37,938 nt of DNA, taken from the sequence record SRR22947725_6578, one strand, 5' to 3'. Below, piece after piece: positions 1 through 37,938 of this stretch. The notes under the pieces were generated by a model. That model had not been told where the DNA came from, ran no database searches, and was given only the letters and a program-made list of their open reading frames with translations. The stretch's first letter is position 1, and every line of letters starts with the position of its first letter. A program made the translations under genes and the position numbers.

Positions 1-645
1 GGTAAAACATTGGACGACATGGCGAAGCTGAACGACGAGATCCGCCGATTATTTGATGAAACCGGGCTAGCCCTATCATTGATGCGCCTGACCCCAATGT
101 ACAGTCATGGCATGCCGGGAGAACCCGCAGCAAGCTATATTGACGTTACGATGGGCACCATCGAAGCATTTGGAACCGGATGGGACAATTGGCTTGCGTC
201 GAAAGATGCACTCAAACTCATGGCGGCATCAGACAAAATCGCCACCTGTACTTTCAAATTCGCTCGAGCAATCAATCGAGTCGCCCAAATTGAGGCCCTC
301 GACTCAACCGATGATCGGTTAATCTCTATGAACTGGTGCTCAAAGCGAGATAACGTCTCTTGGGATCAGCTCAAAACCAAGCATGATGCCTGGCAAGCAG
401 CCTACGAAAATGACAGCAGCAGCATGGCCTGGAACGTTGTATTACCGCGACTTGGGGCTGGCAACGCGCACGGACGCTTCATGCACATGGTTTCTTACGC
501 GAACGCACAACAACTGATGGCGAATGAGAACTGGGTCGCGAACGGCGGTGGTGCTCGTGCCCTTGGGGACTACTATTCTGCCTATGCGGCGTGTGATGGT
601 GAATCGGTATGGAGCGCTTCCTATCTCTACAAAAACGAACGCTAG
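1..645 (+). CDS. Hypothetical protein, 5'-truncated by the window edge; possibly tandem NIPSNAP-like/dimeric alpha-beta barrel domains
   Basis: Frame is open from base 1 (GKTLDDMAKLN...) to TAG at 643-645. It has two loosely similar halves, each ending in an A-x-C motif (IATC, YAAC). The fold assignment is a weak inference. Confidence 0.7.
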   Translation, partial: GKTLDDMAKLNDEIRRLFDETGLALSLMRLTPMYSHGMPGEPAASYIDVTMGTIEAFGTGWDNWLASKDALKLMAASDKIATCTFKFARAINRVAQIEALDSTDDRLISMNWCSKRDNVSWDQLKTKHDAWQAAYENDSSSMAWNVVLPRLGAGNAHGRFMHMVSYANAQQLMANENWVANGGGARALGDYYSAYAACDGESVWSASYLYKNER

Positions 646-660
646 TCCTGAAAAATGATC

Positions 661-695
661 GACCGGGAGGCGCCGAGCAGCTTGGCCCTCCCGTC
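661..695. terminator. GC-rich hairpin just downstream of the first CDS; possible terminator or stabilising stem
   Basis: GAC-C-GGGAGG-C-GCCGAG-CAG-CTTGGC-CCTCCC-GTC pairs almost fully. No U-tract follows on +; GATCATTTTTC follows on -. Confidence 0.4.
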
Positions 696-967
696 AACTC
701 GATACTGGCGAGAATTTGATCCTCAATACTGAGCAACCTTAAAACCCTGTCTTTAAGATCACAATCTAAAACCGATTCTACTCGCGCGCCCATCTGCTTT
801 ATTGATTCCTGTAGGCGCTTCATCGTCACTCAATGCAACCTTTACCGCCATTGTGCCGGAGATTCTAAGATCATTTTTCGGTAAGCCTGCTCGCCTCATC
901 AGAACGGTTTTCGCCTAAGGCTCAGGAATAACAATTTATTAATCAGTATTTTATAGAGTATTTATAA

Positions 968-993
968 TATTCATTATTCATTATTCATTATTC
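968..993. repeat. Heptamer tandem repeat (TATTCAT) x3.7 in an AT-rich patch
   Basis: TATTCAT-TATTCAT-TATTCAT-TATTC read directly from the sequence. Confidence 0.9.
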
Positions 994-1304
994 GTTTTTA
1001 GGCTCCCAATAAATCCTGCCGTACGCCTCAAAATGTTAACCCTCAATCCGTCGAAATTACCGTCCCTGAAGCGGCGCCGTCCTTTGAGGAACATCATTTT
1101 TTCTGATCGGAACGGATCTTGACGTGTTGTCAGCGGATACAAATGCCCTGCCGATTCATCAAAAGGAGGCAGATAGTCTGTGGTCCTTGAATTGAATTCA
1201 CCATCTTACGATTCAAGATCGCGCCCTGACCGCGGCCAAATGCGTTCAGCCGATCCTTACGAGTATCGAGCGTCGAGCCCGAAGACCACGCCAGGTAATT
1301 CTTT

Positions 1305-2687
1305 TTAGGACGACCGAGCGCTATTCCTACCGGCACGCCGACGAATCTCTGCGGCGACCAGCCATAATCGATCTTGGCCCCAGACTGCTAGATCGGGCTC
1401 GCCATCAGAGCCCGTTAATCGATAACTTGGCACCCCCCATAACCCCATACCTTCTACCATTTCGGTTTGGTGCTGATCGACAAGCGGTTTCCAGTCGTCA
1501 CTATCTAGATGCTTTTGGGCCGCCTGCCAGTCTAGGCCAGCAGCTTCTACCCCAAGCCGCAGATTTTTCTCACGATGCAGGGCTTTGCCTTCTGAAAAGG
1601 CAAGCCTAAGCAGCGCGCTCATCAGCGCAACATCCTGATTCAAGGATTTCGCCCAAGGAAGCAAAGCATAAGCACGCCGCGTTGGCGTCCCGATTGGTGT
1701 GACATGATGTCCAAAGGGCACGCCAAAGTAATCGGCTTCGCGCTTCGTATCGAAAAAGATATAACGCCCCTTGGCCGGCGTTGCCGCCACGCCGCGCATA
1801 ATCATCGGCAGCACGGGTTTATGATGAAACGCAACGCCGCAAGCCTTGGCCAGAGCCACCGTCCGATCAAAAATGATTGCGGTATACGGGCTATTCAGCG
1901 AGGGATAAAAATGCAGATTCAAGTGGGCGGCGTCAACGCCCGTAAGATCAATCTCCGGGCGCGGCACCAAATAAGGCTCATTGGGTTCATGGCAAGCCCC
2001 TAAGTCGCGAAGGCGCTGCTCAAGATGGAATAACCGGTCAACCCCCCAATACCATTCGCCGCCATAATAAAGACTCGCGCCGGAATAATGCCTCAGTTCT
2101 AACAAGCGCGCAGAGCCCTGATCTAATGCAGCAGTCGCCGCCGCATCGGTCGCGAGATCCCCATCCAGCATCGCCTCGAAACCTTCAGAACCAGACCAAA
2201 GGGCCTGACTAATGCATTTGATCTTTGTGATAAAAGCCAGTGAATCGCAGTTTACGAGCGCCTGGGTTGCCGTTTGCAGCGCCTCAAGGTCGGGCGTTAC
2301 ACCAACAGCATCTGGAAACGTTAAACCATAATGCGGCGCAACCAACGCCGCATCTCGGCGGGCCCAGGCGGCAAGCTTTTTAGCCTCAGGCTGATGTTTG
2401 CCGCCCGTTGCCCGGATCAATCTCGGTACAACCTCAACATCATAACGCTCAGCAAATTGCGCAAGGACCTGCGCCATTAAATGGGAATAGGGATCATCCA
2501 GTTGATGAAAATATTCAACCGTATGCGGTTGCTTCTGAGCAACCCGCTGGGCCTCAAACTGGCGACGTTTTTTATTAATGTGGTCTGTACTGGCAACCCG
2601 GCCCATGACTTTTGACATCAACCATCTGAGGATTGGCGGAGGGTCTACCATCCATTTTGAGTTTGGGTTCTGAACAGGTTCCAGCAT
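1305..2687 (-). CDS. DsbA family / 2-hydroxychromene-2-carboxylate isomerase (GST-kappa-like) protein with two tandem domains
   Basis: 460 aa. Domain 1 has YFHQLDDPYSHL...WYWGVDRL. Domain 2 has FYPSLNSPYT...LWGVPSY...VWGQDRL. The SPY, GVP and WGxDR motifs are typical of the HCCA isomerase/GST-kappa family. Confidence 0.85.
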   Translation of the reverse strand: MLEPVQNPNSKWMVDPPPILRWLMSKVMGRVASTDHINKKRRQFEAQRVAQKQPHTVEYFHQLDDPYSHLMAQVLAQFAERYDVEVVPRLIRATGGKHQPEAKKLAAWARRDAALVAPHYGLTFPDAVGVTPDLEALQTATQALVNCDSLAFITKIKCISQALWSGSEGFEAMLDGDLATDAAATAALDQGSARLLELRHYSGASLYYGGEWYWGVDRLFHLEQRLRDLGACHEPNEPYLVPRPEIDLTGVDAAHLNLHFYPSLNSPYTAIIFDRTVALAKACGVAFHHKPVLPMIMRGVAATPAKGRYIFFDTKREADYFGVPFGHHVTPIGTPTRRAYALLPWAKSLNQDVALMSALLRLAFSEGKALHREKNLRLGVEAAGLDWQAAQKHLDSDDWKPLVDQHQTEMVEGMGLWGVPSYRLTGSDGEPDLAVWGQDRLWLVAAEIRRRAGRNSARSS

Positions 2688-2789
2688 GCCGACAAGTCCT
2701 TAGATAATACCTTTGATGACAATCACTCAGGGTCGCCCTAGACCCTTTCCCCAGTTCAGTGCAAGGCCCGCTTTTAGCGTCATTCGCAC

Positions 2790-4562
2790 TCAGCGCTTGC
2801 GCTTCATTCTCAGGTAGACCCCAAACGGGAGCAGAACCAGCAGCGTTAGCAAACCCAGCAAAACAGCGGGACCAAGACGATCTCGCAGCAAGTTCACAAG
2901 GAGCTGCGTGCTTCTGGTATAGCCCGCGGGTAATGGCTGAACCTGATTTTCAACTTCGAACACCTCGTAAGCTGCGAGCATTGCCTGCAGCCGGCCAGGG
3001 TCTTGGCTCGAAAGGTCCAAGGTCTCCCCTGGGTCCTGCACAATGTTAAATAGTCGCCATTGCCCGTCACCGAGCGGCGGCAGGTTGCGCACCAGTTTAA
3101 AATCGCCTCTGAACAGTGCCCCTTGTCCGGTCAACTCATAGCCAATGGCATCGTTTTCGCCGTAGACGCGATCAACCGTTCCCATTACCAAGGGCGTTAG
3201 GTCGCGTCCGGTCATTGGCAGCACGGGACGGCCGCCATAACGCGCCTCAGGCGACGCAACGTTCGCCAACGCTAAAATGGTTGCCGCAATATCGGTTGCC
3301 CAAGCAAACGCATCCGTTTGCTTGGGGATATTACCCAGCGGCTGACCCGAGACAATCAAGGGCACGCGCAAGCCGCCTTCACCGGTATAGAACTTATAAA
3401 AAGCCAGCGGACTGGCCACAGCGCTGGTAAATCCTGGCCCAATGGAGCTGAAGCTGCCCTTTAAACCGAGGGTTTCATAATCTGTCGAGTAGCCCATGTT
3501 GGCCGTCATCAAACTGTTTGATCCCGATAAGGGATCAACCGGACCTGACCCCTCCGCGCCATTATCAGAGGTAAAAACGAAAATCGTATTATCGAGCGCC
3601 CCTTGCGCCTGCAAATACGTCATTAATCGGCCAATGTTGTCATCCATCGCTTCGATCATGCCGGCATAAACGGCCATGCGCTTGGATTCATATTGTTTAC
3701 GCGCATCCGACAAAGCGTCCCAATCCCCCGTCGTATCCATTCGCGCCATGGGCACTTTGCCCGGTAACAGACCGACCTCGACCGCGCGCGTCAACCGATC
3801 CTCCCGCAGCGCATCCCAGCCCGCATCGTAAACGCCTAGGTACCGGTCGATGTATTCCTGGGGCGCCTGCACCGGCAGATGCACCGCCTGAAACGGGACA
3901 TAAGCAAAAAAGGGTTTGCCGTCTGCTAGGTTACTGTCGATGAACTCAATGGTTTTATCGATCAGAAAGCGGGATGAATAAAAATCCTCCGGGAGGTCAA
4001 AGCGCTCGCCATCGGCAAACCAGTTTGCGGCATCATAGATCGGCAGGTACGGTCTTTGTTCCCAATTATCGGCGCCCGAGTCCATGAGTGCGACCGTCCG
4101 CTCAAAACCGCGGCGGCTAGGCAGTTTATTAGGCTCGGAACCCAGATGCCATTTGCCGGCCATATAGGTGTGATAGCCAGCGCCCTCTAACAGCGTTGCA
4201 ATCGTTACAACGTTGTCCCCTAACACGCCTTGATAGTTCTCAACCAATTTCTGCTCGGCGGATAGCATCTCGGGAATGTTCGGTACCCCAGCAAGGTGGT
4301 TGCTGACACCCGTTAGCAACATCGCGCGCGCTGGCGCGCAATTGGCTGCCGTGTGGTAATTGCTGAACCGAATACCGGTGTCGGCAAGCGCTTGGAGGGT
4401 CGGCGTATTGACCTCACTCCCATAAGGGGCAATGTCTGTATAGCCTAGATCATCCGCTAGCAGAAAAACGATATTGGGTCGACGCGGGACCTCCGCCGCC
4501 ACGAGCACATTAATCGATGAGACGATGACCAGCGCTAAAAGAATGCGCGCGTAACACATCAT
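2790..4562 (-). CDS. Arylsulfatase (Cys-type formylglycine sulfatase) with signal peptide and C-terminal transmembrane helix
   Basis: Motifs PNIVFLLADDLG, CAPARAMLLTG (CxPxR), GKWHLG, SDNG and DPGET. Start placed at ATG 4562, which overlaps the upstream stop (ATGA). Hydrophobic tail LGPAVLLGLLTLLVLLPFGVYL is followed by RMKRKR. Confidence 0.93.
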   Translation of the reverse strand: MMCYARILLALVIVSSINVLVAAEVPRRPNIVFLLADDLGYTDIAPYGSEVNTPTLQALADTGIRFSNYHTAANCAPARAMLLTGVSNHLAGVPNIPEMLSAEQKLVENYQGVLGDNVVTIATLLEGAGYHTYMAGKWHLGSEPNKLPSRRGFERTVALMDSGADNWEQRPYLPIYDAANWFADGERFDLPEDFYSSRFLIDKTIEFIDSNLADGKPFFAYVPFQAVHLPVQAPQEYIDRYLGVYDAGWDALREDRLTRAVEVGLLPGKVPMARMDTTGDWDALSDARKQYESKRMAVYAGMIEAMDDNIGRLMTYLQAQGALDNTIFVFTSDNGAEGSGPVDPLSGSNSLMTANMGYSTDYETLGLKGSFSSIGPGFTSAVASPLAFYKFYTGEGGLRVPLIVSGQPLGNIPKQTDAFAWATDIAATILALANVASPEARYGGRPVLPMTGRDLTPLVMGTVDRVYGENDAIGYELTGQGALFRGDFKLVRNLPPLGDGQWRLFNIVQDPGETLDLSSQDPGRLQAMLAAYEVFEVENQVQPLPAGYTRSTQLLVNLLRDRLGPAVLLGLLTLLVLLPFGVYLRMKRKR

Positions 4563-4954
4563 CTGTTGTCTCGATCCGGCAGCCATCGCGAGGCCGTTAA
4601 CAACACCAGCGCGATCACAATCTCAAACCCGATGACCTGAACCGGCAACGCCGCGCCATGGAGCACCCATGCGATCAGTCGGCCGCTGGCCGCGATCAAG
4701 AGCAGCATAACCCCCGGGTAATACCAAGCGCGCTGACCCGTTACCAGCGCAATGAGCGTGCTGATTCCCAAGACCAGAAAGAACGCGGCCAGATCACCAA
4801 CCTGCGTACTCAGGCCCAATCCCGTTTCGAGGCTAAGCCCCAAGCTCGGCGCAATGCCGGCAGGGTCCAGCAACCAACGCAACCCCATAACAATAAACAG
4901 CACGGCCGGCACGCCAACCATCCCTGTCAGAATTCCTCGACCCAAACGCCTCAT
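4559..4954 (-). CDS. Small four-helix membrane protein (DUF4345-like)
   Basis: Four hydrophobic segments with GLRWLLDP, GDLAAFF and GRLIAW motifs. GGAG RBS precedes ATG 4954 (ORF track starts at 4975). Stop overlaps the sulfatase start. Confidence 0.75.
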   Translation of the reverse strand: MRRLGRGILTGMVGVPAVLFIVMGLRWLLDPAGIAPSLGLSLETGLGLSTQVGDLAAFFLVLGISTLIALVTGQRAWYYPGVMLLLIAASGRLIAWVLHGAALPVQVIGFEIVIALVLLTASRWLPDRDNR

Positions 4955-5121
4955 AGCCCACTCCGTTGTGCTCATAAAAATGCCATCGCCTGCGCAGCTG
5001 CCCGACCCGCGGTCTGGCCCAGGCCGGTAACTCGCCCCTTTCCATCCTCAACGACGGTCTGGTTAACGAACACATTCCCAATCGCTTTTACAGGATCGCC
5101 TCTTGCTGAATCTTAAATGAC

Positions 5122-5201
5122 AAAGCCTTTAGCTGCTATGTAAAGCCTTTAGCTGCTATGTAAAGCCGTTAGCCGCTATGTAAAGCCTTTAGCCGCTATG
5201 T
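5122..5201. repeat. 20-bp tandem repeat x4, AAAGCC(T/G)TTAGC(T/C)GCTATGT
   Basis: Four contiguous units starting at 5122, 5142, 5162 and 5182, differing by at most 2 substitutions, with no spacers. Confidence 0.95.
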
Positions 5202-5328
5202 GATGTGCGAGCCTTTACCGGCCACAGCTTGCCTGAGCCCGCACCAAAGTCAAAAAAGGACCTCAGGGTGTTTTTAGTCACCAAACCCAGGGCGCACCCT
5301 GGATGCCTAGGAGGCTATTGCGCTGAAC

Positions 5329-6555
5329 TCAGGCCACTTGCCCGGCACAAAAACCTGAAGCCCAGGCCCACTGAAAGTTAAATCCCCCAAGGTGACCGCT
5401 GACATCGACAACCTCGCCAACAAAGAATAAACCCGGCTGCCCGCGCGCCTCAAGCGTTTTGCTGCTAAGGGCATCGGTTGAGACCCCGCCTAAGGTGACC
5501 TCGGCGGTGCGGTAGCCCTCGGTTGCCGCCGGCTTAATCTGCCACGCATTTAAATCTCGGCCCACCTGACCCAGCTGCTGGTCTCTTAATTCAGCGCATT
5601 TCACATTCAAAAACTGAGCGTAATACAGCCCGATAAACTGCTCCGCAAAGGACTTCGGTAAGACTTCAGACAAGGCCGTTACCACGGTTTGGTTCGGTTT
5701 TTGATGTTTTCTGGTCACCAGCCATTCCGCCAAATCGCGCTCCGGACAGACGTCAAGCGTCAAGGCCTCTCCCGGAGACCAATAGCTGGAAATTTGAAGC
5801 ATCACCGGGCCGCTCAGCCCCCGATGGGTGAACAAGAGGTCCTCAACAAAACCCTGTGATCCGCACCGCACAGCGACCGGGATTGAAACCCCCGCCAGCG
5901 CAACACAAAAATCTTTAAGATCACCGGTGAACATAAACGGCACCAGTCCAGCTCGTCTTGGCACTAGGTTGATGCCAAACTGCTCGGCCAGTTGGTAGCC
6001 TTGGTCACTGCCGCCCAAAGTTGGGATCGACAACGCGCCAGTCGCCACCACAACGGATTGGCAATGCACCTCGATAGGCTGGTCTTGGTGGGTATACCGT
6101 AGGCTGAACCGGTCCGCATCTGCTGCGTTTTGGGCTTTGGCCGAAAGTTGGCTGACGTCGCAATGGGTTTGAAATTGCACGCCCAGAGACAAACATTCCG
6201 CTTCTAGCATGGCCAATATCTCTTTCGCGGAATGGACACAAAACAACTGCCCATGCTTGCGCTCTTCAAATTCCACTCCGTAGGATTCCACTAGGCTGAT
6301 GAAGCTATGCGGCGGATAACGACCCAAAGCGCTTTTCACGAAATGCGCGTTATCCGACAAAAAGTGTTCCGCCTCTACATGAAGGTTGGTGAAATTACAC
6401 CGCCCGCCCCCTGACATCAGAATTTTTTTGCCGAGCTTGTTGCTGCGTTCAAGCACCCGCACTTGTCGACCTTGCCCTGCTGCGGTTAACGCGCACATCA
6501 GGCCCGCCGCGCCGCCACCGAGGACCACGACTTCTGTGGTTTCTTTAATTGTCAC
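5329..6555 (-). CDS. HI0933/YhiN/BaiN family NAD(P)/FAD-dependent oxidoreductase
   Basis: Motifs GGGAAGL, GKKILMSGGGRCNFTN, ATG, LFTHRGLSGP, AEVTLGGV and GGFNFQWAWASG. Start GTG 6555 follows an AAGGAG RBS. Confidence 0.93.
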   Translation of the reverse strand: MTIKETTEVVVLGGGAAGLMCALTAAGQGRQVRVLERSNKLGKKILMSGGGRCNFTNLHVEAEHFLSDNAHFVKSALGRYPPHSFISLVESYGVEFEERKHGQLFCVHSAKEILAMLEAECLSLGVQFQTHCDVSQLSAKAQNAADADRFSLRYTHQDQPIEVHCQSVVVATGALSIPTLGGSDQGYQLAEQFGINLVPRRAGLVPFMFTGDLKDFCVALAGVSIPVAVRCGSQGFVEDLLFTHRGLSGPVMLQISSYWSPGEALTLDVCPERDLAEWLVTRKHQKPNQTVVTALSEVLPKSFAEQFIGLYYAQFLNVKCAELRDQQLGQVGRDLNAWQIKPAATEGYRTAEVTLGGVSTDALSSKTLEARGQPGLFFVGEVVDVSGHLGGFNFQWAWASGFCAGQVA

Positions 6556-6879
6556 ACGCCTACTCCTTCGCACCTTTGTCCACAGCCCCGTAACGGGACC
6601 TGCGTGCAAGGGGATTTTCTCGCCGCTATTTTAACTCAGCTTTGGATCCGATGCCCTGCGGGTTTTAGATCGCTTCGTTTTGTTCTCCCCAAACCCTCAA
6701 AGTTGCGAGCGCTTGCGCCATAGACTCTGTCGAATCACCTAGGTCTTGTTATCCAACCCGAAGGTAAGGCAATCCTTGCCCGTCAAAATTGTTTGGAGAC
6801 CCATCAAAACAGCGACTTCAGGTCAGGTTTTTAACGCGGATCTAGCTCGCCAAGTTTTCATCGATCAAGACGCTGAACG

Positions 6880-8043
6880 ATGACCCAATCAATCGCTTTC
6901 AGCTTTTTTCAGGCTGCTGCATTGATTAGACTATGGGTCATGATAAGACAGATGACAATGCGACTTGCACAAGCCTGCCAAGGCTTTCTTATTTCGGACA
7001 TCCAACCGGCCAAAATCTTGGCTTATTGCGCAGCGTCACTCCTTTTACTGTCAACCCTTGCACTCGCCGAAGAACCAGCCAACTTTGATCAATATGACCC
7101 GGACGTCGCCGCCCTGCTGGATGAGTATCACGCGGAATCAGACAAAGCAGGCAGTCTCCTGCCATCTGTTTGGGCCTACCAAGGGCAAAGCAAGGCGGAA
7201 ACCCTCATCGACTTTGAACGTGGCCTCATCAACATAACCGCCGCAGACCCGAGCGAGATCAAACAAGCGGCGGTTGAGATATTGTTAACCCAGATTGATC
7301 CATCGGTAATCGATGCCAGTACCGCCAGCGATTTAGGCCTGATTAACCCTAAAACGCAGAAACCCTTTCTGTTCAAGCAAGTCATTGATCAGGACGGCGC
7401 GCCAATTGCCTCGGCCTGGCGAGCTGAGCGCTATGTTGATTACTTGATGACGCGTCGATCGAACACACGGGCAAGCCAGTTGACCATCCCAATGATTGGG
7501 CAACACAAGGTCGTTGCTGGCGCTAAATATGTGAACTTTGCCAAGGCAGCAGGCGCCAAACATATGATTCCGGTGGCCTTAATCATGGCCATTATGGAGA
7601 CCGAGAGCTCTTTCAACCCGCTCGCGCGTTCGCGCTCTAATGCATTGGGCCTCATGCAAATCAAAGCAGACACCGCTGGGCGAGATTATTTTTCGATTAT
7701 CAGCGGCTACCAGCACACGCCAACCTCCGCGTACCTGTACAACCCAGAGAACAATGTTGAGATGGGCGCAGGGTACCTGAGCATCCTGGCAGATCGGTAT
7801 CTTGCAGGCATTTACCATCCCCAAAAACTGGAATACGCGATCATCTCAAGCTACAACGGCGGCGCAGGCAATCTCTTTAAAAGCTTGGTGCCAACAGGCG
7901 GCAAGCGCGCCGCAATTGACAGAATCAATGCAATGACCGTTGAAGAATTTTACTGGTTCCTAACCAATCGTCATATTCGTTTAGAATCAAGGAATTACGT
8001 TAAAAAAGTAACCAGCAGAATGAAGAAATATACCAACCTTTAA
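6880..8043 (+). CDS. mltC: MltC-like lytic murein transglycosylase (N-terminal DUF3393-like region plus SLT domain); start uncertain (6880-6958)
   Basis: SLT motifs AIMETESSFNP, ALGLMQI, LYNPENN and SYNGGAG. N-terminal IDFERGLI and QVIDQDGAPI...WRAERYVDYL segments resemble MltC. Confidence 0.85.
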   Translation: MTQSIAFSFFQAAALIRLWVMIRQMTMRLAQACQGFLISDIQPAKILAYCAASLLLLSTLALAEEPANFDQYDPDVAALLDEYHAESDKAGSLLPSVWAYQGQSKAETLIDFERGLINITAADPSEIKQAAVEILLTQIDPSVIDASTASDLGLINPKTQKPFLFKQVIDQDGAPIASAWRAERYVDYLMTRRSNTRASQLTIPMIGQHKVVAGAKYVNFAKAAGAKHMIPVALIMAIMETESSFNPLARSRSNALGLMQIKADTAGRDYFSIISGYQHTPTSAYLYNPENNVEMGAGYLSILADRYLAGIYHPQKLEYAIISSYNGGAGNLFKSLVPTGGKRAAIDRINAMTVEEFYWFLTNRHIRLESRNYVKKVTSRMKKYTNL

Positions 8044-8154
8044 GACGGCTAAGGCTGCGCTCGCATCGCTGGCCGCTCTCTACCGCGGGCAAATGGTCGA
8101 ACGACAGACTCAAGGCCTACCGAACCGACGATTTGATTAAAAACCACCCAATCG

Positions 8155-8805
8155 TTACAAACTCAATGATTTTGCGAGCGCCAAAACCTCCGAGGCGTCC
8201 ACTCTTTGCGCATAAGACGCCAAAAATAGCTTGCCTTGAATGGTCATAGACGCATCCAAAATAAAGATTCCGGGGTACGGGATGCCGTAGTGATCATCCC
8301 CCGGCGCATAGTCCACGTTCAAAATTCTCAGGGCCTTGACACTTTGCGCCGCCACGTCCGAGAGCATCGGATACGCAATCCCATTGGCCTCAATAAACGC
8401 AGCTTGCAATACCGGCGAATCATAGGTCAGCGCGATGATCGAAAACCCAGCGCGTTCAAAATCAGTCCGCATCTGCTGCAGCTGCACGAGCTGCTTTTGG
8501 CAATAGGGTCACCAGTCGACAGAACGAACCGCGATGAAGATCATCCCCTTGTCGCCCACCAACCGACTGACATCCGTGACCGGCATTGCGTTTAAGCGCG
8601 CTGATAAAGCAGGAAAGCGCGCGCCGACCGGCAAGCCCGGATCAAACGCATCACCATCCTTTGCAACAAACATATCGGAAGTCAGCTGCTGCTTCACAGC
8701 GCGCGCTAGGTTCTCGCCACCAACCCAAAGAAGCCCTGCGACCACGGTGGTCAAACCCAGACCAATTAAGGCAAGACGCTTAAAGCCCGATCCCTGCGCA
8801 CTCAT
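8155..8805 (-). CDS. Peroxiredoxin-like AhpC/TSA (redoxin) family selenoprotein with UxxC motif; Sec at codon 99 (TGA 8509-8511)
   Basis: ORFs 8509-8805 and 8155-8487 share one frame, separated only by TGA: ...FIAVRSVDW-U-PYCQKQLVQLQ... The TGA occupies the first Cys position of a thioredoxin-fold CxxC. Downstream IIALTYD, YPMLSD and PYPGIFILD are AhpC/TSA-like. The N-terminus has a hydrophobic anchor. 216 aa in total. Confidence 0.88.
8467..8508 (-). promoter_or_regulatory. Putative bacterial SECIS element
   Basis: mRNA after the UGA reads CCCUAUUGCCAAAA-GCAGCU-CGUGC-AGCUGC-AGCAGAUGCGG. A perfect 6-bp stem (8494-8478) starts 15 nt after the UGA and has a GU-containing loop. A lower UUGC/GCAG stem is possible. 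Confidence 0.65.
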
Positions 8806-9182
8806 GCGCCAACACCCGCATCCTGCGCGCCAAGCGCCTGATTAAGCTCCAGCAGATTACCCGAAGGATCTTTAAAGAAGCACTGCCAGCATACATCGGC
8901 CATGGCCGAGGGCTCTGAGACGTCAACCCCTTGGGCCGTAAGATGGGCCCGCGCAGCCTCAATATCGGTGACATCAAACGCGAAATGCTGACCCTTTGGC
9001 GCCTCAAACCCAGGCACCTCAAGCAAATGGAGCTGTTGATCTCCCATAGCAAGCCAAGCCCCCTTAAACCCCATTTCTGGGCGTGGAATCGCTTGAAACC
9101 CTAGAATCTCTGTATAAAATTTTGTGTCGCGCGCGGCATCAGTCACATTAAGCGAGATATGATGGACCTTTGATAGCTGCAA
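8802..9182 (-). CDS. VOC (glyoxalase/bleomycin resistance/dioxygenase) family protein
   Basis: Motifs HHISLNV, FYTEILGF, QLHL, HFAF and FFKDPSGNLLEL. TTG start follows AGGAGG. Stop overlaps the redoxin start (ATGA at 8805-8802). Confidence 0.92.
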   Translation of the reverse strand: MQLSKVHHISLNVTDAARDTKFYTEILGFQAIPRPEMGFKGAWLAMGDQQLHLLEVPGFEAPKGQHFAFDVTDIEAARAHLTAQGVDVSEPSAMADVCWQCFFKDPSGNLLELNQALGAQDAGVGA

Positions 9183-9259
9183 AGTGAACCTCCTATAAAA
9201 CCTTTCTCATTTTAAGTCTTGGCCAAGCCAGCTGAAACAGCGCGCTGAGCATATGGTCA

Positions 9260-9670
9260 TTACTCGACGACGTGTAATTGAACCGGTATCCCCTCACAGA
9301 CGTCGACCGATGCCCCCGTCAGCGTCTCAATGATCTGATCGGCCAGACCATACTTTTCACGTCTGAGCACATGGTACCGTGCATGCATGGCAATCGCTTG
9401 CTGCGCTAAATAGTCAATCTTAACCCCATCGCGCAACAAGCTGATCGGCCCAGGTGCTTTTATGCCCTCAAGCCAGTTGTCCCCTTCTCCGCCATGCTCA
9501 ATCAGCGTCACGTCACCATCATCAACAATCCAGACGCGGACTTCATCAAAGCCGCCCTCCACACTCGGACGCAGTAACGTGACCACTTCACCACCCATTT
9601 CAGATGCAGCGAGAATCACCAGAAAGTACGCCGGCACGACCGCCAAAAGGATAAGAACAATCCGCTTCAT
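9260..9670 (-). CDS. Hypothetical protein with N-terminal membrane anchor; possibly split-barrel (DUF385/DUF2255-like) fold
   Basis: ATG 9670 follows GAGGG and gives MKRIVLILLAVVPAYFLVILAASE. The EVVTL...VRVWIVDDG...W...REKYG pattern suggests the fold (weak inference). The ORF-track extension to 9838 is probably not translated. Confidence 0.7.
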   Translation of the reverse strand: MKRIVLILLAVVPAYFLVILAASEMGGEVVTLLRPSVEGGFDEVRVWIVDDGDVTLIEHGGEGDNWLEGIKAPGPISLLRDGVKIDYLAQQAIAMHARYHVLRREKYGLADQIIETLTGASVDVCEGIPVQLHVVE

Positions 9671-10243
9671 AAAGACCCTCGTTTGACATTTCTTGATTAT
9701 GAATGTTTGAAGACACCGATAGGTTAAACCAATTGCCAAAGGTATGACCAGCGGATTACAAACGCTGTATAACCCGCGCTCTGCAGCACCAATTCGTTGC
9801 AAAACCCCAATTTCACGGGTCAAAACGACAGATGCCAAAAAAACGTCTGCGCCACCTTACGCCGTTGCAACGGCACAATTCATACAGGACAAATACAATC
9901 GATTGAAAAAAGATAACCGACCAGCGCCTGGCCAATCGCAATTGGGGCAGAACAAGATAGCAGATCCTAGCACCTTACCCTCGAGCATCGTTTTAAGGGG
10001 TCGCGTTAGTGGTACGGCTTAGCGCCTTGCCCCCGATTACGGCGAATGACGCAACCGCTTGTAACCGTATGCTCGGTCGCCAGCAGTCACAAAGCGGCGG
10101 GTTTAAGCCCCTGCCGGATCCATTCAGAACTCGCGCGTTATGCGATCGCTGTGACCTGATCGCACTTTTACCGCGGCTGAGGGTTAGCGAAGACGACCAA
10201 AGGTCTTTTCATTGATCAAACTGCGTACCGGATTAGATTGACG

Positions 10244-11149
10244 TCATAACGCGAAGGTTACGCCGGTTAGGTCTTCCGAGATCTGCCAAAGCCGTTCCCA
10301 GAGCTGGGAATCGCGCGCAGCAGGATCGATTACCGCGCGTTTTGCCGATCGAGCAAACTCCCCCCAACCCGCGGGACCATAATAGTCGCCACTGATTGCC
10401 TCGGGATCCGTCGCGGCTCGAAGGGTTGGCAGCGCGCCTTCGGCTGATGAATTCATGATCAACTCTAAGGGCAAAAACAAATACTTTAAGGGCCCAAGAT
10501 GGCGACCTAATTCTGTGTTCGAGCCACCCGGGTGACAGGCGATCGCCTTCAATCCAACCTGGGCTTGAGCAAGCTTTTCACTCAAAGCTAGCGTAAACAA
10601 AATGTTGGCAAGCTTGCTCATTTGATAGCGCTTCATTCGGCTATAACTTTGATTCGCCTGAAGGTCATCAAAATCGATCTTACCGCCTCGGTGCGCCAAA
10701 CTGCTGACCGTGACAATTCGGGCATCAGGCTGCCGTTTCAAGATCGGCAATAAGTGCCCCGTCAGGGCAAAGTGTCCGAGATGGTTAACCCCAAACTGCA
10801 GTTCAAACCCATCTTGGGTGCATGTTTTCGGCGGCACCATGACACCCGCATTATTGACCAGCAAATCCAATCGATCCTCTGCAAGCACCTGCTCAGAGGC
10901 CGATCGAATTGACGCAAGTGACGTTAAATCTAGCTCGACCCACGCAAGGCTGGCACCTGGCGCGCGCGCTCGAATGGCATTCATCGCCTTCATTGCGCGC
11001 TGTTCATCACGACAACCCAACAAAACCCGCGCGCCTTTTTCCGCCAAAACCCGCGCCGTATCAAAGCCAATGCCCGTATTGGCGCCCGTGACGAACACTG
11101 TTTTACCGTCCTGACTCGGCACCTGGCTCTCTTGGTAACGCTCTGACAA
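10244..11149 (-). CDS. Short-chain dehydrogenase/reductase (retinol dehydrogenase/WWOX-like subfamily)
   Basis: Motifs TGANTGIG, LDLTSL, NNAG, FGVNHLGHF, YQMSK (YxxxK) and HPG. Start TTG 11149 follows TAAGGAG. Confidence 0.93.
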   Translation of the reverse strand: MSERYQESQVPSQDGKTVFVTGANTGIGFDTARVLAEKGARVLLGCRDEQRAMKAMNAIRARAPGASLAWVELDLTSLASIRSASEQVLAEDRLDLLVNNAGVMVPPKTCTQDGFELQFGVNHLGHFALTGHLLPILKRQPDARIVTVSSLAHRGGKIDFDDLQANQSYSRMKRYQMSKLANILFTLALSEKLAQAQVGLKAIACHPGGSNTELGRHLGPLKYLFLPLELIMNSSAEGALPTLRAATDPEAISGDYYGPAGWGEFARSAKRAVIDPAARDSQLWERLWQISEDLTGVTFAL

Positions 11150-11375
11150 TCGTCTGCTCCTTACACCGGACCATAAAATCTTGTGATTCAGGCGCCGTCT
11201 ATCGCGCACGCGTTAAACAAGACTTAGCGCTTATACAAGAAACAACACCCTATTGAGGCTTATTCCGCCACACCGAATAACGGCCTTTTAGACGACCGGT
11301 CTGGAGCTAAAAAACGGCCAGCAGCGCAACACAATAAAAGCTGCACCCTGTGCTCGTCTTCATCACATAACGGCT

Positions 11376-13076
11376 TTAACCGCGTTGGAATTCTCGAATC
11401 ACTTCGCCAGGACGACTGCCGCTGTGCGCACAGTTCTCGACAACCACTTGACCTGCAACCAAGGTCGCGGTGTAGCCCGAACTCTTTACAATGAACCGAC
11501 CGCCACCATGGGGGAAATCGTTAACATACTCTGGATGATGCGTCGCAAGGCGATCGTAATCGATGACATTAATATCCGCGATATACCCTTCTCTTAAAAC
11601 ACCGCGATCTTTTAGGCCCAATACCTCGGCCGATTGCTGGGTAATTTTATGAATCGCAGCAGGCAAGGTGTACACCTTTTGCTTGCGCGTTAATTCGCTC
11701 AGCAACACGGTCGGCGAATCGGTATCGGTAAAGATCCCCACATGCGCGCCCGCATCGCCCAACATCGGAATCACATGATCCAGCTGCATATATTCCCATT
11801 GGTTTTCAAGCGCGCCGCCGAAGGCCCAGTAGTTAAACAGCTCCCGACCTTCAGAGGCCAGAAGGCGATCAATGTACATTTCAACGGGGTCGCAGCCAGC
11901 GGCATCGGCCAACTGTTGCAGTGATGATTTTCGGTCAAAATCTAAATCTGGCGTTTCACCCATTCCAAACGGATGCAGCATTGACGCCATTTTCGACAAA
12001 TGCCCAATCTTGATCCCGTCTTTAATCAACTGCGCACGGGTGCTCGCATTTCTGAGCGCATCAACTCGATCACTGATCGTTGGCAGGGCCATCAGGGACC
12101 GCCAAGCTTCTGAGTCCTTCGTGAAGGGCGACAACTGCGCCAAGCCAAAGAAGGCGCCACTCGGGCGGGTATGACAAAGCGATGCAACTCGCTTGCCGCC
12201 TTGGTTGTGCTGTCGGAAAAAATCAGCCCAGCGACTCACCCCGCCATCACCATTTGACCCGGTCCCGCCTGAAAATAAAATCTGGCAACCCAATTCGGCG
12301 CCTTGCTCGAACATCTTAAGCTCGGTGTCCATACGTGTTTGAAAATCATTGGCTGATTGGAACAACGCGCCAACGCCACCGGCTTCGATCACGGCTTGCT
12401 GAATCGCACCAGTCTCACGTAAATCGGCCCAGGTCCCAGGCGTGCATCGGCCATCGGGCACGGTGTGTGGAATAAACCGCGAGGTTGAAAACCCAACGGC
12501 GCCGGCTTCGACCGACTCTTTAACCATACGAACAATTTCAGCGAGCTGCCGATCATCCGCCTGGACATCTTTATCCATGGAAGCATCTCCCATAGCTTCG
12601 AAGCGAATCGCCGAATGTCCGGCCAAACCCACGATGTTCAGGGCGGGCTTTAACGCCTGAACCGAATCCAGGTAACCGCCATAATCCGTCCAGTTCCACG
12701 GCAGGCCATCTAAAATGGCTTCAGCAGCAATGTCCTCAACCGACTCCATAAGCTTGGCCATGTATTGCCGGTTTTTTTCTGCCACTGGCGCAAACCCAAC
12801 GCCACAATTACCAATCAGCGCTGTGGTCACCCCATGATAAGAACTCGAGGTCAACTCTGGATCCCAGCCCACTTGCGCATCCAAATGGGTATGCAAGTCG
12901 ACAAAACCCGGCGTGACGGTTTGCCCGGTTGCATCAATGGTTTTCCCCGCGGAATGCTCACCAAGATCGCCAAGTTTCGCGATCCTACCGTCTTTGATCG
13001 CCACATCGCCTTGATAAGGGGCGCCGCCCGTGCCGTCAACAATGGTGCCGCCGGTGATGATTGTGTCGTAGTTCAT
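11376..13076 (-). CDS. N-acyl-D-amino-acid deacylase family amidohydrolase
   Basis: Motifs GGTIVDGTG, PGFVDLHTHLD, GVTT..IGNCGVGFAP, DAGAHV and DRGVLREGYIADINV. Confidence 0.9.
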   Translation of the reverse strand: MNYDTIITGGTIVDGTGGAPYQGDVAIKDGRIAKLGDLGEHSAGKTIDATGQTVTPGFVDLHTHLDAQVGWDPELTSSSYHGVTTALIGNCGVGFAPVAEKNRQYMAKLMESVEDIAAEAILDGLPWNWTDYGGYLDSVQALKPALNIVGLAGHSAIRFEAMGDASMDKDVQADDRQLAEIVRMVKESVEAGAVGFSTSRFIPHTVPDGRCTPGTWADLRETGAIQQAVIEAGGVGALFQSANDFQTRMDTELKMFEQGAELGCQILFSGGTGSNGDGGVSRWADFFRQHNQGGKRVASLCHTRPSGAFFGLAQLSPFTKDSEAWRSLMALPTISDRVDALRNASTRAQLIKDGIKIGHLSKMASMLHPFGMGETPDLDFDRKSSLQQLADAAGCDPVEMYIDRLLASEGRELFNYWAFGGALENQWEYMQLDHVIPMLGDAGAHVGIFTDTDSPTVLLSELTRKQKVYTLPAAIHKITQQSAEVLGLKDRGVLREGYIADINVIDYDRLATHHPEYVNDFPHGGGRFIVKSSGYTATLVAGQVVVENCAHSGSRPGEVIREFQRG

Positions 13077-13441
13077 TGGTTTACTCCCGAGACTGTTTTA
13101 GGATCGCTGGCATGAAGCGTCATGCGCTCGAATCGACAGCTTAGAACATGCCACATTGCAGCGGAGGCTGTCTACCGATCCTGGGATTAAGCTGACGATC
13201 AAAGGCAGGCTTTGTTAGCGCTCGCGGCGGCTTGAATCGGGATTACCGTCTGACAGAAAATCTCTTGGAAGCATGCAATTGAGACAATGAAACACTGAAC
13301 GGTGCGGTTAGCGGCCATTTTGGAGCATGCCCCAACAAAGCGGCGGCGAGAACGAGTGCCCTGTTTAAATTAAAAAGGTTCCACAAGTGATGCAGTCAAT
13401 GCTTCTATGGCTTGAGCTTGGGCTCGGGTCTGGCACTAGAA

Positions 13442-14764
13442 TTAGGACAAATCCCCGAAAAATCGAAATCCTGACCCGCTATTAAACGGAAAGCGAGCGG
13501 CCAGCGGCGAATCGGCTAGGCCCAGCAGTTGCCGCAACTGCTCATGAACATCTTTGGGATAAATGATGGCGCCTCTGCTTGGGTCCGCCTGAAGGCTTAC
13601 AGGGTCGATCGCAATCGCGTTTTGCCGTTCGTCGGTCAAGCCTACGACTCGGCTGCCCCAACTCGGCGCTTTTTGCATCACCATCACCGAACCAATCGGC
13701 CAGTGGTCTTTGCCTTGCTGAGAATTGTACTCGGGGGTTCGCGAGAAGTCCGAGCCCACAACAACCGTTAATCGATCGGCGTATCCCGCCGTTTCCGCCA
13801 GTGTCCAAATCAAATCAATGGACTCATTCAATAATTGGACCAGCGGTTTGTGCAAGGCATCGTGATCGTCATGGGTATCAAAGCCCCCCATCTGAACATC
13901 CGCAGCACAGGCCACGCCGGCTGCAAACGCTGAGCTTGCGACCTGAACTTGGGCTTTCAAGTTGTTGTGCGTGATCTCATCCTGTGGAAAAATCGCTTCG
14001 GCCTTGGGCAGATAGTCAGCGAAGTCTTTTAAAGGCCCCCGCGCTCGGGTTGCTTCGCTAAAGGCCCGCAGATTGGCGGCTTCGCGCGGCGCGAGCTGAC
14101 CTCGGGCCTGCAACCGTTGTAGCCTAGCTTGACGATGTTCTTCTATGAGACTCAGCTCTGCGGGTTGTCTGAAAAACACCGGGTGTCCATTTTCATAATC
14201 AGGGTTGTCTATCAGTCGGCCTTGGAGATTGGGCTCGACAATTTCAGCAATCCCCGCCGGGTCCCCTTGTAGCTTGGTGTAGCTGATTAAATTTTCAGTC
14301 GACCCAAACCCACCGAAATTGACATAGGCCATAGGCGCGGTCGGCGCATAATGCGCAGCAAACAGCGCCGTCAAGGCAGGGTAACCGGCGGCATTACGCC
14401 CGCTCCAATTGTGTAAAACACCCGTGGTGTGCGAGTTGGTTTGCAGATCAACACCGTTGATTACCAGCATCTGCTGATGGTATTTTTCTACGAACCATTC
14501 ATTATTGGCAAAGGGGGCAAACTCGATGCCGCCAACGCGCACCGGGTCCAACGTTTCAGACCACGTGGTGATCGGGCGTTCGCCCGGTTGGTTGACCTTG
14601 GGGTCGCAATAGCTGGTTACATCCCACCCCCCTTCGGCATGAATTTGCAGCAGAAGCGGTCCCTCATGACCGCCGTCGACAATGCCACGGGACAGCGCGG
14701 GGTAACTCAAAGCAGGGATAACGCCCAAGCTCGACATCGCCTTCAGTAACGTTCGTCGCTTCAT
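13442..14764 (-). CDS. DUF1501 domain protein with Tat signal
   Basis: Twin-arginine leader MKRRTLLK. Motifs GGWD...DPK, TNSH, GGFDTH, GSDFSRTP and GKDHW match DUF1501 proteins. Confidence 0.85.
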   Translation of the reverse strand: MKRRTLLKAMSSLGVIPALSYPALSRGIVDGGHEGPLLLQIHAEGGWDVTSYCDPKVNQPGERPITTWSETLDPVRVGGIEFAPFANNEWFVEKYHQQMLVINGVDLQTNSHTTGVLHNWSGRNAAGYPALTALFAAHYAPTAPMAYVNFGGFGSTENLISYTKLQGDPAGIAEIVEPNLQGRLIDNPDYENGHPVFFRQPAELSLIEEHRQARLQRLQARGQLAPREAANLRAFSEATRARGPLKDFADYLPKAEAIFPQDEITHNNLKAQVQVASSAFAAGVACAADVQMGGFDTHDDHDALHKPLVQLLNESIDLIWTLAETAGYADRLTVVVGSDFSRTPEYNSQQGKDHWPIGSVMVMQKAPSWGSRVVGLTDERQNAIAIDPVSLQADPSRGAIIYPKDVHEQLRQLLGLADSPLAARFPFNSGSGFRFFGDLS

Positions 14765-14779
14765 CGGTTTGCCTCGCGC

Positions 14780-17700
14780 TTATTCATGCAGAAACCGAAA
14801 GTCCGTCATGAAATAGGTTAGCAACGTCATCCAAACCCCCTTCATCCGTGTAGAATCTGACGTGTCGAAATTGGATGTCTGCCAATTTTGGTTGTTGCAC
14901 TGCTGAGCAGGCCACTGGTTAAGATTCGCGTTATCCAAGGTGGATCGATACGCAAAAGCTTCTTCAACTAATTCGTAGGAGTGCGCCAGTTCTGGGTCAT
15001 CTAAGGCCAGCGTTTCACCGAGCAATTGTTTGTGTAGCGCTTGCAGCTGTTGCTTGATCTTTTCATTTTGCGTGTTGGGCAGCGCGGCGGTCAGCGCCAA
15101 GCCAATTTTGACCGGGTCCGGGCCATATTGCTCGCCCGCCGCGGATAATTTAATCAGATAGTCGCCTGTCACGGTCACAGACCAGGGTATTTGGATCGAG
15201 CCGCTGCAGCTCAATTGATAATAGTCTGCCGTTTGGTGGCCACACCCATCGATCGTCGAGCCCGCCGGCAGTGCTTCCGCCTCAAAGACGGACCGACTGC
15301 CATCTGGCGCAATCACTTCAATGCGATCAATTCTCGCATTTCGATCACCGTCTGCGTCCCCCCAATCGTTTAAGAAGCTGATACTGATCGTATGCTCGCC
15401 TTGAATCAGGGACACCGCTAGATCATAGGTTCGATCAAAATCGCTATTGGGCACCGAAAACTCTCCAAGCGCGGCCGAACGGTTCATCGGACTATCGCCT
15501 ATCTCGACTTCTGAAAACAAACGCCTTTTTTCAGGCCCTTCCTCAAACTCTCGGGCCACCAGTTCGCAGGCTGTGTCCAACGCCATTTTCTCTACGATAT
15601 TGAACATCATTGCCGTCGTCGACGGCGCACGTTGAGTCACGTTACGGGAATCAATACCGCCATAAAGCACTTTATACTCTCGGCTGAGCTTGGCTGCACG
15701 CGCGTGATAATCATGTTCTGAAAAATCATCGGAACTCCAGCCCCAGTAGTAACCGGCCAAATTATAAAACTTAAGGTCAAGCTCCTCAGGCGTTAACAGC
15801 CGCCGGGTGCCAATCTCGGCCAGCTGCGGGTTTTGGTTGCCATCGGCGCCGTTGACGCGAAACCAAGGGCTGGCCATTAGCTCAATAATCAGCTCGCGGC
15901 CGTTGTAAGCAGCAGCCGAGTTCAACCCAGCCTTAAAGTCGCTGGCAAGCGTATCGATAAAGTCTTTTTGCGCCTCAAAAACCGCCAGGCGGGTTTCAAA
16001 ATCAGCATCCGTTGTGACTTCCGGGGCTTGTGCCACCTCGCTGCCCATCACGGCCGGCCACCAAAACTTTATCGCTGCGCTGGCAAACCAAGCGTCTTCA
16101 GCAATCTGCCGCCCCAACCACTGCAGCGACGACCCTTCAGGAGGCGCCTCATCAGTCATAAAACCCGGCTTGCGCATATCGCGATACCAAGTATCGCCAT
16201 CTCCATAACCCCGTTCGCGGTCAACGATCAGCAGAACTTTAACGGGTTCGTCCCCCGCTTGGTCCCCGGCCGCCGTCAGTTGGAAGCTGTATTCCCCTGC
16301 AATGCTGACGGCAAAGGGGATGGTGATGCGGCCATTGCAACCTAACGTCAAAGAGCCTTCGTTAACCCAGGGGCAACCGTGGAACAAAGTGGCTTCCTCT
16401 GCCCGGCTCTCGAAATCAATTGTGAGCGCAAAGCTTTCAGGGCCCTCAATGGTCAGCGATTTGAATTTGGCATTTCGATCACCTTGGGTATCCTCGTCAT
16501 AAAAGTCATTGATAAAGCTCAGTTCAATAAAAACGGTCCCCGCTTCGAAATCGGCCGTTACCGCAGGTAAGGTCTCGAAGTCTGTATTCGCAATATCAAA
16601 ATCGGCTGCAAGCAATAATCCACGACTAACGGGATCGCGCAGACCCTGCTTGTAGTTGTCCGGCAAAGCATCTTTGCCACCCCAGGACTCATTTAACAAC
16701 CCGTTGTCCCCATACAACTGAAAGGACCCCGCAACCGGATCGAGGATCTGATGACAGACCGTACAGGCAGGATTTCGCATTGTTGGGTTATCGCTATCTG
16801 ATAACGCGGCGGGCTCGGTTGAACGCGGGGCGGACTTTTCGATATCAACGCCTAGAAAGTGATAAAAGGTCCATCGCGCCCGCGCGCGATTCCGATTGGT
16901 CTCGGTACTCGGGTAGCGGTGTAAAAAGGCAGGCGTATTTAAAACCCCAGCGTGAGGGTACGCAATGAAATCTGAATGCCCCGTCACTAGGCTCGTTTGG
17001 AACTCGGTGTCTTCCGAGGTAAGGAACTCATCAAAAATAATTTGGCCTCGGTTTTGCCCCGGCTTGAATTGCCGGTGATCGATACAGGGCGCATCAGGAA
17101 ACTTCTGACAATAGGAGATCTGCTCAGGATCACTCAACTCGAATTCAGCGCCACCGTTTAAAAAGTCATTCACCGCGTAATTCATCATCATATAATCTGC
17201 CGTCACCACCTCTTGGTAGTTGCGGTCGTTCTCAACGATATAGGCAATTAACTCAACGGCTGAACGCGCCAAGCCCCAGCGCCAATGATCGTATTTAGGC
17301 CAGTGAAAAAACCGTTCTCCCGCCTTAGCTTGTTCAGCAATAAACTCCTGATTTCCAATTGGATAATAACCAGGACCCTCCAGTGATGATTGATCAATAG
17401 GCTGCCCCTCAAGAAAGGCATCCGTTAGCAATCGGTCATTAGCACTGCGAGCCAGGAAATCGTGAAACCCGGGGGCCTTGGTTAGCGCCCGCAAAGATGC
17501 CTTTAAAGCCGCATCGTCATCACCGTCGAGTTGGGCATATTCGGTCTCGGTTGGATTACGGCCCAGCATCAAAATGGCCGCACGCCGCAAGGTCTCGGCG
17601 CTGCTTGTGAGCCGGGTGCCCTTGAAAAAGCCGTCCGTTGCAATCGGCGTTTTGACCGTACTACCGGACAAACCCGCGTCTACCTCAACCCGCTCGACAA

Positions 17701-18427
17701 ACGATCTAAAGATCTCATATTCCGGCGCGCTCTGGGTAAACACCGCGCCACCAATGTGATTCACACCTCGAAGTTTGCTGAGCAGCAGCGCGCCATTGCC
17801 CTGGGCAATAAAGCCCCGCAAGGTTTCGTAGTTCTGCTGTGATCCGGCCTCATCGACGTACACCAGGCGCGTGCCTTTGGCGATCCCGTTTGGGTTATGA
17901 CAACTCAGGCAATTCGCCAGTAAGACGTCAGAGACCGACGACTTGAAATAGTCTTCTGCACTGACCTTTGGATTTTCTCCCGAGCCAGGGTTGGTTCCGC
18001 CCGAGGTTTCTGGCTGCAGCGCATCGAGGAGATCAATCAACGTGGTCGCATCCGTCCGCACAGCCGACCCCCCTACCGCGCCAGCCACGAGCGCTGATCC
18101 TTGAAACCCGAACAAATATCGAATAATCAGCAGGCCATCGGTGAGCGGGAGCGTTGATCCGTCGCCATCGATATCAAATGCTGCTTTACGCGAATCCAAA
18201 CGCGCAACAATCGCATCTGCCGTGGTCACCGCCGCGTCGCTGCCAAGCGCGCCGGCAACCAAAGCCGTCCCACTAAAGCCGAAGAGGTACCGAATGATTA
18301 ACAGGCCATCCGTGAGGGCTGTTGCCTGGCCATCACCATCAATATCCAAGGAGACGGACTCTGATCGGCTCGCGGCAGGCATCAAACTCAATGCAAGACC
18401 GAGCAATATGATCGACAGAATCTTCAT
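14780..18427 (-). CDS. Large secreted protein: dockerin/EF-hand-like repeats, two CxxCH haem motifs, DUF1588/1592-like core, two CBM60-like modules
   Basis: 1215 aa with a Sec signal. Two copies of DIDGDG...LTDGLLIIRYLFGF (aa ~27-134). CLSCH at 17897-17911 and CTVCH at 16751-16765. HAGVLNTPAFL..YP...NRNRARA core. Two SF(I/L)ND...GDRNA modules. Ends DFRFLHE. Confidence 0.8.
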   Translation of the reverse strand: MKILSIILLGLALSLMPAASRSESVSLDIDGDGQATALTDGLLIIRYLFGFSGTALVAGALGSDAAVTTADAIVARLDSRKAAFDIDGDGSTLPLTDGLLIIRYLFGFQGSALVAGAVGGSAVRTDATTLIDLLDALQPETSGGTNPGSGENPKVSAEDYFKSSVSDVLLANCLSCHNPNGIAKGTRLVYVDEAGSQQNYETLRGFIAQGNGALLLSKLRGVNHIGGAVFTQSAPEYEIFRSFVERVEVDAGLSGSTVKTPIATDGFFKGTRLTSSAETLRRAAILMLGRNPTETEYAQLDGDDDAALKASLRALTKAPGFHDFLARSANDRLLTDAFLEGQPIDQSSLEGPGYYPIGNQEFIAEQAKAGERFFHWPKYDHWRWGLARSAVELIAYIVENDRNYQEVVTADYMMMNYAVNDFLNGGAEFELSDPEQISYCQKFPDAPCIDHRQFKPGQNRGQIIFDEFLTSEDTEFQTSLVTGHSDFIAYPHAGVLNTPAFLHRYPSTETNRNRARARWTFYHFLGVDIEKSAPRSTEPAALSDSDNPTMRNPACTVCHQILDPVAGSFQLYGDNGLLNESWGGKDALPDNYKQGLRDPVSRGLLLAADFDIANTDFETLPAVTADFEAGTVFIELSFINDFYDEDTQGDRNAKFKSLTIEGPESFALTIDFESRAEEATLFHGCPWVNEGSLTLGCNGRITIPFAVSIAGEYSFQLTAAGDQAGDEPVKVLLIVDRERGYGDGDTWYRDMRKPGFMTDEAPPEGSSLQWLGRQIAEDAWFASAAIKFWWPAVMGSEVAQAPEVTTDADFETRLAVFEAQKDFIDTLASDFKAGLNSAAAYNGRELIIELMASPWFRVNGADGNQNPQLAEIGTRRLLTPEELDLKFYNLAGYYWGWSSDDFSEHDYHARAAKLSREYKVLYGGIDSRNVTQRAPSTTAMMFNIVEKMALDTACELVAREFEEGPEKRRLFSEVEIGDSPMNRSAALGEFSVPNSDFDRTYDLAVSLIQGEHTISISFLNDWGDADGDRNARIDRIEVIAPDGSRSVFEAEALPAGSTIDGCGHQTADYYQLSCSGSIQIPWSVTVTGDYLIKLSAAGEQYGPDPVKIGLALTAALPNTQNEKIKQQLQALHKQLLGETLALDDPELAHSYELVEEAFAYRSTLDNANLNQWPAQQCNNQNWQTSNFDTSDSTRMKGVWMTLLTYFMTDFRFLHE

Positions 18428-18488
18428 TCGATTATCTTAGCACTGGGATCTCCTTGATCAATCACCAATCGAATTCCTTGCTATCGCC

Positions 18489-18523
18489 AAAGCCCGTCTA
18501 TAGAAAGCCCGTCTATAGAAAGC
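18489..18523. repeat. 15-bp tandem duplication AAAGCCCGTCTATAG x2.3
   Basis: Read directly. It lies about 60 bp upstream of the 1215-aa gene in a divergent promoter region. Confidence 0.9.
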
Positions 18524-18669
18524 TAAGTGATGCCGACAATCCAAGCCGTTTTGGGCGCCTCAACGAAAGGCTCTACCCGCCGCGTAAGGAGAACGCGCCC
18601 GGGCCCCGTTGATATTATTCTCAGCAAGCCTTTGATAGGCTTGAATCAAGCCAGATCAAGGACCCTCTC

Positions 18670-19644
18670 ATGACCGACATCAACTTTACTCAGATCGAAA
18701 GCAACGGCATCAACATGCGCCTGGCGCAGGCTGGCGAGGGCCCATTAGTTCTGTTGATCCACGGCTGGCCTGAGTCTTGGTATTCCTGGCGACACCAACT
18801 GATCGCCCTAGCAGATGCAGGTTATCACGCTGTCGCCCCCGATATGCGAGGTTATGGCGGCACCAGCGCGCCGGCCGAACCCGAGGCTTATCGTATCGAT
18901 CACCTCGCTAAAGATGTTGTGGGCATTATTGATCATTTCGAACAAGCAACCGCAACCATCATTGGTCACGACTGGGGCTCGATGGTGGTGTGGTATACCG
19001 CCCTACTACATCCGGATCGAATTAATGGGGTTATGGGGATGAGCGTGCCTTATGGCGGCCGGGCAAAACAGGCGCCCCTTGAAAGCTTTAAAGCGGCCTT
19101 CGGCGACAATTTCTTTTACATCCTCTACCACAATGAACTGGACGGCAATAACCTGGGCGTTGCCGAAGCGGAGTACGACCAGGATCCCAGGGGGATTTTA
19201 TCAAGGCTCTACGCTTCCCCAGATTCTCCACGAGCACCGGCTCTGATTACCGACCCAAAGCGGCGCGCCGGAGGCTGGATCGACCGGTTGGGTGAAGTAT
19301 TAGAGCAACCGGCTTGGCTGTCCGAGGACGACCTTGCCTACTTCGTAAACGAATTTAAGGGCAGCGGATTTCGGGGTGGGGTCAACTACTACCGAAATTT
19401 CGACCGCAATTGGACCATCACGGAAAGCTTGGACCCCGTCATCGCCATGCCGTCGGCCTTCGTCTCTGGCGCGCAGGATGTTGTCATCCAAGGCGCCGAT
19501 ACGGCCGCCTTGCAGGCCATGATGTCGCCGGTCATGCAGCAGTTGGGTGACATCACCCTCATTGACGGCATGGGCCATTGGATTCAACAAGAAGCCCCAG
19601 CTGAAACCAATGCCGCGATCATCCAATTTTTGAAATCGATCTAA
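18670..19644 (+). CDS. Alpha/beta-fold epoxide hydrolase (EphA/soluble EH-like)
   Basis: HGWP oxyanion motif, PDMRGYG, GHDWG (Asp nucleophile), cap tyrosines in FFYILY and NYYRN, and GHWIQQE (catalytic His). AAGGA RBS. Confidence 0.92.
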   Translation: MTDINFTQIESNGINMRLAQAGEGPLVLLIHGWPESWYSWRHQLIALADAGYHAVAPDMRGYGGTSAPAEPEAYRIDHLAKDVVGIIDHFEQATATIIGHDWGSMVVWYTALLHPDRINGVMGMSVPYGGRAKQAPLESFKAAFGDNFFYILYHNELDGNNLGVAEAEYDQDPRGILSRLYASPDSPRAPALITDPKRRAGGWIDRLGEVLEQPAWLSEDDLAYFVNEFKGSGFRGGVNYYRNFDRNWTITESLDPVIAMPSAFVSGAQDVVIQGADTAALQAMMSPVMQQLGDITLIDGMGHWIQQEAPAETNAAIIQFLKSI

Positions 19645-19682
19645 GGCAACCTGAAGGCCCACGCGAACCGCTCAACTTAGGT

Positions 19683-20081
19683 TTAACCGTTGTAAAGGTC
19701 CAAGCAAAACCCAATCAGAGCCCCTAATACAAAAATATAAATAGGCGGCATGCTCATCATCAATCCCAGCATTCGCTTTGAAGACGCCTGATAATAACCC
19801 AACGCGTAAAGAAGCCTGCCGATGGGCCAAAACACCCCAATCCCAGCGGCCCAAAAAGGGTCGACCGCCAGCGCGAACAACCAAAGCGACGGCACGAATA
19901 AGACCAGGTGCTCGAGCGTATTCAGGTGCGCTCGAACGTAGCGCTGATAATCCTCGGGCCCGTCGTGTGACGGTGCTGGCACCCCAAAGCGCCCCCGGGC
20001 CATGCCGGATTGGTACAAAGTGTAGTAGTAAACGAGCAGTGATAATCCCGTCACGATTCCGGTGTAGGTGAATTCGCTCAT
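19683..20081 (-). CDS. MAPEG family membrane protein (microsomal GST-like)
   Basis: Motifs AR..FGVPAP, RYVRAHLNTLE and GRLLYALGY, with four hydrophobic helices. GAGG RBS. Confidence 0.9.
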   Translation of the reverse strand: MSEFTYTGIVTGLSLLVYYYTLYQSGMARGRFGVPAPSHDGPEDYQRYVRAHLNTLEHLVLFVPSLWLFALAVDPFWAAGIGVFWPIGRLLYALGYYQASSKRMLGLMMSMPPIYIFVLGALIGFCLDLYNG

Positions 20082-20404
20082 AGCGCCTCGTCATTAACAC
20101 AAAAAAGAGCATTACTATTTCACAGTTCCGGGGCAGCGGAAACCATAAAGATTTGGATGCAAGTGATTGCATACCCGAGCTGTCTGATTACCGCAGGCAA
20201 GGGGCAAATCAGGCCCAGTTGACGCGGTTGCGCGATGGTCCTAAGCGCCGCCTCTACGCAGGCTGATCGCCTCCGAGGAAAAATTTTTAAGTCCAGGATG
20301 AATTTCATTGATTCCAAGCAAAATGGGTAGTAATTTTCGATTGTCGCGAATTTGCGTGATCTTAAATTTCGCGCCAACTGGATGACGCAACGCCGGGAGC
20401 TACT

Positions 20405-22831
20405 ATGCAGAGTCACGCAAAAATCGTCATCGTTGGCGGTGGCATTATGGGAACGGGGTTGCTGTATCACCTCGCCGAAGAAGGCTGCACAGACGTCCTC
20501 CTCATTGAAAAAGCGGAGCTCACCTCCGGCTCAACTTGGCATGCAGCAGGCCAATGTCCGAATTTTGTAGGCGACTACAACCTTGCCAAAATCAATGCTT
20601 ACGGGAATCAGCTCTACCCTACCCTCGAGGCCAAAACCGGCCAGTACGTGAGCTGGCATGCACCCGGCAGTTTGCGACTCGCCCGCAGCCAAGCGGACCT
20701 TGACTGGTTTCGATATGTTCGCGGCTTTGGGGCCAATGCAGGCTTCCCAATGGAAATCATTGGCGTTGATGAAATCAAACAACTCAATCCTTTCTTGGTG
20801 ACCGATGGCGTGATCGCCGCAGCCTGGACGCCAGAGGATGGTCACGCGGATCCCTCCGGGCTCTGCAACGCCATGGCAAAGGGCGCCACCCAAATGGGCG
20901 CCAAGATAGCGCGCTACAACCGAGTCATCGCCATCAACGCGCAGCCCGGCGGCAACTGGGAAGTGGTCACAGAAAAAGGCACGGTCATTGCCGAGACCGT
21001 CGTGAATGCCGCGGGCTGTTATGCCCGCCAAGTTGCGCAAATGGTCGGCGCAGATGTCCCCATCATTAACATGGAACACCACTATTTAATTACCGATCCG
21101 ATCCAGGCCTTTGTTGAGCGTGATCGCGAAATCCCGGTAATGCGGGATTCCCTAACCGCCGGGTACTTTCGCCAAGAACAAAATTCGGGCCTGATCGGCA
21201 TTTATGAGCACACGGGCGCGGTTGAAGCCTGGGCGCCCAAAGGGGTCCCAGAATGGGCCTCTGAGAGCGAACTCTTCACTGAGGATTTAGACCGCCTGAT
21301 GCCCTGGCTTGGCAATGCACTCGAGCGCATGCCGGTTTTAGCCGATGCGGGCATCAAGCAAATTTTCAACGGGGCCATCTCGCACACGCCGGACGGGCCG
21401 CCACTGCTTGGTCCGGTCGCTGGCTTGAAGAACTTCTGGCTTTGTTGCGGCGCGTCCTTCGGGATCGCCCAAGGCGCTGGTTGCGGCAAGTACCTTGCGC
21501 AATGGATGCTCTATGGCGACGCCGATATCAACATGACGGGTTTGGATCCCCGCCGCTTTGGGGTGTTTGCAGATGATCCCTACCTAAGGGCCACGGTCTT
21601 TCAAGATTACTGCAACACCTTTGTAACCCCGCTCCCATCAGAGGAACTGCCGGCAGGCCGCGCACAACGCACCAGCCCACTGTATGAAACCCTAAAAGCG
21701 CAAGGCGCTGTCCACAGCCAAACCTTCGGCTGGGAGCGTCCAAAATGGTTTTCATTGGACGGCCGGGACGAGGATTACAGCTATCACCGTAACAACGTCT
21801 TCGAGGTTGTGCGCGATGAGTGCCTAGCCGTTCGGGATCGAGTTGGCATCATGGACTTTACTGGATTTGCAAAATACGAGGTCCGCGGTCCCGATGCACG
21901 GGCCTACCTGAACCGTCTTTGCGCCAACCGCATTCCCTCAAAGCAAGGCGGCATCACGCTGACCCATGTTCTATCGGACCAAGGCCGCATTCAAGGTGAG
22001 ATGACGATCACGTGCATTGCCGCGGATTGTTACTACGTGCTGTCTGCCGCCAGTGCGGAAACGCGCGATCTGGATCATTTAATCCAAGGACTGCAGGCCA
22101 ACGAGCAGGTTTCAATCCAGAATGTCACCGACGATTGGGGCCTGTTGGTGGTTGCAGGGCCCCGAGCTCGAGACCTCCTATCAGCGTGCAGCACAGCAGA
22201 TTTTAGCACTGAGGCGTTCCGCTGGTTTACCGGCCAAGCAATCACCATTGCAGGGGTCCCCGTGAGAGCACTGCGGATGAATTATGTCGGGGAACTTGGC
22301 TGGGAACTGCACGCACCGATCGCGCAGTTAACAACCCTTTACGATGCCCTTTGGCAGGCGGGCCAGCCTTTCGGGATCGCCAATTTTGGTTTGTACGCGG
22401 TTAATAGCCTGCGAGTTGAAAAAGGCTATCGCGGCTGGGGCGCGGAACTCACCAACGAAGTGACCTTACTCGATGCCGATATGGAACGTTTCATCCGCTT
22501 CGACAAGAAGCCCGATTTTAACGGCCGCGCCGCAACGCTCGCGCAGCGCGATGCTGGGCGATCAATCCAACTGGTCTACCTCACGGTTCAGGCAGGCACT
22601 GCCGATGTGCGCGGCGGCGAGCCCATCTACAGCGATGGACGCTGTATCGGCGTTACCACGTCAGGCGGCTATGGTCATCGAACCGACCAAAGCCTGGGTT
22701 TTGGCTATGTGGCGATCGCCCATAGCGCCCCCGGCACCGTTTTTGAGGTTGAAATATTGGGCGAGCGTTATCCCGCAACCGTTCTGGCTGAGCCCGTTTG
22801 GGATCCCAGTAACGCGCGACAGCGCGCCTGA
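20405..22831 (+). CDS. GcvT-family flavoprotein, dimethylglycine dehydrogenase-like
   Basis: GGGIMG FAD-binding motif, LTSGSTWHAAG, TPDG, GWERPKWF, YVGELGWELH and SLRVEKGYRGWG. 808-aa FAD plus aminomethyltransferase architecture. Confidence 0.88.
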   Translation: MQSHAKIVIVGGGIMGTGLLYHLAEEGCTDVLLIEKAELTSGSTWHAAGQCPNFVGDYNLAKINAYGNQLYPTLEAKTGQYVSWHAPGSLRLARSQADLDWFRYVRGFGANAGFPMEIIGVDEIKQLNPFLVTDGVIAAAWTPEDGHADPSGLCNAMAKGATQMGAKIARYNRVIAINAQPGGNWEVVTEKGTVIAETVVNAAGCYARQVAQMVGADVPIINMEHHYLITDPIQAFVERDREIPVMRDSLTAGYFRQEQNSGLIGIYEHTGAVEAWAPKGVPEWASESELFTEDLDRLMPWLGNALERMPVLADAGIKQIFNGAISHTPDGPPLLGPVAGLKNFWLCCGASFGIAQGAGCGKYLAQWMLYGDADINMTGLDPRRFGVFADDPYLRATVFQDYCNTFVTPLPSEELPAGRAQRTSPLYETLKAQGAVHSQTFGWERPKWFSLDGRDEDYSYHRNNVFEVVRDECLAVRDRVGIMDFTGFAKYEVRGPDARAYLNRLCANRIPSKQGGITLTHVLSDQGRIQGEMTITCIAADCYYVLSAASAETRDLDHLIQGLQANEQVSIQNVTDDWGLLVVAGPRARDLLSACSTADFSTEAFRWFTGQAITIAGVPVRALRMNYVGELGWELHAPIAQLTTLYDALWQAGQPFGIANFGLYAVNSLRVEKGYRGWGAELTNEVTLLDADMERFIRFDKKPDFNGRAATLAQRDAGRSIQLVYLTVQAGTADVRGGEPIYSDGRCIGVTTSGGYGHRTDQSLGFGYVAIAHSAPGTVFEVEILGERYPATVLAEPVWDPSNARQRA

Positions 22832-25326
22832 TGAGTCCTCCAACCTCAAAAGGCTCTGACGCCACAAACAATCAGTCCAGCGGCAGTAGCCTACCGAGCC
22901 ACGCGCGCGTGGCCATTATTGGCGGCGGCGTCATCGGCTGCTCGGTGGCCTATCACTTCGCCAAGATGGGTTGGTCTGATGTTGTGTTGCTTGAACGCAA
23001 AGAACTCACGAGTGGCACAACCTGGCACGCTGCCGGTCTGGTTGGCCAGCTCAGGCCTTCGGTCAATATGACTAAATTAGCGCGCTACACCAGCGAACTC
23101 TACGGCACCTTGGAAGCCGAAACCCAGCAAGCAACCGGTTACCGCCAAAGCGGTTCTATTTCGATCGCAACGCAAAGCGCCCGCCTCGAAGAACTAAAGC
23201 GCAGTGCGTCGATGGCCAAGGTATTTGGCCTGCCCGTTGATGTTCTAAGCACCTCCGAAATCGGTGAGCGTTATCCGCTGCTCAATACCAGCGATGTCTT
23301 GGGCGGTATTCATATCCCGAGCGATGGCTACGCCAATGCGGTGGATGTGACCCAAGCCCTTGCCAAGGGCGCCCGCGCTGGCGGCGTCAAGATCTTCACC
23401 CATACCGAAGTCACAGGCATTGTCCAAGATGGCAAAAAGGTAACGGGCGTGCAAACCACGGCCGGTGATTTAGGCGTTGATTATGTCGTTATTTGCGGCG
23501 GCATGTGGTCTCGGGATCTAGCAGCATCGATTGGCGTCAACCTGCCCTTACATGCCTGCGAGCACTACTACGTTTTATTCGAGTCCGTCGCGGGCTTAAC
23601 GCCGGATCTGCCCGTGCTCCGCGACTATGACGCCTGCGCCTACTATAAATACGATGCCGGCAAACTGTTGGTCGGGGCCTTTGAGCCCAACGCCAAGCCC
23701 TGGGGTATGGGCGGTATCAGTCCGGACTTTTGTTTTGATGAGATTGACGGTGATTTTGAGCACATGGCGCCGGTGCTGCAGGATGCCATCCACCGCATCC
23801 CCGCCCTCGCCTCGGCCGGCATCCAAAAATTCTTTTGTGGCCCGGAAAGTTTTACCCCAGACGTTCGCTATCATCTTGGGCAAGCGCCCGAGCTCGATAA
23901 CTGTTTTGTCGCAGCCGGCCTAAACTCGATTGGTCTGCAGTCTGCGGGTGGCATTGGCAAAGTCGTGACAGAATGGGTCCGCGCAGGGCACCCGCCGGTG
24001 GACTTATGGGAAGTCGACGTCCGGCGCAACATGCCCTTTCAGAATAACCGCCAGTACCTACATGACCGGGTCAGTGAAAGTCTCGGTTTGCTGTATGCCT
24101 CTCATTGGCCCTATCGCCAATACGAAACCGCTCGAGGCATCCGTAAGTCCCCGCTATTTGATCGGCTGGTCGCTCAAGGCGCCTGTCATGGTGAAGCCTT
24201 TGGCTGGGAGCGCCCGAACTGGTATGCACCAAAGGGCACCGACCCTGTTTATGAGTACAGTTTTGGTCGCCAAAACTGGTTTGAGCATACCGCGGCGGAA
24301 TGCAAAGCCGTGCGGGAAAACGTCGCGCTGTTCGATCTATCCTCGTTTTCAAAATTTCGGCTTGAAGGCCGAGACGCGAAGACCGTGCTGAATCAAATCT
24401 GCGCCAATGAAGTCGATGTCGCGCCTGGCAAGCTGGTTTACACCCAGTGGTTGAACCCGCGCGGGGGTATTGAGGCAGACCTAACCGTCACCCGGTTAAC
24501 CGAAGCGAGTTACCTCATTGTCGGCGGCGCAGAAACGGAAGTCCGCGATTTTGATTGGTTAACGCGCCATATCCCAGATGACGCGCATTGCATCGCAACC
24601 AACGTGACGTCTGCCATGGGCGTTATTTCTGTTATGGGCCCCAACGCGCGCGCCCTACTGCAGTCCATGACCCCGGATGATCTTTCTAACGAGGGCTTTG
24701 CCTTCGGTTATAGCCGGGAGATTGAACTGGGGTACGCGCGGGTTAGAGCCTCCAGAATCACCTACGTTGGCGAGCTCGGCTGGGAGCTGTACATCCCAAC
24801 GGAGTTTGTCGCCCATGTTTATGACGCGCTGACCGAAGCGGGTAAAGACTTCGACCTTGCCCACGCTGGGTATCATGCCCTTAATTCATTGCGCATTGAA
24901 AAAGGCTATCGGCATTGGGGACACGACATCACGGATGAAGACTCCCCCCTCCAAGCGGGTTTGGGCTTTGCGGTCAAGATGAAGAAGCCGGGCGGTTTTA
25001 TCGGCCGCGATGCCTTATTACAAGAGCGTGATCAGGGCATCGCCCGCAAGATGGTGCAATTTTTACTGGCCGACCCCGAGGCCATGATCTACCACAACGA
25101 GCCGATTTGGTGTGACGGCGCAATTGTCGGGCATATCAGCTCCGGCGCCTTTGCTTACACGTTCGGCGCTTGTATCGGGCTGGGCTATATCCCCTGGGAT
25201 AAGACCTGTTCAGAAGCATCCACGCGCAATCAGCAGTTTGAAATTGAAGTGGCCGGCGTCCGGATTCCAGCCCAGGTCTCTTTAAACCCATTTTATGATG
25301 CCAAAAGCATCCAAATTCGCCGCTGA
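22831..25326 (+). CDS. GcvT-family flavoprotein, sarcosine dehydrogenase-like
   Basis: GGGVIG, LTSGTTWHAAGLVGQLR, GPESFTPD, GWERPNWY and SLRIEKGYRHWG. TGATG overlap with the previous gene. Confidence 0.88.
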   Translation: MSPPTSKGSDATNNQSSGSSLPSHARVAIIGGGVIGCSVAYHFAKMGWSDVVLLERKELTSGTTWHAAGLVGQLRPSVNMTKLARYTSELYGTLEAETQQATGYRQSGSISIATQSARLEELKRSASMAKVFGLPVDVLSTSEIGERYPLLNTSDVLGGIHIPSDGYANAVDVTQALAKGARAGGVKIFTHTEVTGIVQDGKKVTGVQTTAGDLGVDYVVICGGMWSRDLAASIGVNLPLHACEHYYVLFESVAGLTPDLPVLRDYDACAYYKYDAGKLLVGAFEPNAKPWGMGGISPDFCFDEIDGDFEHMAPVLQDAIHRIPALASAGIQKFFCGPESFTPDVRYHLGQAPELDNCFVAAGLNSIGLQSAGGIGKVVTEWVRAGHPPVDLWEVDVRRNMPFQNNRQYLHDRVSESLGLLYASHWPYRQYETARGIRKSPLFDRLVAQGACHGEAFGWERPNWYAPKGTDPVYEYSFGRQNWFEHTAAECKAVRENVALFDLSSFSKFRLEGRDAKTVLNQICANEVDVAPGKLVYTQWLNPRGGIEADLTVTRLTEASYLIVGGAETEVRDFDWLTRHIPDDAHCIATNVTSAMGVISVMGPNARALLQSMTPDDLSNEGFAFGYSREIELGYARVRASRITYVGELGWELYIPTEFVAHVYDALTEAGKDFDLAHAGYHALNSLRIEKGYRHWGHDITDEDSPLQAGLGFAVKMKKPGGFIGRDALLQERDQGIARKMVQFLLADPEAMIYHNEPIWCDGAIVGHISSGAFAYTFGACIGLGYIPWDKTCSEASTRNQQFEIEVAGVRIPAQVSLNPFYDAKSIQIRR

Positions 25327-25365
25327 CCATCAGGGCCAACCGTAACCGTATGAAGGAGGTGCACA

Positions 25366-26622
25366 ATGCTCACGACTGATAAGCTTATCCCCATTGTCGA
25401 TACCGCCAAGGCCGGTTACAGCCTACCCCAAGCACTCTATTGTCAGGAAGATGCGTTCTGCCAGGATATGGCCCGCGTCATCAAACAAAAATGGTTACTC
25501 GTAGACCACGTCAGCCGCATTCCGAAGCAAGGACAATATTTTCTTTACGAAGTCGGCCAGGAATCGATCATTGTGATTCGCGAGAACGCAGACACGGTGA
25601 ATGCTTTTTACAATGTGTGCCGCCATCGAGGCTCGCTGTTGTGTCTGGAGCAAGAAGGCGCGCGCGCGGCGTTAACCTGCCCTTACCATGCTTGGTCCTA
25701 CAACCTCGACGGCTCACTAAAGAACGCCCGCTTTATGCCCGAGGACTTTGATTTTTCAGCGAATGCGCTCAATCCCTGTCATCTTAAAATATGGCATGGC
25801 TTGATCTTCCTCAACTTATCAGATGGAGACGCCCCCGAATTTGATCAAGAATTTGCAGCGCTTGCGCCTTGGCTAGAGTTTCACGGCTTTGGCACCGCAA
25901 AGGTTGCCCACCGGGCGGCCTACCCGACCCACGCCAACTGGAAACTTGTGGTCGAAAATTTTCTCGAATGCTATCACTGCGTCACCGCACATCCTGAGTT
26001 TTGTTCCCGCCACGACCGCGATGCACTGGTCGCCTGCGGCGCGGGTCCAAACTCCGGGCCGGTAGATGCAGCAGTGCGGTTTGCCCCCGTGCTCGATGCT
26101 TGGGAGACCCGAGCGGCAGCGCTTGGACGGCCAATGGGATGCGTGGATGATGACGCCCATTCAGCGAACATGAAGTTTTATATGCAGCGTCCTCACCGCG
26201 AGGACATCTTAAGTGAAACCGAAGACGGGCAGCCGGTTGCCTGCCTCATGGGCAATCGCCAAGAATTTGATCACGGTCGAATGCATTTATCCTTTGGCCC
26301 GTTGAATCACATTATTGCCTGCAATGACTTTGCCGCGTTAATCCGGTTCACGCCCAAGCAAGCAACCTTTACAGAGGTGGACATTATTTGGCTCGTTGAT
26401 GGCAAAGCCGAAAACGTTGATGTCGAGCGTATGATTTGGATCTGGGATGTGACCACCCGCCAGGACAAGACCATTGTTGAGAACAATCAGCGCGGCATCG
26501 CCTCCAGCCGATATCAGCCGGGGCGATATTCCGACCAAGAACGCAAGGTGATCACCTTTACCAATTGGTATTTGAATCAATTACGCGCAACGCTCAACTT
26601 CCCAGCGGAGGCGACGGGTTAA
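25366..26622 (+). CDS. Rieske non-haem iron oxygenase alpha subunit (GbcA/Stc2/CntA-like quaternary-amine oxygenase group)
   Basis: Rieske ligands CRHRGS...CPYHAW. Mononuclear Fe motif NWKLVVENFLECYHC...AHPE plus distal QD. AAGGAGGT RBS. Confidence 0.88.
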   Translation: MLTTDKLIPIVDTAKAGYSLPQALYCQEDAFCQDMARVIKQKWLLVDHVSRIPKQGQYFLYEVGQESIIVIRENADTVNAFYNVCRHRGSLLCLEQEGARAALTCPYHAWSYNLDGSLKNARFMPEDFDFSANALNPCHLKIWHGLIFLNLSDGDAPEFDQEFAALAPWLEFHGFGTAKVAHRAAYPTHANWKLVVENFLECYHCVTAHPEFCSRHDRDALVACGAGPNSGPVDAAVRFAPVLDAWETRAAALGRPMGCVDDDAHSANMKFYMQRPHREDILSETEDGQPVACLMGNRQEFDHGRMHLSFGPLNHIIACNDFAALIRFTPKQATFTEVDIIWLVDGKAENVDVERMIWIWDVTTRQDKTIVENNQRGIASSRYQPGRYSDQERKVITFTNWYLNQLRATLNFPAEATG

Positions 26623-26711
26623 GTCCTCAGCAGACTTTATTGATCTTAATTTGGCCCAGCGATGATAGCGTAGGGCCCGATCCACGACGCCTTTTTGATC
26701 ACGCGCTGCGC

Positions 26712-27125
26712 TTAACCGAACACCTTGGTAAAGACGTGACCGCCCTCATCTCGGCTCACTTCGCGCCAACCCAATTTGATATACAAATCAGGCACGTCGG
26801 TATAAACGAACAAACGATCCGTGCCAAACGCGTTCGCAGTCGCGCAGCCAAGGTTTATGAGCTTTGACGCAAAACCCCTTCTTTGAAATTCAGGCAGCAC
26901 CATCACCGCGTTAATCCAGACAGCCTCCATAGCCGGGTCGGGCAACAGTGCCGTTGTAAAGGATAACCCGCCCGCCAATCTATCTGATGCGGCCAAAAGC
27001 GGCAGTGGCGATGGGAATCGCTCACCGGTCAGGGAGCTCTCAAAGTCCGGCCATTTTGTTTTGAATAACGCCAGCAACGCATCCAACCGGTGCGCCTGGC
27101 CGTCACTCTGCAGAACTTTTACCAT
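26712..27125 (-). CDS. GNAT family N-acetyltransferase
   Basis: Acetyl-CoA motif A, V.V.PEFQRRGFASKL, and LYIKLGW. AGGAG RBS. Confidence 0.85.
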   Translation of the reverse strand: MVKVLQSDGQAHRLDALLALFKTKWPDFESSLTGERFPSPLPLLAASDRLAGGLSFTTALLPDPAMEAVWINAVMVLPEFQRRGFASKLINLGCATANAFGTDRLFVYTDVPDLYIKLGWREVSRDEGGHVFTKVFG

Positions 27126-27431
27126 TGTCTTGGACTCCTATACCTAAGGCTTAGCGGTTCTCAAGTCACCGCGTTCGCCAGCATCTAAAACATCCAATTT
27201 AGCCCCATCCTAACCTCGTAAACCCTCTCATTATCGGCTTCTAAGTATTGTCTTGGTTCCTCAGCATTACAATCTTCGCCAAACGATCCCGCAGCGAATG
27301 CCCGCAAGGTCAAACCTGGCCTTCAAGCACAACCGACTTAACGCGCTTTTATCACCATCAACAGGTTGATTCGCGGCACTAGCGCGATACGATAGAGCAA
27401 CACCATCCGAAACGATTCTGAGGAGCAGGAC

Positions 27432-28529
27432 ATGGCCACGTTATGGTCCCCAATTTGTGATCAGCTTGGTATCAAGGTACCGATCTTTGGTTTTGCCCAC
27501 GATATCGCAACCGTTGCCGCCATCTCCAACGCGGGCGGTTATGGTGTGTACGGCGCAACGCGGCGGTTTCCGGATGAAATTACCCAGGAACTGGCGCAGA
27601 TCAAGGCGCTGGTCGGCGAGCGCCCGTTTGGGGTAGACCTAGTGCTGCCGCCCGGCATGCCAGAACATGACTCCCGAGAAGCGATCGAAATCGACATCCC
27701 GGACGAGCACAAGGCATTTGTCCAAAGCATCATTGAACAATACAACATCCCGCCTGCGTCCCAACCCGGCATGCGCACCCGGTTTATTCGATCAGCGGAA
27801 ATTGAAGCGGCCCAAATCCAGAGCGTTTTAGCGTCGCCGGTGAATATGTTCGCGTGCGGCATTGGCGCGCCCGCACCGGTCATCGAGGCCGCTAAAGCCC
27901 AAGGCATGACCACCCTTGCGCTCATTGGTAGCCCCCACCACGTTGCCCGAACCATTGCCGCCGGCGTCGATATCATCGTGGCCCAGGGCTATGATGCCGG
28001 CGCCCACACCGGCACCATTGGCACCTACTCACTGGTCCCGCAGATTGTTGAAGCCGCCTGCGACGTGCCGGTGCTCGTTGCCGGTGGCGTTGCAACCGGC
28101 AAACACATTGCTGCGGCCCTTGCGATGGGCGCTCAGGGCGTTTGGATGGGCACGGCCTGGCTCTTCTCGGAGGAGCACCAGGGGCACATGCATCCCATCA
28201 ACACCCAAAAACTGATTGAAGCCGGCAGCGGCGACACCGTAATTACCCGCTCGGAATCGGGCAAAACGTTTCGACAGGTTCGCTCTGGCTGGAGCCAGGC
28301 ATGGGAGGCCGAAGGCGCCCCTGCCCCACTCAAGATGCCGTATCAAGATGTTCTGGTTGGGGACCTTTTAGGCGCAATTGAGGAGCACGACATTGAGCCG
28401 TTGATTCATTCCGGCGCCGGACAAAGTGTCGGGTATTTCGACCAAGTTCGTCCGGTACAGGCCATTATGGATCAGCTGGTGAATGAGACCATTGAGACTC
28501 TAACTCAGCAACAAACCTTTTTGAGATAA
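27432..28529 (+). CDS. Nitronate monooxygenase / FabK-like flavoprotein
   Basis: Motifs AISNAGGYG, PFGVDL, QGYDAGAHTG, VAGGV, GAQGVWMGT and AGQSVG. GAGGAG RBS. Confidence 0.9.
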   Translation: MATLWSPICDQLGIKVPIFGFAHDIATVAAISNAGGYGVYGATRRFPDEITQELAQIKALVGERPFGVDLVLPPGMPEHDSREAIEIDIPDEHKAFVQSIIEQYNIPPASQPGMRTRFIRSAEIEAAQIQSVLASPVNMFACGIGAPAPVIEAAKAQGMTTLALIGSPHHVARTIAAGVDIIVAQGYDAGAHTGTIGTYSLVPQIVEAACDVPVLVAGGVATGKHIAAALAMGAQGVWMGTAWLFSEEHQGHMHPINTQKLIEAGSGDTVITRSESGKTFRQVRSGWSQAWEAEGAPAPLKMPYQDVLVGDLLGAIEEHDIEPLIHSGAGQSVGYFDQVRPVQAIMDQLVNETIETLTQQQTFLR

Positions 28530-28673
28530 CCAACCTTCGCGGGTTCCCGAACTCGGTGATGAAGCGATCGCCGTTGCACGCCCCGTCATAACGACATCAC
28601 TGATCCCATCAGACCTTGGGCGGCCAGCGCATTTCCAAACAGCGGAACCAGGCGCGCATCAGTATGGTAAGGC

Positions 28674-28738
28674 TTATGAGTCAATGTCCATTAAAATACA
28701 GTAAAAACAAAGTTTTACCGTATTATATTGACCCATAA
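28674..28738. repeat. AT-rich 65-bp imperfect inverted-repeat element between convergent genes
   Basis: Outer arms TTATGAGTCAATGT and ATATTGACCCATAA are 12/14 complementary. Inner arms are AATAC-A-GTAAAA and TTTTAC-C-GTATT. Confidence 0.7.
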
Positions 28739-28790
28739 AATCGGATTTTTAGCGCGATACAAGCGATAACAGATCCAACAGTTGGCGTCC

Positions 28791-29777
28791 TTAATCCCGC
28801 TTCCGATAAAGGTCTACGAGGCTTTGAGCTGCCGCCGTTGCGGGTACTTCCCCCGCACCGACCTGATCTTCAAGCCGGGTAACCGCCGCACGCACGGCCG
28901 TACTTTGTTTGAGTTCTTCTAGCAAGATTTCTGCAGTTTCGCCCCACATCCAAGCCTTGGACTGCGTCATCCTAAGCTGCTGCCCCTCGCCGCTCTCGGT
29001 CAGCTTTTCGGTAAAACCCACCAAGGTTGACCAAGCCGTCTCAATGCCCACGCCTTCGAGCGCCGAGCAAGCCTGGACTTCCGGCTTGATCGCCTTAAAC
29101 CGGGCCCGCATGAAGGTCAGCGCCGCTCGATAGTCAGCCACGGTTTGCTGTGAGATCAACGCTTGCGGGCCATCGGATTTGTTAACGAGTACCAGATCAG
29201 CCAGCTCCATAATGCCGCGCTTGATGCCTTGTAAATCATCGCCACCACCCGGCGATAACAACAATAGGAACAGATCGGTCATATCCGACACCGCCGTTTC
29301 AGACTGCCCGACGCCTACGGTTTCAATCAAGACCACGTCAAAACCCGCCGCCTCACACAAAAGCATAGACTCGCGAGTTCGCCGGGTAACCCCCCCAAGG
29401 GTTCGCCCCGCCGGCGAGGGCCGCACAAACGCATTGGGATTCACCGACAAATCCGGCATCCTTGTTTTATCGCCTAAAATCGAGCCACCGGTGACGGCGG
29501 ACGTTGGATCCACCGCGAGGACCGCGACCTTATGGCCAAGGCTCGTCAAATAACGCCCCAGCGCTTCAATGAACGTCGATTTTCCAACACCCGGCGCACC
29601 CGAAATACCGATCCGCAGTGCGCCGCCCGCTGCCGACATGACATTAGACAATAAGGCGGCGGCATCAAGGCGATGCACAGCCTTTGTAGATTCCACCAAG
29701 GTGATCCCCTTGGCCAGCGCCCGGCGTTGCCCCGCAAGAATCTGCTGCGCTAAGGCCTGCATAGCGCTATCCACCAC
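28791..29777 (-). CDS. meaB: Methylmalonyl-CoA mutase-associated GTPase MeaB
   Basis: P-loop GAPGVGKST, AVDPTS, GGSILGDKTRM, ETVGVGQSE, GDDLQGIKRGIME and NKSD. Lies directly downstream of the mutase. Confidence 0.96.
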   Translation of the reverse strand: MVDSAMQALAQQILAGQRRALAKGITLVESTKAVHRLDAAALLSNVMSAAGGALRIGISGAPGVGKSTFIEALGRYLTSLGHKVAVLAVDPTSAVTGGSILGDKTRMPDLSVNPNAFVRPSPAGRTLGGVTRRTRESMLLCEAAGFDVVLIETVGVGQSETAVSDMTDLFLLLLSPGGGDDLQGIKRGIMELADLVLVNKSDGPQALISQQTVADYRAALTFMRARFKAIKPEVQACSALEGVGIETAWSTLVGFTEKLTESGEGQQLRMTQSKAWMWGETAEILLEELKQSTAVRAAVTRLEDQVGAGEVPATAAAQSLVDLYRKRD

Positions 29778-29829
29778 GGCATGCTCGCCCTTTCGGGCAG
29801 CCCTGCCATCTTGCCTCCAAGCCCGCCAT

Positions 29830-31983
29830 TTATCCGGCCTGCAAGGACTGATCGATGAGGCTCAGAACCTCGGCGGCCGCAACGGGAATGTTGGTGCCAG
29901 GGCCAAAAATGGCTGAAACGCCAGCCGCTGTTAGCATGTCATAGTCTTTTGGCGGAATCACACCACCACAAATCACCAGAATCTCGCCGGCGCCGGCAGC
30001 TTGCAAAGCCGTTATTAACGACGGCACTAAGGTTTTATGACCAGCGGCTTGAGAGGACACCCCCACCACGTGCACATCGTTTTCGATCGCTTGCTGGGCG
30101 GCCTCCTCTGGCGTTTGAAACATCGGGCCCACATCCACATCAAAGCCTAAGTCGGCAAAAGCGGTTGCAATGACTTTCGCGCCTCGATCATGGCCATCTT
30201 GGCCCATTTTAACCACCAGCATGCGAGGACGACGGCCATGGGCCTCGGCAAACGCCTCGACATCGGATTTGATTCCCATAAATTGCGCATCTCCTTCATA
30301 GGCGGCGCTGTAAACGCCCGATATCGACCGGTGCTGGGCTTTGTGTCGACCCCATAAATTTTCGAGCGCTTCAGAGATTTCCCCAACGGTTGCCCGGGCG
30401 CGCGCGGCGTCCACCGCCAGCGCCAGCAGGTTCTCCGACTCTGAGCCTGCGCCTTTTGCCAGCAAGGCTAAGGCTGCATCACAGGCGCCCTGGTCTCGCT
30501 CGGCTTTTACCCGCGCTAATTTTTCGACCTGAGATATCCTCACAGCGCTGTTATCAATATCCAGCACGTCGATCTCAGGCTCAACCTCTAGCTGGTATTT
30601 ATTAACCCCAATAATCACCTCTTCGCCGCGATCGATGCGCGCCTGACGTTGGGCTGCCGCTTCCTCGATACGCAGTTTTGGCATACCGCTTTCAACCGCT
30701 TTGGTCATGCCCCCCAGCGCCTCAACTTCTTCAATCATGACCCGGGCCTCGGCAACCAGGGATGCCGTCAAGGACTCGACGTAATACGAGCCCGCCAAGG
30801 GATCCACCACATTGGTGATGCCGGTTTCTTCCTGAATCAGCAGCTGGGTATTGCGCGCGATCCGAGACGAAAACGGCGTTGGCAGGGCCAGCGCTTCGTC
30901 AAAGGAATTGGTGTGCAAAGACTGAGTACCGCCTAAAACAGCTGACAGCGCCTCGATCGTCGTGCGCATAATATTGTTGTACGGGTCTTGGCTGGTCAAG
31001 CTGACCCCAGAGGTCTGACAATGGGTTCGCAGCACCCAAGAATTGCTATTTTTTGGGGCAAACTTCTCTTGCATCATGGTCGCCCAAAGGATGCGTGCGG
31101 CGCGCAGCTTTGCGATTTCCATAAAGAAATTCATACCAATGCCGAAAAAGAACGACAGCCTTGGCGCGAACGCATCCACATCCAGCCCCCGATCGATCGC
31201 TGTTCGAACGTATTCAAGCCCATCGGCGATCGTGAACGCGAGCTCCTGCACATTCGTCGCCCCGGCTTCCTGCATATGGTAGCCACTGATCGAGATGGAA
31301 TTGAATTTCGGCATCTTCTCGGCGGTGTAACCAATAATATCCGCCACAATCCGCATGGAGGGCTCGGGTGGATAGATGTAGGTGTTGCGGACCATAAATT
31401 CTTTCAGAATGTCGTTCTGCAAGGTGCCGGCAAGCTGCTCGGGCGCCACACCCTGCTCTTCCGCCGCGACAATATAGCTGGCCATGACCGGTAGCACCGC
31501 GCCGTTCATGGTCATCGATACCGAGACCTGATCGAGCGGAATGCCGTCAAATAGAACTTTCATGTCTTCGACCGAGTCGATGGCAACACCGGCTTTACCG
31601 ACATCGCCCACAACCCGAGCATGGTCTGAATCGTAACCACGATGGGTCGGCAGATCGAAAGCAACGGACAGGCCTTGTTGACCTGCTGCTAAATTCGCTC
31701 GGTAAAAGGCATTGGATTCTTCAGCGGTTGAGAACCCGGCATATTGCCGAACGGTCCAGGGCCGGCCGGCATACATCGTGGCCTTGGGTCCGCGCGCAAA
31801 CGGACTGAACCCCGGCAGATTTTCCAAGTGATCAATTCCCGCCAAATCTTCTTGGGTATAAACGGGCTTCACCGCAATGCCTTCAGCCGTCTGCCAAGTC
31901 AGATCTTCGAGGGGCCGGCCTCTCAGTTCTTTTGAGGCCAACGCTGACCACTGCGCTAAATTGGGCTTTTCCTGATCCGTCAT
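29830..31983 (-). CDS. scpA: Methylmalonyl-CoA mutase (AdoCbl-dependent)
   Basis: Motifs [37 protein letters not shown] and HCQTSG. B12-binding GQDGHDRG (DxHxxG). GGGAGGG RBS. Confidence 0.97.
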
Positions 31984-32097
31984 CCTTCCCTCCCACTCAC
32001 CAGATAATATTGATGCTTTATGGCTCAGCAGTCTATCGAATCTGAGGAAGCACTGAAACCGACAAAGACTCGCAATCCACGGGATAACGCACGCGGG

Positions 32098-33885
32098 TTA
32101 GTCCGCGAGCGCCTGCGCCTCGGCGGCGATCCAATCGGTCATCGTTTGCTCGAGCATCGATAAGGGGATTGCACCGTTTTCCAACATCCGGTCGTGAAAC
32201 CGGCGCAGATCAAACCCATCGCCCAAAGCCGAACTTGCTCGCTGGCGAAGTTCCGACATCTTCAACTGACCAATCTTGTAGGCCAGTGCTTGGCCTGGCC
32301 AGGAAATATAACGATCGATCTCGTTCACAATATCGAGTTTTTTACGCGGCGCGTTGGCGACAAAGTAGGCGATCGCCTCGTCCCGCGTCCAGCCTTTGTA
32401 ATGCATCCCGGTATCCACCACCAAGCGCACCGCGCGCCACATGTCGTAACTCAATTGTCCAAACCGGCTGTAAGGGTCCTGATAAAGGCCAACATCGTAA
32501 CCGAGCCGTTCGCTGTACAGGCCCCAGCCTTCGGTAAACACCGTGTATCCGGAATAACGCCGAAAATTCGGCAGCCCCTCGAGCTCCTGTTGCAATGCAA
32601 TTTGCAGATGATGGCCTGGCACCGCTTCGTGCACGGTCAACACTTCGATCTCAAATTTGGGTCTGGCTGACGGATCATACAAGTTGACCCAGTAATATCC
32701 GGGGCGACTGCCATCGGCTGCAGGCCGGGTGTAGTAAGCGGTCGTGGTATCCGGCGCGACCGCCTCTGGAATGACCTGAATGCCATAGGGCATGCGCGGC
32801 AGTTTGGTGAACAATTGCACAAGGGTTGGGTCTATCTGTTTTGCCGTTGCCTGGTAGGCCTGCAGTAGGTCTCGTGGATCCTTGTAATAAAACTGCGGGT
32901 CGTTACGTAAAAATTCAAAAAATGCCGTTAAGGACCCCTTAAACTCGACGTCATTCATGACGGCAGTCATCTCTGCGCGGATCCGAGCCACTTCCGTCAG
33001 TCCGATTTGGTGCACGTCCTCTGGGGTCATATCGGTTGTGGTAAAGGCGCGCACTCGAGATTCATAGTAGGCCCGGCCATTGGGTAAGCTTGAGGCGCCG
33101 ATATCCGCTCGGCAGGCGGGTAAGTAGGTCTCGTTAAAGAACGCATAAAGCTTTTCGTAAGCTGGGCGTACTTTGGCCGCAATGACCGTTTGCGCCGCTT
33201 GCTGCAATCGGACTTGATCCGGCGCCGCCATGGCCGCCGGCATCTGCTTAAACGGCTTGTAAAACAAACTGTCGGTTGCCTGCGCAACCAGCTGCTTTTC
33301 GATCTGAGCCGGTACGCGCTCCATGGTGATTTTGGGCGGCACATAGCCCTGCTCGATCCCCTGCGTCATCAGATCAATCGTTTGATCCATGAGCACGTCA
33401 ATCTGCTCGAGTCGGGCCAGCCAATCTTCAAAGTCCTGAACGCTTTGCAGTCCCATCCGATCGCCCGTTTCATCCAGCGTTTGAATCCCGCCGCGTTGGC
33501 TAATTGGCATCAGGTGCGTTGGATGTTCTGCTGCCGCCGCGCGTTCGCTGTAGGCCTGGAAAAAGAGCTCGAAGTTCACCCTATCCGCCTCGGACAAACG
33601 CTCAAGATCGATCGATTCAAGGCGTTTGAGCACCTCCTTAGTTTGCTCAGCCCGTTGGACAAAGGCCGCTTTTGACAGATCTCGCCATTGGTCATTGTAC
33701 CGACGATCCCCCAGCATGGACGCCCAAACCGGGCTTTGGCGCATGTCCTCGTTCCAACTGTCTTCAAAGATTTGATGGAGCTGGATCGCGGCTGGTGCTC
33801 GGGATACCACTTCTGAGAAAACGACTTGCGCCTGGCACAAGGCAAAAACGCTCAATAGAACGTGACAAAACTGCATTCTGCCCAT
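32098..33885 (-). CDS. DUF885 family protein (secreted, zincin-like)
   Basis: Signal peptide, HEAVPGHHLQ, EGWGLYSE, RAVRLVVDTGMH and RYISWPGQALAYKIG. Confidence 0.92.
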   Translation of the reverse strand: MGRMQFCHVLLSVFALCQAQVVFSEVVSRAPAAIQLHQIFEDSWNEDMRQSPVWASMLGDRRYNDQWRDLSKAAFVQRAEQTKEVLKRLESIDLERLSEADRVNFELFFQAYSERAAAAEHPTHLMPISQRGGIQTLDETGDRMGLQSVQDFEDWLARLEQIDVLMDQTIDLMTQGIEQGYVPPKITMERVPAQIEKQLVAQATDSLFYKPFKQMPAAMAAPDQVRLQQAAQTVIAAKVRPAYEKLYAFFNETYLPACRADIGASSLPNGRAYYESRVRAFTTTDMTPEDVHQIGLTEVARIRAEMTAVMNDVEFKGSLTAFFEFLRNDPQFYYKDPRDLLQAYQATAKQIDPTLVQLFTKLPRMPYGIQVIPEAVAPDTTTAYYTRPAADGSRPGYYWVNLYDPSARPKFEIEVLTVHEAVPGHHLQIALQQELEGLPNFRRYSGYTVFTEGWGLYSERLGYDVGLYQDPYSRFGQLSYDMWRAVRLVVDTGMHYKGWTRDEAIAYFVANAPRKKLDIVNEIDRYISWPGQALAYKIGQLKMSELRQRASSALGDGFDLRRFHDRMLENGAIPLSMLEQTMTDWIAAEAQALAD

Positions 33886-33989
33886 ATTGACGACTCAAAC
33901 CGGTTTAGCCCACTATATCATCGCAAAAGCTTAAAGCTCGCTTTCCAAGCGCCAAAAAGACCTCGTCTCGAACCAGCAGCAGGCTAAAT

Positions 33990-34018
33990 AAAAAAGGCGC
34001 TAGAACCTTCTAGCGCCT
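33990..34018 (-). terminator. Rho-independent terminator downstream of the 34100-36313 ORF
   Basis: Minus strand reads AGGCGCTAGAA-GG-TTCTAGCGCCT followed by TTTTT(ATTT). Confidence 0.85.
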
Positions 34019-34099
34019 AATTCAACGACACACTACCCTCGCAAAGGCGGTGAAATAAAAAATTTCACCTAATGCTATTCTTTGCTGCGGCCCGCGACC

Positions 34100-36313
34100 T
34101 TAATCTATCAGCGGCGTCGGGTCAGCGCCAACAACGAGCTCCCCATGCACCACCGCAGGTTGACCCTTGTTTAGGAGGGCGCAGGTTTGCACGTTGTCAG
34201 GGTCGACACAGGTCGGCGGCTCACCGATATAGTCCGGGGACCCTGCCTCGCCCAGGACCGTTAGCGCTTCATCCGCTAACAGATCGCTGAAGGTCAGAGT
34301 ATATTCGCCAGGCTGACTCTCTGACGCGTCCAGGGCTTTAAGCCACTCTTCTCCGTCGAGCGCCTTCACGAAGTATTCCGTGCCACTGAGATCAGTTATT
34401 GTGCTGCCATCTGGAATAGTAAACCGACTTAGGTAGCGATAGCTGTCTTGGCACTCATTCACGAACTCCCCCTTATCCTCACCGGTTACCGTGTCGTAAA
34501 CGAAGCCTGGCACGCCGCGCAACTCCCCATGTCCTGCGAACTCGAGCGATAATCGCTTGCCGCCGTCACGGCCAAATGCTTCCGAATCTGGAACCTCGTA
34601 GTACATCGTCCGAGGCGCCGCGATATTGACCGGCTCACCACTGGCATCCAAGAGGGCATAACTAGGTTGAAGGTCCAAACTCACGCTGTAAGTCGTTAAT
34701 CCAATCGTCTCATAAAGCTTTTGAGTGCAATATCGTGTTTCAGATTCGTCATCGCCCGTAAAGGCAGGATGATCTTCATACACCCCATTGTTGTTATTGC
34801 ACTCCAGCTTGGGCAGATCTGTTTCAGACACCAACTGGCCCGTGCGCAAACCGTAATTCAGGCTTTCCACCCAGCCATCTGGTCGTGCGTAGGTCGCCGT
34901 GCCAAAGGCGTTCCAAGGGTCTTCCACGCTTTTGATATATTGGTTAATGACAGCGCCCTTCGATAGGGGCTGACCGCCGACGTCAAAGCCTGAGTTGTTT
35001 GGTTTATACCGCACCACCGAGGATGCCCGGATGCCATCCCACCATTGCCCCTTCTCGAAGCGTTCCGTAAAGACCGCACCAGAGCCACTTCTGGTATAAA
35101 AGAATAAATCAATGGCTGAGACGTCTTGCTCCGCATCGTCTCCTAGCTCGGCAAAGGTAAACCCATCCCCAAAACTGACCGATACGTTATATCCCGCATC
35201 CGACTCAAAGAAGCTCGGGCTTTGCAAGCCGACGCGCTCCCAGGTGTCGCCGTTAAAGAGGGATAATAACTTCAGTGTGAGACCCGGGCGGCCGCGATTG
35301 GTGGCGACCCCGCCCGTATAACCCAACACAAGCTTGCGAGGATTGACCCCGGACGCCGAAACGGACGTGCCATCACTCTCATAGCCCAATGTGACAGCAG
35401 CACCCGCCGCCACAGTCAACTGAAAGCCTGAGGTCGTGCCTTCCCAATCAACCGGCACCGTGGCGCTCAACCTTTTATTTGTCTCGCCAGCAAAACGATC
35501 GATACTGAGTTCAACCGTCGTTGTACCGGAGTCACCAATGGCTGGCGCCGATTGCAGGTCAAAGGTGACGATCGGCGCCTTACCCCCTTCGCCGGCGATC
35601 AATCGATTCAGATTGACCTCATCTAGGGAGTCTTGTACTTCGAGACGGAGTCGACCGTCGTCTTTACCGCCCTTCGCGATACTAACCCTATTCTCAACGG
35701 TTACGGCTTCTGCCTGCCCTTGCGCCTCATTTGCGGCGACATACACATGATCAACAACCTGTGCGTTGCCAGTTGCGAGCTTGAAGCCTTCTCGGCCCAG
35801 TTCGTTTTCTGGGTTAGACAAGTAGAAAGTATCCAGCAGGTTCGCTGCATTCTCATCTTCGAATATCCGAACGACGGTCGAGTCTTCTGCAAGGAACGGT
35901 CCGCCGTCCGCGAAGGGCGCCGGCGCACTTTTGGAACTGCTCTCGACATAGCCTCCGCAATTTTCTAAATCATTCTGGCCATCTGGCGTCCCGCAGTAAG
36001 CGTAGACAAAGGTCGCCTGCACCTTTTCCGGCGTTAGACAATCCTGGAGACAAACCAAATCCGTTGGGATATCGGCGGGCGAAATGAATTCTGTTGTCTC
36101 TGTCGTAATGCCACCACGAGACGCATCGAATGGGTCATAGAACTCGGGCGCCTCACCCACAGGCGCCGACAAGGTTGGGTCTTTCAAAGCCGCTGGGCTA
36201 ATGTCATACCACTGCCGGGTATCATTCGACCAGACCCCCATCGGACGCACATCGGTGTAGATAATGGCAACCCCATTCTCATCGACCCAACCATAGTCTT
36301 CGACTTTCTTCAT
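34100..36313 (-). CDS. Large acidic hypothetical protein; probably the C-terminal part of a frameshifted surface lipoprotein
   Basis: 737-aa ORF, D/E/G/T-rich with Cys pairs, typical of extracellular proteins, yet with no signal peptide or clear RBS. The frame stays open upstream to 36367, overlapping the previous ORF in the -1 frame. Confidence 0.7.
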   Translation of the reverse strand: MKKVEDYGWVDENGVAIIYTDVRPMGVWSNDTRQWYDISPAALKDPTLSAPVGEAPEFYDPFDASRGGITTETTEFISPADIPTDLVCLQDCLTPEKVQATFVYAYCGTPDGQNDLENCGGYVESSSKSAPAPFADGGPFLAEDSTVVRIFEDENAANLLDTFYLSNPENELGREGFKLATGNAQVVDHVYVAANEAQGQAEAVTVENRVSIAKGGKDDGRLRLEVQDSLDEVNLNRLIAGEGGKAPIVTFDLQSAPAIGDSGTTTVELSIDRFAGETNKRLSATVPVDWEGTTSGFQLTVAAGAAVTLGYESDGTSVSASGVNPRKLVLGYTGGVATNRGRPGLTLKLLSLFNGDTWERVGLQSPSFFESDAGYNVSVSFGDGFTFAELGDDAEQDVSAIDLFFYTRSGSGAVFTERFEKGQWWDGIRASSVVRYKPNNSGFDVGGQPLSKGAVINQYIKSVEDPWNAFGTATYARPDGWVESLNYGLRTGQLVSETDLPKLECNNNNGVYEDHPAFTGDDESETRYCTQKLYETIGLTTYSVSLDLQPSYALLDASGEPVNIAAPRTMYYEVPDSEAFGRDGGKRLSLEFAGHGELRGVPGFVYDTVTGEDKGEFVNECQDSYRYLSRFTIPDGSTITDLSGTEYFVKALDGEEWLKALDASESQPGEYTLTFSDLLADEALTVLGEAGSPDYIGEPPTCVDPDNVQTCALLNKGQPAVVHGELVVGADPTPLID

Positions 36314-37263
36314 CTTGCTGATCCACTGAGCGGGCGTAAACCGTTTGGGGTCTCGAGATCCACTGATTCATAGTATGGGTTGAAGCGTACCCCCTTTTCG
36401 AACACAAACTTTTGATCGGTTGCATCAAAGTAGCCTTCATACTCTTGGTAGGCTGCTTCCGAAAAAACATCTATGCCTAAAAGTGCTTTATACTCGGCCG
36501 ACCAATAGGCGTCTTGCACATACAGGGCTAACTTCAACTTATCGAGATCGTTAAGCGCGCGAAACGATTTCGTTCGCTTCTCGACTCGAACCTCCGTCTC
36601 GGCGACCGTAAAGAACTCAGCGGTCTGACTCGCTTCCTGATCGCCAAACACCTCTGGCGTAAACTGGGTATCGGTTTCAACCCTTTGCCTCGCAGCCCCT
36701 CGCCGAACCCTAAAAAATCCTTCGGAGTCGACTTCGGTGGAAGCGGAGGCGCTCGACGCATCAGACACTAGATCAAAGTCTTGATCCAAAACCATGTTTG
36801 CGCGCTTTAAAATTGGTGAGGCAATGACCCCAAGTACGGCATCGACAACCGTCACCGTGACGGCGGCATTCGTTGCGCCTGCAGCATCAGATGCCACAAC
36901 CAAGAGCTCATATTGATTATCTGAATCAGCGTCCACCGGTTTGATGAAACGAGGGGCCTGTGAGAAGCGGATGTCACCGTTGCTCGCAATGGTAAATTGC
37001 TGGGCGTCCGTACCACTCAAACTGAACTTAATTGTGTCGCCATCAGCATCGCTTGCTGCGGCGGTTACAACAATTGCGGCGTCTCCGGATAAGAACTCGA
37101 CCGTCGACGGCACCGATACTTCGGGCAGCCGATTACTGACAATTGGCGTCGCATCCGCGCCCGAGGCGGGGTCCCCTGGATTTTGACCGCAGGCCTGCAC
37201 GATTAAGAGCAGGCTTAGATAACGACAGACTCTAAACAAGGTACAACCAATTGGAAGGTACAA
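36310..37263 (-). CDS. Putative lipoprotein with cadherin-like domain (N-terminal part of the split gene)
   Basis: Lipobox-like LLLIVQA-C-GQ. Bacterial cadherin repeat NRLP...ASDADGD...FSLSGTDA..F.I...G...DADSDNQYELLVVASD. Start uncertain (TTG 37263 or 37239). Confidence 0.75.
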   Translation of the reverse strand: MYLPIGCTLFRVCRYLSLLLIVQACGQNPGDPASGADATPIVSNRLPEVSVPSTVEFLSGDAAIVVTAAASDADGDTIKFSLSGTDAQQFTIASNGDIRFSQAPRFIKPVDADSDNQYELLVVASDAAGATNAAVTVTVVDAVLGVIASPILKRANMVLDQDFDLVSDASSASASTEVDSEGFFRVRRGAARQRVETDTQFTPEVFGDQEASQTAEFFTVAETEVRVEKRTKSFRALNDLDKLKLALYVQDAYWSAEYKALLGIDVFSEAAYQEYEGYFDATDQKFVFEKGVRFNPYYESVDLETPNGLRPLSGSAR

Positions 37264-37271
37264 CCAATTGG
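37238..37271. repeat. 17-bp perfect tandem duplication AAGGTACAACCAATTGG x2
   Basis: Units at 37238-37254 and 37255-37271. Each contains the palindrome CCAATTGG. The repeat overlaps the start region of the lipoprotein gene. Confidence 0.92.
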
Positions 37272-37677
37272 AGAGCGCTTAGATAGTTTATCGGTTTTCT
37301 AGGCGAGAGCTTTAGAGATTTTGGGAAATTTAAGCGCTTTATTTAGACCCACGAAGTGCTGCTGCGGCCCCTCTTCAACCTCCTGAGGATCGATACCTTA
37401 ATGCGACCCTATTTATTCGTAAAATCGGCCCAATAAATTTTTTGAAACCCTAAAAAATCTCGCGAGGAGCGCGCTGGTCTGGGCCAAGCCCTGGCATAGA
37501 CCTCATCTTGCGAGCTCAACCATTCGGCAATATCCCTGCCCCAGTCATTTGCTCAGGCCGAAAAAAGTAGCGCTCACCGGATGTAATGAGTACCGCAGGA
37601 TCGATAGTTCAACAATATTACCGAAATTGAAGCACCGAAAATGTAAGTGGGACTGTCGTTCGAGCAAACCACATGGA

Positions 37678-37938
37678 CTATTGCTGAATCAAGGCACTAG
37701 TGTGGTTCACCGGAATGTGCGAGCTCGGCGCGACCCGCCAAACCACACCGCCAACGTCATCGGCCACTAAAATACCGCCGTTTTGATCGACCACAACCCC
37801 AACCGGCCGACCCATAGCCCGACCCTTATCGTCTAGGAATCCAGTCAGGATTGGCAACGGCGCGCCGACGGGTTGACCCGATGTATCGAACGGCACAAAG
37901 ATTACTTGGTAGCCGCTTTTGGGTTCGCGATTCCAGGA
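37678..37938 (-). CDS. L-sorbosone dehydrogenase / PQQ-dependent sugar dehydrogenase family, C-terminal fragment (5' end outside window)
   Basis: Frame is open from the window end: [17 protein letters not shown]...LTGFL...[27 protein letters not shown]. Confidence 0.9.

Follow-up and report, generated by a model that had tools for sequence, protein, structure and literature searches.

Organization of the gene

The minus strand at positions 8805-8155 carries two short open reading frames (ORFs) in one frame, separated by a TGA, and the question is whether these are two small genes, the remains of one gene, or a single gene in which the TGA is decoded as selenocysteine (Sec). Below, the window refers to the whole stretch of DNA that was analysed, 37,938 nucleotides in length.

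With translation table 11 the frame gives ORFs of 98 aa (8805-8509) and 110 aa (8487-8155). When TGA is translated as U, the frame runs for 216 residues to a TAA and contains a single U, residue 99. The original prediction, that the two short ORFs are one frame broken by a TGA, therefore holds. On the minus strand the codons at the break are GAC TGG TGA CCC TAT TGC, encoding D-W-U-P-Y-C. The predicted location was correct in its extent and is here refined to the minus strand; a plus-strand frame over the same positions contains many stops and was rejected.

Coding had also been predicted to run on past the TGA on both sides. In agreement with this, the Pfam AhpC-TSA match at residues 61-190 spans the break and scores 68 bits, where the cut-off is 26; a further match to Redoxin reached 38.7 bits, and full-length Cys homologues of 209-219 aa can be aligned end to end with the readthrough protein. 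When the window was scanned for further TGA codons in a redox-like context, 19 sites came up, and a credible coding frame was found only at 8509-8511. We put the probability that 8805-8155 is one intact gene, encoding a Sec-decoded peroxiredoxin (Prx)-like UxxC redoxin, at roughly 0.9. The parts of the gene are listed in Table 1.

Table 1. Positions in the window of the predicted selenoprotein gene, its parts and the gene upstream
Feature	Position	Strand	Details
Complete selenoprotein gene (predicted)	8155..8805	-	ATG 8805-8803, Sec-UGA 8511-8509, TAA 8157-8155; 216 residues
N-terminal hydrophobic segment, residues 11-29	8719..8775	-	Kyte-Doolittle, AlphaFold2 helix
AhpC/TSA (peroxiredoxin-fold) domain, residues 61-190	8236..8625	-	Pfam PF00578; folded domain approximately 55-216
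Redox motif U99-P-Y-C102	8500..8511	-	UGA 8511-8509, Cys102 codon 8502-8500
Putative SECIS hairpin	8478..8494	-	5' arm 8494-8489, loop 8488-8484 (CGUGC), 3' arm 8483-8478
Codon of Pro178, in the invariant P-G that directly precedes strand 179-183	8272..8274	-	Column where peroxiredoxins have the catalytic Arg
Glyoxalase/VOC-family gene, upstream	8802..9182	-	TGA stop 8804-8802 overlaps the selenoprotein ATG (ATGA)

Conservation of the UGA codon

A search of a large protein collection yielded a set of 31 homologues among 1431 candidates. In the alignment, the U column is occupied by Cys in 30 of the 31, within the motif R-S-x-D-W-C-P-Y-C. The remaining homologue, P0028 (121 aa, 21 members), starts just after the motif and does not cover the column. 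This agrees with the claim that the TGA sits at the first Cys position of a thioredoxin-fold CxxC.

We also searched in six frames the bacterial family to which the nearest genome, G001, belongs; of the 151 genomes covered, 118 gave matches. Among the 150 match rows listed, 142 contain exactly one TGA, one contains two, five contain no stop and two contain TAG or TAA. Many of the weaker rows are paralogues, for which the one-TGA count says nothing on the TGA column. At the same-family loci that were fetched, TGA is present at the identical column in 30 out of 30, within R-S-x-[D/N/S]-W-U-P-[Y/F]-C. Eighty loci were taken from named genomes, which comprise Halieaceae, Halioglobus, Haliea, metagenome-assembled genomes (MAGs) of Pseudomonadales and Gammaproteobacteria, Azotimanducaceae, Woeseiaceae and Rariloculus; the column holds TGA in 60, TGC in 15 and TGT in 5. 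The homologues thus have either Cys or TGA at the aligned column, as the original prediction supposed.

After deduplication, the set consists of 82 distinct Sec-form and 46 Cys-form proteins. The TGA column is identical across the 82 proteins, down to approximately 35% identity, and both halves of the protein are conserved. An in-frame UGA is in this way paired with Cys in homologues, the pattern of a Sec/Cys pair.

Were the TGA a sequencing or assembly error, the true codon would be TGC or TGT. No support for such an error was found. The contigs of two DNA and two RNA-library runs, from four studies, show no difference at 8509-8511 or over the hairpin described below, and the TGA is shared by G001 and by the 60 of 80 named-genome loci. 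We consider the error refuted, with a probability close to zero, and the TGA borne out by independent sequence data. It should be noted that RNA-library contigs over the locus are not proof of transcription.

Two further observations were made in these searches. Loci L078, L097, L107 and L108 come from MAGs titled Enterobacteriaceae, Sulfurimonas, Cryomorphaceae and Klebsiella pneumoniae, yet their proteins nest among Halieaceae-type Sec forms; the contigs are therefore probably mis-binned or mislabelled. Many family genomes hold 2-4 further one-TGA matches, e.g. G001:C63:7941-8378, some of them in frames of approximately 390-500 aa. They have the look of paralogues, perhaps in part fused ones, among the Prx-like selenoproteins.

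A putative SECIS element

The hairpin that follows the UGA has a 6-bp stem and a 5-nt loop, with 20 nt between UGA and loop, and is encoded within the K-Q-L-V-Q-L-Q codons. An ungapped, codon-registered alignment of 31 TGA forms was used for comparison, and from it RNAalifold independently predicted one hairpin of 6 bp with a 5-nt loop. By pair counting, 98.9% of the hairpin cells are paired, versus 1.6-47.3% when the partner is slid. Three of the six pairs covary (GC18/CG7/UA4; GC19/AU10/GU2; CG23/UA8), among sequences that are related to one another. None of 500 shuffles matched the paired percentage, the double-change cells or the covariation score, while the count of double-change pairs (3, shuffle mean 2.9) and that of further pair types (5, against 6.7) did not rise above the shuffles. 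In two of the covarying pairs, one partner is the third base of a Gln codon and the other the first base of a Leu codon. Both are synonymous sites, which would be free as far as selection on the protein alone goes.

The decisive control is the contrast between TGA and Cys loci. All six pairs form in 60 of 60 TGA loci and in 1 of 20 Cys loci; among the remaining Cys loci, five pairs form in 4, four in 10 and three in 5. The peptide encoded at the hairpin, Q-L-V-Q-L, is mostly Q-M-I-Q-L in the Cys forms.

The bacterial SECIS (bSECIS) model, as given in a passage of a 2026 review, has a loop of 3-9 nt, a stem of 4-16 bp, a spacing of 16-37 nt and a minimum free energy (MFE) of at most -7.5 kcal/mol, with G in the first two loop positions and then G or U (PMC13188914). 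Our hairpin lies within these bounds for loop, stem and spacing, carries G then U at loop positions 2-3, and has an energy of -7.5 kcal/mol by itself, or -9.0 when folded within 24 nt of context. The hairpin is marginal in energy, here and in many relatives: of 78 distinct TGA forms, only 33 attain -7.5 when 24 nt are folded locally. Loop position 2 is G in all 78, and the next position is U in 72 and G in 6.

Folded as a single sequence, the 81 nt after the UGA have no unusual stability (z = 0.65; 141 of 200 shuffles were at least as stable). The MFE structure of these 81 nt differs from the conserved hairpin, which is visible only in the comparative alignment. Rfam at gathering thresholds gave no match in the window. 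Based on the comparative evidence, we regard it as strongly supported that 8494-8478 is a small covarying hairpin fitting the bacterial SECIS model, and thus a putative SECIS element.

These observations also bear on the possibility that a nonsense mutation split an ancestral Cys-type redoxin, leaving a pseudogene or two small genes from which fragments at most are made. The 98-aa and 110-aa ORFs of table 11 are what this would leave behind, and public gene callers do annotate such pieces. It would, however, have to account for an identical TGA column in 82 distinct proteins with conservation of both halves to approximately 35% identity, for a covarying hairpin specific to the TGA forms, for a modelled fold that requires both halves, and for Sec machinery in the nearest genome. 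We therefore consider a pseudogene or a pair of small genes highly improbable, and a Sec-decoded gene remains the preferred reading.

Selenocysteine machinery

If the TGA is decoded as Sec, the machinery should be encoded elsewhere in the genome, as the original prediction stated, and it was located in the nearest genome. G001 is 98% identical to the window over 1 kb at the locus and has the same TGA. It encodes selA (512 bits), selB (370 bits), which immediately adjoins selA, and selD (253 bits; L011, G001:C111:5298-6200). ARAGORN identified a SeC tRNA with a UCA anticodon in G001, for which the Rfam score is 45.8 bits, just below the cut-off of 47; the same program found no tRNA in the window. 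We consider it strongly supported by these matches that the full Sec insertion machinery is encoded in this near-identical genome. Since the open frame around the selD of G001 is 765 aa long, SelD may be fused there. Fusions of Ndh and SelD with a CxxC motif are described in a part of the GOS paper (PMC2398784).

SelA is present in 137 of the 151 family genomes. Cross-tabulated by hand, a redoxin match occurs in 112 of the 137 SelA-positive genomes versus 6 of the 14 SelA-negative ones, a tally that is descriptive only, because related genomes are not independent. Of the six genomes with a TGA-bearing match in which SelA was not found, five are at most 87% complete, and the sixth, G068, is 100% complete with 7% contamination. 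Within the genus of the window, SelA and a match occur together in four genomes and are both absent from two, which are 97% and 93% complete.

TGA is also used as an ordinary stop here. It terminates the adjoining VOC gene, and the genetic code is therefore standard. This speaks against readthrough of the UGA without Sec, be it by near-cognate insertion of Trp or Cys or through a reassigned code. Such readthrough gains what support it has from the fact that the inserted residue is not decidable from sequence alone; it is opposed as well by a hairpin that fits the SelB-type SECIS model and by selA, selB, selD and tRNA-Sec in G001. We judge it to be very unlikely, and suggest that the TGA at 8511-8509 is almost certainly a genuine Sec codon.

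Probable membrane anchor and fold of the predicted protein

Residues 11-29 are hydrophobic (Kyte-Doolittle mean 2.08 over 19 residues) and are directly preceded by K9 and R10. A similar N-terminal hydrophobic segment is found in 28 of 30 called homologues. Of the two exceptions, one is a call truncated at the N-terminus, and the other, the Cys form P0008, shows a lipobox-like sequence that ends in Cys. Locus L079, a Sec form, likewise has a lipobox-like sequence ending in Cys instead of the hydrophobic anchor. We read residues 11-29 as a putative uncleaved signal anchor. Three different export signals thus occur across the redoxin family, which argues that the catalytic domain would be extracytoplasmic, and we hold this to be likely. 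The N-terminal hydrophobic segment of the original prediction is accordingly found in the hydropathy profile and again as helix 5-41 of the AlphaFold2 (AF2) model, and placement at the membrane or in the periplasm would follow from it.

The AF2 model, built from a 32-row alignment, has a mean pLDDT of 94.5. Helix 5-41 is followed by a thioredoxin/peroxiredoxin-fold domain, with the UxxC motif at the start of helix 100-111. VIA-align gave a Z of 21.5 to Bcp4 (3hjp; rmsd 2.6, 156 of 158 residues aligned) and a Z of approximately 21 to BcpB and AhpE, and all 50 of the 50 matches listed are peroxiredoxins. Foldseek (E = 1.8e-11, TM 0.86 on target) likewise returned peroxidases as the top structural matches. 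According to the model, the readthrough domain has a peroxiredoxin fold.

The active site is of a different kind. In a profile alignment with the Aeropyrum Prx, residues P43, T47, C50 and R126 correspond to S95, U99, C102 and P178. Sec99 occupies the thioredoxin-type N-terminal position of UxxC, and Cys102 falls in the peroxidatic column. Of the PxxxTxxC motif the Cys column alone is kept (C102), with Ser95 in place of Pro and Sec99 in place of Thr. The catalytic Arg before the strand 'RGxFIID', R126 in the Aeropyrum Prx, is replaced by Pro178, and this column is invariant in the homologue alignment. In the model, Pro178 before strand 179-183, the motif at the helix N-terminus and the anchor are all present. 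The description peroxiredoxin-like in the original prediction therefore stands for the fold (Z 21.5) and fails for the active site, which has UxxC and Pro and lacks the Thr and Arg of peroxiredoxins. With a Prx fold and no Prx active site, 'Prx-like thiol:disulfide oxidoreductase' is the more accurate name.

None of the NCBIfam models reaches its cut-off for the readthrough protein. The SelL-related model NF040769 gave 28.4 bits against a cut-off of 120, ResA 22.3 against 170 and StoA 19.6 against 210. Weak profile matches were obtained to ResA (36.8 bits) and TlpA (21.6 bits).

Proposed mechanism

We propose the following scheme. SelB-GTP and Sec-tRNA(Sec) would bind the hairpin at 8494-8478 as the ribosome reaches the UGA, leading to the insertion of Sec99. 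The N-terminal segment would serve as a signal anchor, so that the peroxiredoxin-fold domain faces the periplasm. The selenolate of Sec99 may then attack an oxidised substrate, which could be a disulfide or a sulfenate and perhaps a peroxide, and Cys102 would resolve the intermediate with formation of an intramolecular selenenylsulfide. A DsbD-type membrane reductase would re-reduce the enzyme. A DsbD_TM protein is present in G001, and a route for the reductant therefore exists. The decoding step of this scheme is strongly supported, whereas location and chemistry are what we infer.

The same selenoprotein could instead reduce peroxides and so protect the envelope of an aerobic marine bacterium. 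In that case H2O2 or organic hydroperoxides would oxidise Sec99 to a selenenic acid, as in glutathione peroxidase (GPx), with Cys102 as the resolving residue. In GPx, the place of the catalytic Sec in the fold is that of the first Cys in CxxC, and this agrees with a peroxidase, as do the superposition of the whole domain on peroxiredoxins (Z 21.5, rmsd 2.6, 156 residues; 50 of the 50 matches listed), the peroxidases at the top of the Foldseek search and AhpC/TSA as the best Pfam family. Yet Sec99 and Pro178 stand where peroxiredoxins have Thr and Arg, Ser95 stands in place of the motif Pro, the motif is a thioredoxin-type UxxC with a Pro before strand 3, and no match to a GPx family was seen in Pfam or NCBIfam. 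Passages of two papers class such proteins as thiol:disulfide oxidoreductases (PMC1088965, PMC13188914). We find a peroxidase role possible but doubtful, and lean slightly towards a disulfide or sulfenate reductase.

Evolution of the Sec and Cys forms

A quick maximum-likelihood tree of 128 rows was computed with the key column masked; it has a midpoint root only and came with long-branch warnings. On this tree the Sec/Cys label changes six times, with at least four changes forced by well-supported branches, and none of 500 shuffles got down to this number. On either side of the midpoint root the state is Sec, and the hairpin is the same. Nested within are the Cys forms, which make up a clade of 36 (support 100) plus five small groups. 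One Cys form, L061, has a perfect hairpin, and its sister Cys forms L077 and L070 form four of the six pairs. The nested Cys forms together with the relic hairpin of L061 suggest repeated replacement of Sec by Cys, in a sample where the called proteins are Cys by construction and L020-L049 were picked as best hits to a Sec-form query.

Joining these lines, we tentatively speculate that the gene represents an unrecognised subfamily of extracytoplasmic Prx-like selenoproteins, near-universal in Halieaceae and allied marine Gammaproteobacteria. Sec and a minimal SECIS within Q-L-V-Q-L would be ancestral, Cys would have replaced Sec at least 4-6 separate times with later decay of the hairpin, and a periplasmic selenol would defend the envelope of these aerobes. 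If this is true, the direction from Sec to Cys opposes the Cys-to-Sec trend reported for thiol oxidoreductase families, and the subfamily, for lack of a curated model, would be overlooked in practically every annotation of these genomes.

The loci form a natural series for the study of SECIS evolution and of Sec/Cys exchange, from TGA with an intact hairpin, through Cys with a relic hairpin, to Cys with decayed hairpins. The protein would also be a tractable example of a selenoenzyme outside the cytoplasm. What is known of Sec decoding is unchanged by this gene.

Genomic neighbourhood

The VOC gene and the selenoprotein gene are probably co-transcribed in the window. On a shared mRNA, a terminating UGA (8804-8802) and a Sec-decoded UGA would lie approximately 300 nt apart. 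The pairing of the two genes is not conserved, being found in 7 of 81 loci. Across the 81 loci no conserved neighbourhood was found that could serve as a functional clue; the largest cluster, an SDR, occurs in 16.

An antisense ORF of 119 aa (8236-8595, plus strand) overlaps the gene, and similar antisense ORFs are present in 46 of the 81 loci. Rather than a gene, it most likely reflects the conservation of the coding strand opposite.

Several other genes of the window may be mentioned. The ORFs at 9260-9838 (192 aa) and 4559-4975 (138 aa), both on the minus strand, are without a Pfam match, and the 192-aa ORF recurs upstream of the selenoprotein gene in eight loci. The minus strand at 1305-2687 encodes a 460-aa protein in which the DsbA-like domain is confined to residues 258-448, the N-terminal half being without a Pfam match; the gene adjoins a sulfatase (2790-4586). 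At 13442-18427, also on the minus strand, a DUF1501 protein adjoins a 1215-aa protein with PSCyt3/DUF1588 and CBM60 matches.

Annotation in public databases

The original prediction held that genes of this type are mis-annotated as split genes, and public gene calls do break the gene at the TGA. Forty-eight short database matches (at most 117 aa) were found. In 14 of these the last residue is the very Trp that precedes the TGA; they are mostly 98 aa long and in some cases named 'hypothetical protein'. Another 11 start at a Met four residues past the TGA, and approximately 17 more C-terminal pieces, counted by eye, start further on. In public annotation, many entries named 'hypothetical protein' (98 aa) or 'redoxin' (approximately 105-117 aa) are thus halves of one gene. 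With split gene calls and no NCBIfam model at cut-off, the selenoproteome of widespread coastal marine bacteria is therefore under-counted.

Judged from sequence comparison, we regard this as a genuine selenoprotein gene, widely conserved and widely mis-annotated. A type of selenoprotein that was predicted approximately 20 years ago is still routinely split in two by gene-calling software.

Comparison with known systems

Among the structural matches listed are BCP/PrxQ and AhpE (3hjp, 5epf, 1xxu), on which the model superposes almost completely (Z 21.0-21.5, 150-156 residues, rmsd 1.9-2.6). Sequence identity to these is 17-23%, and their active-site Pro, Thr and Arg are not conserved in our protein. 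They are soluble cytoplasmic proteins without an N-terminal anchor.

The Sec-containing peroxiredoxin with a TxxU motif belongs to the same Pfam family, has the same fold and is also a selenoprotein. In that enzyme Sec replaces the peroxidatic Cys, according to passages of two papers (PMC2398784, PMC1088965). Here Sec is located three residues earlier, at the Thr position, the peroxidatic column is Cys102, and the catalytic Arg is absent.

ResA, TlpA and CcmG have a membrane-anchored or lipoprotein extracytoplasmic thioredoxin-fold domain, as the predicted protein probably does too, and share with it a motif of the W-C-x-x-C type and a Pro before strand 3. The scaffold here is closer to that of peroxiredoxins, Sec replaces the first Cys, and the ResA model gives 22.3 of the 170 bits of its cut-off. 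In the neighbourhood of the 81 loci, we observed no connection with genes for cytochrome c maturation.

Within the searchable literature, we found no paper that combines Halieaceae and selenocysteine; the supplementary sequences of the GOS paper may include members of the subfamily. Among the titles listed in a search for periplasmic UxxC thiol-disulfide oxidoreductase selenoproteins, there were general reviews and unrelated work only.

Prx-like protein selenoproteins with UxxC in place of TxxU were reported from the Sargasso Sea in 2005, as described in a passage of that paper (PMC1088965). Table 2 of the 2008 GOS paper lists 'Prx-like 1' under pfam00578 with a UxxC motif, 225 selenoproteins and 2,740 Cys homologs (PMC2398784). 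The 2026 review has, in one of its passages, a Prx-like thiol:disulfide oxidoreductase of PF00578 with UxxC/UxxU, predicted with high confidence (PMC13188914). The probable membrane anchor and periplasmic location and the Halieaceae set our protein apart from these accounts, being absent from the passages concerned (PMC1088965, PMC2398784, PMC13188914), and the words 'periplasm', 'Halieaceae' and 'membrane-anchored' have 0 occurrences in the 2026 review (PMC13188914). In other respects the likeness to the Prx-like 1 class, as far as these passages describe it, is close: a PF00578 domain, UxxC for TxxU, marine bacteria as hosts, a large number of homologues with Cys, and a bacterial SECIS that closely follows the UGA. 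Both features by which the class is defined, pfam00578 and UxxC, are found in the readthrough protein. The gene thus belongs to the Prx-like UxxC class predicted since 2005, matched to it by the criteria of the class and not by a reference protein.
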